Of a stretch of 64,000 nucleotides of DNA, positions 1-64,000 are shown piece by piece. Below the pieces are notes generated by a model that saw only the letters and a list, made by a program, of their open reading frames with translations, did no database searches and was not told where the DNA came from. This DNA is from an uncultured virus (IMG/VR IMGVR_UViG_3300046616_000384) (taxonomy: Duplodnaviria > Heunggongvirae > Uroviricota > Caudoviricetes). Both the position numbers and the translations under genes were made by a program. The DNA lies in the IMG/VR virus record IMGVR_UViG_3300046616_000384. One strand, 5' to 3'. Position 1 is the first letter of the stretch. Each line of letters starts with the position of its first letter.

Positions 1-188
1 AGCGCCCGCGGTTGCGTACGAGATCAAAAGCTCGCGAAACAACCGATTATGGTTGACTAATCAAATAACTCCTGAAGTAACTATTTGCAGGAACTTACGG
101 GCATATAACTGCCCATTTATATGACGGTATGGCAATGTAAGGGTCCCCCGATCCGGGATTCCCTCAACGGTACCCATCATAGGCACAC

Positions 189-222
189 GAAAAACCGCGG
201 CCCGGGGATTTCCGGACCGCGG
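189..222 (-). terminator. Intrinsic terminator of the left-arm leftward operon
   Basis: Minus strand reads CCGCGGTCCGG-AAATCC-CCGGGCCGCGG followed by TTTTT, just after the 240..545 stop. Confidence 0.7.
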
Positions 223-239
223 CGTGTCGGCGTGTCGTG

Positions 240-545
240 TCAGTAGTCCCCGCGGAGGGCCCGGAGCTTGATCTCCTCCAGCTTCCCGGCGTGGGCCGGG
301 TCGTTGTACAGCTCCCACAGCTCGTGGCTCGCCTGGGCGGCCAGCCAGAAGCCGGCGGTGTTCCCGAAGGCGGCGGCCAGCTCCGTGGCCGCCTCGACGG
401 TGATCGACTTGCGGCCGTTGACGATCAGGTTGATGTGCTGGACGTTCCGGTCCAGGAACCGGGCAAGCATCGACTGGCTCCAGCTCCGCTGCTCCAGCTG
501 CTCGCGCAGGATCTGGCCGATGGTGGGCGGGGGTTCGGCGTTCAT
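240..545 (-). CDS. higA: HigA-family antitoxin-like XRE HTH protein
   Basis: IGQILREQL..SQSMLA..INLIVNGRKSITVEAATELAAAFGNTAGFWLAAQ..ELW fits the HigA antidote pattern; RBS AAGGA. Confidence 0.75.
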   Translation of the reverse strand: MNAEPPPTIGQILREQLEQRSWSQSMLARFLDRNVQHINLIVNGRKSITVEAATELAAAFGNTAGFWLAAQASHELWELYNDPAHAGKLEEIKLRALRGDY

Positions 546-790
546 TGGGATTCCTTACTGAGGTCGATTACGGGGGGGAGGATGATGACGGGGAACCAGG
601 ACGCCGGGAGCGGGTGCCCGATGTAGAACGGCTCCAGCGTGCCGGGCTGGATCCAGTACCGGCCGCGCTTGAGCGAGTCCAGTTCCATGATCTTGTTGTC
701 ATTGGTGGCCATGCGGGTGCCCAGGGGCCGGTGGAGGCTGTCCAGGGACTCCTCGTCCACCGCCACGGCGACAACGAGGGTGAGGCTCAT
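542..790 (-). CDS. hypothetical protein
   Basis: MSLTLVVAV...; 4-bp overlaps with both neighbours; GGAGG RBS. Confidence 0.6.
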   Translation of the reverse strand: MSLTLVVAVAVDEESLDSLHRPLGTRMATNDNKIMELDSLKRGRYWIQPGTLEPFYIGHPLPASWFPVIILPPVIDLSKESQ

Positions 791-1185
791 CGGGGGTCCT
801 CCGTCGTCTGTTCCTGGCGGCTCATGACCAGGACGCGGAAGCTCAGCTCGGCCAGCAGCTCCTCGGTGGTCAGCTCGCTGGCTTTGGCCAGCGGGACGGG
901 AATGTCCTTGGGCTTGGGACGCAGGTCGTACTCGTGGACGGAGCCGAACTCGATCCGGGACCGCCTGTTCCACATCTCCAGCAGGCTTCCCTCGTACCAG
1001 CCGAAGCCGCGTTCGATGCCGGCCAGGGTGGTCTTGTTCGGCAGTCGCTTGCCGTGCTCGACGTTCTGCAGGGTACGGTAGTTGATGCCGATCTTCTCGG
1101 CGGCCATCACCCGGTTCCATCCCTTGGCCTCGCGGGCCTCGACCACCAGCAATCCGATGGTCATATGTGCTTCTTCATCTGTCAT
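787..1185 (-). CDS. XRE-family HTH transcriptional regulator
   Basis: AREAKGWNRVMAAEKIGINYRTLQNVEHGK HTH; -10 TAGGAT 7 nt before ATG (probably leaderless). Confidence 0.75.
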   Translation of the reverse strand: MTDEEAHMTIGLLVVEAREAKGWNRVMAAEKIGINYRTLQNVEHGKRLPNKTTLAGIERGFGWYEGSLLEMWNRRSRIEFGSVHEYDLRPKPKDIPVPLAKASELTTEELLAELSFRVLVMSRQEQTTEDPR

Positions 1186-1272
1186 GGTTCACATCCTAGC
1201 CGTACGGTAAGGACGTAGGAAATCATGCCGAAACCGGAACCGGGACCCCCGTAAATACGGGCCTGCAGACGG

Positions 1273-1288
1273 TGTGACCAAGATCACA
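1273..1288. promoter_or_regulatory. Perfect CRP/GlxR-type site TGTGA-N6-TCACA
   Basis: TGTGA ccaaga TCACA inside a GGTGTGA..TCACACC inverted repeat, intergenic. Confidence 0.55.
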
Positions 1289-1397
1289 CCCGAATCTATG
1301 TAAGTCCTTTCCCGACTTACCGTCTTTTACCGGTGTGGGGCGGTTTGGCAACCGCCCGAAGCGAAGGCCTCAAGCCGTAGCTTCGTACCGATACCGG

Positions 1398-1558
1398 CCG
1401 TTACCTCCGCTTCGCTCCGGTAACGGGTGACAGTGGAACCGGAAAAGCGGGCCCTTGAGAGGCCCGCTTGTTTACCAAACCGGTAGTCCAGGAATCGGTA
1501 CGACCGTACCGGTCCGTAACCTCCGCTCCGGGACTGCGTCCCTCCGCTCCGGTTACGG
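1398..1558. repeat. Two related hairpins (CCGTTACC..GGTAACGG; CCGTAACC..GGTTACGG) with TCCGCT(T/C)CG loop motifs
   Basis: Inverted repeats 1398-1426 and 1514-1558; GCGAAGC on minus strand. Confidence 0.65.
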
Positions 1559-1611
1559 GTGGCATCAGGAATTCCGGCCGTCCAGGAAAGAAGGCTCCGC
1601 GAGCCTTCCGG

Positions 1612-1764
1612 CTATGGCTCCGCTTTCTTTAGAGTGCGGTTTTCCACTGCGTCGTCCAGGATCCGCTCCAGCATCCGCCGGCCCATGGGAGTGATGTCGT
1701 CCGGGGAGATCAGGATCAGGGCCGCGCGGATACGCGCGACCAGGGCCAGGTATTCGGTGGTCAT
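1612..1764 (-). CDS. small hypothetical protein (MTTEYLALVARIR...)
   Basis: 50 aa ORF with 4-bp overlap to the upstream gene. Confidence 0.5.
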   Translation of the reverse strand: MTTEYLALVARIRAALILISPDDITPMGRRMLERILDDAVENRTLKKAEP

Positions 1765-1973
1765 GGTTTCCGTCCGTTGTGGATGTAGTGCTTGGCAACC
1801 GGCCTGATCGGCATCGACATGATGACCGCCAGCTCCCGCTGGCTGCGCCAGTCCTCACTGGCGCCCATCAGGTAGATCTCCTTCGGCCGTCCAGGATAGA
1901 GCTTCAACAGCGGGGCCATCTCGCGGGTGTATCCCTTCCGGATCCACTTCCGCTGTGCATTAGTTCGCTTCAT
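1761..1973 (-). CDS. hypothetical protein
   Basis: MKRTNAQRKW...; operon packing. Confidence 0.55.
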   Translation of the reverse strand: MKRTNAQRKWIRKGYTREMAPLLKLYPGRPKEIYLMGASEDWRSQRELAVIMSMPIRPVAKHYIHNGRKP

Positions 1974-2160
1974 AATTTTTCCCAAAATTTTCCGTTCTTC
2001 CGCCCCGGCGGCTCCCACCGCAACGCCCGGTCAACTCCCTCCTTCCGGGCCGCCGCGTTGTGCGCTTGGTTCCGACGCCCCGGGGCGGAATCCCTCTCCG
2101 CCGGTCTACCGGCGTGGCCGTGCTACTCCCACTGTGGACCCCCGGCCCGGCGGGGCAGCC

Positions 2161-2523
2161 TTACCGGGAGAGTATGTCAAACAGATCCTGCCACTGGGCC
2201 TGCTCGTCGCGTGCATCCCTCCGCCGGTCGGCGGTCCACCTCTGTCCGGGGTGGGGCTCAACCTGGGGCCTCCCCAGGTTGGGGTCGGCGAGGTCGCCCC
2301 GCAGCCTGGCAAAGATGGCGGCGGAATCCACCGGCGGTGTCACCGGCAGTGGGGGTGGCACATAACCGGGCGTCTCGTCCACCAGCAGTGCGCTGAAGAA
2401 GCCCTTGAGGAGATAGAAGCCAGCCCAGAGGAACAGCGAGAGCAGCGCGGCGGCCACTACTGCGGGGAAGATCAGGAAAATCATGAAACACCCTCCAAGC
2501 CCCCTCAAAGGATAATGTCTCAT
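2161..2523 (-). CDS. membrane protein
   Basis: N-terminal hydrophobic segment. Confidence 0.55.
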   Translation of the reverse strand: MRHYPLRGLGGCFMIFLIFPAVVAAALLSLFLWAGFYLLKGFFSALLVDETPGYVPPPLPVTPPVDSAAIFARLRGDLADPNLGRPQVEPHPGQRWTADRRRDARDEQAQWQDLFDILSR

Positions 2524-2558
2524 TTTCCCACGTCAGGGGCGTTGGTAACAAGGTGGGT

Positions 2559-3203
2559 CTAATCCCCCATCATCCGCTCGAACGCTTCCTTCTCCGCCTG
2601 CAGCTTGGCCCGCGCCTTCGTCTGGGCCTGGGCCCACCGGTGGCCCTTCAGGGACCGCGAAAACATGGTGAGGATGCAGAGGGTCATGGCGAAGTTGAAC
2701 GGGGCCCAGGCGTAGTTGTGGCCCACCAGCAGGGACTGGAAGAAGTTCACGACGCTGAAGGTCGCGATCAGGGTCCATAGAACCAGGGCCGTCTGGGCGA
2801 TCGCCGCGGACCGCGGATGCACCATGGTCTCGATGAGCATGGGTACGGAGTGTCGAACGAACATCCAGCCCTTCATCAGCCAGCCGAACCGGAACTTGCG
2901 GTGGACGCCGACCAGGGCCTCGTGCCCGGCCTCGGCCCCTTCCTCGGTGCTGTAGTAGACCTGGGCACCGTTCAGCGGCCCGCCGAAGATCTTCGTCTCG
3001 AAGATCAGCGGCTTCGCGTGCGGGTTCGCCGAGTAGCTGCGGTCGATTCCGACCCAGACGGTGGAGACCATGATCTGGTCGGCCCGCCGGCGCAGGATCT
3101 TGGTGGCCACGACCCGCTCGTCCGTGCGCTCGAATTGAAGCGCCCAGTCGTGCAGGGTGATGGGTTGACCTTTGCGGTCGTAGTACAGGGAGCGATCAGG
3201 CAT
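2559..3203 (-). CDS. phage hypothetical protein with C-terminal TM helices
   Basis: YYDRKGQPI..VSTVWVGID..PLIFETKIFGG..EAGH resembles a recurring actinophage family. Confidence 0.65.
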   Translation of the reverse strand: MPDRSLYYDRKGQPITLHDWALQFERTDERVVATKILRRRADQIMVSTVWVGIDRSYSANPHAKPLIFETKIFGGPLNGAQVYYSTEEGAEAGHEALVGVHRKFRFGWLMKGWMFVRHSVPMLIETMVHPRSAAIAQTALVLWTLIATFSVVNFFQSLLVGHNYAWAPFNFAMTLCILTMFSRSLKGHRWAQAQTKARAKLQAEKEAFERMMGD

Positions 3204-3474
3204 CGCGGTCCCCCCTCTTTTTGGTGCGGTGGGCGATTCCCAGGATCGCCAGCCGTAGCATGTAGACGTCCAGGGTCAGGACGCCGCAGTTCACATAGAA
3301 CATCGGGCCGTAGTCGCCCCAGATAACGCTCATGGTAAGGCTGCCTGCTGCCAGCAGGCCGGCGACACCCCACATGGCCAGCATTACCTTGGCCGACTTG
3401 TCGGTCCGCGGCGATCGGGTGACCTCCGCGATGCCTATGGCGTTCTCGGCAACGCGCCTGCCTAAAGCCTTCAT
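3196..3474 (-). CDS. membrane protein
   Basis: Two hydrophobic stretches; overlaps neighbours. Confidence 0.55.
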   Translation of the reverse strand: MKALGRRVAENAIGIAEVTRSPRTDKSAKVMLAMWGVAGLLAAGSLTMSVIWGDYGPMFYVNCGVLTLDVYMLRLAILGIAHRTKKRGDRDA

Positions 3475-3755
3475 CCGGCGATCGACTGCACGGGCGTGGT
3501 CGTGCGCACCGTGCGCACGCCGTCATTGCGGATGACCAGCAGGAACTGGGCCGGCTTGCCTATCTCCAGCGGCGCGAGGAATTCAAAGTCGATCCACTCG
3601 GCGTCCCGCCGGAGCTTGGCCGCCGCGAACACGCCGGTATCCCCCTCGATCTTCGGCAGCCGCCTCAGCCACATGCGCTCAATGTCCAGCTCGTAGGTTG
3701 AAGCTTCTGTCGTCACAATCATGCCCACATCGTAGCCGAAGGAATCCGTGCCCAT
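3471..3755 (-). CDS. hypothetical protein (start may be 3722)
   Basis: IVTTEASTYELD...RTTTPVQSI; coupled to the downstream gene. Confidence 0.55.
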   Translation of the reverse strand: MGTDSFGYDVGMIVTTEASTYELDIERMWLRRLPKIEGDTGVFAAAKLRRDAEWIDFEFLAPLEIGKPAQFLLVIRNDGVRTVRTTTPVQSIAG

Positions 3756-4695
3756 ACGTTACGTGTCGCTCTTTTCCGGCGTCGGAGGCTTTGAACTGGG
3801 GCTCCAGGCCGCCGGCGAGCAGCTGGGGCTGGACTTCGAGTGCGTGGGCTATTCCGAGATCAACAAATGGGCATTGAGGATCTATGACCAGCACTTCCAA
3901 CATCCCAAACTCCCCCGTGTCGAGGAGATCGAACCGGCCTCGCTGCCTGATTTTGAACTGCTCGTCGCTGGGTTCCCCTGTCAGTCCTTTTCTACAGCCG
4001 GAAACCGTCTGGGATTTAGCGACACACGGGGGACCCTGTTCTTCGACATCGCCCGGATTCTGCAAGACACACGACCCCGACATTTCATACTCGAAAACGT
4101 CGAGGGTTTACTCAGTCACGACGACGGACAAACTTTCGCGACAATCATTAGGATTCTCACCGGGCTGGGGTATGGCGCTGTCGAATGGCAAATTCTTGAC
4201 AGCCAGGATCACTCAGTTCCGCAATCCCGACGACGGGTCATCATTGTCGGCCATCTTGGAGGAATCCCCGAGCGACCGGTATTTCCACTCGGAGTCAACA
4301 TTGGCCGGAAGGTGGATGGGGACCCGAAGAGGTCCCGGTATCTCGACCGACTTTATTACCCAGGAGTAGAGGACACTCCGCCGGGCGAATGGTTCGCCGT
4401 TGTCCGGGACCGTGACGAGAACAAGAATCCCGTCTGGTCCACGCGGAATATCTGCTCGACCATTGACGCCAATTACGGCGCCGGGCCGGGCTTCCTGGGA
4501 AACCGGACCTCGGTCGCGCGCATTGACAATGGCGTCCTGCGCGTCCGCCGGCTCACTCCCCTGGAGGTCGAGCGGTGCTCCGGCTTTCCGGACAACTGGA
4601 CCCAGGGGCTCAGTGATTCACAGCGGTACCAGCGCATTGGGAACGCTGTCGTGCCGCACGTCATCAGGGACGTCGCACTGGCCCTGTACCGATAG
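3748..4695 (+). CDS. DNA cytosine-5 methyltransferase
   Basis: Motif I FSGVGG, IV GFPCQ, VI ENVEGL, VIII QSRRRVII, IX RRLTPLEVER, X IGNAV. Confidence 0.95.
   Translation: MPIRYVSLFSGVGGFELGLQAAGEQLGLDFECVGYSEINKWALRIYDQHFQHPKLPRVEEIEPASLPDFELLVAGFPCQSFSTAGNRLGFSDTRGTLFFDIARILQDTRPRHFILENVEGLLSHDDGQTFATIIRILTGLGYGAVEWQILDSQDHSVPQSRRRVIIVGHLGGIPERPVFPLGVNIGRKVDGDPKRSRYLDRLYYPGVEDTPPGEWFAVVRDRDENKNPVWSTRNICSTIDANYGAGPGFLGNRTSVARIDNGVLRVRRLTPLEVERCSGFPDNWTQGLSDSQRYQRIGNAVVPHVIRDVALALYR
3884..4369 (+). CDS. Nested +1-frame MTase-associated polypeptide (alternative start 4172)
   Basis: Open +1 frame containing SSLSAILEESPSDRYFHSE, resembling the L..IL......Y.L segment of C5-MTases. Confidence 0.45.
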   Translation: MTSTSNIPNSPVSRRSNRPRCLILNCSSLGSPVSPFLQPETVWDLATHGGPCSSTSPGFCKTHDPDISYSKTSRVYSVTTTDKLSRQSLGFSPGWGMALSNGKFLTARITQFRNPDDGSSLSAILEESPSDRYFHSESTLAGRWMGTRRGPGISTDFITQE

Positions 4696-4889
4696 ATCAA
4701 CCTGCCGGGCAATCGCTACCTTAACTGCCGTCTGGGGGTTACCGGCCACCTGTTGTAGCAGGAGGCCAAGCAATGGATACAAACATTCCTTGATTGGAGG
4801 CACCGTATCTGCCGCGCTGGCTTACGCGCACCGCCAGGGCGGGGAGGCTCCGGTCTCCCCGCCTGGGCTCAATCCTTGGAAGGGGAACC

Positions 4890-5120
4890 ATGCGTCTGTA
4901 TTCCGCAATCTGCACCTGGCTTGAAGCCGTCGCTTTCGAGAAGCTCGCCGCCGCCGGCAGCTCCGAGGAGCCCCGGCCCGAGGGCAACAACTTCGCCCAC
5001 GTCGAGCACGCCCACAGCTACACCACCATGCCCGAGCTGCACGAGGGATACCGGCCCGAGAGCATCGACTGGATTGACCGCGCGCGGATCGGCTTCCGCG
5101 CAAACTCACAAGACTCATAA
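4890..5120 (+). CDS. hypothetical protein
   Basis: MRLYSAICTW...; AAGGGG RBS. Confidence 0.55.
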   Translation: MRLYSAICTWLEAVAFEKLAAAGSSEEPRPEGNNFAHVEHAHSYTTMPELHEGYRPESIDWIDRARIGFRANSQDS

Positions 5121-5129
5121 GGACTCACT

Positions 5130-5474
5130 ATGGCCATTCAGACGGCAACCGAAAAGAACAGCCTCGCCACCAAGTACGGGACTGACGCCGCCTATGGTGC
5201 GGTCTACACCACGGCCCCCGGCGCGTCCGCCGGCACCGAGCCCTCCGGCGGTTCCCCCGCCTACGCGCGCAAGGCCCTCAGCTGGTCTGCAGCCTCCGGC
5301 GGCGTCATCACCGCGACGGCCACGTTCGACATCCCGACGGGCACAACCGTCGTCGGCATCGGCGTCCACACCGCGGTGACCGCAGGCACCTACCTCGACG
5401 GCGGGGCAATCACCTCCCAGGCCTTCTCCTCCCAGGGCACGCTCTCCGTCACGTTCACCTACACCCAGAGCTGA
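5130..5474 (+). CDS. minor tail/virion structural protein
   Basis: YTTAPGASAGTEPSGGSPAYAR..W pattern of small tail-fibre-associated proteins. Confidence 0.7.
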   Translation: MAIQTATEKNSLATKYGTDAAYGAVYTTAPGASAGTEPSGGSPAYARKALSWSAASGGVITATATFDIPTGTTVVGIGVHTAVTAGTYLDGGAITSQAFSSQGTLSVTFTYTQS

Positions 5475-5508
5475 TCCCCCCTCATAGCGTCATAGAAAGG
5501 GGTCAGCC

Positions 5509-6867
5509 ATGGCTGTAGCAACCTACGTCGCCGCCTCCACCCCGATCGCGGTCACGACCAGCGCGGCCATTGGCTACCCGGCGGGTCTCGCCGCCGGCGA
5601 CATCATCCTGCTGTTCGTGTCCTCGGACGCCAGCGGCATCGGCTCCGCCGTTACCGGATTCACCCAGGTGGGTTCCGTCGTAACCGGCACCGGCGCCAGT
5701 GTCGCCACGTTTACCCGCACCGCCACCGGTTCCGAGACGGGCACCGTCACGGTCACCGTCACCTCCGGCACCAAGGGTGTCGCGTTCATGAGCGCCTACC
5801 GGCCGACCTCCGGCACGCTGAACCGCCTCGGCTCCACCGGCGTGGTCGACAACGACTCCACCACCACGGCCATCGCCATGACGGGGGCCAGTCCCCTCGG
5901 CCTCGCCGTCGATGACGTCGTGGCCTTCTACGGCCTGGCGGCTGCCCCGTCCGGTTCGTACTCGGCCAACCCCGGCTCAAACGTCCTGGGGATGAGCGGG
6001 GCCACGCTCGGCACCCAGACCACCCGCACCAGCGGGCGGTCCGGCACCAATACCCTCTTCTACATCCACCGCGACGGCCCGGTCACCGCGGCGGGCACGG
6101 GCACACCCAGCTACACGGCAACAGCCGTCGGGGCCAACGCCTCGGGTGCCGGCATGTTCGTCGTCCTGCGGACCCTCGCACCGGCCGCCCTGGCAGGCGC
6201 CGGAACGCTGGCCTCCGCGCGCGTGGCCGGCTTCAGTTCGGACGTCCAGCTTTCGGGCTCCGGCACCCTGACCGCCACCGCAACGTCCGCCGCCTTCCGG
6301 GCGCTCACGCTCTCGGGCTCGGGCTCCCTGGAGGCCGCGGCGGCACCGGCCGTCCCGGCATCCCTGCCGCTGTCCGGGACCGGCGCCCTCGGCGCCGGAG
6401 CATCCCCGGGCATGTCGGCCGACCTCCCCCTGTCCGGCGGCGGCACGCTCGCTGCCGCCGGTATTCTTCCCGGCTACCCGGCCCAGATCCAGATGGCCGG
6501 TTCCGGCTCGCTGGCCGGAACGGTCACCGCGGCAGGCACCCGCGCCGTCCTGGCACTGTCCGGGTCCGGCACCCTGGCCACGGCCGCCGTGCCCGCCCTG
6601 GCCTCGGCCGTCGACCTTGCCGGCAGCGGGACGCTGCAGGCCTCCACCATCCCCGGGATGACCGCGGCCGGAGTTCTCTCCGGCGACGGCGTGCTGACGG
6701 CCAAGGGCACCGTCCTGGTCTCCATGGTCCTGTCGGGCGACGGCGACCTGGCCTGGCAGGTGCTCCCCCCGAAGGACATCACGATCTCCGCAGCCCTGGC
6801 CCCGCCACGCTGGAGCGGGGCTCTCGAAGCCCCCCGCTGGCAGGCCAACCTTGAAGGACCGCCGTGA
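5509..6867 (+). CDS. minor tail/fibre protein with LSGSGTL repeats
   Basis: Ala/Gly/Thr-rich; many L[SA]G[SDGT]G[TS]L repeats; N-terminus paralogous to 28494..29780. Confidence 0.7.
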   Translation: MAVATYVAASTPIAVTTSAAIGYPAGLAAGDIILLFVSSDASGIGSAVTGFTQVGSVVTGTGASVATFTRTATGSETGTVTVTVTSGTKGVAFMSAYRPTSGTLNRLGSTGVVDNDSTTTAIAMTGASPLGLAVDDVVAFYGLAAAPSGSYSANPGSNVLGMSGATLGTQTTRTSGRSGTNTLFYIHRDGPVTAAGTGTPSYTATAVGANASGAGMFVVLRTLAPAALAGAGTLASARVAGFSSDVQLSGSGTLTATATSAAFRALTLSGSGSLEAAAAPAVPASLPLSGTGALGAGASPGMSADLPLSGGGTLAAAGILPGYPAQIQMAGSGSLAGTVTAAGTRAVLALSGSGTLATAAVPALASAVDLAGSGTLQASTIPGMTAAGVLSGDGVLTAKGTVLVSMVLSGDGDLAWQVLPPKDITISAALAPPRWSGALEAPRWQANLEGPP

Positions 6868-7145
6868 CTAACACCTACCTTTCCACCTCCAAAGAGTTCC
6901 AGGCCCTGACCGTCACCAAGACGGTCGACGGGGTCAGCACCCCGGTGACCGCCGGCGTCCAGTACGTCGCGGTGCGCAAGGGCCAGCCCCTCGACGCCGG
7001 GACCCTGCGGCCGGTCCTTACGCTCGGCGGCAGGATCGGCTTCTACACCGACACCCTCACCGCGGGCTGGTGGGAGATCGCCGTCAAGGTGATCGACGCC
7101 CCCGAGGAACCCCTCGTCCCCTGCGGGCTCATCCACATCAAGTGA
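6864..7145 (+). CDS. small virion protein (Ig/BppU-like, putative)
   Basis: LTAGWWEIAVKVIDAPEEP..G.I.I pattern; coupled to the upstream gene. Confidence 0.55.
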   Translation: MTNTYLSTSKEFQALTVTKTVDGVSTPVTAGVQYVAVRKGQPLDAGTLRPVLTLGGRIGFYTDTLTAGWWEIAVKVIDAPEEPLVPCGLIHIK

Positions 7146-7194
7146 AACTCACAAGATTCACAAGATTCACCTACATTCACCCCGAAGGGCCCCG

Positions 7195-7446
7195 TTGAAA
7201 GTCACCGTCTGGACCAAGTCCGAATGCAGCCAGTGCACCATGACCAAGAAGTTCCTGGACCGCAAGGGTATCGACTTTGAAGAGGCGGACCTGGAGACCA
7301 GCACGCCGGAGCAGCTGCAGAAGTTCAAGGACGACGGCCTGATGCAGGCCCCCATCGTCGTGCTGGGCAACAACGGCCGCACGTGGGCCGGCTTCCGGCC
7401 TGACCTGATCGAGGAGCTGGCCAGCATTGTCCGGGTGGCGGAGTGA
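7195..7446 (+). CDS. nrdH: NrdH-like glutaredoxin
   Basis: VWTKSECSQCTMTKK..QAPIV..WAGFRPDLI. Confidence 0.9.
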   Translation: MKVTVWTKSECSQCTMTKKFLDRKGIDFEEADLETSTPEQLQKFKDDGLMQAPIVVLGNNGRTWAGFRPDLIEELASIVRVAE

Positions 7447-7789
7447 CCGCCGGTCCGCCTGGAGCGGGTCCACGCGCAAAGCTCGACTGCCCGCTGACTG
7501 GGACCGCCTGCGGGCGGTTGTGCTGCGTCGGTGCGGACATCGTTGCGAATGGATCGAGAACGGATTCCGCTGCCTCGCCGCTGCTACCGACGTCGACCAC
7601 ATCCTGCGGGGAGACCTGCACGAGCTGTCCAACCTCCAGGGGCTGTGCTCCAAGCACCACTTAGCGAAGACCAGCAGCGAGGCCAATGCCGTGCAGGCGG
7701 AGCGCAGGAAGCTCCTCCGCCTCCCCGAGGAGAAACAGCCCGGGGTCATTGACGGCCCTCCCCAACCACCCACACACCGAGGTTTCTAA
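7427..7789 (+). CDS. HNH endonuclease (packaging-associated)
   Basis: RCEW..C..ATDVDHI..NLQGLCSKHH..KT; directly upstream of terS. Confidence 0.85.
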   Translation: MSGWRSDRRSAWSGSTRKARLPADWDRLRAVVLRRCGHRCEWIENGFRCLAAATDVDHILRGDLHELSNLQGLCSKHHLAKTSSEANAVQAERRKLLRLPEEKQPGVIDGPPQPPTHRGF

Positions 7790-8215
7790 ATGCCTGGACC
7801 CATTCCCAAGCGCAGCGATGAACGGACGAGACGCAACAAGCCTGAGAACGAAGGCGGCGTCTCCCTGAGCAAGGGCGAGCGTGTCCCGTACCGGGTGCCG
7901 CCCGTCGACAGCGCCTGGCATCCCCGGGCCAAGCAGTGGTACCGCTCACTATCCCGCTCCGGGATGCGCGAGTACTACGAACTCTCCGACTACGAAATGG
8001 CCAGAGTCCTCTGTGACGCCCTGACCGAGTATTACAAACGCCCCTCCGCGATGATGCTGGCCACCATCCTGCAGGGCATGACCTCCCTCGGAGTCACCGA
8101 GGGTGAACGCCGGCGCATGCGGATCGAGCTTGAGTCCCCCAAGGAACTTGAGACCTCCGCTTCCGTAACGGCCATTGACACATACCGCGAGCAGCTGGGG
8201 GTCCAGGAGGCCTGA
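7790..8215 (+). CDS. terS: terminase small subunit
   Basis: MPGPIPKRSDERTRRN..WHPRAKQWY..LGVTEGERRRMRIE; position. Confidence 0.85.
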   Translation: MPGPIPKRSDERTRRNKPENEGGVSLSKGERVPYRVPPVDSAWHPRAKQWYRSLSRSGMREYYELSDYEMARVLCDALTEYYKRPSAMMLATILQGMTSLGVTEGERRRMRIELESPKELETSASVTAIDTYREQLGVQEA

Positions 8216-8242
8216 CCCTGCCCGCTGAAAGGGTGGGCCCAG

Positions 8243-9936
8243 GTGGCCGACGCTTCACTTACGCCTGAAGAAATCGAGCAGATCGAGCCCACGGCTGAGA
8301 ATGCTCTCAAGTACTTCCCGCCCTCCTTCATCGGCCCCACGTGGCAGAAGGATGAGGCGGGCAAATGGCTGCTGCCCGAGAAGACTCTCGGCTGGGAGAT
8401 CCTTGGATGGGTCGCCGAATGGCTGACCTTCTCCGACGACCGGCCCTGGATGGCAACGCCCGAACAGGCCCGATTTATCCTGTGGTTTTACGCACTCGAC
8501 CACCGCGGAAAATTCAAATACAGGAAAGCCGTTTTGCAGCGCATGAAGGGCTGGGGAAAAGACCCGCTTGCGGCCGTCCTGTCAATTGTTGAATTGATCG
8601 GCCCCAGCCAGTTTTCGCATTGGGATGCCAATGGCAATCCGGTCGGGAAGCCCCACCCGGACGCTTATGTCCAGGTCACTGCAGTCTCGGAATCCCAGAC
8701 GGAAAACACCCGCGACGTGTTCCCCGGGTTGATTCCCACGCGCACACGCCAGGCCTTCAATATGGATGTCCAGAAGGAGGTAATTTACGCCAATGGCGGT
8801 AAGCAGAAGCTGCGCACGATGAGTGCCAACTTCCGTTCCGCCGAAGGCGGCCGATTATCTGAGTCACATTCTGCATTGCTAATGAGACCCACCACTGGAC
8901 GCCGGGCCAACGCGGCCCGCAATTCATGAACGTTATTACCAACAACCTTACCAAGGTCAAAGGTCGGCTCCTGTGCATCACTAACGCCTACGAGCCTGGT
9001 GAGGAATCCGTCGCGCAGACCATCCGCGAGGAGCAGGAAAAGGTGTGGGCCGGCCTTGCCAAGCCGTCAGGTTGGCTGTATGACTCGCTCGAAGCCCACC
9101 CGGATGCCCCACTTACCGAGGAGTGGGCTACCCATGTCGTCTCCACGATCCGGGGGGACGCCCACTGGCTCGATGTCGAGGACATCGTTTCTGAGATCCA
9201 GGATGGGTCCAAGACCACAGCTTCCAAAAGGCGCATGTGGTTTAACCAGATTGTTTCTTCTGGAGATTCCCTCATTACCGTGGCCCAGTGGGACCGCATT
9301 CTCCAGCCCGGCTGCTACGGCGATAAGCGTGACCTGAAAAAGGGCGATGCTATTGTCATGGGATTCGACGGGTCGAAAACTGATGATGCGACCGCCCTGG
9401 TCGCAATCCGCATTTCGGATAATCTCATTGTCCCGCTGGGAATCTGGCAGAACCCGGACCCTTCCCGGAAATGGGAAGTGCCAATTCCCGAGGTCGAGTC
9501 GGAAGTCCACCTCGCATTCCAGATGTACAAAGTTCATGCCTTCTTTGCCGACACGGCCTATTGGGAGAGCCAGGTCGACACCTGGTCCGATTTGTACCGT
9601 GAGCGGCTGCTGGTCAAGGCAAGCCCCCGCTCCACCGTGGGCTTCGATATGCGCGGCAACAAGGCCCGAATTTCCCAGACAACCGAGGCCTTTGTCGGCT
9701 CGATCCTCGACGGCCGCGTAAAGCAAAACGGCCACCGGCTGATGCGAATGCACGTTTTGAATGTCAAAAGGCGCACTAATTCCTATGGCCTCTGGTTTGG
9801 AAAATCATCGTCGGAGAGCCCGCGCAAAATTGACGGGTTCGCCGCCGGCTTCCTGGCCTACATGGCACTGACCACCCTCGCTGAGTCCGGCAAGAAACTC
9901 CCCAAGGAGTACAACCGCCGGCTGATTACCTTCTAG
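8243..9936 (+). pseudogene. terL: terminase large subunit split by an 8-nt insertion (ORFs 8243..8929 and 8926..9936)
   Basis: Walker A MKGWGKD; removing TTATCTGA (8855-8862) restores SAEGGR-VTFCIANETHHW (Walker B); nuclease MGFDGSKTDD..KIDG. Confidence 0.8.
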
Positions 9937-9968
9937 TACTGGTTTGGTACCACACCAGTACCACGCCA
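9933..9968. repeat. 11-bp-period GTAC array A
   Basis: GTAC at 9936, 9947, 9958. Confidence 0.75.
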
Positions 9969-9986
9969 CCCCTCTTAGGAGAACCA

Positions 9987-11528
9987 TTGCCGACCTTCGA
10001 CGAATTTTCCCGGGGGCAGCGGGACCAGATCTATGCCAACCCGGACGTGAAGGCCGGCAACTTCGATCTGAAGCTGGTCGAGGACATGTTCCTCACTCTC
10101 AGCCACGACCGCGCCGAGTACGACCTGTGCCACGACTACTTTGAGGGCCGCCAGCTCCTGCCGTACGCCCCCCGCAACGCCACCGCCCAGATCAAGGACC
10201 TGCAGCGGAGGAGCATTGCAAATTGGATTCCCCTGCTCGTCAATTTGCCATCGCAGATGTCATTCGTGGACGACTACCGCCGGCGGGCGGCCGGGAAGCT
10301 GGAGCGCAAGCCCCAGGACTCCGCGGAAAACTCGAACACCGAGTGGGTCCTGTGGCAGAAAAATCGCATGGATGCCAGACAGGCGGTCGTCTACCGCTCG
10401 GTGCTGACCTACGGCCACGCCTTCGTGGCGGTGAACAACATCGACCCGAAGAACATCACCTTCGACATCCTCTCCACCCGCCACACTGTGGCGTACTTCC
10501 GCGACCCGGTCAACGACATCCGCCCGTCCCACGTGCTGACGATCAAGAGCTACCCGCGCGATGAGAAGATCCCCGGCCTCGCCGTCCTCTGGGACGACGT
10601 CTACCGCTGGGAGATGGTCTACAGCGTGGACGGGAAGTTCGTCGTCAAGGGCAAGCCGTTCAAGCACGGCCTGGGCAAGTGCCCGGTGATCCGCTATACC
10701 TGCTTCCTCGATGATGAAGGCCGCACCCGCGGCGTCGTCAAGCCCGCCATTCCGCTACAGGACCGCCTGAACCAGGCGACGTTCTCCACCAATGTGACCA
10801 GTGATTACGGCGCGTTCAAAGTCCGCTACGCCGCCGGCCTGGTGCCTTCCTTCAGGAAGGACGAGAACGGCGAGCTGATGCTGGATGCGAACAACGAGCC
10901 GATCCCGGAACCGATCGAGGTCTCCCAGGCCGCGATGCTGATCTCTGATGATCCGCTGACAAAATTCGGACAGCTGGAAGAGACCCCGCTGGACGGCTAT
11001 ATCCGGCAGGAGGAGCAGGCCGCGCGCAACTTCACGACCCTGTCCCAGTTCCCGCCGCTGGCCTCCATCTCCAACCTGGCCAACCTTTCGGCCGAAGCCT
11101 GGGCCGCGGCCGAGGCGCAGTTCATCAGGTGGATCGACTCGCTGCACGTTTCCCTGGGCGAGTCCCACGAGGAGCTGCTGCGCACCGGGGCCCTGGCCGC
11201 CGGCGACAAGGCAGGCGCCGAATCCTACGGCGGCGAGGTCCGCTGGCGCGACCAGACCACCAAGACTGTGGCGGTGATGATGGACGCGCTCGGCAAGGCA
11301 GCGACCATGCTCGATGTTCCGCGCAAGGGCTTGTGGCCCATGATCCCGGGCGTCACCAACGGCATGCTCGATGACTGGGACCAGCTCCACGACGAGCAGA
11401 TCCAGGAGCAGCAGGAGCAGGACGTGAAGCTCGCGCAGGCCACCGCCGCGCGGGCCCAGAGAGTCTCGGGCGCCCCGAAGCCGACGTCCCCCAACGGGAC
11501 GCAGACCAAGCCCGTAAGTGGCAACTGA
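9987..11528 (+). CDS. portal protein
   Basis: Follows terL; YFEGRQ..NWIPLLVN..W..NRMDARQ..HGLGKCPV SPP1-type portal pattern. Confidence 0.9.
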   Translation: MPTFDEFSRGQRDQIYANPDVKAGNFDLKLVEDMFLTLSHDRAEYDLCHDYFEGRQLLPYAPRNATAQIKDLQRRSIANWIPLLVNLPSQMSFVDDYRRRAAGKLERKPQDSAENSNTEWVLWQKNRMDARQAVVYRSVLTYGHAFVAVNNIDPKNITFDILSTRHTVAYFRDPVNDIRPSHVLTIKSYPRDEKIPGLAVLWDDVYRWEMVYSVDGKFVVKGKPFKHGLGKCPVIRYTCFLDDEGRTRGVVKPAIPLQDRLNQATFSTNVTSDYGAFKVRYAAGLVPSFRKDENGELMLDANNEPIPEPIEVSQAAMLISDDPLTKFGQLEETPLDGYIRQEEQAARNFTTLSQFPPLASISNLANLSAEAWAAAEAQFIRWIDSLHVSLGESHEELLRTGALAAGDKAGAESYGGEVRWRDQTTKTVAVMMDALGKAATMLDVPRKGLWPMIPGVTNGMLDDWDQLHDEQIQEQQEQDVKLAQATAARAQRVSGAPKPTSPNGTQTKPVSGN

Positions 11529-12642
11529 GCCCGAGGTCCTGGCGGTCGAGAAGCTTCACCAGGCCGCCCAGGCCCGCCTCGGATTCGCCGCGGCCTTCCT
11601 CTCCCTGGCCGAATGGCAGGCCGTCGCCCCGCTGAACCCGGCGGGCACGGCCGCCTCATGGCTGACGTTTTCCCTCAAGGCAATCGTCGCCATCCGCATA
11701 TTGTCCCGAAAGCTGGCGGTACAGCACTACCAGCTGATCCGGGCGCTGGAGACCGGACGCACGCTCGGCGTGCCGGAAGGGTCCCCAGGAACCACAGGCA
11801 GCACCACGCTCGGTGATCTGCGGAGCAACTTCCGCAACACCGCACTGGACATCGCCTCCCTCCCGTCGCCGCGCACGCGCAGCGACGACCCCGACCTGCG
11901 CTGGTTCGAGGAGCAACTCGCCTCGATCCCGCCTGACGCCCTGCCCGGCGTAATCCATCTCGATGACATTGAGGTGGATCCGCTGATCCAGGACGTGCTG
12001 GACGCGGAGAAGATCGGGGACGCAACACGGATCTCGATCGACAAGTACACGTGGCCCGGGGACATGTCCGCCGCCCAGGTGGACGAGGCATACCGCGAAC
12101 TGCTCCGGAAGCAGACGGCGGACGCCTCCACCAAGGTGGACGGCCTGCGCCAGAACGCAGACATCACCCCGGATGAAGCCCTGACCGGGATCGAGACCGC
12201 GCACGACACCGCAGGATCCATCGGGTCCGGCACCGTCGACGCTGCCGGCATGGCCGGCGGCCGGAACGCCATCCTCGACGCCATCAGGAACGACAGGCTC
12301 GTCCTGGCCGTGGCGCGGGGAACCGGCCCCGATCCCTGCGCATTCTGTGCCATGCTCGCCAGCCGCGGCTTCGTCTACAAGAGCGAGGCCACCGCCGGCG
12401 TCGGGGATTCAGAAGCGATAGTCAAGTATCACATTCACTGCCATTGCTATCCGATTTTCCGTTTCATACGGGCCTCGGAGCTGCCGCCGCTCAACCGCTA
12501 CTTCCAGGAGAAGTGGATCGACGTGACCGACGGCTACAGCGGCCATGACGCAGTCAAAGCCTGGCGGCGCTGGATCTATGCCCAGCGCAAGGCCAACCCA
12601 CAGTCGCCCCACGGGGCGTCTGTGACAACCCAAACACCGTAG
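11518..12642 (+). CDS. capsid maturation / MuF-like minor head protein
   Basis: PCAFCAMLASRG.VY..YHIHCHC motif; between portal and scaffold. Confidence 0.75.
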   Translation: MATEPEVLAVEKLHQAAQARLGFAAAFLSLAEWQAVAPLNPAGTAASWLTFSLKAIVAIRILSRKLAVQHYQLIRALETGRTLGVPEGSPGTTGSTTLGDLRSNFRNTALDIASLPSPRTRSDDPDLRWFEEQLASIPPDALPGVIHLDDIEVDPLIQDVLDAEKIGDATRISIDKYTWPGDMSAAQVDEAYRELLRKQTADASTKVDGLRQNADITPDEALTGIETAHDTAGSIGSGTVDAAGMAGGRNAILDAIRNDRLVLAVARGTGPDPCAFCAMLASRGFVYKSEATAGVGDSEAIVKYHIHCHCYPIFRFIRASELPPLNRYFQEKWIDVTDGYSGHDAVKAWRRWIYAQRKANPQSPHGASVTTQTP

Positions 12643-12663
12643 TCCCAGGAGGACAAGGAAAAC

Positions 12664-13167
12664 ATGTCTGAGCAGCAGACGCAGGGCCAGGTGCCCGCAG
12701 CAACCCCCCCGGCAACCACCGTAGAGACCGACCCTTGGGCGGCCTTTCCGAAGGAATTCAACTGGGTACGCAAAGAGCTGGAAGACGCCCGCAAGGAAGC
12801 CGCTGACAAGCGCGTCCTCGCCCGCGACCTCCAGGAAAAGCTCGGTGCGGCCAAGACGCCGGAGGAAGTGCAGCAGGCGACTGCTGCTTATGAGACAAAG
12901 GCCCGTGACCTGGAAGTCGCCCTCGCCCGTGAAAAGGTTGCCCGCAAATCCGGGCTGAGCGACGAACTGGTGGAGTTCCTGACGGCTTCGACCGAAGAGG
13001 AACTTACCGCCCAGGCAGCGAAGCTTGCCGGCCTGAAGCCGGCAGCCACCGATGACCCTGTCGTGGTCACGGTTCAGGAACCCCGTGGCGGACTCGACCC
13101 CTCACTCACGCCGTCGAATAAGAGCGGCTATGACGAGTGGGAAGAGTACAAGAAGAACCGCCACTAG
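12664..13167 (+). CDS. scaffolding protein
   Basis: Coiled coil ELEDARKEAADKR; precedes the capsid gene. Confidence 0.8.
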   Translation: MSEQQTQGQVPAATPPATTVETDPWAAFPKEFNWVRKELEDARKEAADKRVLARDLQEKLGAAKTPEEVQQATAAYETKARDLEVALAREKVARKSGLSDELVEFLTASTEEELTAQAAKLAGLKPAATDDPVVVTVQEPRGGLDPSLTPSNKSGYDEWEEYKKNRH

Positions 13168-13227
13168 CCTCCCCCACCACCAGCGCCTCTAGGCGCTTTT
13201 TTTATGCCCTCCGAAAGGGACAACGAA

Positions 13228-14601
13228 ATGACTTATACCCCCAGCATCAAGGTGAAGCCGGCGGTCCTGGTCCAGGCTGCAGTCTCCGCACTGCGCGACC
13301 AGCTCGTCATCAGCAACACCGTGACCAAGCGTTCGGACATGAAGACCTTCTTCGCGTCCGCCGGCGACACCCTCTCCTACCGCGTCAAGGGCACCGTTCC
13401 GGTGCGTACCTACACCGCGCGCAATGATAGGAGCCAGCCCATTCTGACGGACTCCTACGCCGAGACTGTCGTGACCCTGACCATCTCGGCTGATCGCCCC
13501 TACAGCGCGATCAAGCTCACCGACGAGCAGCTCGATTGGGATTTCCAGGATGGGTGGGGAGATCTGATTGAAGCTCAGACTAGCTCCATCGCTTCCTACC
13601 TCGAACATGGTGTCCTCAACCAGATCCTCAAGGCTCCCTACGAGCGCGTGATCCTCGTCAAGGACGACACCACGGGCCTGGCTAACGCCAAGGACGCCGA
13701 TGAATCGGTCTTCTTCAATGCCATCGTCGAGGCCAAAAAGGCCCTCCGCCTGATGCGCACCCCGAACGATACCCTCGTCTGCATTTGCGGCGTGGACTTC
13801 GAGGAAAAGATCATCAAGAGCCGGCGCTTCCTGAAGGACCAGGGCACCGGAGACGCTGCTCTGACCTCCGCAACGCTCGGCACGATCGCCGGAGTCACGC
13901 TGGTTTCTTCGACCCAGATCCCTGCCGATGAGGCTTACATGTACGCCTCCAGCGGGTTCCTGGTGTTCACCGGAGTCCCCTCCATCCCCAAGTCTGTCCC
14001 GTTCGGGGCGACGGCAACTGCCGGCGGCTGGGCCTTGCGCTGGCTCCAAGACTATGATACGGCCTACCTCACAGACCGTAGCGTGTTCGATCTGTACGCA
14101 GGCTACTCCTACACCAAGGACCGCCTCGCGGTCTTCGACGGCTCCAGCCGTGAGATCATCTCTGCCGACGAATACTTCGTCCGCGGCGTGAAGCTCGCCC
14201 TGAAGTCCTCCACCTCCGCTGTGGAGAAGAAGCCGGGCGATGGCTCCACCACGACCCCCGGCGGCTCCGCCAGCTCCTTCCTGGCCAAGGCCTACAACCT
14301 CCAGCCGATCACCGGCCCCGAGGTCCAGGGTGAGCCGTTCCCGCTCGGCGGCAACTACCCGGGCGCTAAGGCTGCTGCTACGGCCGCTGTGGTCAAGTCC
14401 GGCTCCACCGTCGGCTCCATCACGGTCACCGCCCAGGGCTACGGCTACACCTCCACCCCGACGGTCACCATCTCCGGCGGCGCCGGCACCGGCGCTACCG
14501 CCGTGGCCACCATCCACAACGGCCAGGTCACCGCCATCACCGTGACCGCTGCGGGCACCGGCTACACCGGCACCCCGACCGTTACCGTCGCAGCCCCGTA
14601 A
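13228..14601 (+). CDS. major capsid protein with C-terminal Gly/Thr-rich extension
   Basis: Position; GDTLSYRV; C-terminal GYGYTSTPTVTISGG..GTGYTGTPTVTVAAP. Confidence 0.85.
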   Translation: MTYTPSIKVKPAVLVQAAVSALRDQLVISNTVTKRSDMKTFFASAGDTLSYRVKGTVPVRTYTARNDRSQPILTDSYAETVVTLTISADRPYSAIKLTDEQLDWDFQDGWGDLIEAQTSSIASYLEHGVLNQILKAPYERVILVKDDTTGLANAKDADESVFFNAIVEAKKALRLMRTPNDTLVCICGVDFEEKIIKSRRFLKDQGTGDAALTSATLGTIAGVTLVSSTQIPADEAYMYASSGFLVFTGVPSIPKSVPFGATATAGGWALRWLQDYDTAYLTDRSVFDLYAGYSYTKDRLAVFDGSSREIISADEYFVRGVKLALKSSTSAVEKKPGDGSTTTPGGSASSFLAKAYNLQPITGPEVQGEPFPLGGNYPGAKAAATAAVVKSGSTVGSITVTAQGYGYTSTPTVTISGGAGTGATAVATIHNGQVTAITVTAAGTGYTGTPTVTVAAP

Positions 14602-14610
14602 GGATAGGCC

Positions 14611-15072
14611 ATGCCAGCACTAGGAACCGTCGACCAGGTGGCCGCCCGTATCGGTGAGCCCATCGTGGAACCCGACGATGTCGATCTGGCGATGGCTGTC
14701 CTTAACGAGGCTTCGGAGCAGATCCGGCATTACGCCCAGCAGCCATACTGGACAGCCGAAACTGCCCCTGCAGTCGCCGTCACCATTGCGGTGGCGGCGG
14801 CTGCCCGCGGCTTTTTGAATCCTTCAGGATTCGATATGGAGCGCGGAGACCTCATAACCTTCAACCGTTCCAAGGAATATGTCTCCGGCGCAAGCCTAAC
14901 GGCCCAGGAAATCACGATTATTAAGGCCCTGGGGCGGACCGGCAACGTCCGCTCCGCCGCCCTGGCCAGCACCACCCGCCCCGTGCCGCGTTCCACCCGC
15001 TGCGCCGAGGACCGGGGATATGCCCCGGTGGACTGGGGCGGCAACAAGCCGTTCCCACTCGGGTACTGGTGA
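14611..15072 (+). CDS. head-to-tail adaptor
   Basis: Synteny; AARGFLNPSG..E..G motif. Confidence 0.75.
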   Translation: MPALGTVDQVAARIGEPIVEPDDVDLAMAVLNEASEQIRHYAQQPYWTAETAPAVAVTIAVAAAARGFLNPSGFDMERGDLITFNRSKEYVSGASLTAQEITIIKALGRTGNVRSAALASTTRPVPRSTRCAEDRGYAPVDWGGNKPFPLGYW

Positions 15073-15434
15073 TGGCGCGCCGCTCGGTCCTCCTCGACAG
15101 GGGGAAGTCGCGGATGCTCATCTACCCCGAGGTCACCATCCAGAACTCCCGCGGTGACTTCGTCAGGATGCCCTCCGAGACGCCCGTCGAGGTGTGGGTC
15201 ACCACCTCCGCACAGCGGCAGGGCGACGGCGAACTCGCCGGCCAGGTCTCCATCAAGACCATCCGGTGCATCACCAGGAGCGCCCCGGTGGGCTCCTGGG
15301 CCCGGATCTGGTTCGAGGGCGAGGAGTGGGACCTGATGGCCCCGCCCCGCTTCGCCCCCGGAGTGTCCCGGAACACGGAGCACGTCGAGTTCATCATCCG
15401 CTCACGCAACCGTCTGGACGAACCCTATGCCTAG
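15069..15434 (+). CDS. head-to-tail stopper
   Basis: Synteny; VGSWARIWFEGEEWD. Confidence 0.7.
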   Translation: MMARRSVLLDRGKSRMLIYPEVTIQNSRGDFVRMPSETPVEVWVTTSAQRQGDGELAGQVSIKTIRCITRSAPVGSWARIWFEGEEWDLMAPPRFAPGVSRNTEHVEFIIRSRNRLDEPYA

Positions 15435-15825
15435 CATCGACTGGTACCACCCCGCACGCGGTGGCCGCGGGCCCAACTCCTCCACGGGCGCCGTGGTCTC
15501 CCACCTTCCCGGCGTCCGCGCCGCGGTGCAGGAGAAGGCACGGTCCATGGCCAGCGAGGCCTGGCTCCAGCTGCTCTGGCACCGCCGCACCGGCGCCGCC
15601 CACATCGAGGTCATCGCGCCCCCGACGACGGAGCTTGATGCCCACGTCGTCCTGCGCGACCCCGACCCGGGCGGCCAGGGCAGGGGCGGGCCCAACAAGC
15701 ACAAGCGTTCGGCCATGTCCATCGAGATGGGCTGGACGACCAAGAACGGCAAGCACGTCGAGGGCCTCCACATCCTTGACGGCGTGATGAAACGCGCCAT
15801 CAACGGTTACGGGGGTCCGCGATGA
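15427..15825 (+). CDS. neck/tail completion protein
   Basis: AMSIEMG..EGLHIL motif; synteny. Confidence 0.65.
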   Translation: MPSIDWYHPARGGRGPNSSTGAVVSHLPGVRAAVQEKARSMASEAWLQLLWHRRTGAAHIEVIAPPTTELDAHVVLRDPDPGGQGRGGPNKHKRSAMSIEMGWTTKNGKHVEGLHILDGVMKRAINGYGGPR

Positions 15826-16385
15826 GCGGTGTCATTATTGGAGCCCCCGGCCCGCCTCCTCCCCCGCTCGTCCCCCCGGATGCGCTGCCGATCTTCGGCT
15901 CGGTCGACGAGCTTATCCGGACGATCTTCGTCGACTTCTTCGCCGGCCAGGACGTTCACGTCTACACCCTGTTCACCGAGAACATGCAGACCCCCGCCAT
16001 CGTCTCCCGGCGCGACCGCCGGTCGGGCACGCTGGCGCTGGGGACCAAGGATGACCGGTTCATGCAGCCGTCCATCATCATGGTCTCCACCGTCACCGAC
16101 GGCCCCGACGGTGACGAGATGGGCGAGGAACTGCAGGAGATGTGCCGCTATGCACTGCGCCGGGCGCAGCAGCTGCAGATCTCAGTCCCCGGATGCGGGT
16201 CCATTGCGGTCCTAGAAGGATCGACCCACCCCGCCAAGGTGGCCGACTGGCAGACATCGACGTCAGTCGTCCAGTACGCGAGCCTGCCAAAAAACGCAGT
16301 CCGCTACGAGGCGATCTACCGCCTGCTGGTCAGACCTCCTGACCAGTCAACGATCACAAACCGCTTCAAGCCTCCGTCCTTATGA
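15822..16385 (+). CDS. tail terminator
   Basis: Directly upstream of the major tail gene; LP....RYEA.Y.L.VR. Confidence 0.7.
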   Translation: MSGVIIGAPGPPPPPLVPPDALPIFGSVDELIRTIFVDFFAGQDVHVYTLFTENMQTPAIVSRRDRRSGTLALGTKDDRFMQPSIIMVSTVTDGPDGDEMGEELQEMCRYALRRAQQLQISVPGCGSIAVLEGSTHPAKVADWQTSTSVVQYASLPKNAVRYEAIYRLLVRPPDQSTITNRFKPPSL

Positions 16386-16433
16386 CCGGGGCTTTTTTCA
16401 TGGGGCTGAGCCCCTTCTAGGAGAAAACATCTC

Positions 16434-17210
16434 ATGGCACTGAACAATGCTGCCGTACTGAAGGTAGGCGTAGGCCACTTCTACACGGCCCCCGTGGGCA
16501 CCTCTATCCCGGCCGACCTTCGCAACCCGGCAGGCGCGTGGACCCATATGGGCCACACCTCCGTCGCCGACATCCTTTCCGCCGCCTCCGAGGGCGGTGA
16601 CACCACGACCCTGCGCTCCCTGCAGAACGCCACCCTCCGGACCACGACCGCGGCCCGCACCGAGGCGTTTGTCATGCAATTGCTCCAGTTTGATACCCCG
16701 AGTCTGAAGCTGTATTACGGGTCAAACGCCCAGGTCGACGGCAACGGCCACGTCTCCGTTCCGTCCTCCCCGGTCCCCACCGAGGTCGCCTGGCTCGTCG
16801 TGTTCTACGACGGTCAGACCACGGCCGGCGTGTACGCCCCCAAGGCCTCCATCTTCCGCAACGACGACCTCTCGGTCGCCGACACGGAGAACCTGGTCCA
16901 GCTGAGCGTCAAGGTCACCCCGCTGCAGAACGGCGCGAACGACTACGCCTTCAAGTGGCTGCCCCCGACCATCATCCTCTCCACCGCCACGGCCACCGCC
17001 ACCCGCACGGCCAACACCGTCACCGCGGTCAACGTGGTCTCCGGCGGTTCCGGCTACACCACGGTGCCTGCCGTGACCTTCTCCGGCGGCGGCGGATCCG
17101 GTGCGGCTGCAACGGCCGTCGTGACCGGCGGTGTCGTCACCGCTGTGAACGTCACCGCTGCCGGCACCGGCTACACCACGGACCCGACGGTAACCATCGC
17201 GGCCCCGTAG
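16434..17210 (+). CDS. major tail protein with C-terminal extension
   Basis: [28 protein letters not shown]-terminal domain like that of the capsid. Confidence 0.9.
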
Positions 17211-17221
17211 CCCCTCAGACC

Positions 17222-17256
17222 CCTGCGGGGCCGGGTGCGGACTCCGGCCCCGCAGG
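17222..17256 (+). terminator. GC-rich hairpin after the major tail gene
   Basis: CCTGCGGGGCCGG..CCGGCCCCGCAGG; no U-tract. Confidence 0.5.
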
Positions 17257-17262
17257 CACCCC

Positions 17263-17324
17263 TTGTACCAACCCGGTACGACACCAGTACCAAACCAGTC
17301 CGCAACTAGTACCACACCACTACT
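17263..17324. repeat. 11-bp-period GTAC array B (6 units)
   Basis: Cores at 17265, 17276, 17287, 17298 (GTCC), 17309, 17320 (CTAC). Confidence 0.85.
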
Positions 17325-17337
17325 TAGGAGATCAGCC

Positions 17338-17715
17338 ATGTCCGCACTGAAGCTGGATGACCTGCGCAAGGGCGCAGAGTCCAAGTACCCCGACTTTGAG
17401 ATCGAGACCGAGGACGGAAAGGTCCTCGGCTTCAAGCCGCTCTACCGGCTGCCCAAGGCGAAGCGCAAGGCGGTTGCCGCCGCGTTCGACCTCCAGCAGC
17501 GCGCCGAGGCCCTGGGCGAGGATACCGACGTTGACCAGCCGGAGCTGTTCATCGCGGTCATCTCCGACGCGCTGAAGGCCGCCGAGCGCACCGAGGGGGA
17601 CCACAAGGCCCTCGTCGAATGGGCCGGCACCGAGGACCTGGGGATCTGGCTGTTCATCTTCACCAACTACTCCGAGGCCACCGACCTGGGGGAAGCATCG
17701 CCCTCGGTGAACTGA
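17338..17715 (+). CDS. tail assembly chaperone (G)
   Basis: AGGAG RBS; slippery GGGGGAA at 17688-17694. Confidence 0.85.
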   Translation: MSALKLDDLRKGAESKYPDFEIETEDGKVLGFKPLYRLPKAKRKAVAAAFDLQQRAEALGEDTDVDQPELFIAVISDALKAAERTEGDHKALVEWAGTEDLGIWLFIFTNYSEATDLGEASPSVN

Positions 17716-18161
17716 TCGACTCCGGATACGGCGAGGAGATCTATCTCGATCTCAAGGAGTACTGGAAATTTGACCTCGTCGGCTTCATAGCCGGCGAGGT
17801 CTTTTCCTCTATCACCCTGATTCTCGCCATGATCCGGAACCTTCCCGAGGGCTCACGATTCGCTGCGGCCATGTCCGTGGACAAGGAGGGGGAGCTGGGC
17901 GATGCCGTCGTCTTCGCGGAGCCGGACCCGCGCACCGCGGCCATCATGGACCACCGCACGTGGACCGTGGACCGGCGCCTCCAGGCGACAGCAATCAACG
18001 CCATACACACCCAGATCGCCGTCACCGGCCACTGGGGCAAGGAAGGCCCTCCGGACTTCCCAGTGATCGGGCCCGCCTCCTGGCAGCCCGCCAAAAAACA
18101 GTCGGAAGAGTTGAAAGACAACTACGACGTTCTCAGAAAGATGGGGTGGCCAGGTGGCTAA
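17688..18161 (+). CDS. tail assembly chaperone -1 frameshift extension (G-T)
   Basis: -1 frame open from G GGG GAA to 18161; canonical position before the tape measure gene. Confidence 0.8.
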   Translation, partial: GGSIALGELIDSGYGEEIYLDLKEYWKFDLVGFIAGEVFSSITLILAMIRNLPEGSRFAAAMSVDKEGELGDAVVFAEPDPRTAAIMDHRTWTVDRRLQATAINAIHTQIAVTGHWGKEGPPDFPVIGPASWQPAKKQSEELKDNYDVLRKMGWPGG

Positions 18162-21100
18162 TCTGAAGCTCGTCGGTGCCGTGGCGATTAAGGTCCGGCC
18201 GGACGCGACCGGCTTCCGCCGGGAAGCCGATGCCGAGATCGAACGGGAACTGGCAGGCCTCAAGCCCACCGTCAAGGTCAAGGTCAAGGTCACGGCCGAC
18301 ACCACCGAGGCGAAGGCGGAAGCCAGGGAAGCCAAGGAGGAGATCGAGAAGCAGGGCCTCAAGCTCCGGGTGGGCGTCGACTACGAGTCCATCCAGCGCG
18401 CCCAGCGGCAGCTCGACGACGCGATCAAGCACCTGACCGACGAGATCATCGTGGTCCACCTCGATGACGACGGGTCCATCGAGGCCGCCCAGCGGCGCCT
18501 CGATGAGATGCGCGAAAACTCCAAGATCAATTTCGAGTTCATCCCGGACGAGAAGGGTTTCCGCGACGTCCTGGCCCGGCTCAAGGAGATCAAGCGCGAG
18601 AACATCATCAAGGAAGTCATCGAGATCGACTTCGATGACGCCTCCATCGACGCCAAGGCCGCGGAGATCCAGGCCCGCCTGGACGCCCTCCGGCCCCACG
18701 CCACGGTCCAGCTGAGCTACAACAACAACCGCCCCAGCCTGGAACGGGCCATCGCGCAGATCGACGCCGAGCTGGCCAAGATCGACGCCGTCAAAGTCGC
18801 TGTCGAGCTGGACAAGACCCAGCTCCTGGCCAAGCGCGCGGAGCTGGAGGCGGAGCTGGGCAAGCTTCCCGTCCGGATCGAGTACGACGCCAACCTGGCC
18901 GGCCTGCTGGCCCTCAAGGCCAAGCTTGAGGCGCTCCTGCCCAAGCTCACCATCGAGACCAAGCTCGACGAGGCCTCGGTGCGTGAGGCCCTGGCCGAGG
19001 TCGAGGCCAAGATCAAGGCAGCCGAGCTGAACAAGCTCCAGATCAAGCCGGCCATCGACAAGTCGGCCTACCTCAAAGCCCTCGTCGGGCTCAAGGTCCT
19101 GGGCAAAGACGTGACGGTCGGGATCTTCGTCAAGCTGAACAACGCCAGCATCCTGCTCGCCGCGGCCAAGCTCACCGGCCTGCGGGCCGCCACCCGCTGG
19201 ACCGAGCAGTTCGCCCGGACCCTGGGCACCCTCGACCGGAACCTGCCCATCGTGGCAGCCGCCGTGGTCGGGCTCTCCACCCTGGCCTCCGGCGTCCTGA
19301 CGCTGACCGCCGACATGTTCGCTCTCGGCAACGGGATCGGCGAGGTCGTCCGCATGGGCGGCCTCCTCGCCCCGGCCATGCTCCTCGGGCTCGGGGCCAC
19401 AATGCTGGTCCTGAAGGCCGTATTCAAGGACTTCGGTGCCGCCATCCACGGCATCGACGCCGCCTTCAAGCGCCTTCCACCCTCCGGACAGGAGGCCGCC
19501 AGGACCTTCCGCGTGGTCTTCGCCGCCGCGCGCGAGTCCATGTCCAAGGAGTTCTGGGACCGGGCCAGCGACGGGATGCTGCGCTTTTCCAAGATCGCCC
19601 TGCCGGCCCTGAGTGCCGGCATGGTCCAGATCTCCGGCTCGCTCGGCGGGGTCTTCTCCAACCTCCTCGACTCCTTCAACCGGTTCACCCGGAACAGCGG
19701 CGTCAAGGTCTTTTTCGAGAACATGTCCCGCGGGCTCGAACTGGCGCAGACCGGGCTGGCGGACTTCATGGACGCCTTCCTCTCGCTCGCCGCACTCGGC
19801 TCGACCGCCTTCCCCCGCATGGGCCGGGCCTTCAATGATTTCGCCGCCAAGTTCGATTCCTGGGTCCAGCGGCTCGCCGCCGACGGCACCCTGTCCCGGT
19901 GGATCGACATCGGCATCCAGGGCATGAAGGACATTTTCGATTCCGCCGTGTCCCTGGTTAAGGTCTGGGGCAATATCGGCCAGGCGGCCCAGGCCGCCGG
20001 TGCGCTGACCCTGCACTCGTTCTCCCAGATGCTTGAACGGCTCGACGTAGTGACCGCCGGCAACCGCTTCCAGCAGAACATGAAGAACATTTTCCAGGGC
20101 GCCCGGGAGGCCTCGGATACCTTCCACAAGGCCCTCGGTGATCTCGGCCCGGCAATGGATGTCTTCTCGGTGACCGTGAAGGACACCCTCGTCAATGCCG
20201 GCGCCGCGCTCGGCTCCTTCATCCGGCTCATCGGCGACATCTTCTCCAGCCCCGCGCTCAATACCGGCCTGACGGCCTTCCTGACCGGGGTCCGGACGAT
20301 GTTCGACCAACTGCGCCCCGCAGCCGGCGAGCTTGTGACCATCCTGCAGACCTTCGGTCAGATCCTGGGCCAGGTGGCCACCGATTCGGGGCCGCTGTTC
20401 CGGAATCTGTTCCAGCAGCTGGCAACCGTCCTGACGGCGGCCTGGACCTCCCTGGAGCAGTTCCTGCCCAGCCTCATCCAGTTCGGCACCAGCGTCGTCA
20501 GCATCCTGGGCCCCGCCCTCGCGGACGTGGCCCAATCGGTCATTCCGGCCTTCGCCCGCGCCCTTGTGGACCTCGGCCCCGGGCTGATCGGGCTGGTCAG
20601 GTTCCTGTCGGATGCCGCCGTCAACATCGCCAATTTTGCGTCCGCCATCCCGTTCCCCGTCCTCGCGGGTCTTGTGACCTGGGTGCTCTCGATCAGTGCT
20701 GCGCTCACCGCCGCCAGGACCGTTCTCCCGCTCGCCACCCTGGCAATGGAGGCCTTCGGCGTTGCCTCCGCGGCCACGGCCGCCCGGATGCAGCTCCTGA
20801 TCCCAGGCATCGGCCTTGTTCTCGCCGCCGCGACCGCGACGGCCGCCATCGGGATAACCTCGCTGGCAACGGCCCAGTCGTCGGCCGCCCCCTTTGCCAA
20901 CGAGTACGCGGACGCTCTCCTGCGGGACTCGAAGGCGGCGGGGGCTGTGGTCGGAGCCATCGGCGATGTCACAAAGGCCACCATCCTGAAGAAGGCCGCC
21001 GACGCCGGCGCCTTCGAGGCAGCGAAAAGGCTCGGCCTCAGCACCGAGGACGTCACGGACGCCCTGCTCGGGAATGAGGAAGCCGCCGGCAGGGCCCGGT

Positions 21101-22845
21101 CCGCCATCAAGACCGCCAGGAAAGACTACGACGACGCCGTTGCTGCGCAGCGCAAGGCCGGCGGGTCGGGGTTCCTGCTCTTTGGCGGCCTTGGCAAGGG
21201 TGCCTTCGACGTGTCGAAGGTCCTGAAGGACGGGGCGCGGGACGCCGACGTTCTGGATAAGGTCATCAGCCAGAGCAGCGGCAGCCTGGATGAGGCCGTC
21301 TCCCACATCCAGGAGCTGGACCGGGCGCAAAAGCATGCGGGCATCTCCGGCGACGGGCTGGCCAAAGCCTACAGGTCCCTCTCCGAACGGGTGAATGATT
21401 CGACCGTGGCAATCGGCGCGGCCACGGCCGCGTCCAGCGTGCTCAACGACTCCTTCTCCTCGACGCCGGCCAAGATCGACGCGATGCGCAAGACCTTCGA
21501 CATCCTGCTCGGCACCAACGCCAAGCAGAAAACGGCCGAGGCCCTGGGTGCCTACGTTACTGGCTTCAACAACCTCAAGGCCTCGGTCGCCCCGCTCAAG
21601 AAAGAGATGGAGAATCTCGGCAAGTCGGCCTACGGCGAGAACGGATTCCTGAACGTCGCCAGCGGCAACAAGGCTGTCGCGCAGGTCAACCAGGCACTGG
21701 TGGACCAGGTCAACAACACCTGGGCCGGCGCCAAGCAGGCGTACGACAACGCGATCCAGCACGGCGGCAACGCCAAGAAGGCCTTCGCGGACGCCAAGAA
21801 GTTCGTCGACGACCACAAGGGTGACTACGACGATCTGGCCGAGCGATCCGGCGTGGCATCCAAAGAGGTCCAGGGCCAGTGGAAAGCTCTCTTTGACCAC
21901 GAATGGATCCTCAAGGTCAGCCTTGAGGGTGCCACCGAGGCGGCAGCCAAGGCCAAGGCCATGATCGAGATCATCGGCGGGCAGTGGGACGGCAGGAAGT
22001 TCCAGGCCCTGATCGACGCCGACCCGACCTTTGCCCTGCTGGCCATCAAGGACCCCACCGCGGCAGCCGAGTACTTCGTCAATAAGGAATGGAAGGCCAG
22101 GCTCGGCGCTCTGCCGAAACCGGCCCAGGACCAGATCAAGGCCCTGCTCAAGCTGACAGATGAGGAGTGGACCAAGGGCGACTTCGAGGCCGTCCTCCGG
22201 GCCGCCGAGAAGGTGCCCGGACTGACCGAGGCCATCGCGGCCATCATAGCCGGGGCCAATGCCGACTACGAGGCCATCATCTACGCGGCGGTCAACCATG
22301 TCTCCGTCGCAGTGGCCCGGCAGCAGCTGGATGCCCTGGCAGCGAGGCGCACGAGCGTCATCGACGTCGTTGTCAACCAGCTGAACACCCCGAACTTCGT
22401 CCCCCGGGGCGGCCAGCGCATCCCCACCAGCGCCAACGGTTCCATCATGGACCGCTTCGGCAACGGCCTGCACGGCTTCAACCCGAAGTATTTCGCCAAC
22501 GGCGGGATCGAACGGCACATCGCGCAGATCACCAAGCCCGGCGGCCCGATTCGTGTGTGGGCGGAGCCCGAGACTCAGGGCGAGGCCTACGTGCCTTACA
22601 GCATGTCCAAGCGCCCCCGCTCGGTGGCGATCCTCCGGCAGGTGGCCAAGGACTTCGGCTACGTGCTGAACAAGGCCGACGGGTACGCCAACGGCGGCCT
22701 GGCCGGCAACACCTCCACCACCCCGACCCGGACGTCCCAGACCTCCGTGACCGTCGGCACCATCAACACCGTCGACCCGGAAATGGCCGTCCGCAAGCTG
22801 CAGGCTCTGCAGCGTGACGCCCTGGCTCTGGCCGGCATTCGCTAA
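18154..22845 (+). CDS. tape measure protein
   Basis: 1563 aa, helical and Ala-rich; VGAVAIKVRPD N-terminus; C-terminal FANGG..AEPET.GEAYVP. Confidence 0.95.
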   Translation: MANLKLVGAVAIKVRPDATGFRREADAEIERELAGLKPTVKVKVKVTADTTEAKAEAREAKEEIEKQGLKLRVGVDYESIQRAQRQLDDAIKHLTDEIIVVHLDDDGSIEAAQRRLDEMRENSKINFEFIPDEKGFRDVLARLKEIKRENIIKEVIEIDFDDASIDAKAAEIQARLDALRPHATVQLSYNNNRPSLERAIAQIDAELAKIDAVKVAVELDKTQLLAKRAELEAELGKLPVRIEYDANLAGLLALKAKLEALLPKLTIETKLDEASVREALAEVEAKIKAAELNKLQIKPAIDKSAYLKALVGLKVLGKDVTVGIFVKLNNASILLAAAKLTGLRAATRWTEQFARTLGTLDRNLPIVAAAVVGLSTLASGVLTLTADMFALGNGIGEVVRMGGLLAPAMLLGLGATMLVLKAVFKDFGAAIHGIDAAFKRLPPSGQEAARTFRVVFAAARESMSKEFWDRASDGMLRFSKIALPALSAGMVQISGSLGGVFSNLLDSFNRFTRNSGVKVFFENMSRGLELAQTGLADFMDAFLSLAALGSTAFPRMGRAFNDFAAKFDSWVQRLAADGTLSRWIDIGIQGMKDIFDSAVSLVKVWGNIGQAAQAAGALTLHSFSQMLERLDVVTAGNRFQQNMKNIFQGAREASDTFHKALGDLGPAMDVFSVTVKDTLVNAGAALGSFIRLIGDIFSSPALNTGLTAFLTGVRTMFDQLRPAAGELVTILQTFGQILGQVATDSGPLFRNLFQQLATVLTAAWTSLEQFLPSLIQFGTSVVSILGPALADVAQSVIPAFARALVDLGPGLIGLVRFLSDAAVNIANFASAIPFPVLAGLVTWVLSISAALTAARTVLPLATLAMEAFGVASAATAARMQLLIPGIGLVLAAATATAAIGITSLATAQSSAAPFANEYADALLRDSKAAGAVVGAIGDVTKATILKKAADAGAFEAAKRLGLSTEDVTDALLGNEEAAGRARSAIKTARKDYDDAVAAQRKAGGSGFLLFGGLGKGAFDVSKVLKDGARDADVLDKVISQSSGSLDEAVSHIQELDRAQKHAGISGDGLAKAYRSLSERVNDSTVAIGAATAASSVLNDSFSSTPAKIDAMRKTFDILLGTNAKQKTAEALGAYVTGFNNLKASVAPLKKEMENLGKSAYGENGFLNVASGNKAVAQVNQALVDQVNNTWAGAKQAYDNAIQHGGNAKKAFADAKKFVDDHKGDYDDLAERSGVASKEVQGQWKALFDHEWILKVSLEGATEAAAKAKAMIEIIGGQWDGRKFQALIDADPTFALLAIKDPTAAAEYFVNKEWKARLGALPKPAQDQIKALLKLTDEEWTKGDFEAVLRAAEKVPGLTEAIAAIIAGANADYEAIIYAAVNHVSVAVARQQLDALAARRTSVIDVVVNQLNTPNFVPRGGQRIPTSANGSIMDRFGNGLHGFNPKYFANGGIERHIAQITKPGGPIRVWAEPETQGEAYVPYSMSKRPRSVAILRQVAKDFGYVLNKADGYANGGLAGNTSTTPTRTSQTSVTVGTINTVDPEMAVRKLQALQRDALALAGIR

Positions 22846-22857
22846 GGAGCACCGTCT

Positions 22858-23775
22858 ATGGGCGTCATTCTCGGGACGCAGTACACCATCCCGAACCCCC
22901 CGGCCATATGGACCGGACTGGAAATGAAGTGGATCGGCACGGACGGCACCGAGTGGAGCCTGTCCGATGCCTCCAGCGGCACCGTCATGATGCCGGGGGT
23001 GCGGGGGCTCTCCATGCCCCCGCTCGTCCACCACCGGGCCGCCCACGCATCCGTGCCGGGCGCCCGGTGGCGGGGCCTCCACGTGGACGTGCGGGAGGTC
23101 TTCTGGCCGCTGCAGGTCTACACCGGCACCGGCAGCCAGGACTGGGTCGAGAAGGACCGCGCGTTCTGGCGGTCCCTGGACCCCCAGGACACGGGGACCT
23201 GGGTGGTCGTCCTGCCGGACGGCCGGACCCGGTCCCTGCGGCTGCGCTACACCAGCGACTCGGACTTCACCTTCGACCATGACAGCGTCATGGACGGCTG
23301 GGCCGTCTACGGGATCACCCTGTCGGCGGAGCAGCCGTTCTGGGAGGGGGAGGCGATCACCAAGTCGTGGGCCGGGTCATCGGTGTCAGAGACCGGCTTC
23401 TTCCCCGCCGGCGGCGGCCCGGGATTCAACATCTCCCCGTCCCGCACGCTCAACACGGCCAGCCTGACCAACCCCGGCGACGTGGACGCATACCTCGTCT
23501 GGCAGATCCACGGCCCGGTGAACGAGGCCACGGTCGGTGTCAACGGCAAGACCATCTCGATCCCGTTCAGCGTCCCGTCCGGGCAGGTCCTGCAGATCGA
23601 CACCAACCCGAACGCCCAGACCGCCATGCAGGGCTCGACCGACAAGACCGGCCAGCTGACCAACATCACCTTCGCCCCGCTGCCGGCCGCGAAGCGGTCG
23701 AACCTGACCCTGTCCGTCGACGGTGCCGGGTCCATCTCGGCGTCCTTCGTCCCGCGCTACTACAGGGCGTGGTGA
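22858..23775 (+). CDS. distal tail (Dit-like) protein
   Basis: Follows TMP; LSAEQPFW..NPGDVDAY. Confidence 0.8.
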   Translation: MGVILGTQYTIPNPPAIWTGLEMKWIGTDGTEWSLSDASSGTVMMPGVRGLSMPPLVHHRAAHASVPGARWRGLHVDVREVFWPLQVYTGTGSQDWVEKDRAFWRSLDPQDTGTWVVVLPDGRTRSLRLRYTSDSDFTFDHDSVMDGWAVYGITLSAEQPFWEGEAITKSWAGSSVSETGFFPAGGGPGFNISPSRTLNTASLTNPGDVDAYLVWQIHGPVNEATVGVNGKTISIPFSVPSGQVLQIDTNPNAQTAMQGSTDKTGQLTNITFAPLPAAKRSNLTLSVDGAGSISASFVPRYYRAW

Positions 23776-23776
23776 G

Positions 23777-24904
23777 ATGGCCGAGACCCCCTTCACCTTC
23801 AAGGTCTACGACCGCAACTTCGCCTTCAAGGCCTTCATCGGCAACCCGGTCTCCCTGGCGGTCACCCCGCGCTTCAACCAGGTGGGCACCGGGGTGCTGG
23901 TGGTCGAGACCGACCACCCCTCGGTCCCCTACCTGATGGCCGACGGCGCCCGCTTCGTCATCGAGCTGCGCGGTGCCTTCCTGATGAGCGGCAAGATCAC
24001 CCGCCGCGAGGCGGCCGGCCCGGCCGTGGACGGCACCCTGACGGTCTACCTGAAGGACGACTTCAGGCTGCTGCAGCAGGTCCTGGGCTACCCCGTGCCG
24101 GACAGCCCGCTCTCCACCCAGGGCGGGTCCGAGTTCGCCAAGTACACCGGCAACGCCGAGACCATCGTCAAGACCGCCATCCAGAACAACATGGTTGACC
24201 GGCTGGGCATGCCGGTCACGGTCTCCGCCAACCAGAACCGCGGCGCCGTGATCCCGGACGGGGTGAGCCTGCGCTTCCACCCGCTGTACGAGAAGCTGTT
24301 CCCCGCCGTCGAGACCGCCGGCCTGGGGGTCAGCTTCCAGCAGTCCGGGGCGGGAATCACCTGTGATGTCTTCACCCCGCAGCCCTTCGGCCAGGTCCTC
24401 ACCGAGGACTCCGGCGTGCTGCAGGCCTGGTCCTGGTCCAGCGAGGACCCCCTGGCGACCCACGTGGTCGCCGGCGGCAAGGGTGACGGCACCGCCCGCA
24501 CGTTCCGGGACGCGCGCAACAGCTCCCTGGAGACGGCGCACCACGACGTCATCGAGCTGTTCACCGACGCCACGGACGCCGATACCACCACCATCCTGAC
24601 CAGCCGGGCCCAGGCGGCACTGGAGGAGAACTCCTCCAAGTCCGGCTTCTCCGTCCAGCTCTCGGAGACCGAGCACTTCCAGTACGGCGTGGACGGGCTC
24701 GTCGTCGGTGCCCTGGTCACGATCGGCATCGGCTTCGTCACCCGCACCGACTACCTGCGCGAGGTGACCCTGAACTACACGCGCGACGAGGGCCTGGTCA
24801 CCATCCCCGTGGTCGGCGAGATCAACGACTCCCCGGACCGCACGATCGCACAATTCCTGGCCCGCCTTAAGAAGGGCCTCAACGATTTGAAAGTGAGCAA
24901 GTGA
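23777..24904 (+). CDS. minor tail / baseplate hub protein
   Basis: Synteny; ATHVVAGGKGDGTARTF. Confidence 0.75.
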   Translation: MAETPFTFKVYDRNFAFKAFIGNPVSLAVTPRFNQVGTGVLVVETDHPSVPYLMADGARFVIELRGAFLMSGKITRREAAGPAVDGTLTVYLKDDFRLLQQVLGYPVPDSPLSTQGGSEFAKYTGNAETIVKTAIQNNMVDRLGMPVTVSANQNRGAVIPDGVSLRFHPLYEKLFPAVETAGLGVSFQQSGAGITCDVFTPQPFGQVLTEDSGVLQAWSWSSEDPLATHVVAGGKGDGTARTFRDARNSSLETAHHDVIELFTDATDADTTTILTSRAQAALEENSSKSGFSVQLSETEHFQYGVDGLVVGALVTIGIGFVTRTDYLREVTLNYTRDEGLVTIPVVGEINDSPDRTIAQFLARLKKGLNDLKVSK

Positions 24905-25860
24905 TGGCAATCACTAGCGTCGGCTACGACGGTACCGTCAGCGAGTCTGACTGGGCCCAGATGATCCCGCTCGTCGGCAACGCCGAGTACGGCGTCATGG
25001 AGACCACCGACTGGAAGGTCACCGTCCACACCACCCTGGACCGCGGCGTGAAGGTCGGCGTCGGCACCGGCTGGGGCATGGGGGTGATGGACACCAGCAC
25101 CACCGTGGTCTCGCTGCAGGGGGCCGCGGTCAGCTCCGGGTCCCGCTGGGACCTGGTGGTGGCCCGGCGTGACTGGTCCGGCACCGCCCAGGGCGGCGGG
25201 GAGACCACGTTCGTGCTGATTACCGGCACCCCCACCAAGGCCATCCCGAACCGCAACACGGACCCGGGCAACATTGATGACCAGCCCATCGCGCTGGTCC
25301 AGTTCACCGCCGGATCCAACACCGCGACCACGATCGTGGACCTGCGCTGCTACGCCCGCAACGGCGGCATGGCGGCCCGGGACCTGCTGGCCCTGGACTA
25401 CCTGCGCCACGCCGGCGCGTCCATCACGATCGGCGACACGCTGTGGTCCCGGGACCTGGACCTGAACGGCAACCCGGTCTGGAACGCCGCGCTCGTGTAC
25501 GGCAAGATCCCGCTGTTCGACACCGGCGGCGCACCGGCGGGCATGCCCACCGTCCCGTCCGGGACCACACAGTTCCTGATGCAGGCCGGCTCGACCGTCC
25601 TGAAGACGGACGCGAACGGCTTCGGCGTGATCTCCTACCCGACCCCGTTCCCCAACGGCCTGGTCACCATCACGCTCGCCAACGGCGACGACACGATCTT
25701 TGGCGACATGAGCTGCGGCGTAGCCGGCGCCAACTGGGGCACGTCGCCGGCCAACAAGGCCTATACCGCCTTCAACCTCCGGGGCAACCTGAACGGCGGC
25801 CGGTCCGACAACTTCCCCAATAAGACCGTCCGGATCAACTGGATTGCCATCGGCTGGTAA
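24904..25860 (+). CDS. minor tail protein
   Basis: MAITSVGYDGTV..RWDLVVARRDW..IVDLR. Confidence 0.75.
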   Translation: MAITSVGYDGTVSESDWAQMIPLVGNAEYGVMETTDWKVTVHTTLDRGVKVGVGTGWGMGVMDTSTTVVSLQGAAVSSGSRWDLVVARRDWSGTAQGGGETTFVLITGTPTKAIPNRNTDPGNIDDQPIALVQFTAGSNTATTIVDLRCYARNGGMAARDLLALDYLRHAGASITIGDTLWSRDLDLNGNPVWNAALVYGKIPLFDTGGAPAGMPTVPSGTTQFLMQAGSTVLKTDANGFGVISYPTPFPNGLVTITLANGDDTIFGDMSCGVAGANWGTSPANKAYTAFNLRGNLNGGRSDNFPNKTVRINWIAIGW

Positions 25861-25887
25861 CGGCCCCAACAAAAAGAACGGAACAGC

Positions 25888-26421
25888 ATGGCTCTCTATG
25901 CCTTTGAAACTCAGCTGGTTATCAGCGCCGACGCCTCGGGCGTCGTGGTCCAGGATGCGTTCATCACGATGTACAACATCGCTGACCTCGACCTGACCAC
26001 CCCGCTGGCCCTGGTCGACACTCACGGCCTGCCGCTGCCCAACCCCCTGACCGCCTCGGCGCAGGGCTTCATCCCGGCCTTCCAGGCCACCGTCCCGCAG
26101 GTGCTGTGGTTCGGCGGCGGCTACGTCGGCTACCTGAACTCCTTCCAGGGGGTGCTGACCGAGGCGCAGAGCGCCCGCGCCGCGGCTGCCGCCTCCCAGG
26201 CCGCTGCAGAGGTCGCCGCCTCCGGCGGCCTCGGTTCGGTCAGCTACGCCAACATTCCGGCCGGGACCACCATCACGGTGATCTACGGCCCGTCCACCTA
26301 CCCGATCCGGCCGACCACCCGCACCGACGTCCAGGTCCGCTGGCGCGGCCCCGTCCCGCCGTCCATCGGCGGCACCGGTGCCATCTCCGGCGTTGACGCT
26401 TGGGAGAACACCACACCGTGA
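25888..26421 (+). CDS. minor tail / fibre adaptor protein
   Basis: LPNPLTASAQGFIPAF..RPTTRTDVQVRWRGP. Confidence 0.65.
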   Translation: MALYAFETQLVISADASGVVVQDAFITMYNIADLDLTTPLALVDTHGLPLPNPLTASAQGFIPAFQATVPQVLWFGGGYVGYLNSFQGVLTEAQSARAAAAASQAAAEVAASGGLGSVSYANIPAGTTITVIYGPSTYPIRPTTRTDVQVRWRGPVPPSIGGTGAISGVDAWENTTP

Positions 26422-28481
26422 CCACCTCAGAAATGGAACTGAGGCAGCTCGTCGGCGGCCTCTGGATCCGCCGCGACACCCCTGCCTATACGGCCCCGGT
26501 GGTCAGCTATGACGTCACCGAGGGCCAGAGCATCCAGGCCGCCATCGACAACACCCCCGCCGGCGGCACCGTCCGCATCGGCCCGGGGGAGTACCGCCTG
26601 ACCACGGCCCTGAACCTGAAGACCGGCCAGAAGCTGCTGGGCCCGGCCACCGGGCCGGCGGCCATCATCACCGGCGACGTCATTCTCAGCGGCTGGACCA
26701 AGGACGGCGCCAACAACCGCTGGTACACCACCTCCGGCCCCCTGCCGGCGGCCTACAACGAGACCAACGGCCAGTGCGAGGTCATCACCGGAGCGAACGC
26801 GAACTCGTGCCAGAAGCGCGACCAGGTCTGGCTGGACGACGCCCACCTGACCCGGGTGATGTCCGTGGACCAGGTCGCCCCGGACACCTTCTACCAGGAC
26901 TACGCCACCGGGCGGACCTACCTCGGGATCAACCCCGCCGGCCACCTGGTGGAGATGGCCAAGCTGCCCAAGGCCTTCAACACCCTCGGGATCAACAACG
27001 GCACGCTGATGAACCTGACGGTCAAGCGGTTTGCCAGCCCGGCCCAGTCCGCCGCCGTGGTGATCGAGGGCACCGACTGGGAGATCGCCTACTGCACGTT
27101 CACCGAGAACCACGCCATCGGCATGCACATGATCTCCTCGCACCGGTCCTGGGTGCACCACAACAACTTCGTCAAGAACGGCCAGCTCGGCATGGGCCAC
27201 TACAAGTCCCATGACACCGTGATCGAGTCCAACAAGTTCGACGAGAACAACACCGACGGGTTCTGGCGGGCCGACTGGGAATCCGGCGGACTCAAGATCA
27301 CCTGGTCCCAGCGGACCATCGTGCGCAACAACTCCGCCCACGCCAACAACGGCGTGGGGATCTGGTTCGACATCGACAACGTCAACCCGGATGTCTACGG
27401 GAACGTCTGCACCGACAACTACGCCGACGGGCTGCGGTTCGAGATCTCCTTCGGCGCGAAGATCCACGACAACATCATCAGCGGCAACGGCTACCGGTAC
27501 GCGACCGAGGGCGGGCGCGGCGCGGACACCTCGATGTTCGCCGTCGCCGGCATCAACGTCAACTCCTCCCCCGACGTCGAGGTCTACAACAACACGATCG
27601 GCGCGAACCAGAACGGCATCTCCCTGCAGATGCGCAACCGCGGGCTCAGCGCCTCCGGCCTGGGCCCCCGCGACCTGCACAACTGCTACGTCCACCACAA
27701 CACGATCGAGATGACCACCGGCACCGCGTTCGGCGAGGGCGTGTCGGGCCTGAACACGCTGAGCGTGGACCCGGACCTGTACTACCTGGGCGAGAAGAAC
27801 AACCGCTTCGACTACAACAACTACATCGTGCCCTCCATCACCGACCGCAAGTTCGCCTGGTTCCGCACGTACAACACGTTCGCCACCTTCCAGGCCGCAG
27901 GCCAGGAGCTGAACGGCACCATCAAGGTGGCCCCGCGGCCCGGCTATCGGATCGCCGCCGCCGGGCATGACGGGCACTGGACGATGGCCTCGACCAGCTC
28001 CTTCATCAACGCCGGCACCTCGGCCCTGGTGGGCGACTTCGACGAGACCAACTACGGCCGGGCGGCGTTCCTGCACTTCAAGGACGTCATCATCCCGCAG
28101 GGCGCCACCATCGACGCCGCCAAGGTGGAGGTCAAGGCCTTCGGCATCGACGGAACCATCCTGGACATGGTCGTCTACGCCGACGACACGGACAACTCCG
28201 CACTGCCGGTGACCCGCACCGAGATGAACGGCCGGCCCCGCACCACGGCCAGCGCGTCCTGGCCGCTGACCGCATGGATCAACAACGCCTGGACCGACAG
28301 CCCCCCGCTGACGGCCATCATCCAGGAGATCGTGAACCGTCCGGGCTGGGCGCCGGGGAACGACATGACCATCTTCATCCAGCCGGCAACGATCGGCTGG
28401 ACCACCCAGAAGCGCATCAGCTTCCGGACCTACGAGAACAGCCCCGATGACGGCGCAGGCCTCCTCATCGACTGGCACTAA
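26418..28481 (+). CDS. tailspike with right-handed parallel beta-helix (putative depolymerase)
   Basis: SIQAAID..GEYRL; repeated N.F..N..G strands; C-terminal AFLHF....IPQGATIDAA carbohydrate-binding-like domain. Confidence 0.8.
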   Translation: MTTSEMELRQLVGGLWIRRDTPAYTAPVVSYDVTEGQSIQAAIDNTPAGGTVRIGPGEYRLTTALNLKTGQKLLGPATGPAAIITGDVILSGWTKDGANNRWYTTSGPLPAAYNETNGQCEVITGANANSCQKRDQVWLDDAHLTRVMSVDQVAPDTFYQDYATGRTYLGINPAGHLVEMAKLPKAFNTLGINNGTLMNLTVKRFASPAQSAAVVIEGTDWEIAYCTFTENHAIGMHMISSHRSWVHHNNFVKNGQLGMGHYKSHDTVIESNKFDENNTDGFWRADWESGGLKITWSQRTIVRNNSAHANNGVGIWFDIDNVNPDVYGNVCTDNYADGLRFEISFGAKIHDNIISGNGYRYATEGGRGADTSMFAVAGINVNSSPDVEVYNNTIGANQNGISLQMRNRGLSASGLGPRDLHNCYVHHNTIEMTTGTAFGEGVSGLNTLSVDPDLYYLGEKNNRFDYNNYIVPSITDRKFAWFRTYNTFATFQAAGQELNGTIKVAPRPGYRIAAAGHDGHWTMASTSSFINAGTSALVGDFDETNYGRAAFLHFKDVIIPQGATIDAAKVEVKAFGIDGTILDMVVYADDTDNSALPVTRTEMNGRPRTTASASWPLTAWINNAWTDSPPLTAIIQEIVNRPGWAPGNDMTIFIQPATIGWTTQKRISFRTYENSPDDGAGLLIDWH

Positions 28482-28493
28482 AAGGAAGCAGCT

Positions 28494-29780
28494 ATGGCAC
28501 TGCCCACATTCGTGGCCGTCTCGACCGTGGTCGCCACATCCACCACGGCCGTCTGCACCTATCCTGCGGGGTTTGCGGCAAACGACCTGCTGGTGATGCT
28601 GGTGTCCTCGGACTCGGCGAGCATCAACACCCCCTCCGGGTGGACCAAGTCCGGTGCCACCAGCACCGGTGGCGGCACCTCGGTGGCCGTCTTCAAGAAG
28701 ACCGCTGCCGGCTCCGAGACCGGCAGCGTGACCGCAACCATCACCGGCGGCACCAAGGGCATCGCCACGATGGCCGCCTACCGGCCCGCGGCCGGGGTCT
28801 CGGCCGACATCAAGGCCATCTCCGGCGGCATTGACAATGACAACGCCACCACGGCGATCTCCATCACCGGCTCGCCGCTCACGACGGCGACCGATGACCT
28901 GCTCTCGGTGTTCACGCTGATCTCGGCCAACGGCGGGGCCTTCACCGGCAACGCCACCAGCCCCGTGCTCAGCATGTCCGCCGGCACCGTGGGAACCCAG
29001 ACCGCCAGGGCGACCGGGCGCGCGTCGACGAACACGCTCTTTTACGCCCTGCGGGATGAGCCGGTCACCACCGGCGGCACCGGCAACCCGGCCTACACGG
29101 CCACCGGCGCCGGGGCCAACGCCTCCGGCGCGGGCATCTTCTTCGCCGTGCGCACCGTCCCGTTCCAGACCGCCCCGAACGCCTCGGCGACCGTACCGGC
29201 CAGTGCCCGGATCGACGAGACCTACACCATCACCGACACGTCCACGGCCACCACGTCCGGTGCCACCATCACCGGCCGGGTCTGGCGGATCATCTCCGGC
29301 GGCGGCACGCTGTCCTCCACCACGGCCTCCTCGGTCACGGTGACGGCACCGCCGCTGCCGGGCACCCAGGTGCTCGGGCTCATCGCCACGGACTCCAACG
29401 GCCTGCCCTCCACCGAGCGCACCTACTCCATCACGATCAACGCCGGCCCGGTGCCCAACGCCGGACCGGACCAGCTGACCAAGGAAGCCCTGTCCACCGT
29501 GGCCCTCGCCGGTTCCGGCACCTCCGGTGCCACGGCGTACTCCTGGCGGCAGGTCAGCGGACAGGTCGTGACCCTGTCCTCGGCCACGGCGCAGAACCCG
29601 ACCTTCCGGGCCCCGGCCAGCGTCGACGGCCTGGACCTGGTCTTCGCCCTGTCGGTGGCCGTCAACAGCTCCTCGCCGTTCTCGGCCGAGGACACCGTCA
29701 AGATCCACATCCGCCCCCACATCGAGTGGTACGTCAGCGGCAGTATCTGGAAGCCCATGACTTCCTCGAAGATCACCTAA
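28494..29780 (+). CDS. minor tail protein with PKD/Ig-like domains
   Basis: PNAGPDQ..YSWRQVSG..NPTFRAP PKD-like; N-terminus paralogous to 5509..6867. Confidence 0.75.
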   Translation: MALPTFVAVSTVVATSTTAVCTYPAGFAANDLLVMLVSSDSASINTPSGWTKSGATSTGGGTSVAVFKKTAAGSETGSVTATITGGTKGIATMAAYRPAAGVSADIKAISGGIDNDNATTAISITGSPLTTATDDLLSVFTLISANGGAFTGNATSPVLSMSAGTVGTQTARATGRASTNTLFYALRDEPVTTGGTGNPAYTATGAGANASGAGIFFAVRTVPFQTAPNASATVPASARIDETYTITDTSTATTSGATITGRVWRIISGGGTLSSTTASSVTVTAPPLPGTQVLGLIATDSNGLPSTERTYSITINAGPVPNAGPDQLTKEALSTVALAGSGTSGATAYSWRQVSGQVVTLSSATAQNPTFRAPASVDGLDLVFALSVAVNSSSPFSAEDTVKIHIRPHIEWYVSGSIWKPMTSSKIT

Positions 29781-29782
29781 CC

Positions 29783-30154
29783 ATGCAGTGGCAAGCCTGG
29801 ATGCAATGGCTTGTGCCGGTCCTGTGCGCCGCCCTGGGCGGCTCGGGGGTGTGGGCGCTGCTGACCGCCCGCACCACCGCACGGGCCACGCAGGCAGCCG
29901 CTGTGGCCGCCGCACAGCCTGCCACACAGTCGGCCATCACGGCCGACTGGACCTCCCTCATGACCTTCTGGCAGGGGGAGCTGAACACGCTTCGCCTGTC
30001 CCACTCCGAGCTGCACATCAAGGTCGAACTCCTGGCCCGGCAGCGCGAGGAGGACCTGCAGCACATCGAGGACCTGGAGGCCCACATCTGGGCCGAACTG
30101 CCCCCGCCACCGCCGCTGCGCCGGCGGGTGCGCAAGCCCGAGGAGAACCCATGA
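29783..30154 (+). CDS. membrane protein (lysis cassette)
   Basis: N-terminal TM, coiled coil, PPPPP. Confidence 0.65.
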   Translation: MQWQAWMQWLVPVLCAALGGSGVWALLTARTTARATQAAAVAAAQPATQSAITADWTSLMTFWQGELNTLRLSHSELHIKVELLARQREEDLQHIEDLEAHIWAELPPPPPLRRRVRKPEENP

Positions 30155-30990
30155 ACTACGTCATTGACGAATCCCTTTCCGACCCCGAATACACCCTGGC
30201 CAAGGATGTGGCCGGCGTGTTCGGCACCCCCCGCCGCATCGAGTCCATTGGCATCCACCACTGGGGCGTGTTCGGGCAGACCCACGACAAGGTGTGCAAG
30301 TTCTTTGTCGAGACCGACTCCGACACCTCGGCCCACTTCGTGGTCTCGGCCGGCCGGATCAACTGCCTGGTCTCCCCGGGCAACGCCGCGTGGGCGGCCG
30401 GCAATGCCTACGGCAACGCCACGGCGATCCATCTGGAACTGCATCCGGAGGCTACGGACCAGGACTACGAGACGGCGGCCTGGCTGATTTCAAAACTCCG
30501 TGAATGGTACGGTCCCGAGCTTCCGCTGATCCCGCACCGGTACTGGCACGCCACCGCCTGTCCCGGGATCTGGGACCTGGCCCGGCTGGACAGGATGGCC
30601 CGTGCCATCGGCGGCGCCCCGGCGCCGGTCGTGCCCGCCTCCGCCCCGCCCAAGCCCAAGCCGGCCCCCATGAAGGCCCGCACCTTCCCGGACTCGGACC
30701 TGCACTGGGTGGTCGCCAAGGGCGACACGCTGGGCAAGATCGCGGCCTACTACAACGGTCCGACAGTGGCGCAGATCGCCGCCTACAACAACATCGACGC
30801 CAACAAGATCACCCCGGGCCAGAAGATCTGGATCCCCGGCCCGCTGGTCTGGGTGATCGAGAAGCCGGACACCATCCGCTCGATCGCCAAGTACTACGGC
30901 CTGGACCCGGCCTACCTCGCCCGGCTCAACGGGCTGGCAGGCCCGGACGCCGTGATCTACATCGGCAACCGTCTGACCATCAAGAAGTAA
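30151..30990 (+). CDS. endolysin (amidase-2 + two LysM)
   Basis: IGIHHWG..SAHFVV..AWAAGN..HLE..PHRYWHATACPG; WVVAKGDTLGKIA..N.I..GQKI.IP. Confidence 0.9.
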   Translation: MNYVIDESLSDPEYTLAKDVAGVFGTPRRIESIGIHHWGVFGQTHDKVCKFFVETDSDTSAHFVVSAGRINCLVSPGNAAWAAGNAYGNATAIHLELHPEATDQDYETAAWLISKLREWYGPELPLIPHRYWHATACPGIWDLARLDRMARAIGGAPAPVVPASAPPKPKPAPMKARTFPDSDLHWVVAKGDTLGKIAAYYNGPTVAQIAAYNNIDANKITPGQKIWIPGPLVWVIEKPDTIRSIAKYYGLDPAYLARLNGLAGPDAVIYIGNRLTIKK

Positions 30991-30999
30991 AGGAACCCC

Positions 31000-31245
31000 A
31001 TGCAGAGCATTCTTGACAAGGTGGCCCTCACCCCCTGGGCCCGCACCCTGTGGCAGGGCTTCATAGTTGACGCGCTGGTCGCGATCGGACTGGGCTTGAG
31101 CACCCTGGCCGCCACCGGGGACCTGACGTCCCCGGCCTTCTGGTCGGCCGTGGGCCTGCTGGTCGGCAAGTCCTTCCTGACTTCCGTGGCCTCCTGGCTG
31201 ACACGGCTGAAGCCGGTTTTGCCCGAGTCACCACCCGTAGAGTAG
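31000..31245 (+). CDS. holin
   Basis: Two TM helices, RTLWQG motif, follows endolysin. Confidence 0.75.
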   Translation: MQSILDKVALTPWARTLWQGFIVDALVAIGLGLSTLAATGDLTSPAFWSAVGLLVGKSFLTSVASWLTRLKPVLPESPPVE

Positions 31246-31311
31246 TGTGAATCACGCACGGCCCCCGCCTCCCCCCGAGACCGGGGCCGTGCACCTCCCC
31301 CTCAAACCGGA

Positions 31312-31358
31312 TTGGTACGACACTTCTACTAGCATTGCTCTAGTACGACACCAGTACT
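31312..31358. repeat. 11-bp-period GTAC array C (two pairs)
   Basis: Cores 31315/31326 (CTAC) and 31343/31354; contains GTACGACACCAGTAC. Confidence 0.7.
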
Positions 31359-31367
31359 GAGACGACA

Positions 31368-31401
31368 GAAAGCCCCCCACCACATGGTGGGGGGCTCTTT
31401 T
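31368..31401. terminator. probably bidirectional intrinsic terminator
   Basis: GAAAGCCCCCCACCA-CA-TGGTGGGGGGCTCTTTT. Confidence 0.75.
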
Positions 31402-31420
31402 GTGTCTTAGCATAGGGATC

Positions 31421-31744
31421 ATGAGCTGGGACAAGACCAAGGATGAGCTTCGGGACCAGGTCGTCCGGCAGACCAATGCAAGGAAGAAGACCGCCCGGTG
31501 GTGCAAGGGCAAGGAAGGCCGGGAGCACGTCCCGGAGCTGGTCGTCAACCACAACTACAACCGGGGTAACCGCTGGACCTGCAGGTGGCAGGAAGTCATG
31601 CGCTACCACAACCACGAACGGCAGCACTGGCGCTGGTACTACTTCTGCCGGCACTCCTATAAGTGCGTCAACTGCGGCAAGTACACCGAGGACCGGCTGA
31701 AGAACGTCGAGGAGTGCCCGGAGTACACGCCCCGGCCGGTGTGA
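31421..31744 (+). CDS. Cys/His-rich hypothetical protein (probably leaderless)
   Basis: -10 TAGCAT 7 nt before ATG; WCKG, CVNCGK. Confidence 0.6.
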   Translation: MSWDKTKDELRDQVVRQTNARKKTARWCKGKEGREHVPELVVNHNYNRGNRWTCRWQEVMRYHNHERQHWRWYYFCRHSYKCVNCGKYTEDRLKNVEECPEYTPRPV

Positions 31745-31816
31745 GAAAGCCCGCCCCTTGTGGTCTACGAGAACAGAGGGGACGGGCGTCCGCTAAGTAT
31801 AACGGGCGGGGTCCTG

Positions 31817-32026
31817 CTACCAGCCGCCCATGCCCTCCCACGCCTTGGCGATCTCCGCGTCCAGCTCCGCGTCCGACTTCAGGGCATCCGCCATGGCCTT
31901 GTCCCAGGTCCAGTAGATGAGGGTTTCGTCATGGGATCCTGCGCCGGTGAAGACCCACGGCCGGAACAGCGGGTCCCCCGGAGGGTACTGGGAGGAGTCG
32001 GGATCGTAGGAGACGCGGTGCTTCAT
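31817..32026 (-). CDS. hypothetical protein
   Basis: MKHRVSYDPD... Confidence 0.5.
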   Translation of the reverse strand: MKHRVSYDPDSSQYPPGDPLFRPWVFTGAGSHDETLIYWTWDKAMADALKSDAELDAEIAKAWEGMGGW

Positions 32027-32472
32027 TACCGGATCCCCAGGAGGGTGACGATGCCGATCGCGGAGGCGACCAGGGCAAAGCAGCACAGGATGATGACAAG
32101 CGACAGGATCAGCCTGTCGGACCGCCTTACTGGATCGCTCACTCCACGTCCTCCCAGCCGTCATTGACCCATCGAACCAGCTGGCCGTCGGTAATGACCG
32201 CCAGGTTCTCGGCGTCCCCCTGGGACAGGCCGTAGTGCAGATCGCCGTCCGGCATCCTCACGCCCCATACGAGAGTCCTGGCCAGGCGTATCTCCTCCGG
32301 GGTCATTGGATCCTCCATGGAGACCTCACTGTCATGACCGTCCGGGACCTGATCCGCCCAGTGGCGCCCCGGGACTTGGCCTTGTAGCCGGCGGAATACT
32401 GGTCATCCTCGCGGATCCAGATGACTTCCCCATCCTCGGCACGATACTCGTACTCCCACTCGACGGTTTCCG

Positions 32473-32898
32473 TTACTGAATCTTCCACGGCTTCTCAACT
32501 CTGTGGCGCTTCCTGACAGTCGCCAGTCCCAGTATGTCACGGCGCTTGTAGACCGAGGCCAGGGAGCGGCCCAGGGCCACGGCGATGGCCTCGTAGCTCT
32601 GCTCGCCGACATTCTCCCGCAGGTACTTGTCATCCTTGACCGACCACTGCCGCCACCGGGCGGTCTGAAGCTCCATCGGCGGCCGGGGCTCCGGGACACC
32701 GATGCCGCGCTGGATCCTGTCGGCTTTCTTCTGCCGGTTGACGCAGTTGTGGCAGGCCCTGCGGCGCGCACCGACGCCGGAGATGACGGGGAAGGAGTCC
32801 CCGTCCGCCAGCTCCCCGCACTTGGTACAGGTGCGGGCCAGGAGCGTCCTGGTGCCGGCGGAGAAGGGCGAGTTTGGGCCCTTGCTCGGCAGTGTCAT
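32473..32898 (-). CDS. Zn-ribbon + HTH DNA-binding protein
   Basis: CTKC..CHNC; WSVKDDKYLRE..IAVALGRSLASVYKRR; -10 TAAGAT 6 nt before ATG. Confidence 0.65.
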   Translation of the reverse strand: MTLPSKGPNSPFSAGTRTLLARTCTKCGELADGDSFPVISGVGARRRACHNCVNRQKKADRIQRGIGVPEPRPPMELQTARWRQWSVKDDKYLRENVGEQSYEAIAVALGRSLASVYKRRDILGLATVRKRHRVEKPWKIQ

Positions 32899-32971
32899 GG
32901 TTCTATCTTAGATGGAAGCCCGGCGGGCCTTGCTTCATCACCGCGATGCCCGCCGGGGCACCCCGACTCTA

Positions 32972-33514
32972 TCAGTAGTCGCTGTTGATCTGCAGGAGAC
33001 GCAGCCCGGAGTTCAGCCGGTGGGTGATGGCGGCCACCGCCCGGGACTCCGCGACCTGCTCGGCGTTGCGGGCCAGCGGCTCCCGCAGTGCGTACTTCTT
33101 ATACAGGACCGCCTTCTGCCCCGTGGTCAGGTAGGAGAAGGCCTCGGAAAGATCCGCCCGAGCCTCGACGTCGACGCAGTCGCCGGCCTGGCACCACACC
33201 ACATCGCCCAGGAACTTGCGCACCATGCCCGGGGTGTACAGGTAGGCCCCGGTCGAGTACATGTGCTGGGTGCGCTGGTCCTTGCAGAAGTTCCGGGCCG
33301 CACGCCGGGCCATGTGCCGGACGAGCAGGGGCTCCCGGCCCTCGTAGTGCTTCCAGTTCGCCATCATGTGCTCCCAGATGGACTGGGCCACGTCGTCGAT
33401 GCTGAACACGGTCGAGTTCTTCCACTCGCTCGCTGCCACATCCATGACCAGGGGCTCCAGCTGCAGGTACAGCTCGGTGTCCATCGGTGCAGTCAATTCC
33501 AGTCCTTCAATCAT
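32972..33514 (-). CDS. phage sigma-factor-like protein
   Basis: DDVAQSIW..ARNFC..YLYTPGMVRKFL..DLSEAFSYLTTGQKAVL. Confidence 0.65.
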   Translation of the reverse strand: MIEGLELTAPMDTELYLQLEPLVMDVAASEWKNSTVFSIDDVAQSIWEHMMANWKHYEGREPLLVRHMARRAARNFCKDQRTQHMYSTGAYLYTPGMVRKFLGDVVWCQAGDCVDVEARADLSEAFSYLTTGQKAVLYKKYALREPLARNAEQVAESRAVAAITHRLNSGLRLLQINSDY

Positions 33515-34311
33515 TAGTTGACCTTCTGCTGGCGCGTGGTGGTGGCGTCCTGCAGTTTGGTGCTTCCCCGCACCCAGGCCCCGCAGCCCTGGCAGGAGTA
33601 GAGCCTGTAGCTGGTGACGAAGGCAAAGGCGGTGCCGTCCCGCTTGAGCCTGGTGCCCCCGCACGCCCAGCAGGAGTGCGACTGGCCGTCCATCTGGCCG
33701 ATGTGCGGCACCGCGGTCAGCCAGGGGAGCAGGTAGTGGTAGAGCTTCTCGGTGAGCTTGACGTCCTGCACGCAGTAGGTGCCCATCTTCTTCCAGGCCC
33801 GCTCGTCCCCGGCCATGCACTTGACCCAGAGGGCGAAGCCCTCGTGGCTGGTCTTGTGCCCGATGCCCAGCTGCTGGGACACGAAGTCGAGTTTGTTGGA
33901 GGCGAACTTGAACTGTTTGCGGACCACCCGCAGCAGGTCGATCTGCTTGAACGGCTTGGGCGGCAGCAGCCCGGCCAGCAGGAACTCCCGCTGCATGTGC
34001 GGAACGTCGAAGCCGATGCCGTTGTAGGTCACCACGATGTCGGCCTCATTGAACATGTCCCATGCGGCCTGCACCATGTCCGCATGGCCGTGGCCGTGGT
34101 CGGAGTAGAACCAGGTCTCTTTGTCCCCGAGCCACTTGGCGCCGAAGCCGAACACCCGGCCCGGCTGTACGATCTGGCCGATGGAGATGTTCTGGTTGAA
34201 CAGGCCCCACGTATAGACATCGTTGGGCGCGTTCTCCACGTCGAAGAACAGCACCCGGACGTTGTGCTTTGGCCTGGCGACCTTGCGGATGGCCGCTTCA
34301 AGCTCACTCAC
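33514..34311 (-). CDS. DEDD/RNase H-like 3'-5' exonuclease with C-terminal Zn ribbon
   Basis: LFFDVENAP..YNGIGFDVP..YCVQDV; CWACG..CQGCG. Confidence 0.85.
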   Translation of the reverse strand: MSELEAAIRKVARPKHNVRVLFFDVENAPNDVYTWGLFNQNISIGQIVQPGRVFGFGAKWLGDKETWFYSDHGHGHADMVQAAWDMFNEADIVVTYNGIGFDVPHMQREFLLAGLLPPKPFKQIDLLRVVRKQFKFASNKLDFVSQQLGIGHKTSHEGFALWVKCMAGDERAWKKMGTYCVQDVKLTEKLYHYLLPWLTAVPHIGQMDGQSHSCWACGGTRLKRDGTAFAFVTSYRLYSCQGCGAWVRGSTKLQDATTTRQQKVN

Positions 34312-34494
34312 CCGGTTCGGGCACTTCCAGGTCGGCCTCCAGGCCCAGCTCCCACGGCCGGCCGGAGTCCTGGGGCGTGCACCGCTTGAGCCCGAACACA
34401 TGGGTGTAGTCGGTCTTGAAGCCCTCGGCCGTGGCCCCGGTGAAGACAATCTCCCGGGCGCAGTTCGAGCAATACAGAGCAGACATTCAATTCC

Positions 34495-34764
34495 TTAGTC
34501 GTTGAGGGGGGTCCAGGACCCGACGGTGGTCTCGACCTTGCGGCTGAGCAGGATCGGCCAGTACTGCTCCGGGATGCCCAGGTTCCGCAGGGTCTTGCGG
34601 TAGTGCTCCAGGGCCCGCAGGGCGGCGTCGTGGGAGTCGTAGGACACCACGGTCGCGGTGTTGTCATAGACCTGGATGCCCCACTCGGTGCGGATGCCGG
34701 CGGGCCGGAACCGGTCGGGGCCGGGCCAGGTGCCGATGCCCTTCAGGGAGATGAAGTCGTTCAC
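34495..34764 (-). CDS. hypothetical protein
   Basis: Operon packing. Confidence 0.55.
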   Translation of the reverse strand: MNDFISLKGIGTWPGPDRFRPAGIRTEWGIQVYDNTATVVSYDSHDAALRALEHYRKTLRNLGIPEQYWPILLSRKVETTVGSWTPLND

Positions 34765-34997
34765 AGTGCCACCTTTCCCAGCGCCAGCCGTTCCCGGTAG
34801 TGCTGGACCTGCTTGCGGTCCACGTCGTAGCCGATCTCCCGCAGCGCCCGCGCCACCTGGGCGTGGGGGTAGCCAGCGGGATCCTGGATGATCCGCTGGA
34901 AGGACTCCCGGTTGGCCTCGGTCATTCCGTCATAGGCTGCCGCCACCCGGTCGTAGCGGGTGGACGGCCCGATGGCCGTCTTCAGATCAGCACTCAA
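34761..34997 (-). CDS. small HTH-like protein
   Basis: HAQVARALREIGYDVDRKQVQHYR. Confidence 0.55.
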   Translation of the reverse strand: MSADLKTAIGPSTRYDRVAAAYDGMTEANRESFQRIIQDPAGYPHAQVARALREIGYDVDRKQVQHYRERLALGKVAL

Positions 34998-35664
34998 GGG
35001 AGACCACCTCCTCGCCGAGCGCCCAGTCCAGGGCGATCTGGACGGCCTCCGCCAGTTCTTCGAGTGTGGCGTCGTTGACGATGGTGACCTCCTCGCCCAT
35101 CAGCCCGGCATACTGCTCGGACTCGTGCTCCCCGGCCTCATCGTCCAGGCTCCGGGCCACCCGCCACACCGAGCCCTGGATTCTGGAGAACACCAGCTCC
35201 CCGTCGGCGAAGTAGGGCCCGGACATGTTGTAGATCATCTCCGCCTCGTTGGGGAACCGGACGTCGGTGAAGACGACCCGCTCGCTGTCCTGGGCCCCCA
35301 GTTCATCCAGGGCCAGGTTCACCCAGAACTCCGGGTCCTGCTTGCGCATGACTTCGGTGCCGAACCGCTGCCAGAGGGTGCGGACCTCCTCCCCGTAGGG
35401 GGAGTCCTTGATGGTCTCGTCGTCGTAGCCGTAGGACTCGTAGAGGTCCGAGATCCGGACCTCCTCGGCCTCGATGGGGCAGTCGTTGAGGTTGCCGCAG
35501 TCGCACACGTACACGCTGTAGCCCACGATGGGGTCCAGGTCCCGCACAAGGCGCTTGACCGCGCCGGCGAAGCTCATCCTGGTGAAGCCGTGGTCCTTGA
35601 CCAGGATGTCGGCCACGGCATCCTTGCCGGCGCCGATGTTTCCTGAGAGGCCAATAACGATCAT
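34987..35664 (-). CDS. deoxynucleoside monophosphate kinase
   Basis: IGLSGNIGAGKD P-loop; RTLWQRFGTE; DVRFPNE; HESE. Confidence 0.9.
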   Translation of the reverse strand: MIVIGLSGNIGAGKDAVADILVKDHGFTRMSFAGAVKRLVRDLDPIVGYSVYVCDCGNLNDCPIEAEEVRISDLYESYGYDDETIKDSPYGEEVRTLWQRFGTEVMRKQDPEFWVNLALDELGAQDSERVVFTDVRFPNEAEMIYNMSGPYFADGELVFSRIQGSVWRVARSLDDEAGEHESEQYAGLMGEEVTIVNDATLEELAEAVQIALDWALGEEVVSLEC

Positions 35665-36746
35665 CTAGAGCACCTTCATTCCTGCGTGCGAGGTGTGGTT
35701 GGTCAGCTTGTTCAGCCAGAACTGGCCGCGCTCGATCCAGAAGGTGTCCCCGGTGCTGAGGATGATGACCTCATAGGGTTCGTCGTCCCGGCGCTCCACC
35801 GCCACGACGTGGTCGGGACGGACGGTCAGCGTGCGGTCCCTGTCCCAGATCTTCAGCTCGATGAAGTAGTTCATGCCTCGTCCTTCCGGTTGGCGACCCA
35901 TTTGGCGCCCACACCGTTGTCGTCGAAATAGATCTGCACCGTGCCGTTGCGGGGGTTGTTCCCGTCCCGCCGTGCCCGGTCGACGGCCAGCCGGCCGGCG
36001 AACTTCATGCCGTCGTTCAGGTCCTTGGTCTGGACGTAGGCGTGGAACTCGGTCGGCCGGGGAGGCCGGATGTTGTGGAAGGGGTCGCTCATACGCCGGC
36101 CACCAGTACGTGCAGGTTTGCGCCGGAGACCATGATGCCGCGGGCGAACTTCTCGGAGGACCAGGGATCGGGCTTGCCACCCAGCGCCCAGGTGCCCTCG
36201 GGGTCTTTGATCGCGGCGTTGATCGGCTCCCCGCCAGCGGTCTCGGTCATGACGACACTGCCGGGGTTCAGCACGTCGAGCTGGTGCTGGATCTCATCGG
36301 TGAAAAAGTCGTTGCTGTCGCTCATTCGGTCTCCCTGTAATCGGTGATGTGGAGGACCTTGCCTCCGGTCATGCGGGCATTGAAGTAGAGATGGTGGAAG
36401 AGGTTGGCGGAGCCGGCCTCGATTGCTGCGTTGGTGAGGTAGGCGTTGCGGAACCGCAGCCCCTCCAGGGGCAGCAGGAAGTGCAGGTTGGAGACCACCT
36501 TGGAGGCGGGGAAGTAGCCGTGGGCGTCCGCGTCCCGCTCGTCGGCGCAGATCAGAATGTCAGTCATGCGTCCACCTGGTTGAGGGCGTGGTGGACCGAG
36601 GTGAGGATGCGGATGAGGGTCCACGTCGTGTCGGGGCCGTCCAGTGTCACAAAGTCGTCCAGGACTTTCTTCACGTCGGCGGACGTGATCGGCGCACCGT
36701 CAACGGTAGGCCACAGGATCTGAAGCATTTCAGTCATCTTCTTCAA
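35665..36746 (-). other. five small hypothetical genes (35665-35874, 35871-36092, 36089-36325, 36322-36567, 36564-36746)
   Basis: Tight 4-bp overlaps with RBSs. Confidence 0.6.
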
Positions 36747-37239
36747 CTTCCTCGTCGAGCGGGCCGAACTCGCCCCGGCGCAGCGGGATGACGTCCTTCG
36801 GGCCCAGGGAGATCCGGTCGGTGGGGGAGTGGACCGGGGTGACCAGGACGTACCGCTCGTCGTCCCATTCGATGTCCCCTCGGGCCTCGTAGAAGCTTGG
36901 CTCGGGGACCTCGGCGATCTTGCAGACCCGGCCCTTCTTGAAGGGGCCGATGTCCACCAGCAGCTTCACGCTGTCGCCTACCTGCACTTTTGCCATCGCT
37001 TCCTCACGCCGTCGGGCGTAGATCTCGGCGGCCAGCTCTGCTGCCACGCCGTACCGGTTGAGTAGGTCATTGCCGTGATTCACCATGAAGTGCATGACCC
37101 GGTCGGCCCGGGACTTGCCCCAGACCTTGGTCTGGATCCTGGTCTGGATGCCGTCCACCGCCAGGGTCACCAGGTAGCGGCGCGGGATCCTGGTGCTGTA
37201 GACGTACGCCTCGTAGGTGACGGAAACCGGTTCGCTCAT
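36730..37239 (-). CDS. hypothetical protein
   Basis: Operon packing; C-terminal SH3-like VQVGDSVKL. Confidence 0.55.
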   Translation of the reverse strand: MSEPVSVTYEAYVYSTRIPRRYLVTLAVDGIQTRIQTKVWGKSRADRVMHFMVNHGNDLLNRYGVAAELAAEIYARRREEAMAKVQVGDSVKLLVDIGPFKKGRVCKIAEVPEPSFYEARGDIEWDDERYVLVTPVHSPTDRISLGPKDVIPLRRGEFGPLDEEVEEDD

Positions 37240-37889
37240 ACCGCCACTCCCATGAACTCGCGCAGGGCCTGGCGGCCGAACTCGCAGAAAAATGAATTGA
37301 CATCGTGGCCCGGGGGGAAGAGTTTGATGTCCCCTCCCGGGACGTTCTGGGCCAGCTTGGCCGCGAACTTCTTCCCGGCCCCCGTGTCGTCGTTGTCGGC
37401 ACAGATGACCACGGACTCGTAGCCCTCGAACAGCAGCTCGTAGAAGTCCTTCCAGGCGCTGGCGCCCGGGATCCCCACGGCCGGGATGCCGGCCTGGACC
37501 AGGGTCATGCAGTCGACCTCGCCCTCGGTGATGGCGATCGTCTCCTCGGAGGCAAAGAACGCCGGGGTGTTGAAGATCGTCAGCTTGGATCCTTCCGGCT
37601 GCCAGTACTTCGGCCCGCCCTCCCGCTCCGGCGGGCGGCGGAACCGCAGCGCCACCGGCCCGGTGGGGGTGTTGTAGGGGATGGCGATCATGCCCCGGGC
37701 GTCGTCATCCAAGCCTTCGGGGCTTGCGGCGACCCCCAGTAGGAACCGGTCGATGGTTTCCGGGCTGAGCTTGCGCTCCACCGTCAGATATTCGTACGCC
37801 TGGGCGCCGTCCGGACTTTTCAGCTGCTCGTGGTACTTCAGCACCCGGTCCACCAGTGATCTCCTCTCCGATCCTGAGAGCACCGACAT
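37236..37889 (-). CDS. DNA primase TOPRIM domain
   Basis: IAITEGEVDCM..GIPGASAW..CADNDDTGAG..GHDVN. Confidence 0.9.
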   Translation of the reverse strand: MSVLSGSERRSLVDRVLKYHEQLKSPDGAQAYEYLTVERKLSPETIDRFLLGVAASPEGLDDDARGMIAIPYNTPTGPVALRFRRPPEREGGPKYWQPEGSKLTIFNTPAFFASEETIAITEGEVDCMTLVQAGIPAVGIPGASAWKDFYELLFEGYESVVICADNDDTGAGKKFAAKLAQNVPGGDIKLFPPGHDVNSFFCEFGRQALREFMGVAV

Positions 37890-38124
37890 AGTCCACGCCT
37901 TCCCTTAGTTTGATGAGGTCAATGGCGTCCCCGGTGAAGTCACAGGAGAAGCAGTGGATGCGGCCGGTCTTTGCGCTGAGGGTGCAGGAGGGGTCCCTGT
38001 CCTCGTGGTCCCCGGTGGGGCAGGTGATCTTGACGAAGCCGTCCCGTTCGGGGACGGCCTTGTCCAGGTAGTGCTCGACAACCGCCCGGATGTCGAAGCG
38101 CCTACTCGGGCTGGAAGTCGCCAA
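37705..38124 (-). CDS. DNA primase CHC2 zinc-finger domain
   Basis: CPTGDHEDRDPSC..HCFSC..GDAIDLI..REG. Confidence 0.85.
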   Translation of the reverse strand: MATSSPSRRFDIRAVVEHYLDKAVPERDGFVKITCPTGDHEDRDPSCTLSAKTGRIHCFSCDFTGDAIDLIKLREGVDYVGALRIGEEITGGPGAEVPRAAEKSGRRPGVRISDGGAQAQPGNHRPVPTGGRRKPRRLG

Positions 38125-38305
38125 GGATGCCGTCCTTCAGGTTCTCCATCAGCTCGAAGTACAGGCGGGAGACCTCATCGACAATGTCCGGGATGGCCTC
38201 GTCCTCGGGCAGGACCTCGGCGGCCAGGTTGACCATTGCCACCAGGTCCCGCAGCTCGTTGACGGTGAGGGTGACCTGGACTTCCAGTTCGGAGAACTCA
38301 GCCAC
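38102..38305 (-). CDS. acidic hypothetical protein
   Basis: AGGAGG RBS, GTG start. Confidence 0.55.
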   Translation of the reverse strand: MAEFSELEVQVTLTVNELRDLVAMVNLAAEVLPEDEAIPDIVDEVSRLYFELMENLKDGILGDFQPE

Positions 38306-38639
38306 GGTCGGCCTCCTGGTCATAGACCTCATCGGCCCGGTGCTTGCCGGCGCCGGCAATGTAGTAGCCGGCGTAGAGATCCATCACCTCGTCCATGCCC
38401 TGCTGGACCAGCGCATTGCGCCGCTTCTGGAAGGCCGCCTCGGTGAAGATCCCGGAGATGATCCAGGAGGTGAAGGCCGCGGCGATGATGTAGGCGATGT
38501 AGCCGGCCTCGTTGGTCTGCGGCCAGGTGCCCGCCAGGAGGCGGGTGGCGAAGGCCAGCAGCAGGATCGTGACCACTGAGCTGGACACGCCCAGTAGCGC
38601 AAGTTCCCAGTACTTGAGTTTGGCGAGGTTCTTAATCAT
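38298..38639 (-). CDS. membrane protein
   Basis: Two TM helices; AAGGAG RBS. Confidence 0.6.
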   Translation of the reverse strand: MIKNLAKLKYWELALLGVSSSVVTILLLAFATRLLAGTWPQTNEAGYIAYIIAAAFTSWIISGIFTEAAFQKRRNALVQQGMDEVMDLYAGYYIAGAGKHRADEVYDQEADRG

Positions 38640-38995
38640 GAGTAGCTCCTTTGGATGGCGGGCCGGCCGGTGACCCAGGTCCAGTTCCGGCCGCACTTGA
38701 TGTTGCTGATGGCCTGCTCGCTGACCGCGTAGTCCTCGGCGATGACCCTGCCGGGGATCCCGGCACGGAGCGCCACGTCGATGGCGCGGACGTCCTCGAC
38801 GGTGAGCTGGGCCTTGGCGGTTTGCTGTTGCACCCGGCCGGTCAGTTCGCTGTAGGCCTTGCCGGTGTTGATGGCGCTGATGGTCTGCTGGGTGACGCCG
38901 AAGTCGGCGGCCAGCGCCGGCTGGGACTCCCCGTCCCGCAGGGCCGCGTGGATGAACAGGACGTCATCCTCGGACAGCACACTTGCCATGCTCAC
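38636..38995 (-). CDS. tandem HTH DNA-binding protein
   Basis: Two repeats L..DDV..I..AL..G.....A..(F/Y).V....IS.I..G. Confidence 0.75.
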   Translation of the reverse strand: MSMASVLSEDDVLFIHAALRDGESQPALAADFGVTQQTISAINTGKAYSELTGRVQQQTAKAQLTVEDVRAIDVALRAGIPGRVIAEDYAVSEQAISNIKCGRNWTWVTGRPAIQRSYS

Positions 38996-39378
38996 TCCTT
39001 CCCTTCCATGTGTTTGCGGTCGCCCCGCAACAGGGCGACCAGTTCGGCGACGGTCATCACGACGTACTGTGAAAGCGGGTCGGTGACGCCCTTGCGCTTG
39101 GCCACGACGATCCCTGCCAGGGCCTCGTCATTGATCCGCTCGGCCTCGGCCTCGCCGACCCATTCGGCGGCGTAGAACTGGCCGCCCCGGTCCTTGCACT
39201 CGATGACGATCTTCTGGCCGGTGTGGTGGCGGACGTTGGCAATGTCGCCCTTGTCCTTAGATCCCGTCTTGACCTTGCGGTCAATGCGCGTATCCTCCAG
39301 GGCCTCGGCCAGCCCGTCGGCGATCAGCCGCTCGAAGCGGGCGCCGGCTGCCTTGGCCGTCGCCCTATTCCTTGTCAT
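38992..39378 (-). CDS. Holliday junction resolvase (PD-(D/E)XK)
   Basis: AKAAGARFER..DKGDI..VIECK..VVAKRKG. Confidence 0.85.
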   Translation of the reverse strand: MTRNRATAKAAGARFERLIADGLAEALEDTRIDRKVKTGSKDKGDIANVRHHTGQKIVIECKDRGGQFYAAEWVGEAEAERINDEALAGIVVAKRKGVTDPLSQYVVMTVAELVALLRGDRKHMEGKE

Positions 39379-39613
39379 CGGAACGCAGGCCCTCGGCGGA
39401 CTCCAGGGTGTTCGCCGCCTTGGTCGCCCACTTGTAGACGTTCCCGGCGTTGCCGAGGACGGTCTCGCTGATCTCGTCGGGGCTCAGCACACAGCCGTCG
39501 ATCGCCGCGGACGCGATGTCGGCCATAGCCCTTACCTCGGCGGCGTCCATGATGAGGGAGACCCGGAGGCCGGGCCGCCTGGTCACCTCGTGGACGTAGA
39601 TGGTGTCGCTCAT
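39365..39613 (-). CDS. hypothetical protein
   Basis: AGGAG RBS; packing. Confidence 0.55.
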   Translation of the reverse strand: MSDTIYVHEVTRRPGLRVSLIMDAAEVRAMADIASAAIDGCVLSPDEISETVLGNAGNVYKWATKAANTLESAEGLRSDDKE

Positions 39614-39620
39614 TGGGCTC

Positions 39621-40415
39621 CTAACCCTGAAAGTGCATGCGTGCGAGGTCGGCGTACAGGGGCAGGTTCCACTCGGCCCGGGGGTCGGCCTTGCCTGTCC
39701 TGTTCTTGACGGGGGAGATGTAGAGCTGCTCGCCCCGCCGGTGCATCGTGAGGATCAGCTCGGGGGTCTTGTCGATTTTTCCCCTGATGCCCGCCCGGGG
39801 TATGGGCCGGTCACCGTTGGTGTACTCCCCCGTGGTGTGATGCAAAGTGATAATGCTGGCCTTGGTGTCGCGTGCCAAATCGTGCAGGAAATCGCAATTT
39901 CCCTGCAAGGCCTGGAACTCATCACCCTCCCCGGCATAGCAGTTTGCCAGGTTGTCCATCACGAACACCTCGGGGTAGATGCCGTACTTGACGGCATAGG
40001 CCTCGAACTGGCGCAGGATGTCCTCCCCCGAGGGGGAGGTGTCGTAGACGAACTCCATATGGGAGGTGGAGGCCCTGACCTCCGCCTCGTAGCCGGTCAC
40101 CGTGCCGTTGCGGACGTCCCGCTCAATGTCGGAGGTCTCGTAGCCGGTGGCAATGGCTGCCGCCCGGACCCACATGGTGGCCTCGTCGGTGTCGGCCGAG
40201 AAGTACAGCGACCGGTTGTGCTGCCCCTGGTCGTTGCCCCGCTGGAGCATTGACTGGACGACAGCGGACTTGCCGGTGCCTGGTGCGGCTGTGACCAAGG
40301 TGAGCTGTCCTTTCCGGAAGAAAACTTCGCTGGCATTGAGGGCCTGGAACGGGCTGTACAGCGGGGTCCCGCTGCCGGTGTTCTTGCGCCTTCCCTGGTT
40401 GAGGCTGAGGATCAC
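39621..40415 (-). CDS. DnaB/RecA-like helicase ATPase
   Basis: Walker A AAPGTGKS; Walker B VFVMDNL; LHH; VKNRTG. Confidence 0.85.
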   Translation of the reverse strand: MILSLNQGRRKNTGSGTPLYSPFQALNASEVFFRKGQLTLVTAAPGTGKSAVVQSMLQRGNDQGQHNRSLYFSADTDEATMWVRAAAIATGYETSDIERDVRNGTVTGYEAEVRASTSHMEFVYDTSPSGEDILRQFEAYAVKYGIYPEVFVMDNLANCYAGEGDEFQALQGNCDFLHDLARDTKASIITLHHTTGEYTNGDRPIPRAGIRGKIDKTPELILTMHRRGEQLYISPVKNRTGKADPRAEWNLPLYADLARMHFQG

Positions 40416-40424
40416 TGCCTCCTT

Positions 40425-40730
40425 TCAGGTCAGCGAGCTGACAATCTGGACCATGTCCTCCCAGTACGCGGTGGTCCCGCACCGGGCGCACCGGATGGTG
40501 GCCCCGATGGCGGTGCAGTACTGGACGTAGCCGGCCCAGATGGCGCAGCACGGGTAGAAGTAGGGCGGCGGTTTGCCGGGCTGCTCGGGGCAGCGGTGGT
40601 ATGACACGGCGACGAACTCTGCATCGCCGCCGTGCCAGGGACCGCCCTCGCTGTGCCTGCTGTGTCCGCAAGCCGGCGCGAAGTCCAGTCCTTCCAGGAC
40701 GCTCAGGTCCAGCGAGGTGTCGGCGTTCAT
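40425..40730 (-). CDS. Cys/His-rich hypothetical protein
   Basis: CGH..H..HRC..CC..CARC. Confidence 0.6.
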   Translation of the reverse strand: MNADTSLDLSVLEGLDFAPACGHSRHSEGGPWHGGDAEFVAVSYHRCPEQPGKPPPYFYPCCAIWAGYVQYCTAIGATIRCARCGTTAYWEDMVQIVSSLT

Positions 40731-40734
40731 GGTG

Positions 40735-41301
40735 CTAGCGGATCCACTTCCAGAGTTTCTTTGTCCCGTTGGCCAGGCCCGGGTCGTTGACGTCCTCGGT
40801 CTTGGCCATGTGGTCCGTCTGTTCCTTCGGGCGGGGATCCGCCCACGCCTGCCACGGGCCGCGTGCCGAGGTGCCGGAGACCAGCTTCGCCGGCATGCCG
40901 TTCACCAGCGGGGCACCCGGGGTGCCGCCGCCGTACTGGGCCGCGGTGGCCGGTGCGGTGGGGGCGGCTGCCGGGGCTGCCTGCGGCAGGCCGACAGGGT
41001 TCTGTGCCGCCTGGTACTGGGCGAACTGCTCCTGCTGCGTGGCCGCCGGTGCGGTGACCTGCTGCGGGGCGAAGGCGCCGGTGTCCTGTGGTGCGGACAC
41101 GCTCCGGGCGCCGAGGACGGCACCGACGGTGAAGTGTGCGGTGAAGGCCTCGTTGGCCCGTGCCAGGTCGGCAAAGGTGGTGTTGGCCTGCAGCTCGGCC
41201 AGCTGCTGGGACAGCTGGACGGTGTTCTCCGAGCGGAGCACGACCCACGGGCTGTTGGATCCCGGGGCTTTCAGCGTGGTGGTGATGGGTGCTTCAGTCA
41301 T
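40735..41301 (-). CDS. putative ssDNA-binding/annealing protein
   Basis: SPWVVLR N-terminus, Ala/Gln linker, GPWQAWADP..WKW; between exonuclease and helicase. Confidence 0.5.
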   Translation of the reverse strand: MTEAPITTTLKAPGSNSPWVVLRSENTVQLSQQLAELQANTTFADLARANEAFTAHFTVGAVLGARSVSAPQDTGAFAPQQVTAPAATQQEQFAQYQAAQNPVGLPQAAPAAAPTAPATAAQYGGGTPGAPLVNGMPAKLVSGTSARGPWQAWADPRPKEQTDHMAKTEDVNDPGLANGTKKLWKWIR

Positions 41302-41391
41302 TTCTCTCCTACTGTTTTGGGCCTAAACCAGCCAATGACGGTGCGGTTGATCCAGGATCTAAACCGTCCCTTGGAGTCAAAAAAATAAGAC

Positions 41392-42402
41392 CTATACGGT
41401 CACGAGGTACGGCTTGCCGCCGTTCTTGGACTGCCGCCTGGCCACGATGTGCGGCTTCTTCGGGTCGGCCGTCTTGATGATCGCCCGCCTGTTCTTCCCC
41501 AACAGGTCCAGGACAATGTTCTTCATCCGCTGGGCCTCGGCGATGGCGGCCTTCTCGGCCTCCAGTGCCGCCTTCAGCTGATCGGCCAGCTCCCGGGTGA
41601 CCTCGACATCGGCATTGATGATGTCGGGGTGGCGCTCCCGCAGCAGTTCATAGGTATCCGTGCCGCCGTCCATCGGCGGCGGGGTGCCCTCGGCGGTGAG
41701 CTTGCCGGGCAGGGAGAGGTAGAACTCCTCGGCGGCCTCCAGCATTTCCTGCCCGCCGGCGGAGTACCATTCCTCGGCACCGGTCTGCATGGAGACGACC
41801 GGCTTGTTCACATCCCGGGGGACCAGGAACTCCCGGTAGTCCCCGAGGGCCACCAGGACCACCAGGTAGCCGTAGTCCAGCCCGAAACACTCCAGGTACC
41901 AGCGGAGCTGCAGGACGTACTTGACCGGGCAGAGATCCCGCTCCCACCCGTAGCCTGACATGCTGGTCTTGATCTCCAGCACGGCCTCGACGTCCAGGGT
42001 GCCGTACAGGGTGTTGCCGTACTCGTCCTCGCCGTAGGCATACTGGGAGGCCAGCACCCGGTCCGGGTTGGCCCCGTGCCACGGCCGGTCCTTATGGACC
42101 CAGGACCCCGAGACCTGCACGTCGAACTCCGGGTGCATGTCCGCGAACTTCTCCGCCACCACGGGCTCCAGCCGGTGCCCCCATTCAAAGACCGGGTTCT
42201 CGACCTCCTCCGTGGTGATGAAGCCGGCCTTCCGGTACCACAGGACGTAGCGGGACTCGAAGCTGTTGACTCCCATGATGGAGCCGACTTCGGAGCCGCC
42301 GATCACATTGCGCCGGGCCTCATGCCATTCCGGCGAGCCGTCCGCGAAGCGGCCGACCAGGGTGGCGGTCCCCAGTGAGACCGCCTCCCCGACTGCCGTC
42401 AC
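41392..42402 (-). CDS. YqaJ/RecE-like recombination exonuclease
   Basis: SPEWHEARR..IGGSE..WGHRLEP..ANPDR..LEIKT..Y..Q. Confidence 0.9.
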   Translation of the reverse strand: MTAVGEAVSLGTATLVGRFADGSPEWHEARRNVIGGSEVGSIMGVNSFESRYVLWYRKAGFITTEEVENPVFEWGHRLEPVVAEKFADMHPEFDVQVSGSWVHKDRPWHGANPDRVLASQYAYGEDEYGNTLYGTLDVEAVLEIKTSMSGYGWERDLCPVKYVLQLRWYLECFGLDYGYLVVLVALGDYREFLVPRDVNKPVVSMQTGAEEWYSAGGQEMLEAAEEFYLSLPGKLTAEGTPPPMDGGTDTYELLRERHPDIINADVEVTRELADQLKAALEAEKAAIAEAQRMKNIVLDLLGKNRRAIIKTADPKKPHIVARRQSKNGGKPYLVTV

Positions 42403-42686
42403 GTACCGGCCGCCGTGTCGGGGGTGAAGTAGATCAGGACGCTGTCACAGAAGCCGTGCTTACGTGCGTAGGCATGCTGTCCATGGGCCCGTCCCACCTC
42501 CAACGCCTCCTGGATGCGGGCCTCATCAATCAGAGGCTCCCCGGAGAGGACGACCTCGGCCTCAAGCTTCTGGCCGATGCGGTTCACCGTGACGAACCTG
42601 ATGTCGAGGAGGTTCTTGAACTCCTCCTCCTCGACCAGCTCGACAATGGCGAGCCCGCCGGTATCCCCGTCGTATTCCGTTCCCAT
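42399..42686 (-). CDS. hypothetical protein
   Basis: First gene of the leftward replication operon. Confidence 0.55.
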   Translation of the reverse strand: MGTEYDGDTGGLAIVELVEEEEFKNLLDIRFVTVNRIGQKLEAEVVLSGEPLIDEARIQEALEVGRAHGQHAYARKHGFCDSVLIYFTPDTAAGT

Positions 42687-42720
42687 TTTCTTGTTTCCCC
42701 CTCAGAAAACCGATAAGAAC

Positions 42721-42745
42721 GGTCCCGGGTAACTCGCCCGGGACC
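42721..42745 (-). terminator. hairpin downstream of the repressor
   Basis: GGTCCCGGG..CCCGGGACC followed by T-rich sequence on the minus strand. Confidence 0.5.
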
Positions 42746-42853
42746 GCCTTGAGACACTGCTACGCGCTAATACTGCCATTAAGGGTGTGACATTTTCCAC
42801 ATCCGCTAATGAATTTGTGACAATAAGTCAAGTCACAAGTAGGCTTACTGATT

Positions 42854-43288
42854 TCACTGCGGCGTGGGACGCCGGATGATCCAGTCATCGTCGGCCTCTT
42901 TTGGCACGTAGTAGAACCCTCCCTTGGAGGAGGCATCGTTGGCCGGGGCGAGCGGGTGGTAGTTGACCACCAGCTCGTTGGCCTCAAGGTCACGTAGCCA
43001 GGCTTCGAGCTTGCGCTCGTCCTCCGGCAGCAGCGCCCCTCCATGACGCTGGCGCACGATGGAGCGGAACCGCTCCATGATGGCGGTGGCCTTGTGGTAA
43101 TCGTCAATCTCCCACGGCAGAATGTCCTTGTAGGTCGCCATGGACTCGGTGTAGCCGGCACGCTTCAACGCCTTCCACACAGCGGATTCGGAAACACCGT
43201 AGGTGTCGGCGATCTCCTTCTGCGTTAAGCCCTGGGTGCGCATACGCCGTAGCGTCATCGAATCCGGGAGCTTTCTGATGGCTGGCAT
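42854..43288 (-). CDS. immunity repressor (L5 gp71-like)
   Basis: N-terminal HTH GLTQKEIADTYGVSESAVW; C-terminal PW....H..W..L...VVNYHP..GGFYYVP..D..IR. Confidence 0.75.
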   Translation of the reverse strand: MPAIRKLPDSMTLRRMRTQGLTQKEIADTYGVSESAVWKALKRAGYTESMATYKDILPWEIDDYHKATAIMERFRSIVRQRHGGALLPEDERKLEAWLRDLEANELVVNYHPLAPANDASSKGGFYYVPKEADDDWIIRRPTPQ

Positions 43289-44080
43289 GTCGTTTCATCT
43301 CCTTCTGGTCGGGGTACGGCCAGGGTCTCACAACCCAACGGAAAGTATGTACATCCACGACCCTACCTTCAGCGCCGCCGGAGGACAACCTTGGTCCCCT
43401 TCCGCGGCGCCGTCGCCGGGGTCTGATGCCCGGCTTCCCGCCGGTCGATCGACCTAACCCCAACTATAGCTAGAGTTTCCCAGATTTAAGCTGGATTTTC
43501 AGATCTACGCCCCGACCTTGCGGAATCGGCGAGGACATGGGATCTTTAACGACGACGGCCCCGGTAACCGCGACACGCGGTACCGGGGCCGGAGAACAAG
43601 TTATCCCAGGTGGGATGGTATGTTCTTAAGCACGTGGCCAATCGGACTGCAATCCGAGTGGCCCCACAGCGAAGTTCAAGTCTCCAACACTTGATCTCCG
43701 CCGCTACCCCCCTACTCTATCAGGGGTAGCCGCAGAGGGCACGTACCGACTTGAGCGTTTCGCTCCGGTCGGTTTTTTTGTGCCCCGTGAAAGGCGGGGT
43801 GTTGCAGTGCACGGGAGTTTCTGTTCCGGTCTCCCGCCCTGGTCGTACAACCAGGGGAACAGCCGGAGGCGCCTACCTTTCCCCGTTCGGCGCCGCGGGG
43901 ACGGCCCAGTGCACACGGCCACACATGTAGCGCAAGACTGTCCGGTTTACCGGGTGGTCTAGAGGCGTTGCGGCGGGTGACGATTGGATTGGGAGTTAAA
44001 GGACCCGACTGAGCGAAGCGAAGGAGGGTCCCCACAGCTCTATCTAAAACCAGATCCCTGCGCTGCCCGCTCGTGCGCAC

Positions 44081-44121
44081 TTGGTACGACACTGGTACCA
44101 ACTTGGTACAGGTGACATACT
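44081..44121. repeat. 11-bp-period GTAC array D over the parA promoter (candidate parS/operator)
   Basis: Cores at 44084, 44095, 44106, 44117 (ATAC); CATACT -10 6 nt before ATG 44128. Confidence 0.8.
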
Positions 44122-44127
44122 CTAAGC

Positions 44128-44772
44128 ATGATTATCACCATCGGCTCCCTGAAGGGGGGCGTCAGCAAGAGCACCACAGCCGTGAACACGGCCGTGGAAC
44201 TGACCAGGCAGGGCCGGCGGGTGGCGCTGGTGGATGCGGACCCCAACACGAACACGTCCGTGACGTGGGCGGGGGACCGGGAGAGCCACAGTCCGGGGCT
44301 GGCCCCCGTGCTCGGGCTCCAGCGGCGGGGCAACCTGCGCAACACCCTGCTGGACATGGACCGGTCCTACGATGTGGTGCTGGTGGACGTGGGCGGGTAT
44401 GACAGCCAGGAGATGCGCACGGCCGCCACGGCGGCCGATCTGCTGGTGGTGCCCATGACCCCGTCCCCGGTCGATCTGGACCCGCTGGCGCCCTTCATGA
44501 CCCTGCTGGAGGCGTTCCGGGACTTCAACCCGGGGCTGGTGGCCCGGGGCCTGATGACGCAGGTGCCCACCCAGTCGATGTCCAAGAGGCTCGGCGATGC
44601 CAAGGCCATCCTGGCCGACTATCCCGATCTACCGCTGTTCGATACGGTGATGCACCGCCGCAATGCCTACATCGACGTCATGCCGGTGGGCAGGGGAGTG
44701 GTGGAGTGGACCGACTACAAGGCCAAGGCTGAGCTTCAGCTGATCGTCCAGGAGATGATGACCCATGGCTAG
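44128..44772 (+). CDS. parA: ParA (type Ib Walker ATPase)
   Basis: KGGVSKST; VDADP; LVDVGG; AADLLVVP..SPVD; R.AY..GRGVVE; no N-terminal HTH. Confidence 0.95.
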   Translation: MIITIGSLKGGVSKSTTAVNTAVELTRQGRRVALVDADPNTNTSVTWAGDRESHSPGLAPVLGLQRRGNLRNTLLDMDRSYDVVLVDVGGYDSQEMRTAATAADLLVVPMTPSPVDLDPLAPFMTLLEAFRDFNPGLVARGLMTQVPTQSMSKRLGDAKAILADYPDLPLFDTVMHRRNAYIDVMPVGRGVVEWTDYKAKAELQLIVQEMMTHG

Positions 44773-45025
44773 GACAACGCCGAACCGCAGGGTGGCGGGC
44801 ACGGCACTGGATAGGGAGATCGAGGAGTTCGCCAGGCAGGCGGCCACGGCACCGCTGGTGATCGAGCCGAGGAAGGAGGCGGCGTCGGTGGGGTTCAACT
44901 TCAAGATGACGCCGACCAACCATGCCCGGCTTAAGCGGGTGGCGGAGGCGGAGGACCGCAGCCTGCAGAACCTGTTGAACACGATTGTGTGGCCCGCGAT
45001 TGCGGAGAAGGAAGGGGAGATCTGA
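44765..45025 (+). CDS. ParG-like ribbon-helix-helix centromere-binding protein
   Basis: IEEFARQA N-terminal tail; VGFNFKM strand + HARLKRVAEAEDRSLQNLL helices; overlaps parA. Confidence 0.75.
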   Translation: MARTTPNRRVAGTALDREIEEFARQAATAPLVIEPRKEAASVGFNFKMTPTNHARLKRVAEAEDRSLQNLLNTIVWPAIAEKEGEI

Positions 45026-45351
45026 TGGCCGTGAAGGTGGTCCGGCTGAGGAACAATGCGGCGGACCGGCCCCGTCCGCCGAAGCACAAGTGCATCGAGT
45101 GCGGGGCGGAGAACGTGCACCTGTGGACGCTGGACAGCGGACGGCGTGCGGCGGCGATGTACCTGTGCCCCCTGCATGAGGCGAAGCTGGAGACCCTGCT
45201 CGATGCCGCCGGCAATGAGCCGCCGTCCCGGCAGAAGCCGTTGCGCAATGACCCGCCGCCGGTGGAGCCGCCGTCCCGTGTGGTGCGGCGCCGTTCGATG
45301 CGTCCGCTGGAGTGGACCCCGCCGGAGTTCCCGGAAGAGATGGGCGGCTAA
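45025..45351 (+). CDS. Zn-finger hypothetical protein
   Basis: CIECG..LCPLH; 1-bp overlap with the RHH gene. Confidence 0.6.
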   Translation: MAVKVVRLRNNAADRPRPPKHKCIECGAENVHLWTLDSGRRAAAMYLCPLHEAKLETLLDAAGNEPPSRQKPLRNDPPPVEPPSRVVRRRSMRPLEWTPPEFPEEMGG

Positions 45352-45360
45352 GGGAAGGAA

Positions 45361-45570
45361 ATGGAAGCCATGGGAGAGAACGAAGTCAAGTGCCCGCGAT
45401 GCCCGGTCTGTGACTCGGAGCCGGCGATGGGCATCCATCCGATGCTGGCCCAAGCGTGGTGCTGGAATGACGACTGCCAGGTCCTGTGCTGGGATCCCTG
45501 GGTGAGTCTGGACGAGAACATGCTCGACATGAGCCCGGCCATCGTGACGGAGAACGAGCCGCCGGACTAG
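45361..45570 (+). CDS. small Cys-rich hypothetical protein
   Basis: CPVC..AWCWNDDC..WDP. Confidence 0.55.
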   Translation: MEAMGENEVKCPRCPVCDSEPAMGIHPMLAQAWCWNDDCQVLCWDPWVSLDENMLDMSPAIVTENEPPD

Positions 45571-46289
45571 AGCAGGAGGTGGTCCGTCCGGGCCCCGTCG
45601 GGCCCGGCGTAGGACTCCCGCTGGAGCACGCCGATGACGCCGCGGAAGTGGGGACCGGCGGCCAGGGCCAGGACGTGGTCCTTGGTGGTTGCCGCCAGAT
45701 CGACGGCACGGGCCTCCAGGCCCTTGAGATTGATGACCCGCTTGAGGGCGTCAAAATTCAGCAGTGCAGGGCCGCTGAGGGGTGCCCCTGCCCCGACCAG
45801 GAAGTCGTCGACCATGTCGAAGTGGTCGTTGAACTTCCCCTCGGGGTCGGAGTCGGCCAGCTCGGCCAGCGGGGCCTCCTCGTCCTTCCAGATCGAGAGG
45901 TTCACCGTGGTGACCCGGGGCTCGTCCTCGTCGTCGAAGTCCACGACGTCGAAGCCCTCCTCACTCATGCGCACGCCCACCCGGGTGGCCTTGGCCCGGC
46001 CGAAGCCGCGCAGTGCCGACTGGATCTCGTGGGCCCTGTCCCGGTGGATCGCCACGGAGACATAGCCGTCCGGTGCCTGGGTTTCGAGGATGATGGTGGT
46101 TTTCCCCGCGACTATGCGTGACACGCCGCAGACGACCACCGCACCGAAGGTGTTGGATGCGTCGGGCTGGTAGCTGATGAGCACATGGGGACAGCCGGGC
46201 CGGCCGCCGGCGTCTGCTGACAGCTCGACAGCGTTGTAGAGGGCATCGGCCAGTTCCACGGGTCTGATCCCGAATGACAAATCACTCAA
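45567..46289 (-). CDS. hypothetical protein, possibly beta-clamp-like fold
   Basis: TTG start; LLNFDALKRV..FRGVIGVL resembles the DnaN C-terminus. Confidence 0.45.
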   Translation of the reverse strand: MSDLSFGIRPVELADALYNAVELSADAGGRPGCPHVLISYQPDASNTFGAVVVCGVSRIVAGKTTIILETQAPDGYVSVAIHRDRAHEIQSALRGFGRAKATRVGVRMSEEGFDVVDFDDEDEPRVTTVNLSIWKDEEAPLAELADSDPEGKFNDHFDMVDDFLVGAGAPLSGPALLNFDALKRVINLKGLEARAVDLAATTKDHVLALAAGPHFRGVIGVLQRESYAGPDGARTDHLLL

Positions 46290-46617
46290 TGCCGGCCTGC
46301 CGCAGGACAAAGGCAACGGTGTACCGGGCGGATTCCTTGTCCCCGGGGTGCACCTCGTCCCAGTCCATTGGTAACAGGTCCCCGTCCACACCCGAGTCCT
46401 GGAAGTACGCCTTGGTGATGCGCTCCACCTTCTCCTCAAATGTCTCCGCCGGCTCCAGATCCTCCGGCATACCCAGCGCCCGCAGGATGGCATCGTCCTC
46501 GGTGTTGTAGCCAACCGAAAAGTTGCCCAGGAGCTGGCCCAGCCGCAGGTCAGGGTACAGCGACCAGTACCGGCCCACTGCCGCCAGGACTTTAGGGATG
46601 CGCTTGGGGTCTCTCAT
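46282..46617 (-). CDS. DUF1040-like hypothetical protein
   Basis: MRDPKRI......W..YPDLRLGQLL. Confidence 0.6.
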   Translation of the reverse strand: MRDPKRIPKVLAAVGRYWSLYPDLRLGQLLGNFSVGYNTEDDAILRALGMPEDLEPAETFEEKVERITKAYFQDSGVDGDLLPMDWDEVHPGDKESARYTVAFVLRQAGIE

Positions 46618-46808
46618 CAGATTTCCGTTTCTACTTCAGCGCCGGCGGCAATCAGCGCCGGCAGGTACTCATGGGTATGGTGCCCGCAGAACAGCAGCGG
46701 GCCGGCGACCAGCAGGGCCAGGGTCCTGGCCTGGGCCCCGCACCGGTCGCACCGGTCCTTGGCCGTGAACAGCGCCGGGAGTGTGTGCTCGGTGGTTGCC
46801 TCGGTCAT
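46617..46808 (-). CDS. small Zn-binding protein
   Basis: DRCDRCGAQA..LLFCGHH. Confidence 0.65.
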   Translation of the reverse strand: MTEATTEHTLPALFTAKDRCDRCGAQARTLALLVAGPLLFCGHHTHEYLPALIAAGAEVETEI

Positions 46809-47014
46809 GGGTTCCCCCCGTTGTTGATCTTTCTGATGGTGGCTTCGAGGTTGCGCCGCCACCGGCTCCCGCCGGGGGTGGCCGGCACGACGACCATCGC
46901 CCCGGAGGTGTGCCGCAGCTTCCAGTGCCCCCGGCCGTTCAAGCCGGCCTCGGTGAAGCCGCGCTCGATGGCGTACTTGATGAGTTCGCCGACGTCCTTG
47001 CGGTATCTACTCAC
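46805..47014 (-). CDS. HicA-like toxin-family protein
   Basis: LIKYAIERGF....GRGHWKLRH.SG..VVVP.TP. Confidence 0.6.
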   Translation of the reverse strand: MSRYRKDVGELIKYAIERGFTEAGLNGRGHWKLRHTSGAMVVVPATPGGSRWRRNLEATIRKINNGGNP

Positions 47015-48131
47015 GGCCCTTTTCCTTCTCGTCCAGCCTGGCGGCCACGTACCGGTCCAGCCAGCGGCTCCGTTCCCGGTGCCGGCGGATGGATTCCTCC
47101 ATGTCCAGCCCGATCATGGTGCCGAAGTCGGCCATCGAGCCCTCCAGTGCGTCGGCCAGCCTGGTCTCGTCGGTGGCCCAGTGCAGTAGATCATTGAGGG
47201 TCATTTCAGTCTCGGCCATTGTCTTACTCCTTTCTTCTGTTCTTGGTGCGGTTGCCGTTCCACCGTCCATCGACGGGGAACAGATTGTCCCTTGCGACCT
47301 GGCACGCTTCGGCCAGTTCCTCGGGGGTCCAGTTGAACGGGTCCTTTTCCAGCTTGGGCAGGTAGAGGACCCGTTCGGTGCGGGCCAGGGCGGCCTGCAG
47401 GGGCTCGCCCTCCGGGTGCGGGTTCTGTGCGTAGACCCGGACGCGGTTGTCCTGGTGCTTGTCCCGTTCGGCGAACCGGTAGCCCAGCCGCCTGATGACG
47501 TCGGCGGAGATGCCCATGCCGTTCTCGAACACCAGCGCCCACCGCCCCGGGTGGGCCTCCAGCCAGTCCGCCACGCTCTGCCCGCCGGCCCGCTTGGCCG
47601 CCACTGACCCCTCCATCCCGGGTGCGGGTGTCAGGTAGGGGTTGACCAGGTCAGCCACCCGCCCGACGTACGGGGAGGTTCCGGCGTCCATCAGGCCCAG
47701 GCGCCGGGGTCGAAGTTCTCGCCGAAGTCCAGACTTTCAATGAACTTCCGGCACTGCTCCTCGGCCTCGGCCAGGGTGGCCTGGTAGTGCGTGCCGACCT
47801 CGTTGGAGTGGTCGATGTCCGAGTCGTAGACGGTGGTGCCGTCCTCGGCCATCCGCTCCCGGTCCCACAGGAACACGGCCACCTCCACCGGCTGGACGAA
47901 CTCGTCCGTCCTGATGGTGTCAAAGCGTGTGACCTGGCCGATCAGGGTGATCGAACCGTCCGCGTTCTTCCGCGCACGGATACCGGTCACGAAGGCAATG
48001 GCCGTGACCTGCACCGTCGTGTCGCCGTCCTCCCAGGTGGCCGAGCGGTAGAACTCGCGGCCGAGGGAGGTGTTGCGTGACACGGTGGGCTGGCGTACCA
48101 GCACCGTCCGGTCTTGGGCCGTGATCTGCAC
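47007..48131 (-). other. three hypothetical genes (47007-47219, 47224-47691, 47691-48131)
   Basis: RBSs and packing; upstream TTGCGC-N16-TATACT at 48168-48195. Confidence 0.6.
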
Positions 48132-48203
48132 TCCATTGTCCTTCCTTAGATCCCAAACTGCCCCTTCAGTATAGGGTGGATCCGCGGGAGCGCAAGGTGT
48201 GTG

Positions 48204-48629
48204 TCACATGTGGAACAGCCGGGTGGCCAGCAGCAGGCCGGTGTCGTTGAACCGTTCCGCCAGGGCCTCGGCCACCGCCACCCGTTCCGGTGAGGGTGCC
48301 CGCCAGGGCGCGTCCATGAAATCGAGTCCCCGCGCATCCTGCAGGGCCGCCTCGTGCAGGACCATCAGCGCCCGCAGGGCCACCCGGGGGCCGAGGATGA
48401 ACTCCAGCTCCTCCGGTGCCTTGCCCTCGCCGCCGACTCTGACCACCGACGGGGACACCGCCGGCTCCCCGTCAGGTTCAATCTCAACCTGGGCCAGGAT
48501 GGGGGTGTCCCAGTCATCGCTGTCCGGGTCCGCCGTGACGGCAAAGACCGTCAGCAGCAGGTTGTCCTCGTCCTTCTGCAACATCAGCTCGTAGGTGCCC
48601 GTGGCCCATGTGCTTGTCATGTTCTGCAT
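48204..48629 (-). CDS. hypothetical protein
   Basis: AAAGGAG RBS. Confidence 0.6.
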   Translation of the reverse strand: MQNMTSTWATGTYELMLQKDEDNLLLTVFAVTADPDSDDWDTPILAQVEIEPDGEPAVSPSVVRVGGEGKAPEELEFILGPRVALRALMVLHEAALQDARGLDFMDAPWRAPSPERVAVAEALAERFNDTGLLLATRLFHM

Positions 48630-48683
48630 TCTCGTCTCCTTTCTCGGGCAAAACAAAAGGCGGCCGGCATCCGGCCACCTTGT

Positions 48684-48720
48684 GGTGGTGTGGTACTGGT
48701 GTCGTACCACTCTGGTACAA
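48684..48720. repeat. 11-bp-period GTAC array E (reverse orientation)
   Basis: Cores at 48693, 48704, 48715; minus strand TTGTACCAGAGTGGTACGACACCAGTACCACACC matches array B. Confidence 0.8.
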
Positions 48721-48769
48721 CCCCCGACGGGGGAGGGGGGCACCCCGCCGGGAGATTCTTCAGTGATGC

Positions 48770-50278
48770 TCATTCTTGCGAGTCGATGGCTGTGTCCAGC
48801 ATCCACCGGGCCTCGTGAAAAGCACCCCGCCCGGCGAACGTGGTGGAGTCCACTTCTTCACCCCGGGCGTTGGTGACGACCACCCGGGCGCGGTCCCCGT
48901 CCACCGTAAGGGACGCCGTGTAGCCGTCCTTGCTCAGGACCCACACCCCGTGCGAAGTGTTGCGGAACTCCGTTGACTCGGGCCTAGTGCTCATGCCCAT
49001 GCGCCTCCGGGGTGTCGAACGGGGTGATGCCGCCGTGGTCCTTGGCCCAGTCGGTGATCTTGATCCCCTTCTCGTGGACCTGCTCCAGGTCCCCGGTGCC
49101 GTCGGCCTTGTCCGGGCCTCGCCGGCTGATGACGATGCCCTCCTCGTCCACATGGAGGTGGTTGTGCTCACCGTCCCAGTAGTCGGTGTGGTTGTGGGTA
49201 CCGTCGGACTCGAAGTCGACGTTCATGCCGAACGCGCCGCCGTACTCGACACTGAAGCCGTCCAGTTCGGTGACGCCGGCCTTGACCATGTCGGCGATCT
49301 GGTGCAGCTGCTTGGCCGCCCGCTTGGAGTTCAGCTCCGTGCCGGCGATGTTGATGAATATTTCCATGTGCTTCTCCTCTAGCTCTGGTACTTCATTGGA
49401 ATGGACACGGTCTCGCCCGGCTTGGACCAGACCTTGGTGACCGTGAACGACTGGACGTTGTCCAGGTCGTCGAGCAGCAGTGCGACCTCGGTGTCGAGGT
49501 CCCGCAGTCCGTCCATCCCGAATTCCTTGGTGCTGATGGACTGGTCGCTGAACACGACGAGAAGGACGTAGCCCTTCAGTATTGCCGTGTATTCACCCAT
49601 TACTTCTCCTCCTTTTCTGTTGGTGGTTTGTCGGGCAGGTCTGCCCGCAGCTCGTTGGCCATGCGTTTGTACTTGCCGCCCAGTGACCAGAGCTTGTTGG
49701 CGTCCTCGTACTCGCCGAGGCCCGAGACCATGTCGCCCATCCTGCTCATCAGGTGGGACAGTTCGCGGATCCTGCGGTACCGTGCCAGGTTGAAGTCGGG
49801 GACGTGCCCCTTCCCGGTCATGACGGGTTCTCCTCCTCGATCATCTTGATGAGGGTGAAGTGGGGGAGCAGGAAGATGCCGTCCACGAACGTGTCCTCCC
49901 CGTCCTCCACCGCTGACATGTCGTGCCAGCCGTCCATGCCCCGGGCCCAGGTGGTGCCCCGGGAGTCGGTGTAGCGCCGCTCCTCGAAGGCCCGCTTCAC
50001 GGCCGGGTTGCTGTTCAGGCTCACTGCCCCGACGCCTTCCGGTCCCCGATGAGCACCTGGACGCTGTCCCACAGGGAGGCAACGGCCGCCTCCTGCTTCG
50101 CCAGCTCGTCCCGGGCGTCGGCCAGCAGGACGCCCGCCACCGGATCGTCGTTGGTGCGGACCATCTTCGTGTAGCCACTGATCTGGTTCTTCGCCCGGAG
50201 TTCCTCGTTGGAGGCGTCCGTGATGGCGTCCAGTATGAGTTTCACCGCCGCGGCATGTTTCTTGTTCTCTGCTTCCAT
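48770..50278 (-). other. six small hypothetical genes (48770-48994, 48984-49367, 49379-49600, 49600-49821, 49818-50024, 50021-50278)
   Basis: Coupled overlaps and RBSs. Confidence 0.6.
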
Positions 50279-50292
50279 TACTGCTCCCTTTC

Positions 50293-51024
50293 TTAGATGT
50301 GGACGTCGACGAGCACGATCCAGTCGTGCGGGTCGACCTTGTCGACGAGTGCGTTGAGTTCGTACTCCCACTCGCCGTCGGCCTTCTCGTTGCTGGCCAT
50401 TCCGAACCAGCCCATCCGGCCCTGCTCGTGCCACTCGCCGTCCTTGCCGAGGAAGGCGAACGTGGATTCGCGCTTCATCAGGTCCTCCTTGCGGACGACA
50501 TCGACGCCGCCGGCGAGTTCATCCCACGCCGGGTCGGTCCAGGTGGGGCTGTGCACCACGGCCTCGTGGTGGATGGTCTCGGTGGCGTTCAGCACCGAGC
50601 CGGACCAGCGCCCGCCGATGGCGTACCAGTCCCACTTGGAGTCCGGGTTGTAGGTGGAGAGCAGGTTGCCCTCGCTGTCCAGCCGACCCTCGTCGTACTC
50701 GGTGGCCTCGGCGTACAAGGCATCATCGTCCCAGAGGATGGCCAGTTTCTTCGGGAACTCCTCGGCCAGGTACTTGACGTGGCGGGGGTTGCTGGCCGCC
50801 GCGGCGTAGGCCACCGGGTCGGCCAGGTAGTCGGCGTAGTTCCCGTCGCGGATGGTAATGATCTCGGCGCGCTTGTTCTCGATCAGCTGGGCCCGGGTCC
50901 AGCGGATGTACTCCGGCGTTTCCTTGTTCTCATCGAACGGCTCCAGCGCCTCGGCCAGCGCGTCCTCGATGGATGATTCGTCAATGGACCCGTCGAGTAC
51001 GACGAGCACCGTGGAGTGCGACAT
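50293..51024 (-). CDS. conserved phage hypothetical protein
   Basis: MSHSTVLV..YNPDSKWDWYAIGGRW..G.WHE.G.MGWFG..VDVHI. Confidence 0.75.
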   Translation of the reverse strand: MSHSTVLVVLDGSIDESSIEDALAEALEPFDENKETPEYIRWTRAQLIENKRAEIITIRDGNYADYLADPVAYAAAASNPRHVKYLAEEFPKKLAILWDDDALYAEATEYDEGRLDSEGNLLSTYNPDSKWDWYAIGGRWSGSVLNATETIHHEAVVHSPTWTDPAWDELAGGVDVVRKEDLMKRESTFAFLGKDGEWHEQGRMGWFGMASNEKADGEWEYELNALVDKVDPHDWIVLVDVHI

Positions 51025-51316
51025 GGCTACGCCTCCTTCCCTAGTATTGCCCTGATGCGGACCACCTGTTTGGTGTCCGCCTCATCGAGGGTACCCCGTT
51101 CCAGGATGTCCCCGAGTAGTTCGCAACACAGCCACGCCTCGGTGGGGGATACCCACCCGGCCTCCCGTGCCGTCTCCGCCGCCTTGCCGTCGTGGGGGTC
51201 GGTGATGCCGGCCTTGGCCAGGCCCTCCACCAGCTCCCCTCCGTCCGTGGCGATTGCTTTCATGTAACCCATAGCGTTCCTCTCTTTCATTGTTTGTCTC
51301 CCTTGTTCCGGGTATA

Positions 51317-51351
51317 GAAAAGGTGACGGCCCCACCTCGGGGCCGCCACCT
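51317..51351 (-). terminator. intrinsic terminator
   Basis: Minus strand AGGTGGCGGCCCC..GGGGCCGTCACCT followed by a T run. Confidence 0.7.
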
Positions 51352-51371
51352 CTGAGTGTCGTAGGTCGGTG

Positions 51372-51542
51372 TTACTTGGCCACCCTGTTCCTGACGGCCA
51401 GCTCTGCGAGCATCACGGCAAGCACCACGGCGCCGTATGCGGCCATCGCCAGGCCCCCGATGCTGTTGGTCACCACCAGCACCAGCAGGAGGCCCATGAG
51501 GGCTATCCAGAGGCCGCGCAGAGCGGTTACTGCGGACTGCAT
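51372..51542 (-). CDS. small two-TM membrane protein
   Basis: MQSAVTALRGLWIALMGLLLVLVV..AMAAYGAVVLAVMLAELAV. Confidence 0.6.
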   Translation of the reverse strand: MQSAVTALRGLWIALMGLLLVLVVTNSIGGLAMAAYGAVVLAVMLAELAVRNRVAK

Positions 51543-51928
51543 GTAATCACCATCCCGTTGAAGTTCGATTGATAGAAGGTCACGCCCGTGCCGTGGCTTG
51601 CGCACTCGGCCAGTACCGAGTTGCCGGTGTTCCACGCCAGGGCGTAGACGGAGGCGGGAAACGCCGCCGGCACCCGGGCCGCCAGCAGGGCCACATAGTT
51701 GGCGTAGTTCCCGGCCAGGTTCCTGGCCGCCACCAGCTGGTTCGCCGTGCAGGAGTCCACGTCATACTCGGTCATTGGATTGAACAGGTTCCACGTGTTG
51801 CGCCAGCCGATGCTGCCGTAGCACGCCGGCGGGGCCGGGTCGGGCGGGAACGTGTCGAGGTCCGCCGGGGCGGGTGCTGTTGTCATGAGTGCCGCCGCCA
51901 GTGCGGCCACTGCCATAGTGTGCATCAT
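51527..51928 (-). CDS. secreted four-Cys protein
   Basis: Signal-peptide-like N-terminus, Pro linker, 4 Cys. Confidence 0.65.
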   Translation of the reverse strand: MMHTMAVAALAAALMTTAPAPADLDTFPPDPAPPACYGSIGWRNTWNLFNPMTEYDVDSCTANQLVAARNLAGNYANYVALLAARVPAAFPASVYALAWNTGNSVLAECASHGTGVTFYQSNFNGMVITCSPQ

Positions 51929-51934
51929 GGCCAC

Positions 51935-51964
51935 ATGCTAGACCCGCCGGGTACCCCCTGTGAA
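51935..51964 (-). promoter_or_regulatory. SigA-like leaderless promoter
   Basis: TTCACA-N18-TAGCAT, 6 nt before ATG 51928. Confidence 0.55.
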
Positions 51965-52008
51965 GGTCCTCCCGAAGATCCAAGTAGGTAATTTCACCTA
52001 CCTCAGCG

Positions 52009-52314
52009 TCACCTGGAGTGCTGGATGCTGACGTCCAGCAGCTGGGCGGTGCCGTCCGGGTCGGAGTGGATCAGCTTGCCCTCCACCCAGAGGCGGACAT
52101 CCATGCTGTCCATCCGGGGCCGGGGAAGGGTGACCTTCCACCGCTTCACGGTCCCGGCAGAGTGGGCTTTGATGTAGTCCACCATCAGCCGGTAGTCCTC
52201 GCTGGACGCCTCGGCTGTCAGGTACCAGTCCACCTGGTCGAGCATGGCGTCCTCGAACCTGGTCTGCAGTGCCCAGACCGTATCCCCGGGCACCTGGTCG
52301 TTATGCAGTTCCAT
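52009..52314 (-). CDS. hypothetical protein
   Basis: GGAGG RBS; packing. Confidence 0.55.
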   Translation of the reverse strand: MELHNDQVPGDTVWALQTRFEDAMLDQVDWYLTAEASSEDYRLMVDYIKAHSAGTVKRWKVTLPRPRMDSMDVRLWVEGKLIHSDPDGTAQLLDVSIQHSR

Positions 52315-52936
52315 CCTCGTCCTCCCCGAGCGCCTCTTTGGCGGCCTGTTGTGCGTAATCGTAACCAATGAGGCCCCAGCAGGAGTCCCCCTCGGCCCAC
52401 TCCTCGAAGGGCTCGTCCTCCTCGTCGTTGTCGTAGACCTTGGTGCCGGTGACCTTCTCCTCCACGATCCAGCCGTACACCTCGCCGTTCATCCATTTGC
52501 CCAGCTCCTCGACGGTGCCGGCAATGACCTTCTCAGGCTCGATGCCCTCCCACTGCTCGGCGTCGGGGCTGAGGTAGGCCCAGCCGATCATGCCGGAGTC
52601 CCACTCTGCGTGCTGCGCCCGGCCTATAAAGGAGCCGGTACTCAGGGCCACGCCAGAGTGCTCGTACATGTAGACCGGCACCGCCTCCACGTTGTGGAAG
52701 ATCTTCAGGTACCGGGCGAAGGCCCCGCCCAGGCCCCTCTCGTAGAGCCGGTCGTGCTCGTGCTGGAACCTGGCATTCTCGGTGCGGACGTTCCAGCTCC
52801 GCAGGTCGGGAGTGACGATCTCGACCAGCTCGTCGAACTCTCTAGGGTCGGAGGCGGAGCCGTCATCGTCGTACTCAATCCGCACTCTGCGCGTGCGGTT
52901 CTTGTTGTAGATGGTGTCCACTGTTTCAGTACTCAT
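52301..52936 (-). CDS. conserved acidic phage protein
   Basis: YMYEHSGVALS..WDSG..NGEVYG..DSCWG..G. Confidence 0.7.
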   Translation of the reverse strand: MSTETVDTIYNKNRTRRVRIEYDDDGSASDPREFDELVEIVTPDLRSWNVRTENARFQHEHDRLYERGLGGAFARYLKIFHNVEAVPVYMYEHSGVALSTGSFIGRAQHAEWDSGMIGWAYLSPDAEQWEGIEPEKVIAGTVEELGKWMNGEVYGWIVEEKVTGTKVYDNDEEDEPFEEWAEGDSCWGLIGYDYAQQAAKEALGEDEDGTA

Positions 52937-53017
52937 CGTGCTTACCTTTCTGCATTGTTGTATTCTCTAGGGGTGTGCAATAGTTAGTCGTCAACCGTTT
53001 TTCCGGAGGGGTCATAA

Positions 53018-53956
53018 GTGGCTAAGAAAAAGATCATCGTCAACACGGCGCACGTCGTCATGCTTGAGAAGCCGTCGAAGCTGGTCGAGCTTCACGCCAA
53101 GGAATTCAGCATCGACCTGAAGGTCCAGCGCATCCTCAATGAGGCACGTGCCGACGCCATGGCCGACAAGTTCCAGCCCCATGCCCTCGGCATGGTCACC
53201 GCCTCTAAGCGAGAGGACGGTCACGTTTATTTGCTGGACGGCGCGCACCGAATCTCTGCCGCCCGCAAGGCTAATTACGAGGGGCTCATCGCCACCCGCC
53301 TGTTCGAGAACCTCACCGTGCAGGAGGAGGCGGAGCTGTTCCTCTCGCTGAACTCCTCCCGTGCAGTCCAGGCCATTGACCGCTTCAAGGTCCGCATCAC
53401 GCAGGGCGAGCCGGTCGCCGTCGGCATCAACAACGTGCTCAAGGCCTACGGCCTGCACGTCGAGTGGGCCAACAACGAATCCCTCGGCGTCATCTCTGCC
53501 ATCGCCGCACTGGAGCACGTCTACCACGGCGCCGGCGTCTGGAAGAAGGGTGACTACCCCGACCTCGTCGACAAGGTCATCCGCTCCCTGTACCGTGCGT
53601 ACGGCGAGAAGGCCGAGCGTGCCACGTACTCCAAGATCATGCTCGAAGGGCTCGGCATCTTCTGCGCCAGCTTCGGTGCACGCATCGACTACGACCGGCT
53701 CCAGTATGTGCTGGAGGGCACCGTGCCCCGCCAGATTGCGGTCCAGGCACGCACTCTGCGCGATGCCCGCGGCAAGAAAAACGCCGCCGGCCTCGGCCGT
53801 GCCGCCGCCGAGGTCATCCACCAGATGTACAACCACCGCTTCAAGGCCAAGCTGCCCGAGTTCGGTGCCGTGGACGTGCTCAACGCCCTGCCCGAGGGAC
53901 CGGCCTACGACCAGGACCCCCTGTACGTGGACGCCAACCAGTACGTCACCGCCTAG
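53018..53956 (+). CDS. ParB/Srx N-terminal-domain protein
   Basis: ID...QR.L..YLLDGAHRI.AA..EEAELF..LN; GGAGG RBS; lone rightward gene. Confidence 0.75.
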   Translation: MAKKKIIVNTAHVVMLEKPSKLVELHAKEFSIDLKVQRILNEARADAMADKFQPHALGMVTASKREDGHVYLLDGAHRISAARKANYEGLIATRLFENLTVQEEAELFLSLNSSRAVQAIDRFKVRITQGEPVAVGINNVLKAYGLHVEWANNESLGVISAIAALEHVYHGAGVWKKGDYPDLVDKVIRSLYRAYGEKAERATYSKIMLEGLGIFCASFGARIDYDRLQYVLEGTVPRQIAVQARTLRDARGKKNAAGLGRAAAEVIHQMYNHRFKAKLPEFGAVDVLNALPEGPAYDQDPLYVDANQYVTA

Positions 53957-53979
53957 CGGGACCACAGGACCGGGGCGCA

Positions 53980-56572
53980 TCACCCTCCCTCGGGTGGTGC
54001 GTCCCTTTGTGCTTCGGCATCCGTCAGCGTGTCCCCGTCCTGGGGGTCGGCAGTGGTGCCCACGTCAGCGCCGGCAATGATGCACTCGGACCGGCCGGTC
54101 CTGTTGTGCACCCACTCCCTACCGCTGCCGTTGTAGGCGAACGTGATGCCCTGGCCGCAGTGACGGCACCTCATCTAGATCACCTGGTCCAGGGACAGCA
54201 GCGTCCGCGCCAGCATGTCGGCGTAGACGTCGGACTCCTCGAAGTGGACCACCTCCACGTCAGGGTGGCCCCGCTTGGGGTAGGTCACCTTCACCGTGTA
54301 GGTGTCGGACGGGTCCAGGATCACCCGCACCCGCATCACCCGCTTGTTGTGCTTGTCGTCCAGGATCCTCGCCCGGAACGTCAGCGTGTCGTACTCCGGT
54401 GCCTTCACGTGCACCCGGTCCGCCATCAGGTCGGTGGCACCCAGGGACATGAACACCCCCGGGGTGATCTGTTGCCGGATGGTCTCCGGCACTTGGGTAT
54501 TACTCATTACTCCTCCTTGCTTCCGTTTTGTCGGCACAGTCGCCGCACTCTCCGTCGTACCCCTCGCCGTCGTCCAGCAGGGCGTCATGACAGGTCCGGC
54601 ACAGCTCGTCCGTGGCCCACTCGCCCAGCGCATCCGCAAGGAGCTCGGCCAGGCCCTGCGTGCTCTCCAGCTGGCTCACATGGGCACCGTACTGCCGGTA
54701 CGTCGGCTGCCCTTCGGAGTCAAACCGGAGCGTCAGCTTCCTCTCCTCGCCGCCTATCAGGATGGTCGCGTTGATCTCCATCACTCCTCCTCCTTGCTTT
54801 CCAGTTCGGTTACCTCGGTGATCTCACGCTCGGTGCACCCCCCGAAGGCCATGGTCAGCGCCTTCTGGTCCATTTCGAGGATGACGTCGGTCAGCTTCTC
54901 CTTGAGAATGCCCTCGGCGTCCTCCTCAATGTCGTCCGGGCCCAGCTCCAGATCCTCGTCGGGGATCTCGATGTCCGCCTCGAACTCCTCGGTGTGGTAC
55001 CACTTCACTCGGAACAGTGCCATTACCTCCCCCTTCCCTCGATCAGGTCCAGCAGCTCGCGGCCAAGCTCCTTGGGCAGGATGATGCTCTTGACCTGCTC
55101 CCGCTCGGCATCCTCCGTGACAGCCCGCAGTCGGGCGACAGCTTCAGTCTCGTAGGTCTCCGAGTACTTTGCGGCCAGCATGGTCTGCACGTACTGGTCC
55201 AGGCCCGGTGCCGTGGCAATCTTCACCCGCACCTGGGCGTCGGTGAAGCCCAGCCTCGCGCCTGCGGCGTGGAACCGGCCAAGCGCCTCGTTCAGGCACC
55301 AGTCGACCGTGTCGGCCACCCACGTGTCGTGCCATTCGTCAGGTCTAACCATTACTCCTCCTTTTTCTTTGGTGTCAGCAGGTCGATGGCCTCCTCGATG
55401 CGGGCCACCTGGTCCCTGCGGTTGGCCGTGGTTTCCATGTTGCTCTCCCACGATAGATCGTCATCCGGGTCATCCTCGGCCGGGATGATGTACTCCAGCA
55501 GCTCGTTGGACCAGTTCTCGGCGGCGTCTACCAGCACGGTGATGGCCTCGGCCCGGGTCAGCTTGCGCCGCTTGGGCGGCAGCTTCCAGCCCTCCTGGTA
55601 GTCGTAGCACGCATCACCGTCAACGGTGAGCCGGTATAGACTCTCCCGCAGCGGCTCCTCCTTCAGCCCCGTCAGCTCCTGCAGCTCGTCGAACGGCAGA
55701 GGCTTCTTGTCCCGCAGCCATGCCAGGACGGCGGCGTCCCGCCTCTGCTCCCAGTAGGTCGCCTCCTCAGTCACGTCTGGTCCTCCAGCTCCACCGTCAG
55801 GGGCTCGTTGAAGTAGCCCTTCAGCACGTAGCCACCGTCGTCCCGGCGCTCGATCCAGAGCGTGGCCACGGTGCTGTCTGAGTCGTCGAAGTCCACTCGA
55901 CCGTAGTCGTCAGGCTCGGCAGGCCGGGGCTCAAACTGCCCGGCGATGCCGTCCTTGACCCACGGCATGGGCTCCAGCCGCTCACCCGTGTCGTATGGTG
56001 TCAGTCTCCTCATGCTTCCTCCTCCTTGGCGTAGCGGACCAGCTTGACCTCGGCCGCACACTTGCAGCCCAGGCCGCAGTCGGCCCGGCGGACGGCGACG
56101 GTGTGGCCGGTGAGCAGGTCGGTGGCCTCGCGCCACTCGTCCTGCTGGGTGACGGTCGGGTCGTCGAGCCGGACCAGCGCCCGGCCCATCTCGTCCCCCT
56201 CGAACGCAGTCAGCGCGATCTGGGTGAGCTGGTCGACCGGGTAGAGCGTGCGCTCACCAGCGGCGGCATCAATTCTCATGCCTCCTCCTCCTCCTCCATC
56301 ACTCATGGCCCCTCCGGTTGGTGTCCATCGTCATCCCCTTCCTCCTCGTCGTGGCCGTCGTGGCCGGGCGCGCCGTAGTCTGCCATGCCGCACGAGCAGC
56401 CCCTCACGTCCTCCTCCTCCTCCTTGTCGTCCAGCCCGAACGCCGCCGCAACCGTGTGCGTCAGGTCATTGAGCACGTCATCCTCCCACTTAGGGGTGAC
56501 GTTTACGCCCATCTCGTGGGCCAGCGACGTGAGCACATCGTTGATCCGGTACAGCGGCTCCTCGTCAGCCAT
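53980..56572 (-). other. nine small, mostly acidic hypothetical genes (53980-54174, 54175-54507, 54500-54784, 54781-55023, 55023-55352, 55352-55774, 55771-56013, 56010-56306, 56303-56572)
   Basis: AAGGAGGAG RBSs and coupled overlaps. Confidence 0.6.
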
Positions 56573-56592
56573 ACATCCTCCTCCTTGTTCTC

Positions 56593-57768
56593 TCAGAGTG
56601 CGAAGGCCAGTTCAAGCGCCTTCAGCGATTGTGCCTCCATGTCGGCGGCCTTGTCAGCGTCACGGGTGGTCTGTGCCGCTGCCGTGACAGCCTGCATCAC
56701 GCCGCCGGCGGTGAACTGCCCGCCCTTGACGAATGCGTTGAAGATGGCGTCCTGCTGTTCCTGGTCGAAGGACAGCTTCTTCGCCACCACGCGGACGTCC
56801 TCGACGTCCTCGATCTTCTTGCCCGCCTTCTGCTCCATCTCCCGGATGACCCGGACCATGTAGTCCTTGTCGAGGAACGTGGCCACCGCATCACGGGCAC
56901 GGGCCGTGACCAGCGCCAGCTGCTTGTCGATGGTATCCCGGGACCAGTTGATGACCCCCTCGTCCATCTTCCCGCCGAGGTGGACCGCCTTCATGGCATC
57001 CCTGGCAATCGTCATGCCGTTGGAGCACACCTGGACGATGATCCGGGGCGTGACAGAGAAGGACCCGTCACCCGTCTCGGAGTTGGAGAGCACGAACCCG
57101 GCAAAGACCGTCGGGTTGTCGGTTCCCGTCTCTCCGGAGAAGGGGGAGCGGTAGCCCCTCAGCAGCTCCGGCGCCAGCGCCTGCACCTCCGGTGCCTTGA
57201 TGCGGACGTACATCCTCCGGTCGGTCAGGTCGCACCCCTCGATCTCGACGTGCACACCTGCCTGCCGGATGCCGTCCAGTGCCGCAGTCAGGGCATCCAG
57301 ATTGTCCATGATGGCGAACCTGTCCGATAGAAGGGCGCGGGCAATGCCGTGTCCCCCATCATCTCCCCGGAAAGCACGCACCAGGAAGCTCCGGCCGTCG
57401 GGCTGGATGAGCTGGACGCTCGTCCCTGCCGTCTTGTCGTAGCGGCTCAGCCCTCGGAGCAGGCCATTGGCGTTCTGGTCGTAGAGGTCAGGGCGCTCGT
57501 TGCGCATGAACCTCACGTACGCCAGCGGGATGCCCAGCTTGGACGCCACGCCTTCATCGAAGACGGCGGTCGGCAGGTAGATCCCGTTGACGTCAGTCAC
57601 GCCGCTGGCATCGAACACCGGGTCCATGCCGGAAAGCACAAGCCTTCCGTCCCTGAACCTCAGCTTCTGCGCCGGGGCGACCACATCGAGCTTCCGTGCG
57701 TGCTGCTCCATCAGAGCATCGCGCAGGTCACTCAGGCCCGCATTCCGGGCCTCGGTTATCAGTGTCAT
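56593..57768 (-). CDS. DUF932-like protein
   Basis: RALLSDRF..DN..LTDRRMY..GFVLSNSETGDGS..VCSNGM..HLG. Confidence 0.7.
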   Translation of the reverse strand: MTLITEARNAGLSDLRDALMEQHARKLDVVAPAQKLRFRDGRLVLSGMDPVFDASGVTDVNGIYLPTAVFDEGVASKLGIPLAYVRFMRNERPDLYDQNANGLLRGLSRYDKTAGTSVQLIQPDGRSFLVRAFRGDDGGHGIARALLSDRFAIMDNLDALTAALDGIRQAGVHVEIEGCDLTDRRMYVRIKAPEVQALAPELLRGYRSPFSGETGTDNPTVFAGFVLSNSETGDGSFSVTPRIIVQVCSNGMTIARDAMKAVHLGGKMDEGVINWSRDTIDKQLALVTARARDAVATFLDKDYMVRVIREMEQKAGKKIEDVEDVRVVAKKLSFDQEQQDAIFNAFVKGGQFTAGGVMQAVTAAAQTTRDADKAADMEAQSLKALELAFAL

Positions 57769-57811
57769 GTTGTTCCTTTCTGTTTGTCCCCTGTGTTGGG
57801 TCTGTGTTAGC

Positions 57812-58234
57812 TCACCACCACGCCCAGTAGACGTAGACGGCGGATGGATCCCAGTGCTCCAGGATCTCGGTGAACTCCTTCAGTTCCGTCTCGATGTCGC
57901 TGAAATACCACTCGTCGAAGTCGGTATTGCCGAAGAAGAATCCAGCCTGCGTCGGCAGGAGCACACCGGCCTGCGAGTGGTCGTCCCTGACCTTGGTCAG
58001 CCGTTCCACCAGACGCTCGATGTGCTCACGCTCCAGCGGCAGGTAGGCGCAGTTCTCAACCTCGCCGACCTCACCCTCCATGTAGCACTGGATGTGGTTC
58101 TCCTTGCGCCCGGTCCAGAGCTGCACCTCATCGTCGGGGGCGGGGTACGGCGCCTCATGGTCGCCTTCCTCCCAGTTCCGGATCAGGGCATAGGATGCCC
58201 GGCTCAGCCGGCGGACTGCTTGATCAAGTCCCAT
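57812..58234 (-). CDS. conserved phage hypothetical protein
   Basis: MGLDQ..RKENHI..LPTQAGFFFG...DEWY..Y.AWW. Confidence 0.7.
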   Translation of the reverse strand: MGLDQAVRRLSRASYALIRNWEEGDHEAPYPAPDDEVQLWTGRKENHIQCYMEGEVGEVENCAYLPLEREHIERLVERLTKVRDDHSQAGVLLPTQAGFFFGNTDFDEWYFSDIETELKEFTEILEHWDPSAVYVYWAWW

Positions 58235-58255
58235 TGCTTACCTCCTGTTGTTGTT

Positions 58256-58315
58256 CCGTGCTGACTGCACGTGACCCCCGGCGGATCTCTCCACCGGGGA
58301 CCATGCGCCTTCAGT
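58256..58315 (-). repeat. 60-bp structured repeat, copy 1
   Basis: 54/60 identical to 59842-59901; long hairpin. Confidence 0.85.
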
Positions 58316-58542
58316 TAGTCGACGCGACCGCCTCGGGTCCATGCCCGGGTCTGGCCGGAGCGGGCGATACCCGCCACCTGGCCGCCGAACCGTCCCCGGC
58401 TCGTCCCTGCCGTCACCTTGGCCACCTTGGTGGTGGCGCACGATGAAAGCAGGATCTCGTCGGCCAGCTGGTCGGCGTCAGGCCGGTCGAAGTCCGGCAG
58501 AACCGGGGCGACGACGGGTGCTTCAGTGAGTGCTACGGACAT
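58315..58542 (-). CDS. hypothetical protein
   Basis: AAGGAG RBS. Confidence 0.5.
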   Translation of the reverse strand: MSVALTEAPVVAPVLPDFDRPDADQLADEILLSSCATTKVAKVTAGTSRGRFGGQVAGIARSGQTRAWTRGGRVD

Positions 58543-58581
58543 TTGTTTCTCCTTCTGGTTGGGTACTGCATCTTTTTTTGG

Positions 58582-59817
58582 TTACCGCCGGACGACCGAG
58601 TCGGGGACGGTGTTCTTGATGATGAGGTGCCACGTCTGGCCGTCTCCCAGCTTGCGGGCGACGTGGTCCTTCTCACGGCCGATGGGGTCGTGGTACAGCT
58701 GGCCCCTGGCGAGCGTTGAGCCATTGGGCATCCGTGCCACCTCTGTGGCGCGGTGGTTGGTGCCCAGCAACATGGCGCGGGGCTCTTGACCCCGTTCGCG
58801 CATCTCGCTGCGCTTCTCGAAGGCGGCCCCCATCTTGCGAAGGGTGCGCCTGTCGAATGATGGTGCGGCGATAGCGAAGATGTCACCCTGCCTGCTGATC
58901 TTGCGGCCCATCTGCTCGGCCAGCAGGACCGGCTCGGGCTTCAGGAACTCGTAGGCTTCAGCGACGGTGGTTGGTTTCACCCTTGGAGGCATCTCGGCGA
59001 AGAAATACAGCGGCATCGGCTCCTGATGGTCGAAACCTGACAGGAAGTAGGCCCACCGGTGGTGTTCCTTGCCGTCCTCGGTCTTCCACGTCACCTTGGC
59101 ATAAATCAGGGACTCTCCCAGCCAGTGGTGGTGTGTCTCCCACTCGTACACCGTTCCCTCATCGGTGTTGGTGACGGTGATCTCGGGAGACCACGTGCGC
59201 CTGTTGGTCCGGAGGACCTGCTTTGTGCCGACCTTGCGCTGCTCGAACTTGGCCCATTCGGGGAAGTCATCCACCGTGTACTTCCTGCCGCCGTGGCGGC
59301 CGTCGTACCATGGAAACTTCTTCAGCCACGCGGCCCGCTCCTCGCGGGTCAGCTCGAAGCTCTGCATGATCGGCTCGTTATGCCAGATGGCACCCGATGG
59401 GAACTCCTTCGTCCGGTGGTGGATCTCCTCGTTCCGGTCCGGGAGCACGTCGATGATCTTGATGGAGTCAATCTCAACGCCGGACTCTTCCAGAGCCGTG
59501 AACGGGATGATCACCTGCTTGCGGCCGACGAGGTGGTTGCGCACCCACGCCTGATGCGTTGTGGTGCCGCCCCCTCCCCAGCCCCAGCCGCCGCCCCCAA
59601 AATTGAAGGGGACTCGCAGCTCGTCTCCGTTGAGGATGTAGTGGGTGACCTTGCCGCTCTTGTTCTTGATCGCTCGCACCAGCTCAAAGTTGCGGTCGAA
59701 AGCATACAGCCTGCCGTCGTACACGGGGATGCGTGGGTTCCACAGATGCTTCTCTGCGGCGCCTTCGGTGACGTCCACCCACCTCCTCGCAACGTCTGAG
59801 ATGGTGTTACTTCCCAT
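58582..59817 (-). CDS. conserved phage hypothetical protein
   Basis: YFLSGFD..YFFAE.P..A...LKP..RQGDIFAI..H. Confidence 0.75.
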   Translation of the reverse strand: MGSNTISDVARRWVDVTEGAAEKHLWNPRIPVYDGRLYAFDRNFELVRAIKNKSGKVTHYILNGDELRVPFNFGGGGWGWGGGGTTTHQAWVRNHLVGRKQVIIPFTALEESGVEIDSIKIIDVLPDRNEEIHHRTKEFPSGAIWHNEPIMQSFELTREERAAWLKKFPWYDGRHGGRKYTVDDFPEWAKFEQRKVGTKQVLRTNRRTWSPEITVTNTDEGTVYEWETHHHWLGESLIYAKVTWKTEDGKEHHRWAYFLSGFDHQEPMPLYFFAEMPPRVKPTTVAEAYEFLKPEPVLLAEQMGRKISRQGDIFAIAAPSFDRRTLRKMGAAFEKRSEMRERGQEPRAMLLGTNHRATEVARMPNGSTLARGQLYHDPIGREKDHVARKLGDGQTWHLIIKNTVPDSVVRR

Positions 59818-59841
59818 TGCTCCTCCTTTTTTGTTGGGATG

Positions 59842-59901
59842 CCGTGCTGACTGCACGTGGCCCTCAGCGGATCTCTCCGCTGGGGACTATGCGCCTTCAG
59901 T
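59842..59901 (-). repeat. 60-bp structured repeat, copy 2
   Basis: 54/60 identical to 58256-58315. Confidence 0.85.
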
Positions 59902-62159
59902 CCTTGTAGCCGGACGGACCGATGTTCATCCACTCCAGCGCCATGTTCACCTGATCGATGCCGCTGGAGGCCTCCTGCAGCATCTCTGAGATCGCGCCCC
60001 ACTGCTGCTCGGGGATGGCGTAGGCTCTCGGGTTGATGGACCCGCTGGCCGCTGTGAACAGGCCGTAGCCGTGCGTGATCAGCACGGCCGCCTCCAGCTT
60101 CTCCAGGGGACTCATCTCCGGAACCGAAGCCGTGGCGATGATCGCTTTCATCAGCGACTCAGGCAACGGCTTCTTGATCTGTTCGGTCACTCGCCCACCT
60201 CCTCCAGCTCATGGCTCATGAGCCAGAAGATCCTCGGCCCTTCGGGGTCCCATGCCCACGCGGGGAGCAGGAGCAGGATGATGTCGTTCTCATCCGTCCT
60301 GTCGATCTCCACGCGGTACTGGGTGATCCGCTCGCCCTCGTCAGACCACGACTCGCCGACCGTGACCACGGTGCCTGTCAGGCCCACGTAGTCCGGCGCG
60401 CTGTCGTACCTGCTGGGTACGCATCGCACCCTGGCCCCTACGGCCAGTGTCTCAGTGGTTGTACTCATGCTCCCTCCTTCTCCGATCTCCATAGAACGGC
60501 TGGCAGGCAGGGCATCTCAGCCCTGCCCGCCCGTCGGCCTGTGGTTACTCTCCTTCCTCGTCGATCATCATGCGCTCCAGCATGGCGCGCTCCTCGAAGC
60601 CCTGGGCGTCGGCGCGTATGTCAGCCATCATCAGCAGGTTCATGCGCCAGACGACCTCGTGCTCCTCTAGACCGTCCTCGTGGGTCCGGATGTTCGCCGG
60701 GTTTGACGGGTCTGCGCCGAAGGTGACCACCCGCGCCATGTAGTGGCCGCAGTCGCTGAAGTACGCGACGTACAGGTCAAACCCTGCATGCGGGAAGGAC
60801 ATCTGAATGGCGAGCCCGGAGGCCGCGTTGGCCCGGAGGTGGGCCAGCGTCTCCTCAGCGGTGCCCGTGGCCGTATCTCCTTCGTGTGCCATGTTCCACT
60901 CCTTCTCTGTGGTTCTGTGGACGGTCCACAAAACTCATGACAGGCCGGGAAGCTCCCGGCCTGCCATGCGCCCGGTGGTGTGTCAGACTCCGAGTTCGAC
61001 GATCTGCTCCACCGCCTCGTTGCCTTCGGCCAACGCGCCGAACAGGGCCTCAAAGTCCCCGTCGCGGCTCGCGATGGCCGCCGTCTCTCGGCAGGCGAGG
61101 AGCGTCAGCCGGGGGATGAGTTGATCGGCGGACAGGTCCGTCTCTTCAATGTCGTCCATGCCCGGTGCTGACGCCTTGATGCTGAACGTCTCCGCGTCCG
61201 CGTCGTACTTGGCTTCAAGGTGCGTCTCCGAGACGGGAAAGTCGATCACGGCAGTCTCACCTGGGTGGGCCTGCATGTCCGCAACCGTCTCGGCGGCGTT
61301 ACCCTTGAATGCGCCTTCAGTCATGGTGTGCTCCTTTCATCGGTTCTGTGGCGTGTCCATAGAACTCCCAACCGATTGAGGGTCTGAGTCTCAGTCGGCC
61401 GGGCGCTCGGTGGCGACTTGGTTACATCAGGAAGTCCAGCGGGTCGCCGTCTCCGACGGCTTCCTCGAAGGCTTCAAAGTCGTTGGCCAGAAGCGCCGCC
61501 TCCGCCTCCGCCTTGCGGTCCCTCTCGGGCGCGTCGGTACCGGCCACGATGAGCTTCTGTCCCTTGCCGGTGCCCAGTTCACCCGACGTCTGAGAGCGGA
61601 AGTGATCATCACAGACGTAGGCCCAGGGACCGTGCAGGGTCTTGGCGTCATACGCGGCCTTGACCGGTTCCGCGTGCGGAAGCTGGCAGTCAGGCAGCTC
61701 AACGACAATTGCTGTAGTTCCCATAGCATCTCCATTCTGAAATTCACCCCCGCACCTCGCGCGGGGGGTTGGTGGGAATTCACCACTGCGTCTCACCTCC
61801 GCACCTCGCGCGGGGGAGATGAGACACAGAAGCTAATTCCCGACCGGGGAATCGGCCATTTCGGGATTGGCAAGCACCAACCGATCGAATTCGTCGATCT
61901 CGGCGGACTTGCCGGATACCCGTTCGCTGTGAGTGACCACGGCGGCGATTATTTTGATTGCGTCAACGCGCGTGAGGGAAGCCCATTGAAGGGCTTCCGA
62001 TTCGCCCGTGGGCCGGACGTAGAGCGCGAAGCGTTCGCCGACGCCGCCGTCCGCACAGCGGAGGAAGAGGTCGAATCCCGCCACGGCGTCCGAGTGGACG
62101 AGCGCGTTAGGCATAAGCCGCGCCGAATCGAATCCAGCGAGAATATTCATTGTTGCCAT
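59897..62159 (-). other. six early hypothetical genes (59897-60190, 60187-60468, 60545-60892, 60983-61324, 61422-61724, 61833-62159)
   Basis: Mostly with clear RBSs, separated by hairpin-rich spacers. Confidence 0.6.
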
Positions 62160-62197
62160 TGTCGTTTTCCGATCTGTTGTTTGCCTATGAAACAAGC

Positions 62198-62233
62198 CTG
62201 CCCGGACTGTCAAGTCCGGAAAACCGGTTACGC
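62198..62233 (-). promoter_or_regulatory. 36-bp element copy 1 (TTGACA on minus strand; operator/promoter)
   Basis: CTGCCCGGACTGTCAAG-N5-AAAACCGGTTACGC. Confidence 0.7.
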
Positions 62234-62436
62234 GGTCCGTCGCGCGTTCCCGCGCGGGTGCGCGCCCGGCGGCGGGCAACCGATAGCAAGCTATCGGAAT
62301 GTTCCGCCGGCGATAGTTGACTATCGCTTTTTGGTGTTCATCCTGGTTGAAGATTCAATTGAAGATTCAATGAATGTTCGAACCTGGTAGCTAACTATCG
62401 GTTTATCCTCCCTCCGGTTTGTTTTCTGATTCCAGA

Positions 62437-62472
62437 CTGCCCGGACTGTCAAGCGTGAAAAACCGGTTACGC
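62437..62472 (-). promoter_or_regulatory. 36-bp element copy 2
   Basis: 32/36 identical to copy 1; overlaps the -35 of rightward TTACGC-N17-TAGACT. Confidence 0.7.
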
Positions 62473-62542
62473 AACGGACGCTTTAGCTCTAGACTGTGAA
62501 TTGCCGGGCAAGCCGCCCGGCAACGATTAGGGAGGTTAGGCA

Positions 62543-63580
62543 ATGGCAACGGCAAGCTATGAGGCGGTCAAATTGCGTAAGCAAATTGCCCGGGATATGG
62601 GAATACGCCTATCGGCGTTGAAAATCCCGGCAATGCCGGAAAATGCAAAAGACGTAAACCGCCGGGCGGATAACGTGGCGGAAAAATTCGGCACGTTCGG
62701 AATTGACCGTGAAATGAATGAATGGTCAACGGCGCTACGGGACGTTATGCGGGAAAACCACACCGCGATTATGGCGCGGAAAATCACCCGGGCAATTCCG
62801 GCAACAAAAGCCGCGCTAGTCACAACGAAAATCGGTTATGACGTAGTGACAATTTCCCGCGTGGAAAAAGCCGCTAACGTCGATTCAATCCGCCGCCAAT
62901 TGGCAAAAGCGATTGAGCGCGAAAATGCGGCAATGGCGGCACGGGAGGCGGCGGAAGAATTAGAGGCACGTAAGACAAACCTAGAACGGGCACCAAAAGC
63001 CGTTAAAGCCGCCTCTAAGCGCCGTTCAGTGCTGGCAGACAGGGAACATGCCCGTGTGCGCTTTTTGCGCCGCAAATTGGCACGTGCCGCCTCCCAACGG
63101 GTAGCAAACAATCTCACCTATTCCCGCGTTGGGGATGTGAGGCTTTCACTCAATCCGCAATCAATGGCAAATCAGGTTGCGCGGCTTGTGGCGGATATTC
63201 CAGACAGGAAAGACGTGCACCCATTTAGGGAATTGCCGCGAATCAGGAAAGTGACTGGCACAACGGCAACGGCAATAATCGGAAAGCCGGAAAACGAATT
63301 GATCTGGCAGGAAGACAAAGCCGTTCTAGACGCCGCCCGGAAAGAACGGGACGAAAAAGCGGCGGCGGAAAAAGCCCGAATTGCGGCAATAGAGGCGGCG
63401 GAAGAAAAAGCCCGGAAAGCCGCATTAGAGGCGGCTCGAATTGAGCGCCGTAATCAGCGCCGAATTGATAACGCGGAAAAATATGAGGCAACGCGAATTG
63501 CCGCTAATGCCCGTAGGGCACTTGCCGCGAAAATCCGCCGGGAAAATGCAAAGCACAAACAACCTAAGAAAATGCGTTAG
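62543..63580 (+). CDS. basic Ala/Arg/Lys-rich coiled-coil protein of unknown function
   Basis: 345 aa; GGGAGG RBS; own putative promoter and terminator; atypical codon usage. Confidence 0.75.
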   Translation: MATASYEAVKLRKQIARDMGIRLSALKIPAMPENAKDVNRRADNVAEKFGTFGIDREMNEWSTALRDVMRENHTAIMARKITRAIPATKAALVTTKIGYDVVTISRVEKAANVDSIRRQLAKAIERENAAMAAREAAEELEARKTNLERAPKAVKAASKRRSVLADREHARVRFLRRKLARAASQRVANNLTYSRVGDVRLSLNPQSMANQVARLVADIPDRKDVHPFRELPRIRKVTGTTATAIIGKPENELIWQEDKAVLDAARKERDEKAAAEKARIAAIEAAEEKARKAALEAARIERRNQRRIDNAEKYEATRIAANARRALAAKIRRENAKHKQPKKMR

Positions 63581-63593
63581 GCAATTCTGAATT

Positions 63594-63625
63594 AGCGGCC
63601 CCGGTAATTACCGGGGCCGCTTTTT
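63594..63625 (+). terminator. intrinsic terminator
   Basis: AGCGGCCCCGG-TAATTA-CCGGGGCCGC-TTTTT. Confidence 0.85.
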
Positions 63626-63667
63626 CATGTTCCCGCTGCAGTCCCATATTTCGGTATGCCGTAATTC

Positions 63668-63930
63668 AATTGTTCGCACCAGGTAACTTTTATGTTCGGC
63701 CTGGCGAACTCTATTGTTCGCCCTGGCGAAACCCAATTGTTAGGCGCACCTCAATTGGTAGTCCACTTCCACTTGCCAGTTGGTGGGGATGTAGGACATC
63801 CTACGTCCATGTTGGGCCGGCTCAACACTAGAGGTAGGACATCCTATGTCCGTGCCGGCCGGAACATTGTTAGGCTACCTAATAGTTGCACCTTCAACCA
63901 GGGCGAACACCTGACATAGGACGTCCCAGA
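63668..63930. repeat. terminal repeat cluster
   Basis: TGTTCG..(A/T)GG units at 63671, 63693, 63715; TAGGACATCCTA at 63792 and 63835, variant at 63917. Confidence 0.7.
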
Positions 63931-64000
63931 TCCTACCCTGTTGCAGCGGGAACACTGGCACGTTGGGACATGCATAATCATGCGGATACCCAAAAGCCCC

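Follow-up and report, generated by a model that had tools for sequence, protein, structure and literature searches.

A short insert ahead of Walker B in the terminase large subunit gene of an uncultured phage: a candidate translational bypass

Organization of the terL locus

The window, by which we mean the whole 64,000-nt stretch of DNA that was analyzed, makes up nearly all of a 64,382-nt phage record consisting of a single contig (Table 1). The gene for the terminase large subunit (terL) begins with an ORF (ORF1, 8243-8929) that has a GTG start at 8243 and contains an 8-nt insert, TTATCTGA, at 8855-8862, between a CGA codon (8852-8854, Arg204) and GTC (8863). The insert splits terL seven codons 5' of the Walker B glutamate. 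The frame in which the gene resumes is shut by TGA at 8860-8862, is then open from 8863 for 357 codons and begins VTFCIANETHHW, while the TGA of ORF1 (8927-8929) overlaps an ATG at 8926. A preliminary description had reported an 8-nt insertion just 5' of Walker B, the presence of Walker B in neither annotated ORF, and the stop/start overlap; the first is confirmed by the sequence and by alignment to gapless homologues, and the other two were seen as claimed. What it missed is that the first triplet of TTATCTGA is an in-frame TTA (8855-8857) and the last (8860-8862) a stop in the resumed frame. TTA is the rarest codon of the structural region, at 3 of 8,572 codons in 27 ORFs.

Table 1. Features of the terL region and other genes of the window discussed in the text
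Feature	Position	Strand	Evidence or remark
Small HNH gene upstream of terS	7427-7789	+	PHROG 333 HNH, E 1e-30
Terminase small subunit (terS)	7790-8215	+	PF25673, E 3e-43
Predicted hairpin spanning the ribosome-binding region of terL, immediately 3' of the terS stop	8205-8245	+	raw MFE -24.1 kcal/mol for 8205-8262
terL 5' part, codons 1-204, ATPase N-terminal region	8243-8854	+	PHROG 9 terL, E 1e-24; 85% identical to gapless L013
Walker A region QRMKGWGKDP, uninterrupted in the window	8537-8566	+	gap site in other clade members and in phiHau3 g6/g7
SD-like GAAGGCGG	8843-8850	+	sequence
Proposed take-off codon CGA (Arg204)	8852-8854	+	CGA in 4/4 carriers vs 2/27 others; also in L214
Proposed coding gap TTATCTGA: UUA 8855-8857, UC, proposed landing UGA 8860-8862	8855-8862	+	
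Zero-frame tail if UUA is decoded, 24 codons, ends TGA 8927-8929, not conserved	8855-8929	+	
terL 3' part, 357 codons: GTC, Walker B region, nuclease domain	8863-9936	+	PHROG 9, E 1e-41; PF20441
Walker B region VTFCIANE (then THHW)	8863-8886	+	
Portal, intact	9987-11528	+	PF05133, E 2e-21
parA and small downstream ORF	44128-45025	+	PHROG 164 ParA, E 4e-43

When an uninterrupted homologue is aligned to the window, the match falls into just two pieces (8255-8860 and 8863-9933), with no other terL match in the 64,382-nt genome; since only these two abutting pieces are matched, the genome has no second terL. Both halves match PHROG 9, and the ATPase and nuclease parts are collinear with gapless terL (204 + 357 codons, compared with 560 aa in the gapless L082). 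In gapless relatives, EGGR runs straight into VTF. The downstream N-E-T-x-H motif is invariant in 12/12 uninterrupted homologues, and the TerL intein of phage Gaia falls between its NE and T; as this intein is placed within Walker B in the available text of PMC5050341, its position backs the Walker B label given earlier. The Walker A region QRMKGWGKDP is weakly aligned with the P-loop of HK97 TerL. Base composition across terL (8243-9936) is GC 0.57-0.58 and GC3 0.70-0.73, both well below the values of most neighboring virion genes, whose GC3 is mostly 0.8-0.95. The sequence of the hairpin region at the start of terL is similar across the clade described below.

The other virion genes had been described as intact, and those scanned do match full-length families. 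The major capsid protein gene (13204-14601) specifies a C-terminal extension (residues 376-455) that matches virion structural families, and at 17263-18161 there are two overlapping ORFs for tail assembly chaperones, in different frames and in the layout usual for programmed frameshifting. A 345-codon, A-rich ORF near the right end (62543-63580) has no Pfam or PHROG match. The genome carries parA and a repressor gene, and no integrase match was found among 107 window ORFs scanned against PHROGs, so that a plasmid-prophage lifestyle is plausible from gene content. A GTACCA-type intergenic repeat, a possible operator or partition site, occurs at 9945-9964, 17281-17320, 44093 (just upstream of parA), about 48700 and 54995.

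The insert in other samples and phages

The insert is present in independently assembled data. The probable source run gave one 10.5-kb contig (depth 14.6) with 0 differences across terL, and a run from another study gave a 373-nt contig (depth 13.3) that spans the insert site, also with 0 differences; as this evidence consists of assembled contigs, rare insert-free alleles are invisible at that level. A third run (X13) contains a relative that is 91% identical and is without the 8 nt, and a fourth is without coverage of the insert site. Two IMG/VR sequences (L004 and L005), 100% identical to the window in both terL halves, also carry TTATCTGA. Among 27 IMG/VR relatives of at least 72% identity, the identical 8 nt occur in L016 (84% aa identity in the 3' half; L079 is the same contig), and among 23 metagenome contigs they recur in L078 (86% aa), while L070 (89%) has a 6-nt, in-frame version, TTATGA. 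Alignment to terL homologues, proposed earlier as a check, thus gave contiguous genes in the gapless ones and the same or a shorter insert in these three. An assembly or sequencing error, one of the explanations first offered, is refuted by the recurrence of the identical insert across samples, in the contig from the second study and in divergent phages.

Gap distribution and selection within the clade

The clade was taken as 31 distinct terL genes of at least 76% identity, with duplicates merged and some members near-identical to one another. Four of them (the window, L016, L070 and L078) have the gap on the Walker B side. Among the 28 members covering both sites, 19 have a gap at Walker A, 2 have the Walker B-side gap and 7 have neither. 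None has both, but this mutual exclusion is not significant (0/28, p=0.095), and Hau3-type phages do have both. The Walker A gaps of the clade are 8-10 nt long, follow a Trp codon and are stop-led in 18 of 19 cases: 17 read TAG-YY-AGG, and the other two are 10 nt long, one led by TAA and one by CCA. These two gap regions are the same as those of phiHau3. The Walker B-side gap is dispensable, because 7 of the 28 members and the 91% identical X13 relative do without it.

With the gaps set aside, no further stop or frameshift was found in the 31 genes, some of which are cut by contig ends. Among the four carriers of the Walker B-side gap, dN/dS is 0.071 over codons 105-204 and 0.069 in the 3' part; for L016 vs L078 it is 0.024 and 0.037, at dS 0.60 and 0.75. 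The corresponding values for gapless clade genes are 0.073 and 0.136 (range 0.07-0.15), and for carriers of the Walker A gap 0.09-0.17. Both terL halves are under purifying selection in the carriers (0.02-0.10), with constraint no lower than that on gapless genes. L016 and L078 are sisters (96% support), but the carriers fall at scattered points of the tree and the trees of individual segments conflict, so a recent recombinational transfer of the gap could hide relaxed selection.

If UUA were simply decoded, the zero-frame tails of the four carriers would be 24, 31, 1 and 3 aa long, and the ATG of the ATGA overlap occurs in the window only; an arrangement of two coupled proteins is thus not conserved. 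Codons 8863-8925, which would be skipped in a two-protein model, are conserved at the amino-acid level. A TerL naturally split into two proteins that are coupled via the ATGA at 8926 would account for the stop/start overlap of the window, but Walker B would then be absent from both proteins and the other three carriers are without the ATG; given the conserved codons as well, this is barely credible.

The CGA that precedes the gap is shared by 4/4 carriers and by 2/27 other clade members. This bears on another early suggestion, a reversible switch, taken here as one at the DNA level: excision between the GA repeats would remove the 8 nt from some genomes, which would then be packaged. Close gapless relatives exist, as such a switch would predict, but the gapless alleles belong to different phages that mostly have CGT or CGC, whereas excision would leave CGA. 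In addition, no insert-free contig of the strain was present in its two runs, though contigs drop rare variants, and we regard the switch as very unlikely. A co-conversion tract 5' of the gap was considered and found weak, two gapless genes being equally close to the window there.

Gaps across the wider terL family

Pattern scans of IMG/VR returned at least 132 loci, at least 67 of them terL-like, and gave a total of at least 70 gap sites and at least 45 distinct gaps of 4-15 nt, counts that include related lineages and are not independent events. The 45 gaps use four take-off positions, after Trp or Gly at Walker A and after Arg or Ser before Walker B. L209 and L218 (a mis-registered pattern with no insert), L211 (a 2-nt anomaly), L223 and L322 are outside the 70-site and 45-gap counts, and as the Walker A scan pattern forced GGN before AAR, G-type landing matches were not used. 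Among the matches listed, the first triplets of the 45 gaps are TTA (16), TAG (10), TGA (8), TAA (4), AGG (2), AGA (2), CCA (2) and GAT (1); a stop or UUA thus leads 38/45 gaps, compared with 4, 0 and 2 at offsets +1, +2 and +3. In all 15 cases where the pattern left the last gap triplet free, again among the matches listed, two or three of its positions agree with the take-off codon. The gaps span all three frame classes and are flanked by direct repeats of 2-3 nt. In L214, from a phage 40-47% identical, CGA-TTA-C-CGC is found at precisely the gap position of the window, so the register is fixed.

A number of other loci differ in detail. In a Micrococcaceae-family genome, the Walker A Lys is followed by a 5-nt gap led by TGA (L223; G352:C1, about 21260). 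L208, L215 and L322 are Hau3-like terL genes with two gaps, the first of which is TGA-led rather than TTA-led in L208 and L215. Just 5' of Walker B, L211 has two extra bases in a TTT-TTA run, either a possible UUA-driven shift or an error. The distant, terL-like L244, L245 and L249 (G301, G251 and G243) show an apparent split between ATPase and nuclease near residue 350, which is of a different kind.

The tie between the first triplet and the reading frame bears on explanations that act on DNA or RNA alone. A plain mobile-element footprint, as first suggested, leaves the stop or UUA at the start of 38/45 gaps (among the matches listed) unexplained. Removal of the 8 nt at the RNA level, whether as a micro-intron, by cut-and-ligate or by polymerase skipping between the GA...GA repeats, would fit the 2-3 nt direct repeats around the gaps. 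However, the gaps are without a common sequence, length (4-15 nt) or fold, the slow first codon follows the reading frame (38 gaps, against 4 and 0 at other offsets, among the matches listed), and the phiHau3 analogue needed the slow codon for recoding in E. coli, according to the accessible text of PMC10732093. Removal at the RNA level is quite unlikely.

Gaps of this type are rare among cultured phages, as 0/60 sampled from 1,566 GenBank phage homologues were split at Walker A, and no stop-led gap occurred among the best 15 of 137 and the best 12 of 396 GenBank phage matches. In the open-access literature of PMC and bioRxiv, no paper was found that describes terL gaps led by stops or located outside Streptomyces. 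The plaque-isolated phages phiHau3 and GreenWeasel have UUA-led, 10-nt gaps in both regions, the second of them one codon downstream of the window's gap, and BroPlease has one in the first region only.

The options of the preliminary description included a packaging-dead prophage locked as a plasmid. In such a reading, terL would be dead or crippled in a plasmid-like prophage and the gap spread by recombination among prophages, which is in keeping with the parA and repressor genes, the lack of an integrase match, the rarity of gaps in cultured phages (0/60 sampled) and the scattering of carriers on the tree. It is disfavored by dN/dS of about 0.07 on both sides of the gap (0.02-0.10 across comparisons of carriers), by the absence of a second lesion in 31 clade genes, by the slow codon that comes first in 38/45 gaps among the matches listed, and by the equivalent gaps of plaque-isolated Hau3-group phages. 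We consider a dead terL unlikely; the lifestyle part of that proposal is plausible, but does not require a dead terL.

Proposed translational bypass

Recoding or bypass, one of five options in the preliminary description, is the one supported. We propose, with a probability of roughly 0.7, that TTATCTGA is a coding gap that some ribosomes skip by a short translational bypass. By its sequence, the gap has the layout expected of a ribosomal hop, in which a slow in-frame codon is followed by a near copy of the pre-gap codon; the hop itself and the anticodon pairing are inferred. The peptidyl-tRNA-Arg would sit on CGA (8852-8854) with the very rare UUA stalling the A site. The tRNA would then release CGA, the mRNA slide by 8 nt, the tRNA re-pair on UGA (8860-8862), and decoding restart at GUC. 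The product of the hop would be a 561-aa TerL, collinear with gapless homologues, while ribosomes that decode UUA would make a 228-aa fragment without Walker B or nuclease.

In the Micrococcaceae-family genome that was checked, the Arg tRNAs among 57 scanned tRNA loci carry the anticodons ACG, CCG, CCT and TCT, and none carries TCG; reading of CGA thus presumably falls to the ACG tRNA, edited to inosine. The anticodon is probably ICG, which would pair weakly with CGA and could accept UGA via a first-position G.U wobble. Going 3' from take-off, UGA at +8 is the earliest triplet open to ICG if no more than a wobble at the first position is allowed. This landing triplet is not a cognate of the take-off tRNA, CGA and UGA matching at positions 2-3 only.

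No strong or shared hairpin was found at the gap, where the raw MFE is -9.0 to -11.1 kcal/mol and folds differ among the four carriers; the Hau3 sites have local MFE of -21 to -26. The stall at UUA may be weak in the likely host, since a tRNA-Leu(UAA) gene is present in the family genome checked, and control of the bldA type may be limited to Streptomycineae, as the available text of PMC4255298 has it. UUA is itself rare in a Micrococcaceae-family genome, at 1 of 3,031 codons in one 20-kb stretch.

The SD-like GAAGGCGG could act as a mini-SD, a role that we infer by analogy: in T4 gene 60, low-level resumption occurs without landing-site pairing and is aided by a mini-SD (10.1101/2024.12.09.627546, in the part available). 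GAAGGCGG is also dictated by the protein, as gapless relatives have GAAGGYGG, encoding E-G-G. Four of the six synonymous codons 5' of the gap are identical in the four carriers, which is the case in 20 of 3,876 quartets of non-carriers; this is suggestive of synonymous conservation over the SD-like stretch.

The landing triplet is a stop in the resumed frame, so a plain frameshift would terminate there, and the gap of L070, being in frame, cannot be a frameshift. If ribosomes instead shifted by -1 or +2 at CGA-UUA and then read through UGA, 1-3 residues would be added, and in L070 readthrough alone would be needed. UUA could drive such a shift, and UGA is a leaky stop. Against this combination, two rare events are required and there is no slippery run, the spacing from EGxR to NET is fixed in alignments of uninterrupted homologues of 30 to 94% identity, and gaps occur in all three frame classes, which together make it distinctly improbable.

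Host, role and origin of the gaps

The host is probably Arthrobacter, judging from sequence: 190 of 203 phage records matched by the endolysin are from Arthrobacter phages, and one clade member is located in an Arthrobacter MAG. The best matches of the capsid protein and TerL are to Streptomyces phages, at less than 50%. The bldA explanation from Streptomyces may not apply here; with Arthrobacter the probable host and bldA perhaps confined to Streptomycineae, the life-cycle sensor model of phiHau3 would transfer poorly. Sister phages have stops in place of UUA. The gap is most likely tolerated because TerL is needed in small amount, and the bypass would serve as a low-efficiency throttle.

The family's Walker A gaps may originally have marked DNA as immune to HNH cassettes, and an origin by homing nuclease is plausible for them, though unsupported for the site in the window. 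An HNH gene lies between terS and terL at 8/27 distant loci with Walker A gaps and at 0/11 others, an association that is not significant (p=0.08). In the clade, terL begins with an additional block of about 37 nt, resembling a duplicated start, in all 19 carriers of the Walker A gap and in 0/9 others, and gapless lineages are nested at five or more places. This pattern fits a lost nuclease cassette. An extended SD at the terL start is present in 48/48 carriers of the Walker A gap (within the clade, 19/19 vs 0/9), but Bethlehem and 4 of the 6 gapless cultured phages that were scored have it too, which weakens both its tie to the gap and the cassette reading.

The block of about 37 nt follows the ancestral GTG (e.g. 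L087:5105-5165) and ends in a near-perfect SD, then ATC or ATT, a possible non-AUG start. In the window (8243-8263) and L073, terL begins MA(D/N)ASLT, which looks like the result of a deletion between CTTCA repeats of the block.

Several other candidate traces of nucleases were set aside. The HNH gene upstream of terS occurs in all clade members whose sequence extends far enough in that direction, gapped and gapless alike, and its link to the gap was rejected. The window has no HNH inserted at the terS-terL or terL-portal junction, and none was detected next to terL in the other carriers of its gap with flank available. In the window and L070, terL is followed by an additional 35-40 nt, which were rejected as a nuclease remnant, the motif being repeated elsewhere in the genome. 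A coincidence with intein sites was discarded too: the TerL intein of Bethlehem is near residue 150 and that of Gaia about 24 nt 3' of the gap, neither being at the gap. In L082, a gapless clade member, a 257-aa HNH endonuclease is encoded between terL and portal (1891-2664); it is of the same kind as the terS-terL HNHs of distant gap carriers, and no relative of it was found adjoining a terL.

Tentatively, somewhat short of even odds, the terL genes of actinophages may host a widespread family of programmed micro-bypasses of 4-15 nt, triggered by UAG, UAA, UGA, UUA or rare Arg or Pro codons at five or more take-off positions. These would not be confined to Streptomyces and would put up with a mismatched landing (here, a stop); HNH cassettes inserted where terL begins would have spread them at first, and they would since have been retained or exchanged as a TerL throttle. 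If so, the bldA 'life-cycle sensor' view of phiHau3 would be a special case and not the origin. Few natural genes are known to use programmed bypassing, and the phiHau3 case consists of three genes with modest experimental support. The clade offers natural counterparts of published constructs (a gap containing a stop of the resumed frame, gaps with stops in place of UUA, and a gap that is in frame), probably in an easy-to-grow host and with close gapless relatives as controls. It makes testable how efficient a short, mismatched-landing hop is for an essential gene, and whether such gaps are regulatory or relics of selfish nucleases. Many 'split' or 'pseudogene' annotations of actinophage terL may also be wrong.

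Comparison with known bypass systems

The closest parallel is the UUA-linked terL bypass described for phiHau3 (g6/g7 and g7/g8) and for the prophages StrepC.1 and that of S. catenulae (PMC10732093, and Smith et al. 2013 via it). In the text of PMC10732093 that is available, a full-length product was seen in Streptomyces, MS detected the junction peptide in E. coli once UAA had been substituted for UUA, and a stop put inside the gap raised recoding; 3 of 100 terL genes had such gaps, all UUA-led. The window belongs to the same terL family (48-50% aa identity to phiHau3). It likewise has a short non-coding insert between sequences that are contiguous in homologues, an in-frame UUA at the start of the gap and a last triplet resembling the take-off codon, but its gap is one codon upstream of that of Hau3 g7/g8; the SD-like run just 5' of the gap may correspond to that of phiHau3 or may simply reflect the encoded E-G-G. 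The differences are in gap length (8 nt, or 6 in L070, vs 10 or 7), in the landing (a stop with a first-position mismatch to the take-off CGA, vs a synonymous codon), in number (one gap per gene in the clade, vs two in phiHau3 and GreenWeasel), in the strong hairpin around UUA, present at the Hau3 sites but not in the window, and in the UAG- and UAA-led gaps of the window's sister phages, where those in the same available text are UUA-only. The phiHau3-type host is Streptomyces with bldA, while for the probable Arthrobacter host of the window bldA-type control is not expected. By analogy, the window would be a variant of the phiHau3-type bypass and not a member, because the cognate landing and strong hairpin are absent and the host is probably different.

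T4 gene 60 has a 50-nt bypass with a MobA HNH cassette (10.1101/2022.08.31.505936; 10.1101/2024.12.09.627546, each in the part available). As in the window, a non-coding insert lies in an essential phage gene, has the arrangement of take-off, slow codon and landing, and is patchily distributed; the association with HNH is paralleled by some Walker A gap carriers (8/27, HNH between terS and terL). T4 gene 60, as given there, combines a gap of about 50 nt with matched GGA codons, UAG and a take-off stem-loop, whereas the window has 8 nt, CGA/UGA and UUA: a gap six times shorter, with an unmatched landing and no large take-off hairpin. An adjacent travelling homing endonuclease of the MobA type is likewise not seen in the window.

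The synthetic hops over stop or hungry codons in E. coli, as covered in the available text of PMC5009743, span 6-9 nt over a slow codon between near-matched codons, and the window has the same arrangement. That text, a 2016 review, knew of no natural in-frame stop hop. The seven Walker A gaps of the form Gly-stop-NNN-Gly (L091, L092, L094, L099, L135, L184 and L207), which are 9 nt long and in frame, and the 6-nt gap of L070 are, on their sequence, candidates for natural stop hops.
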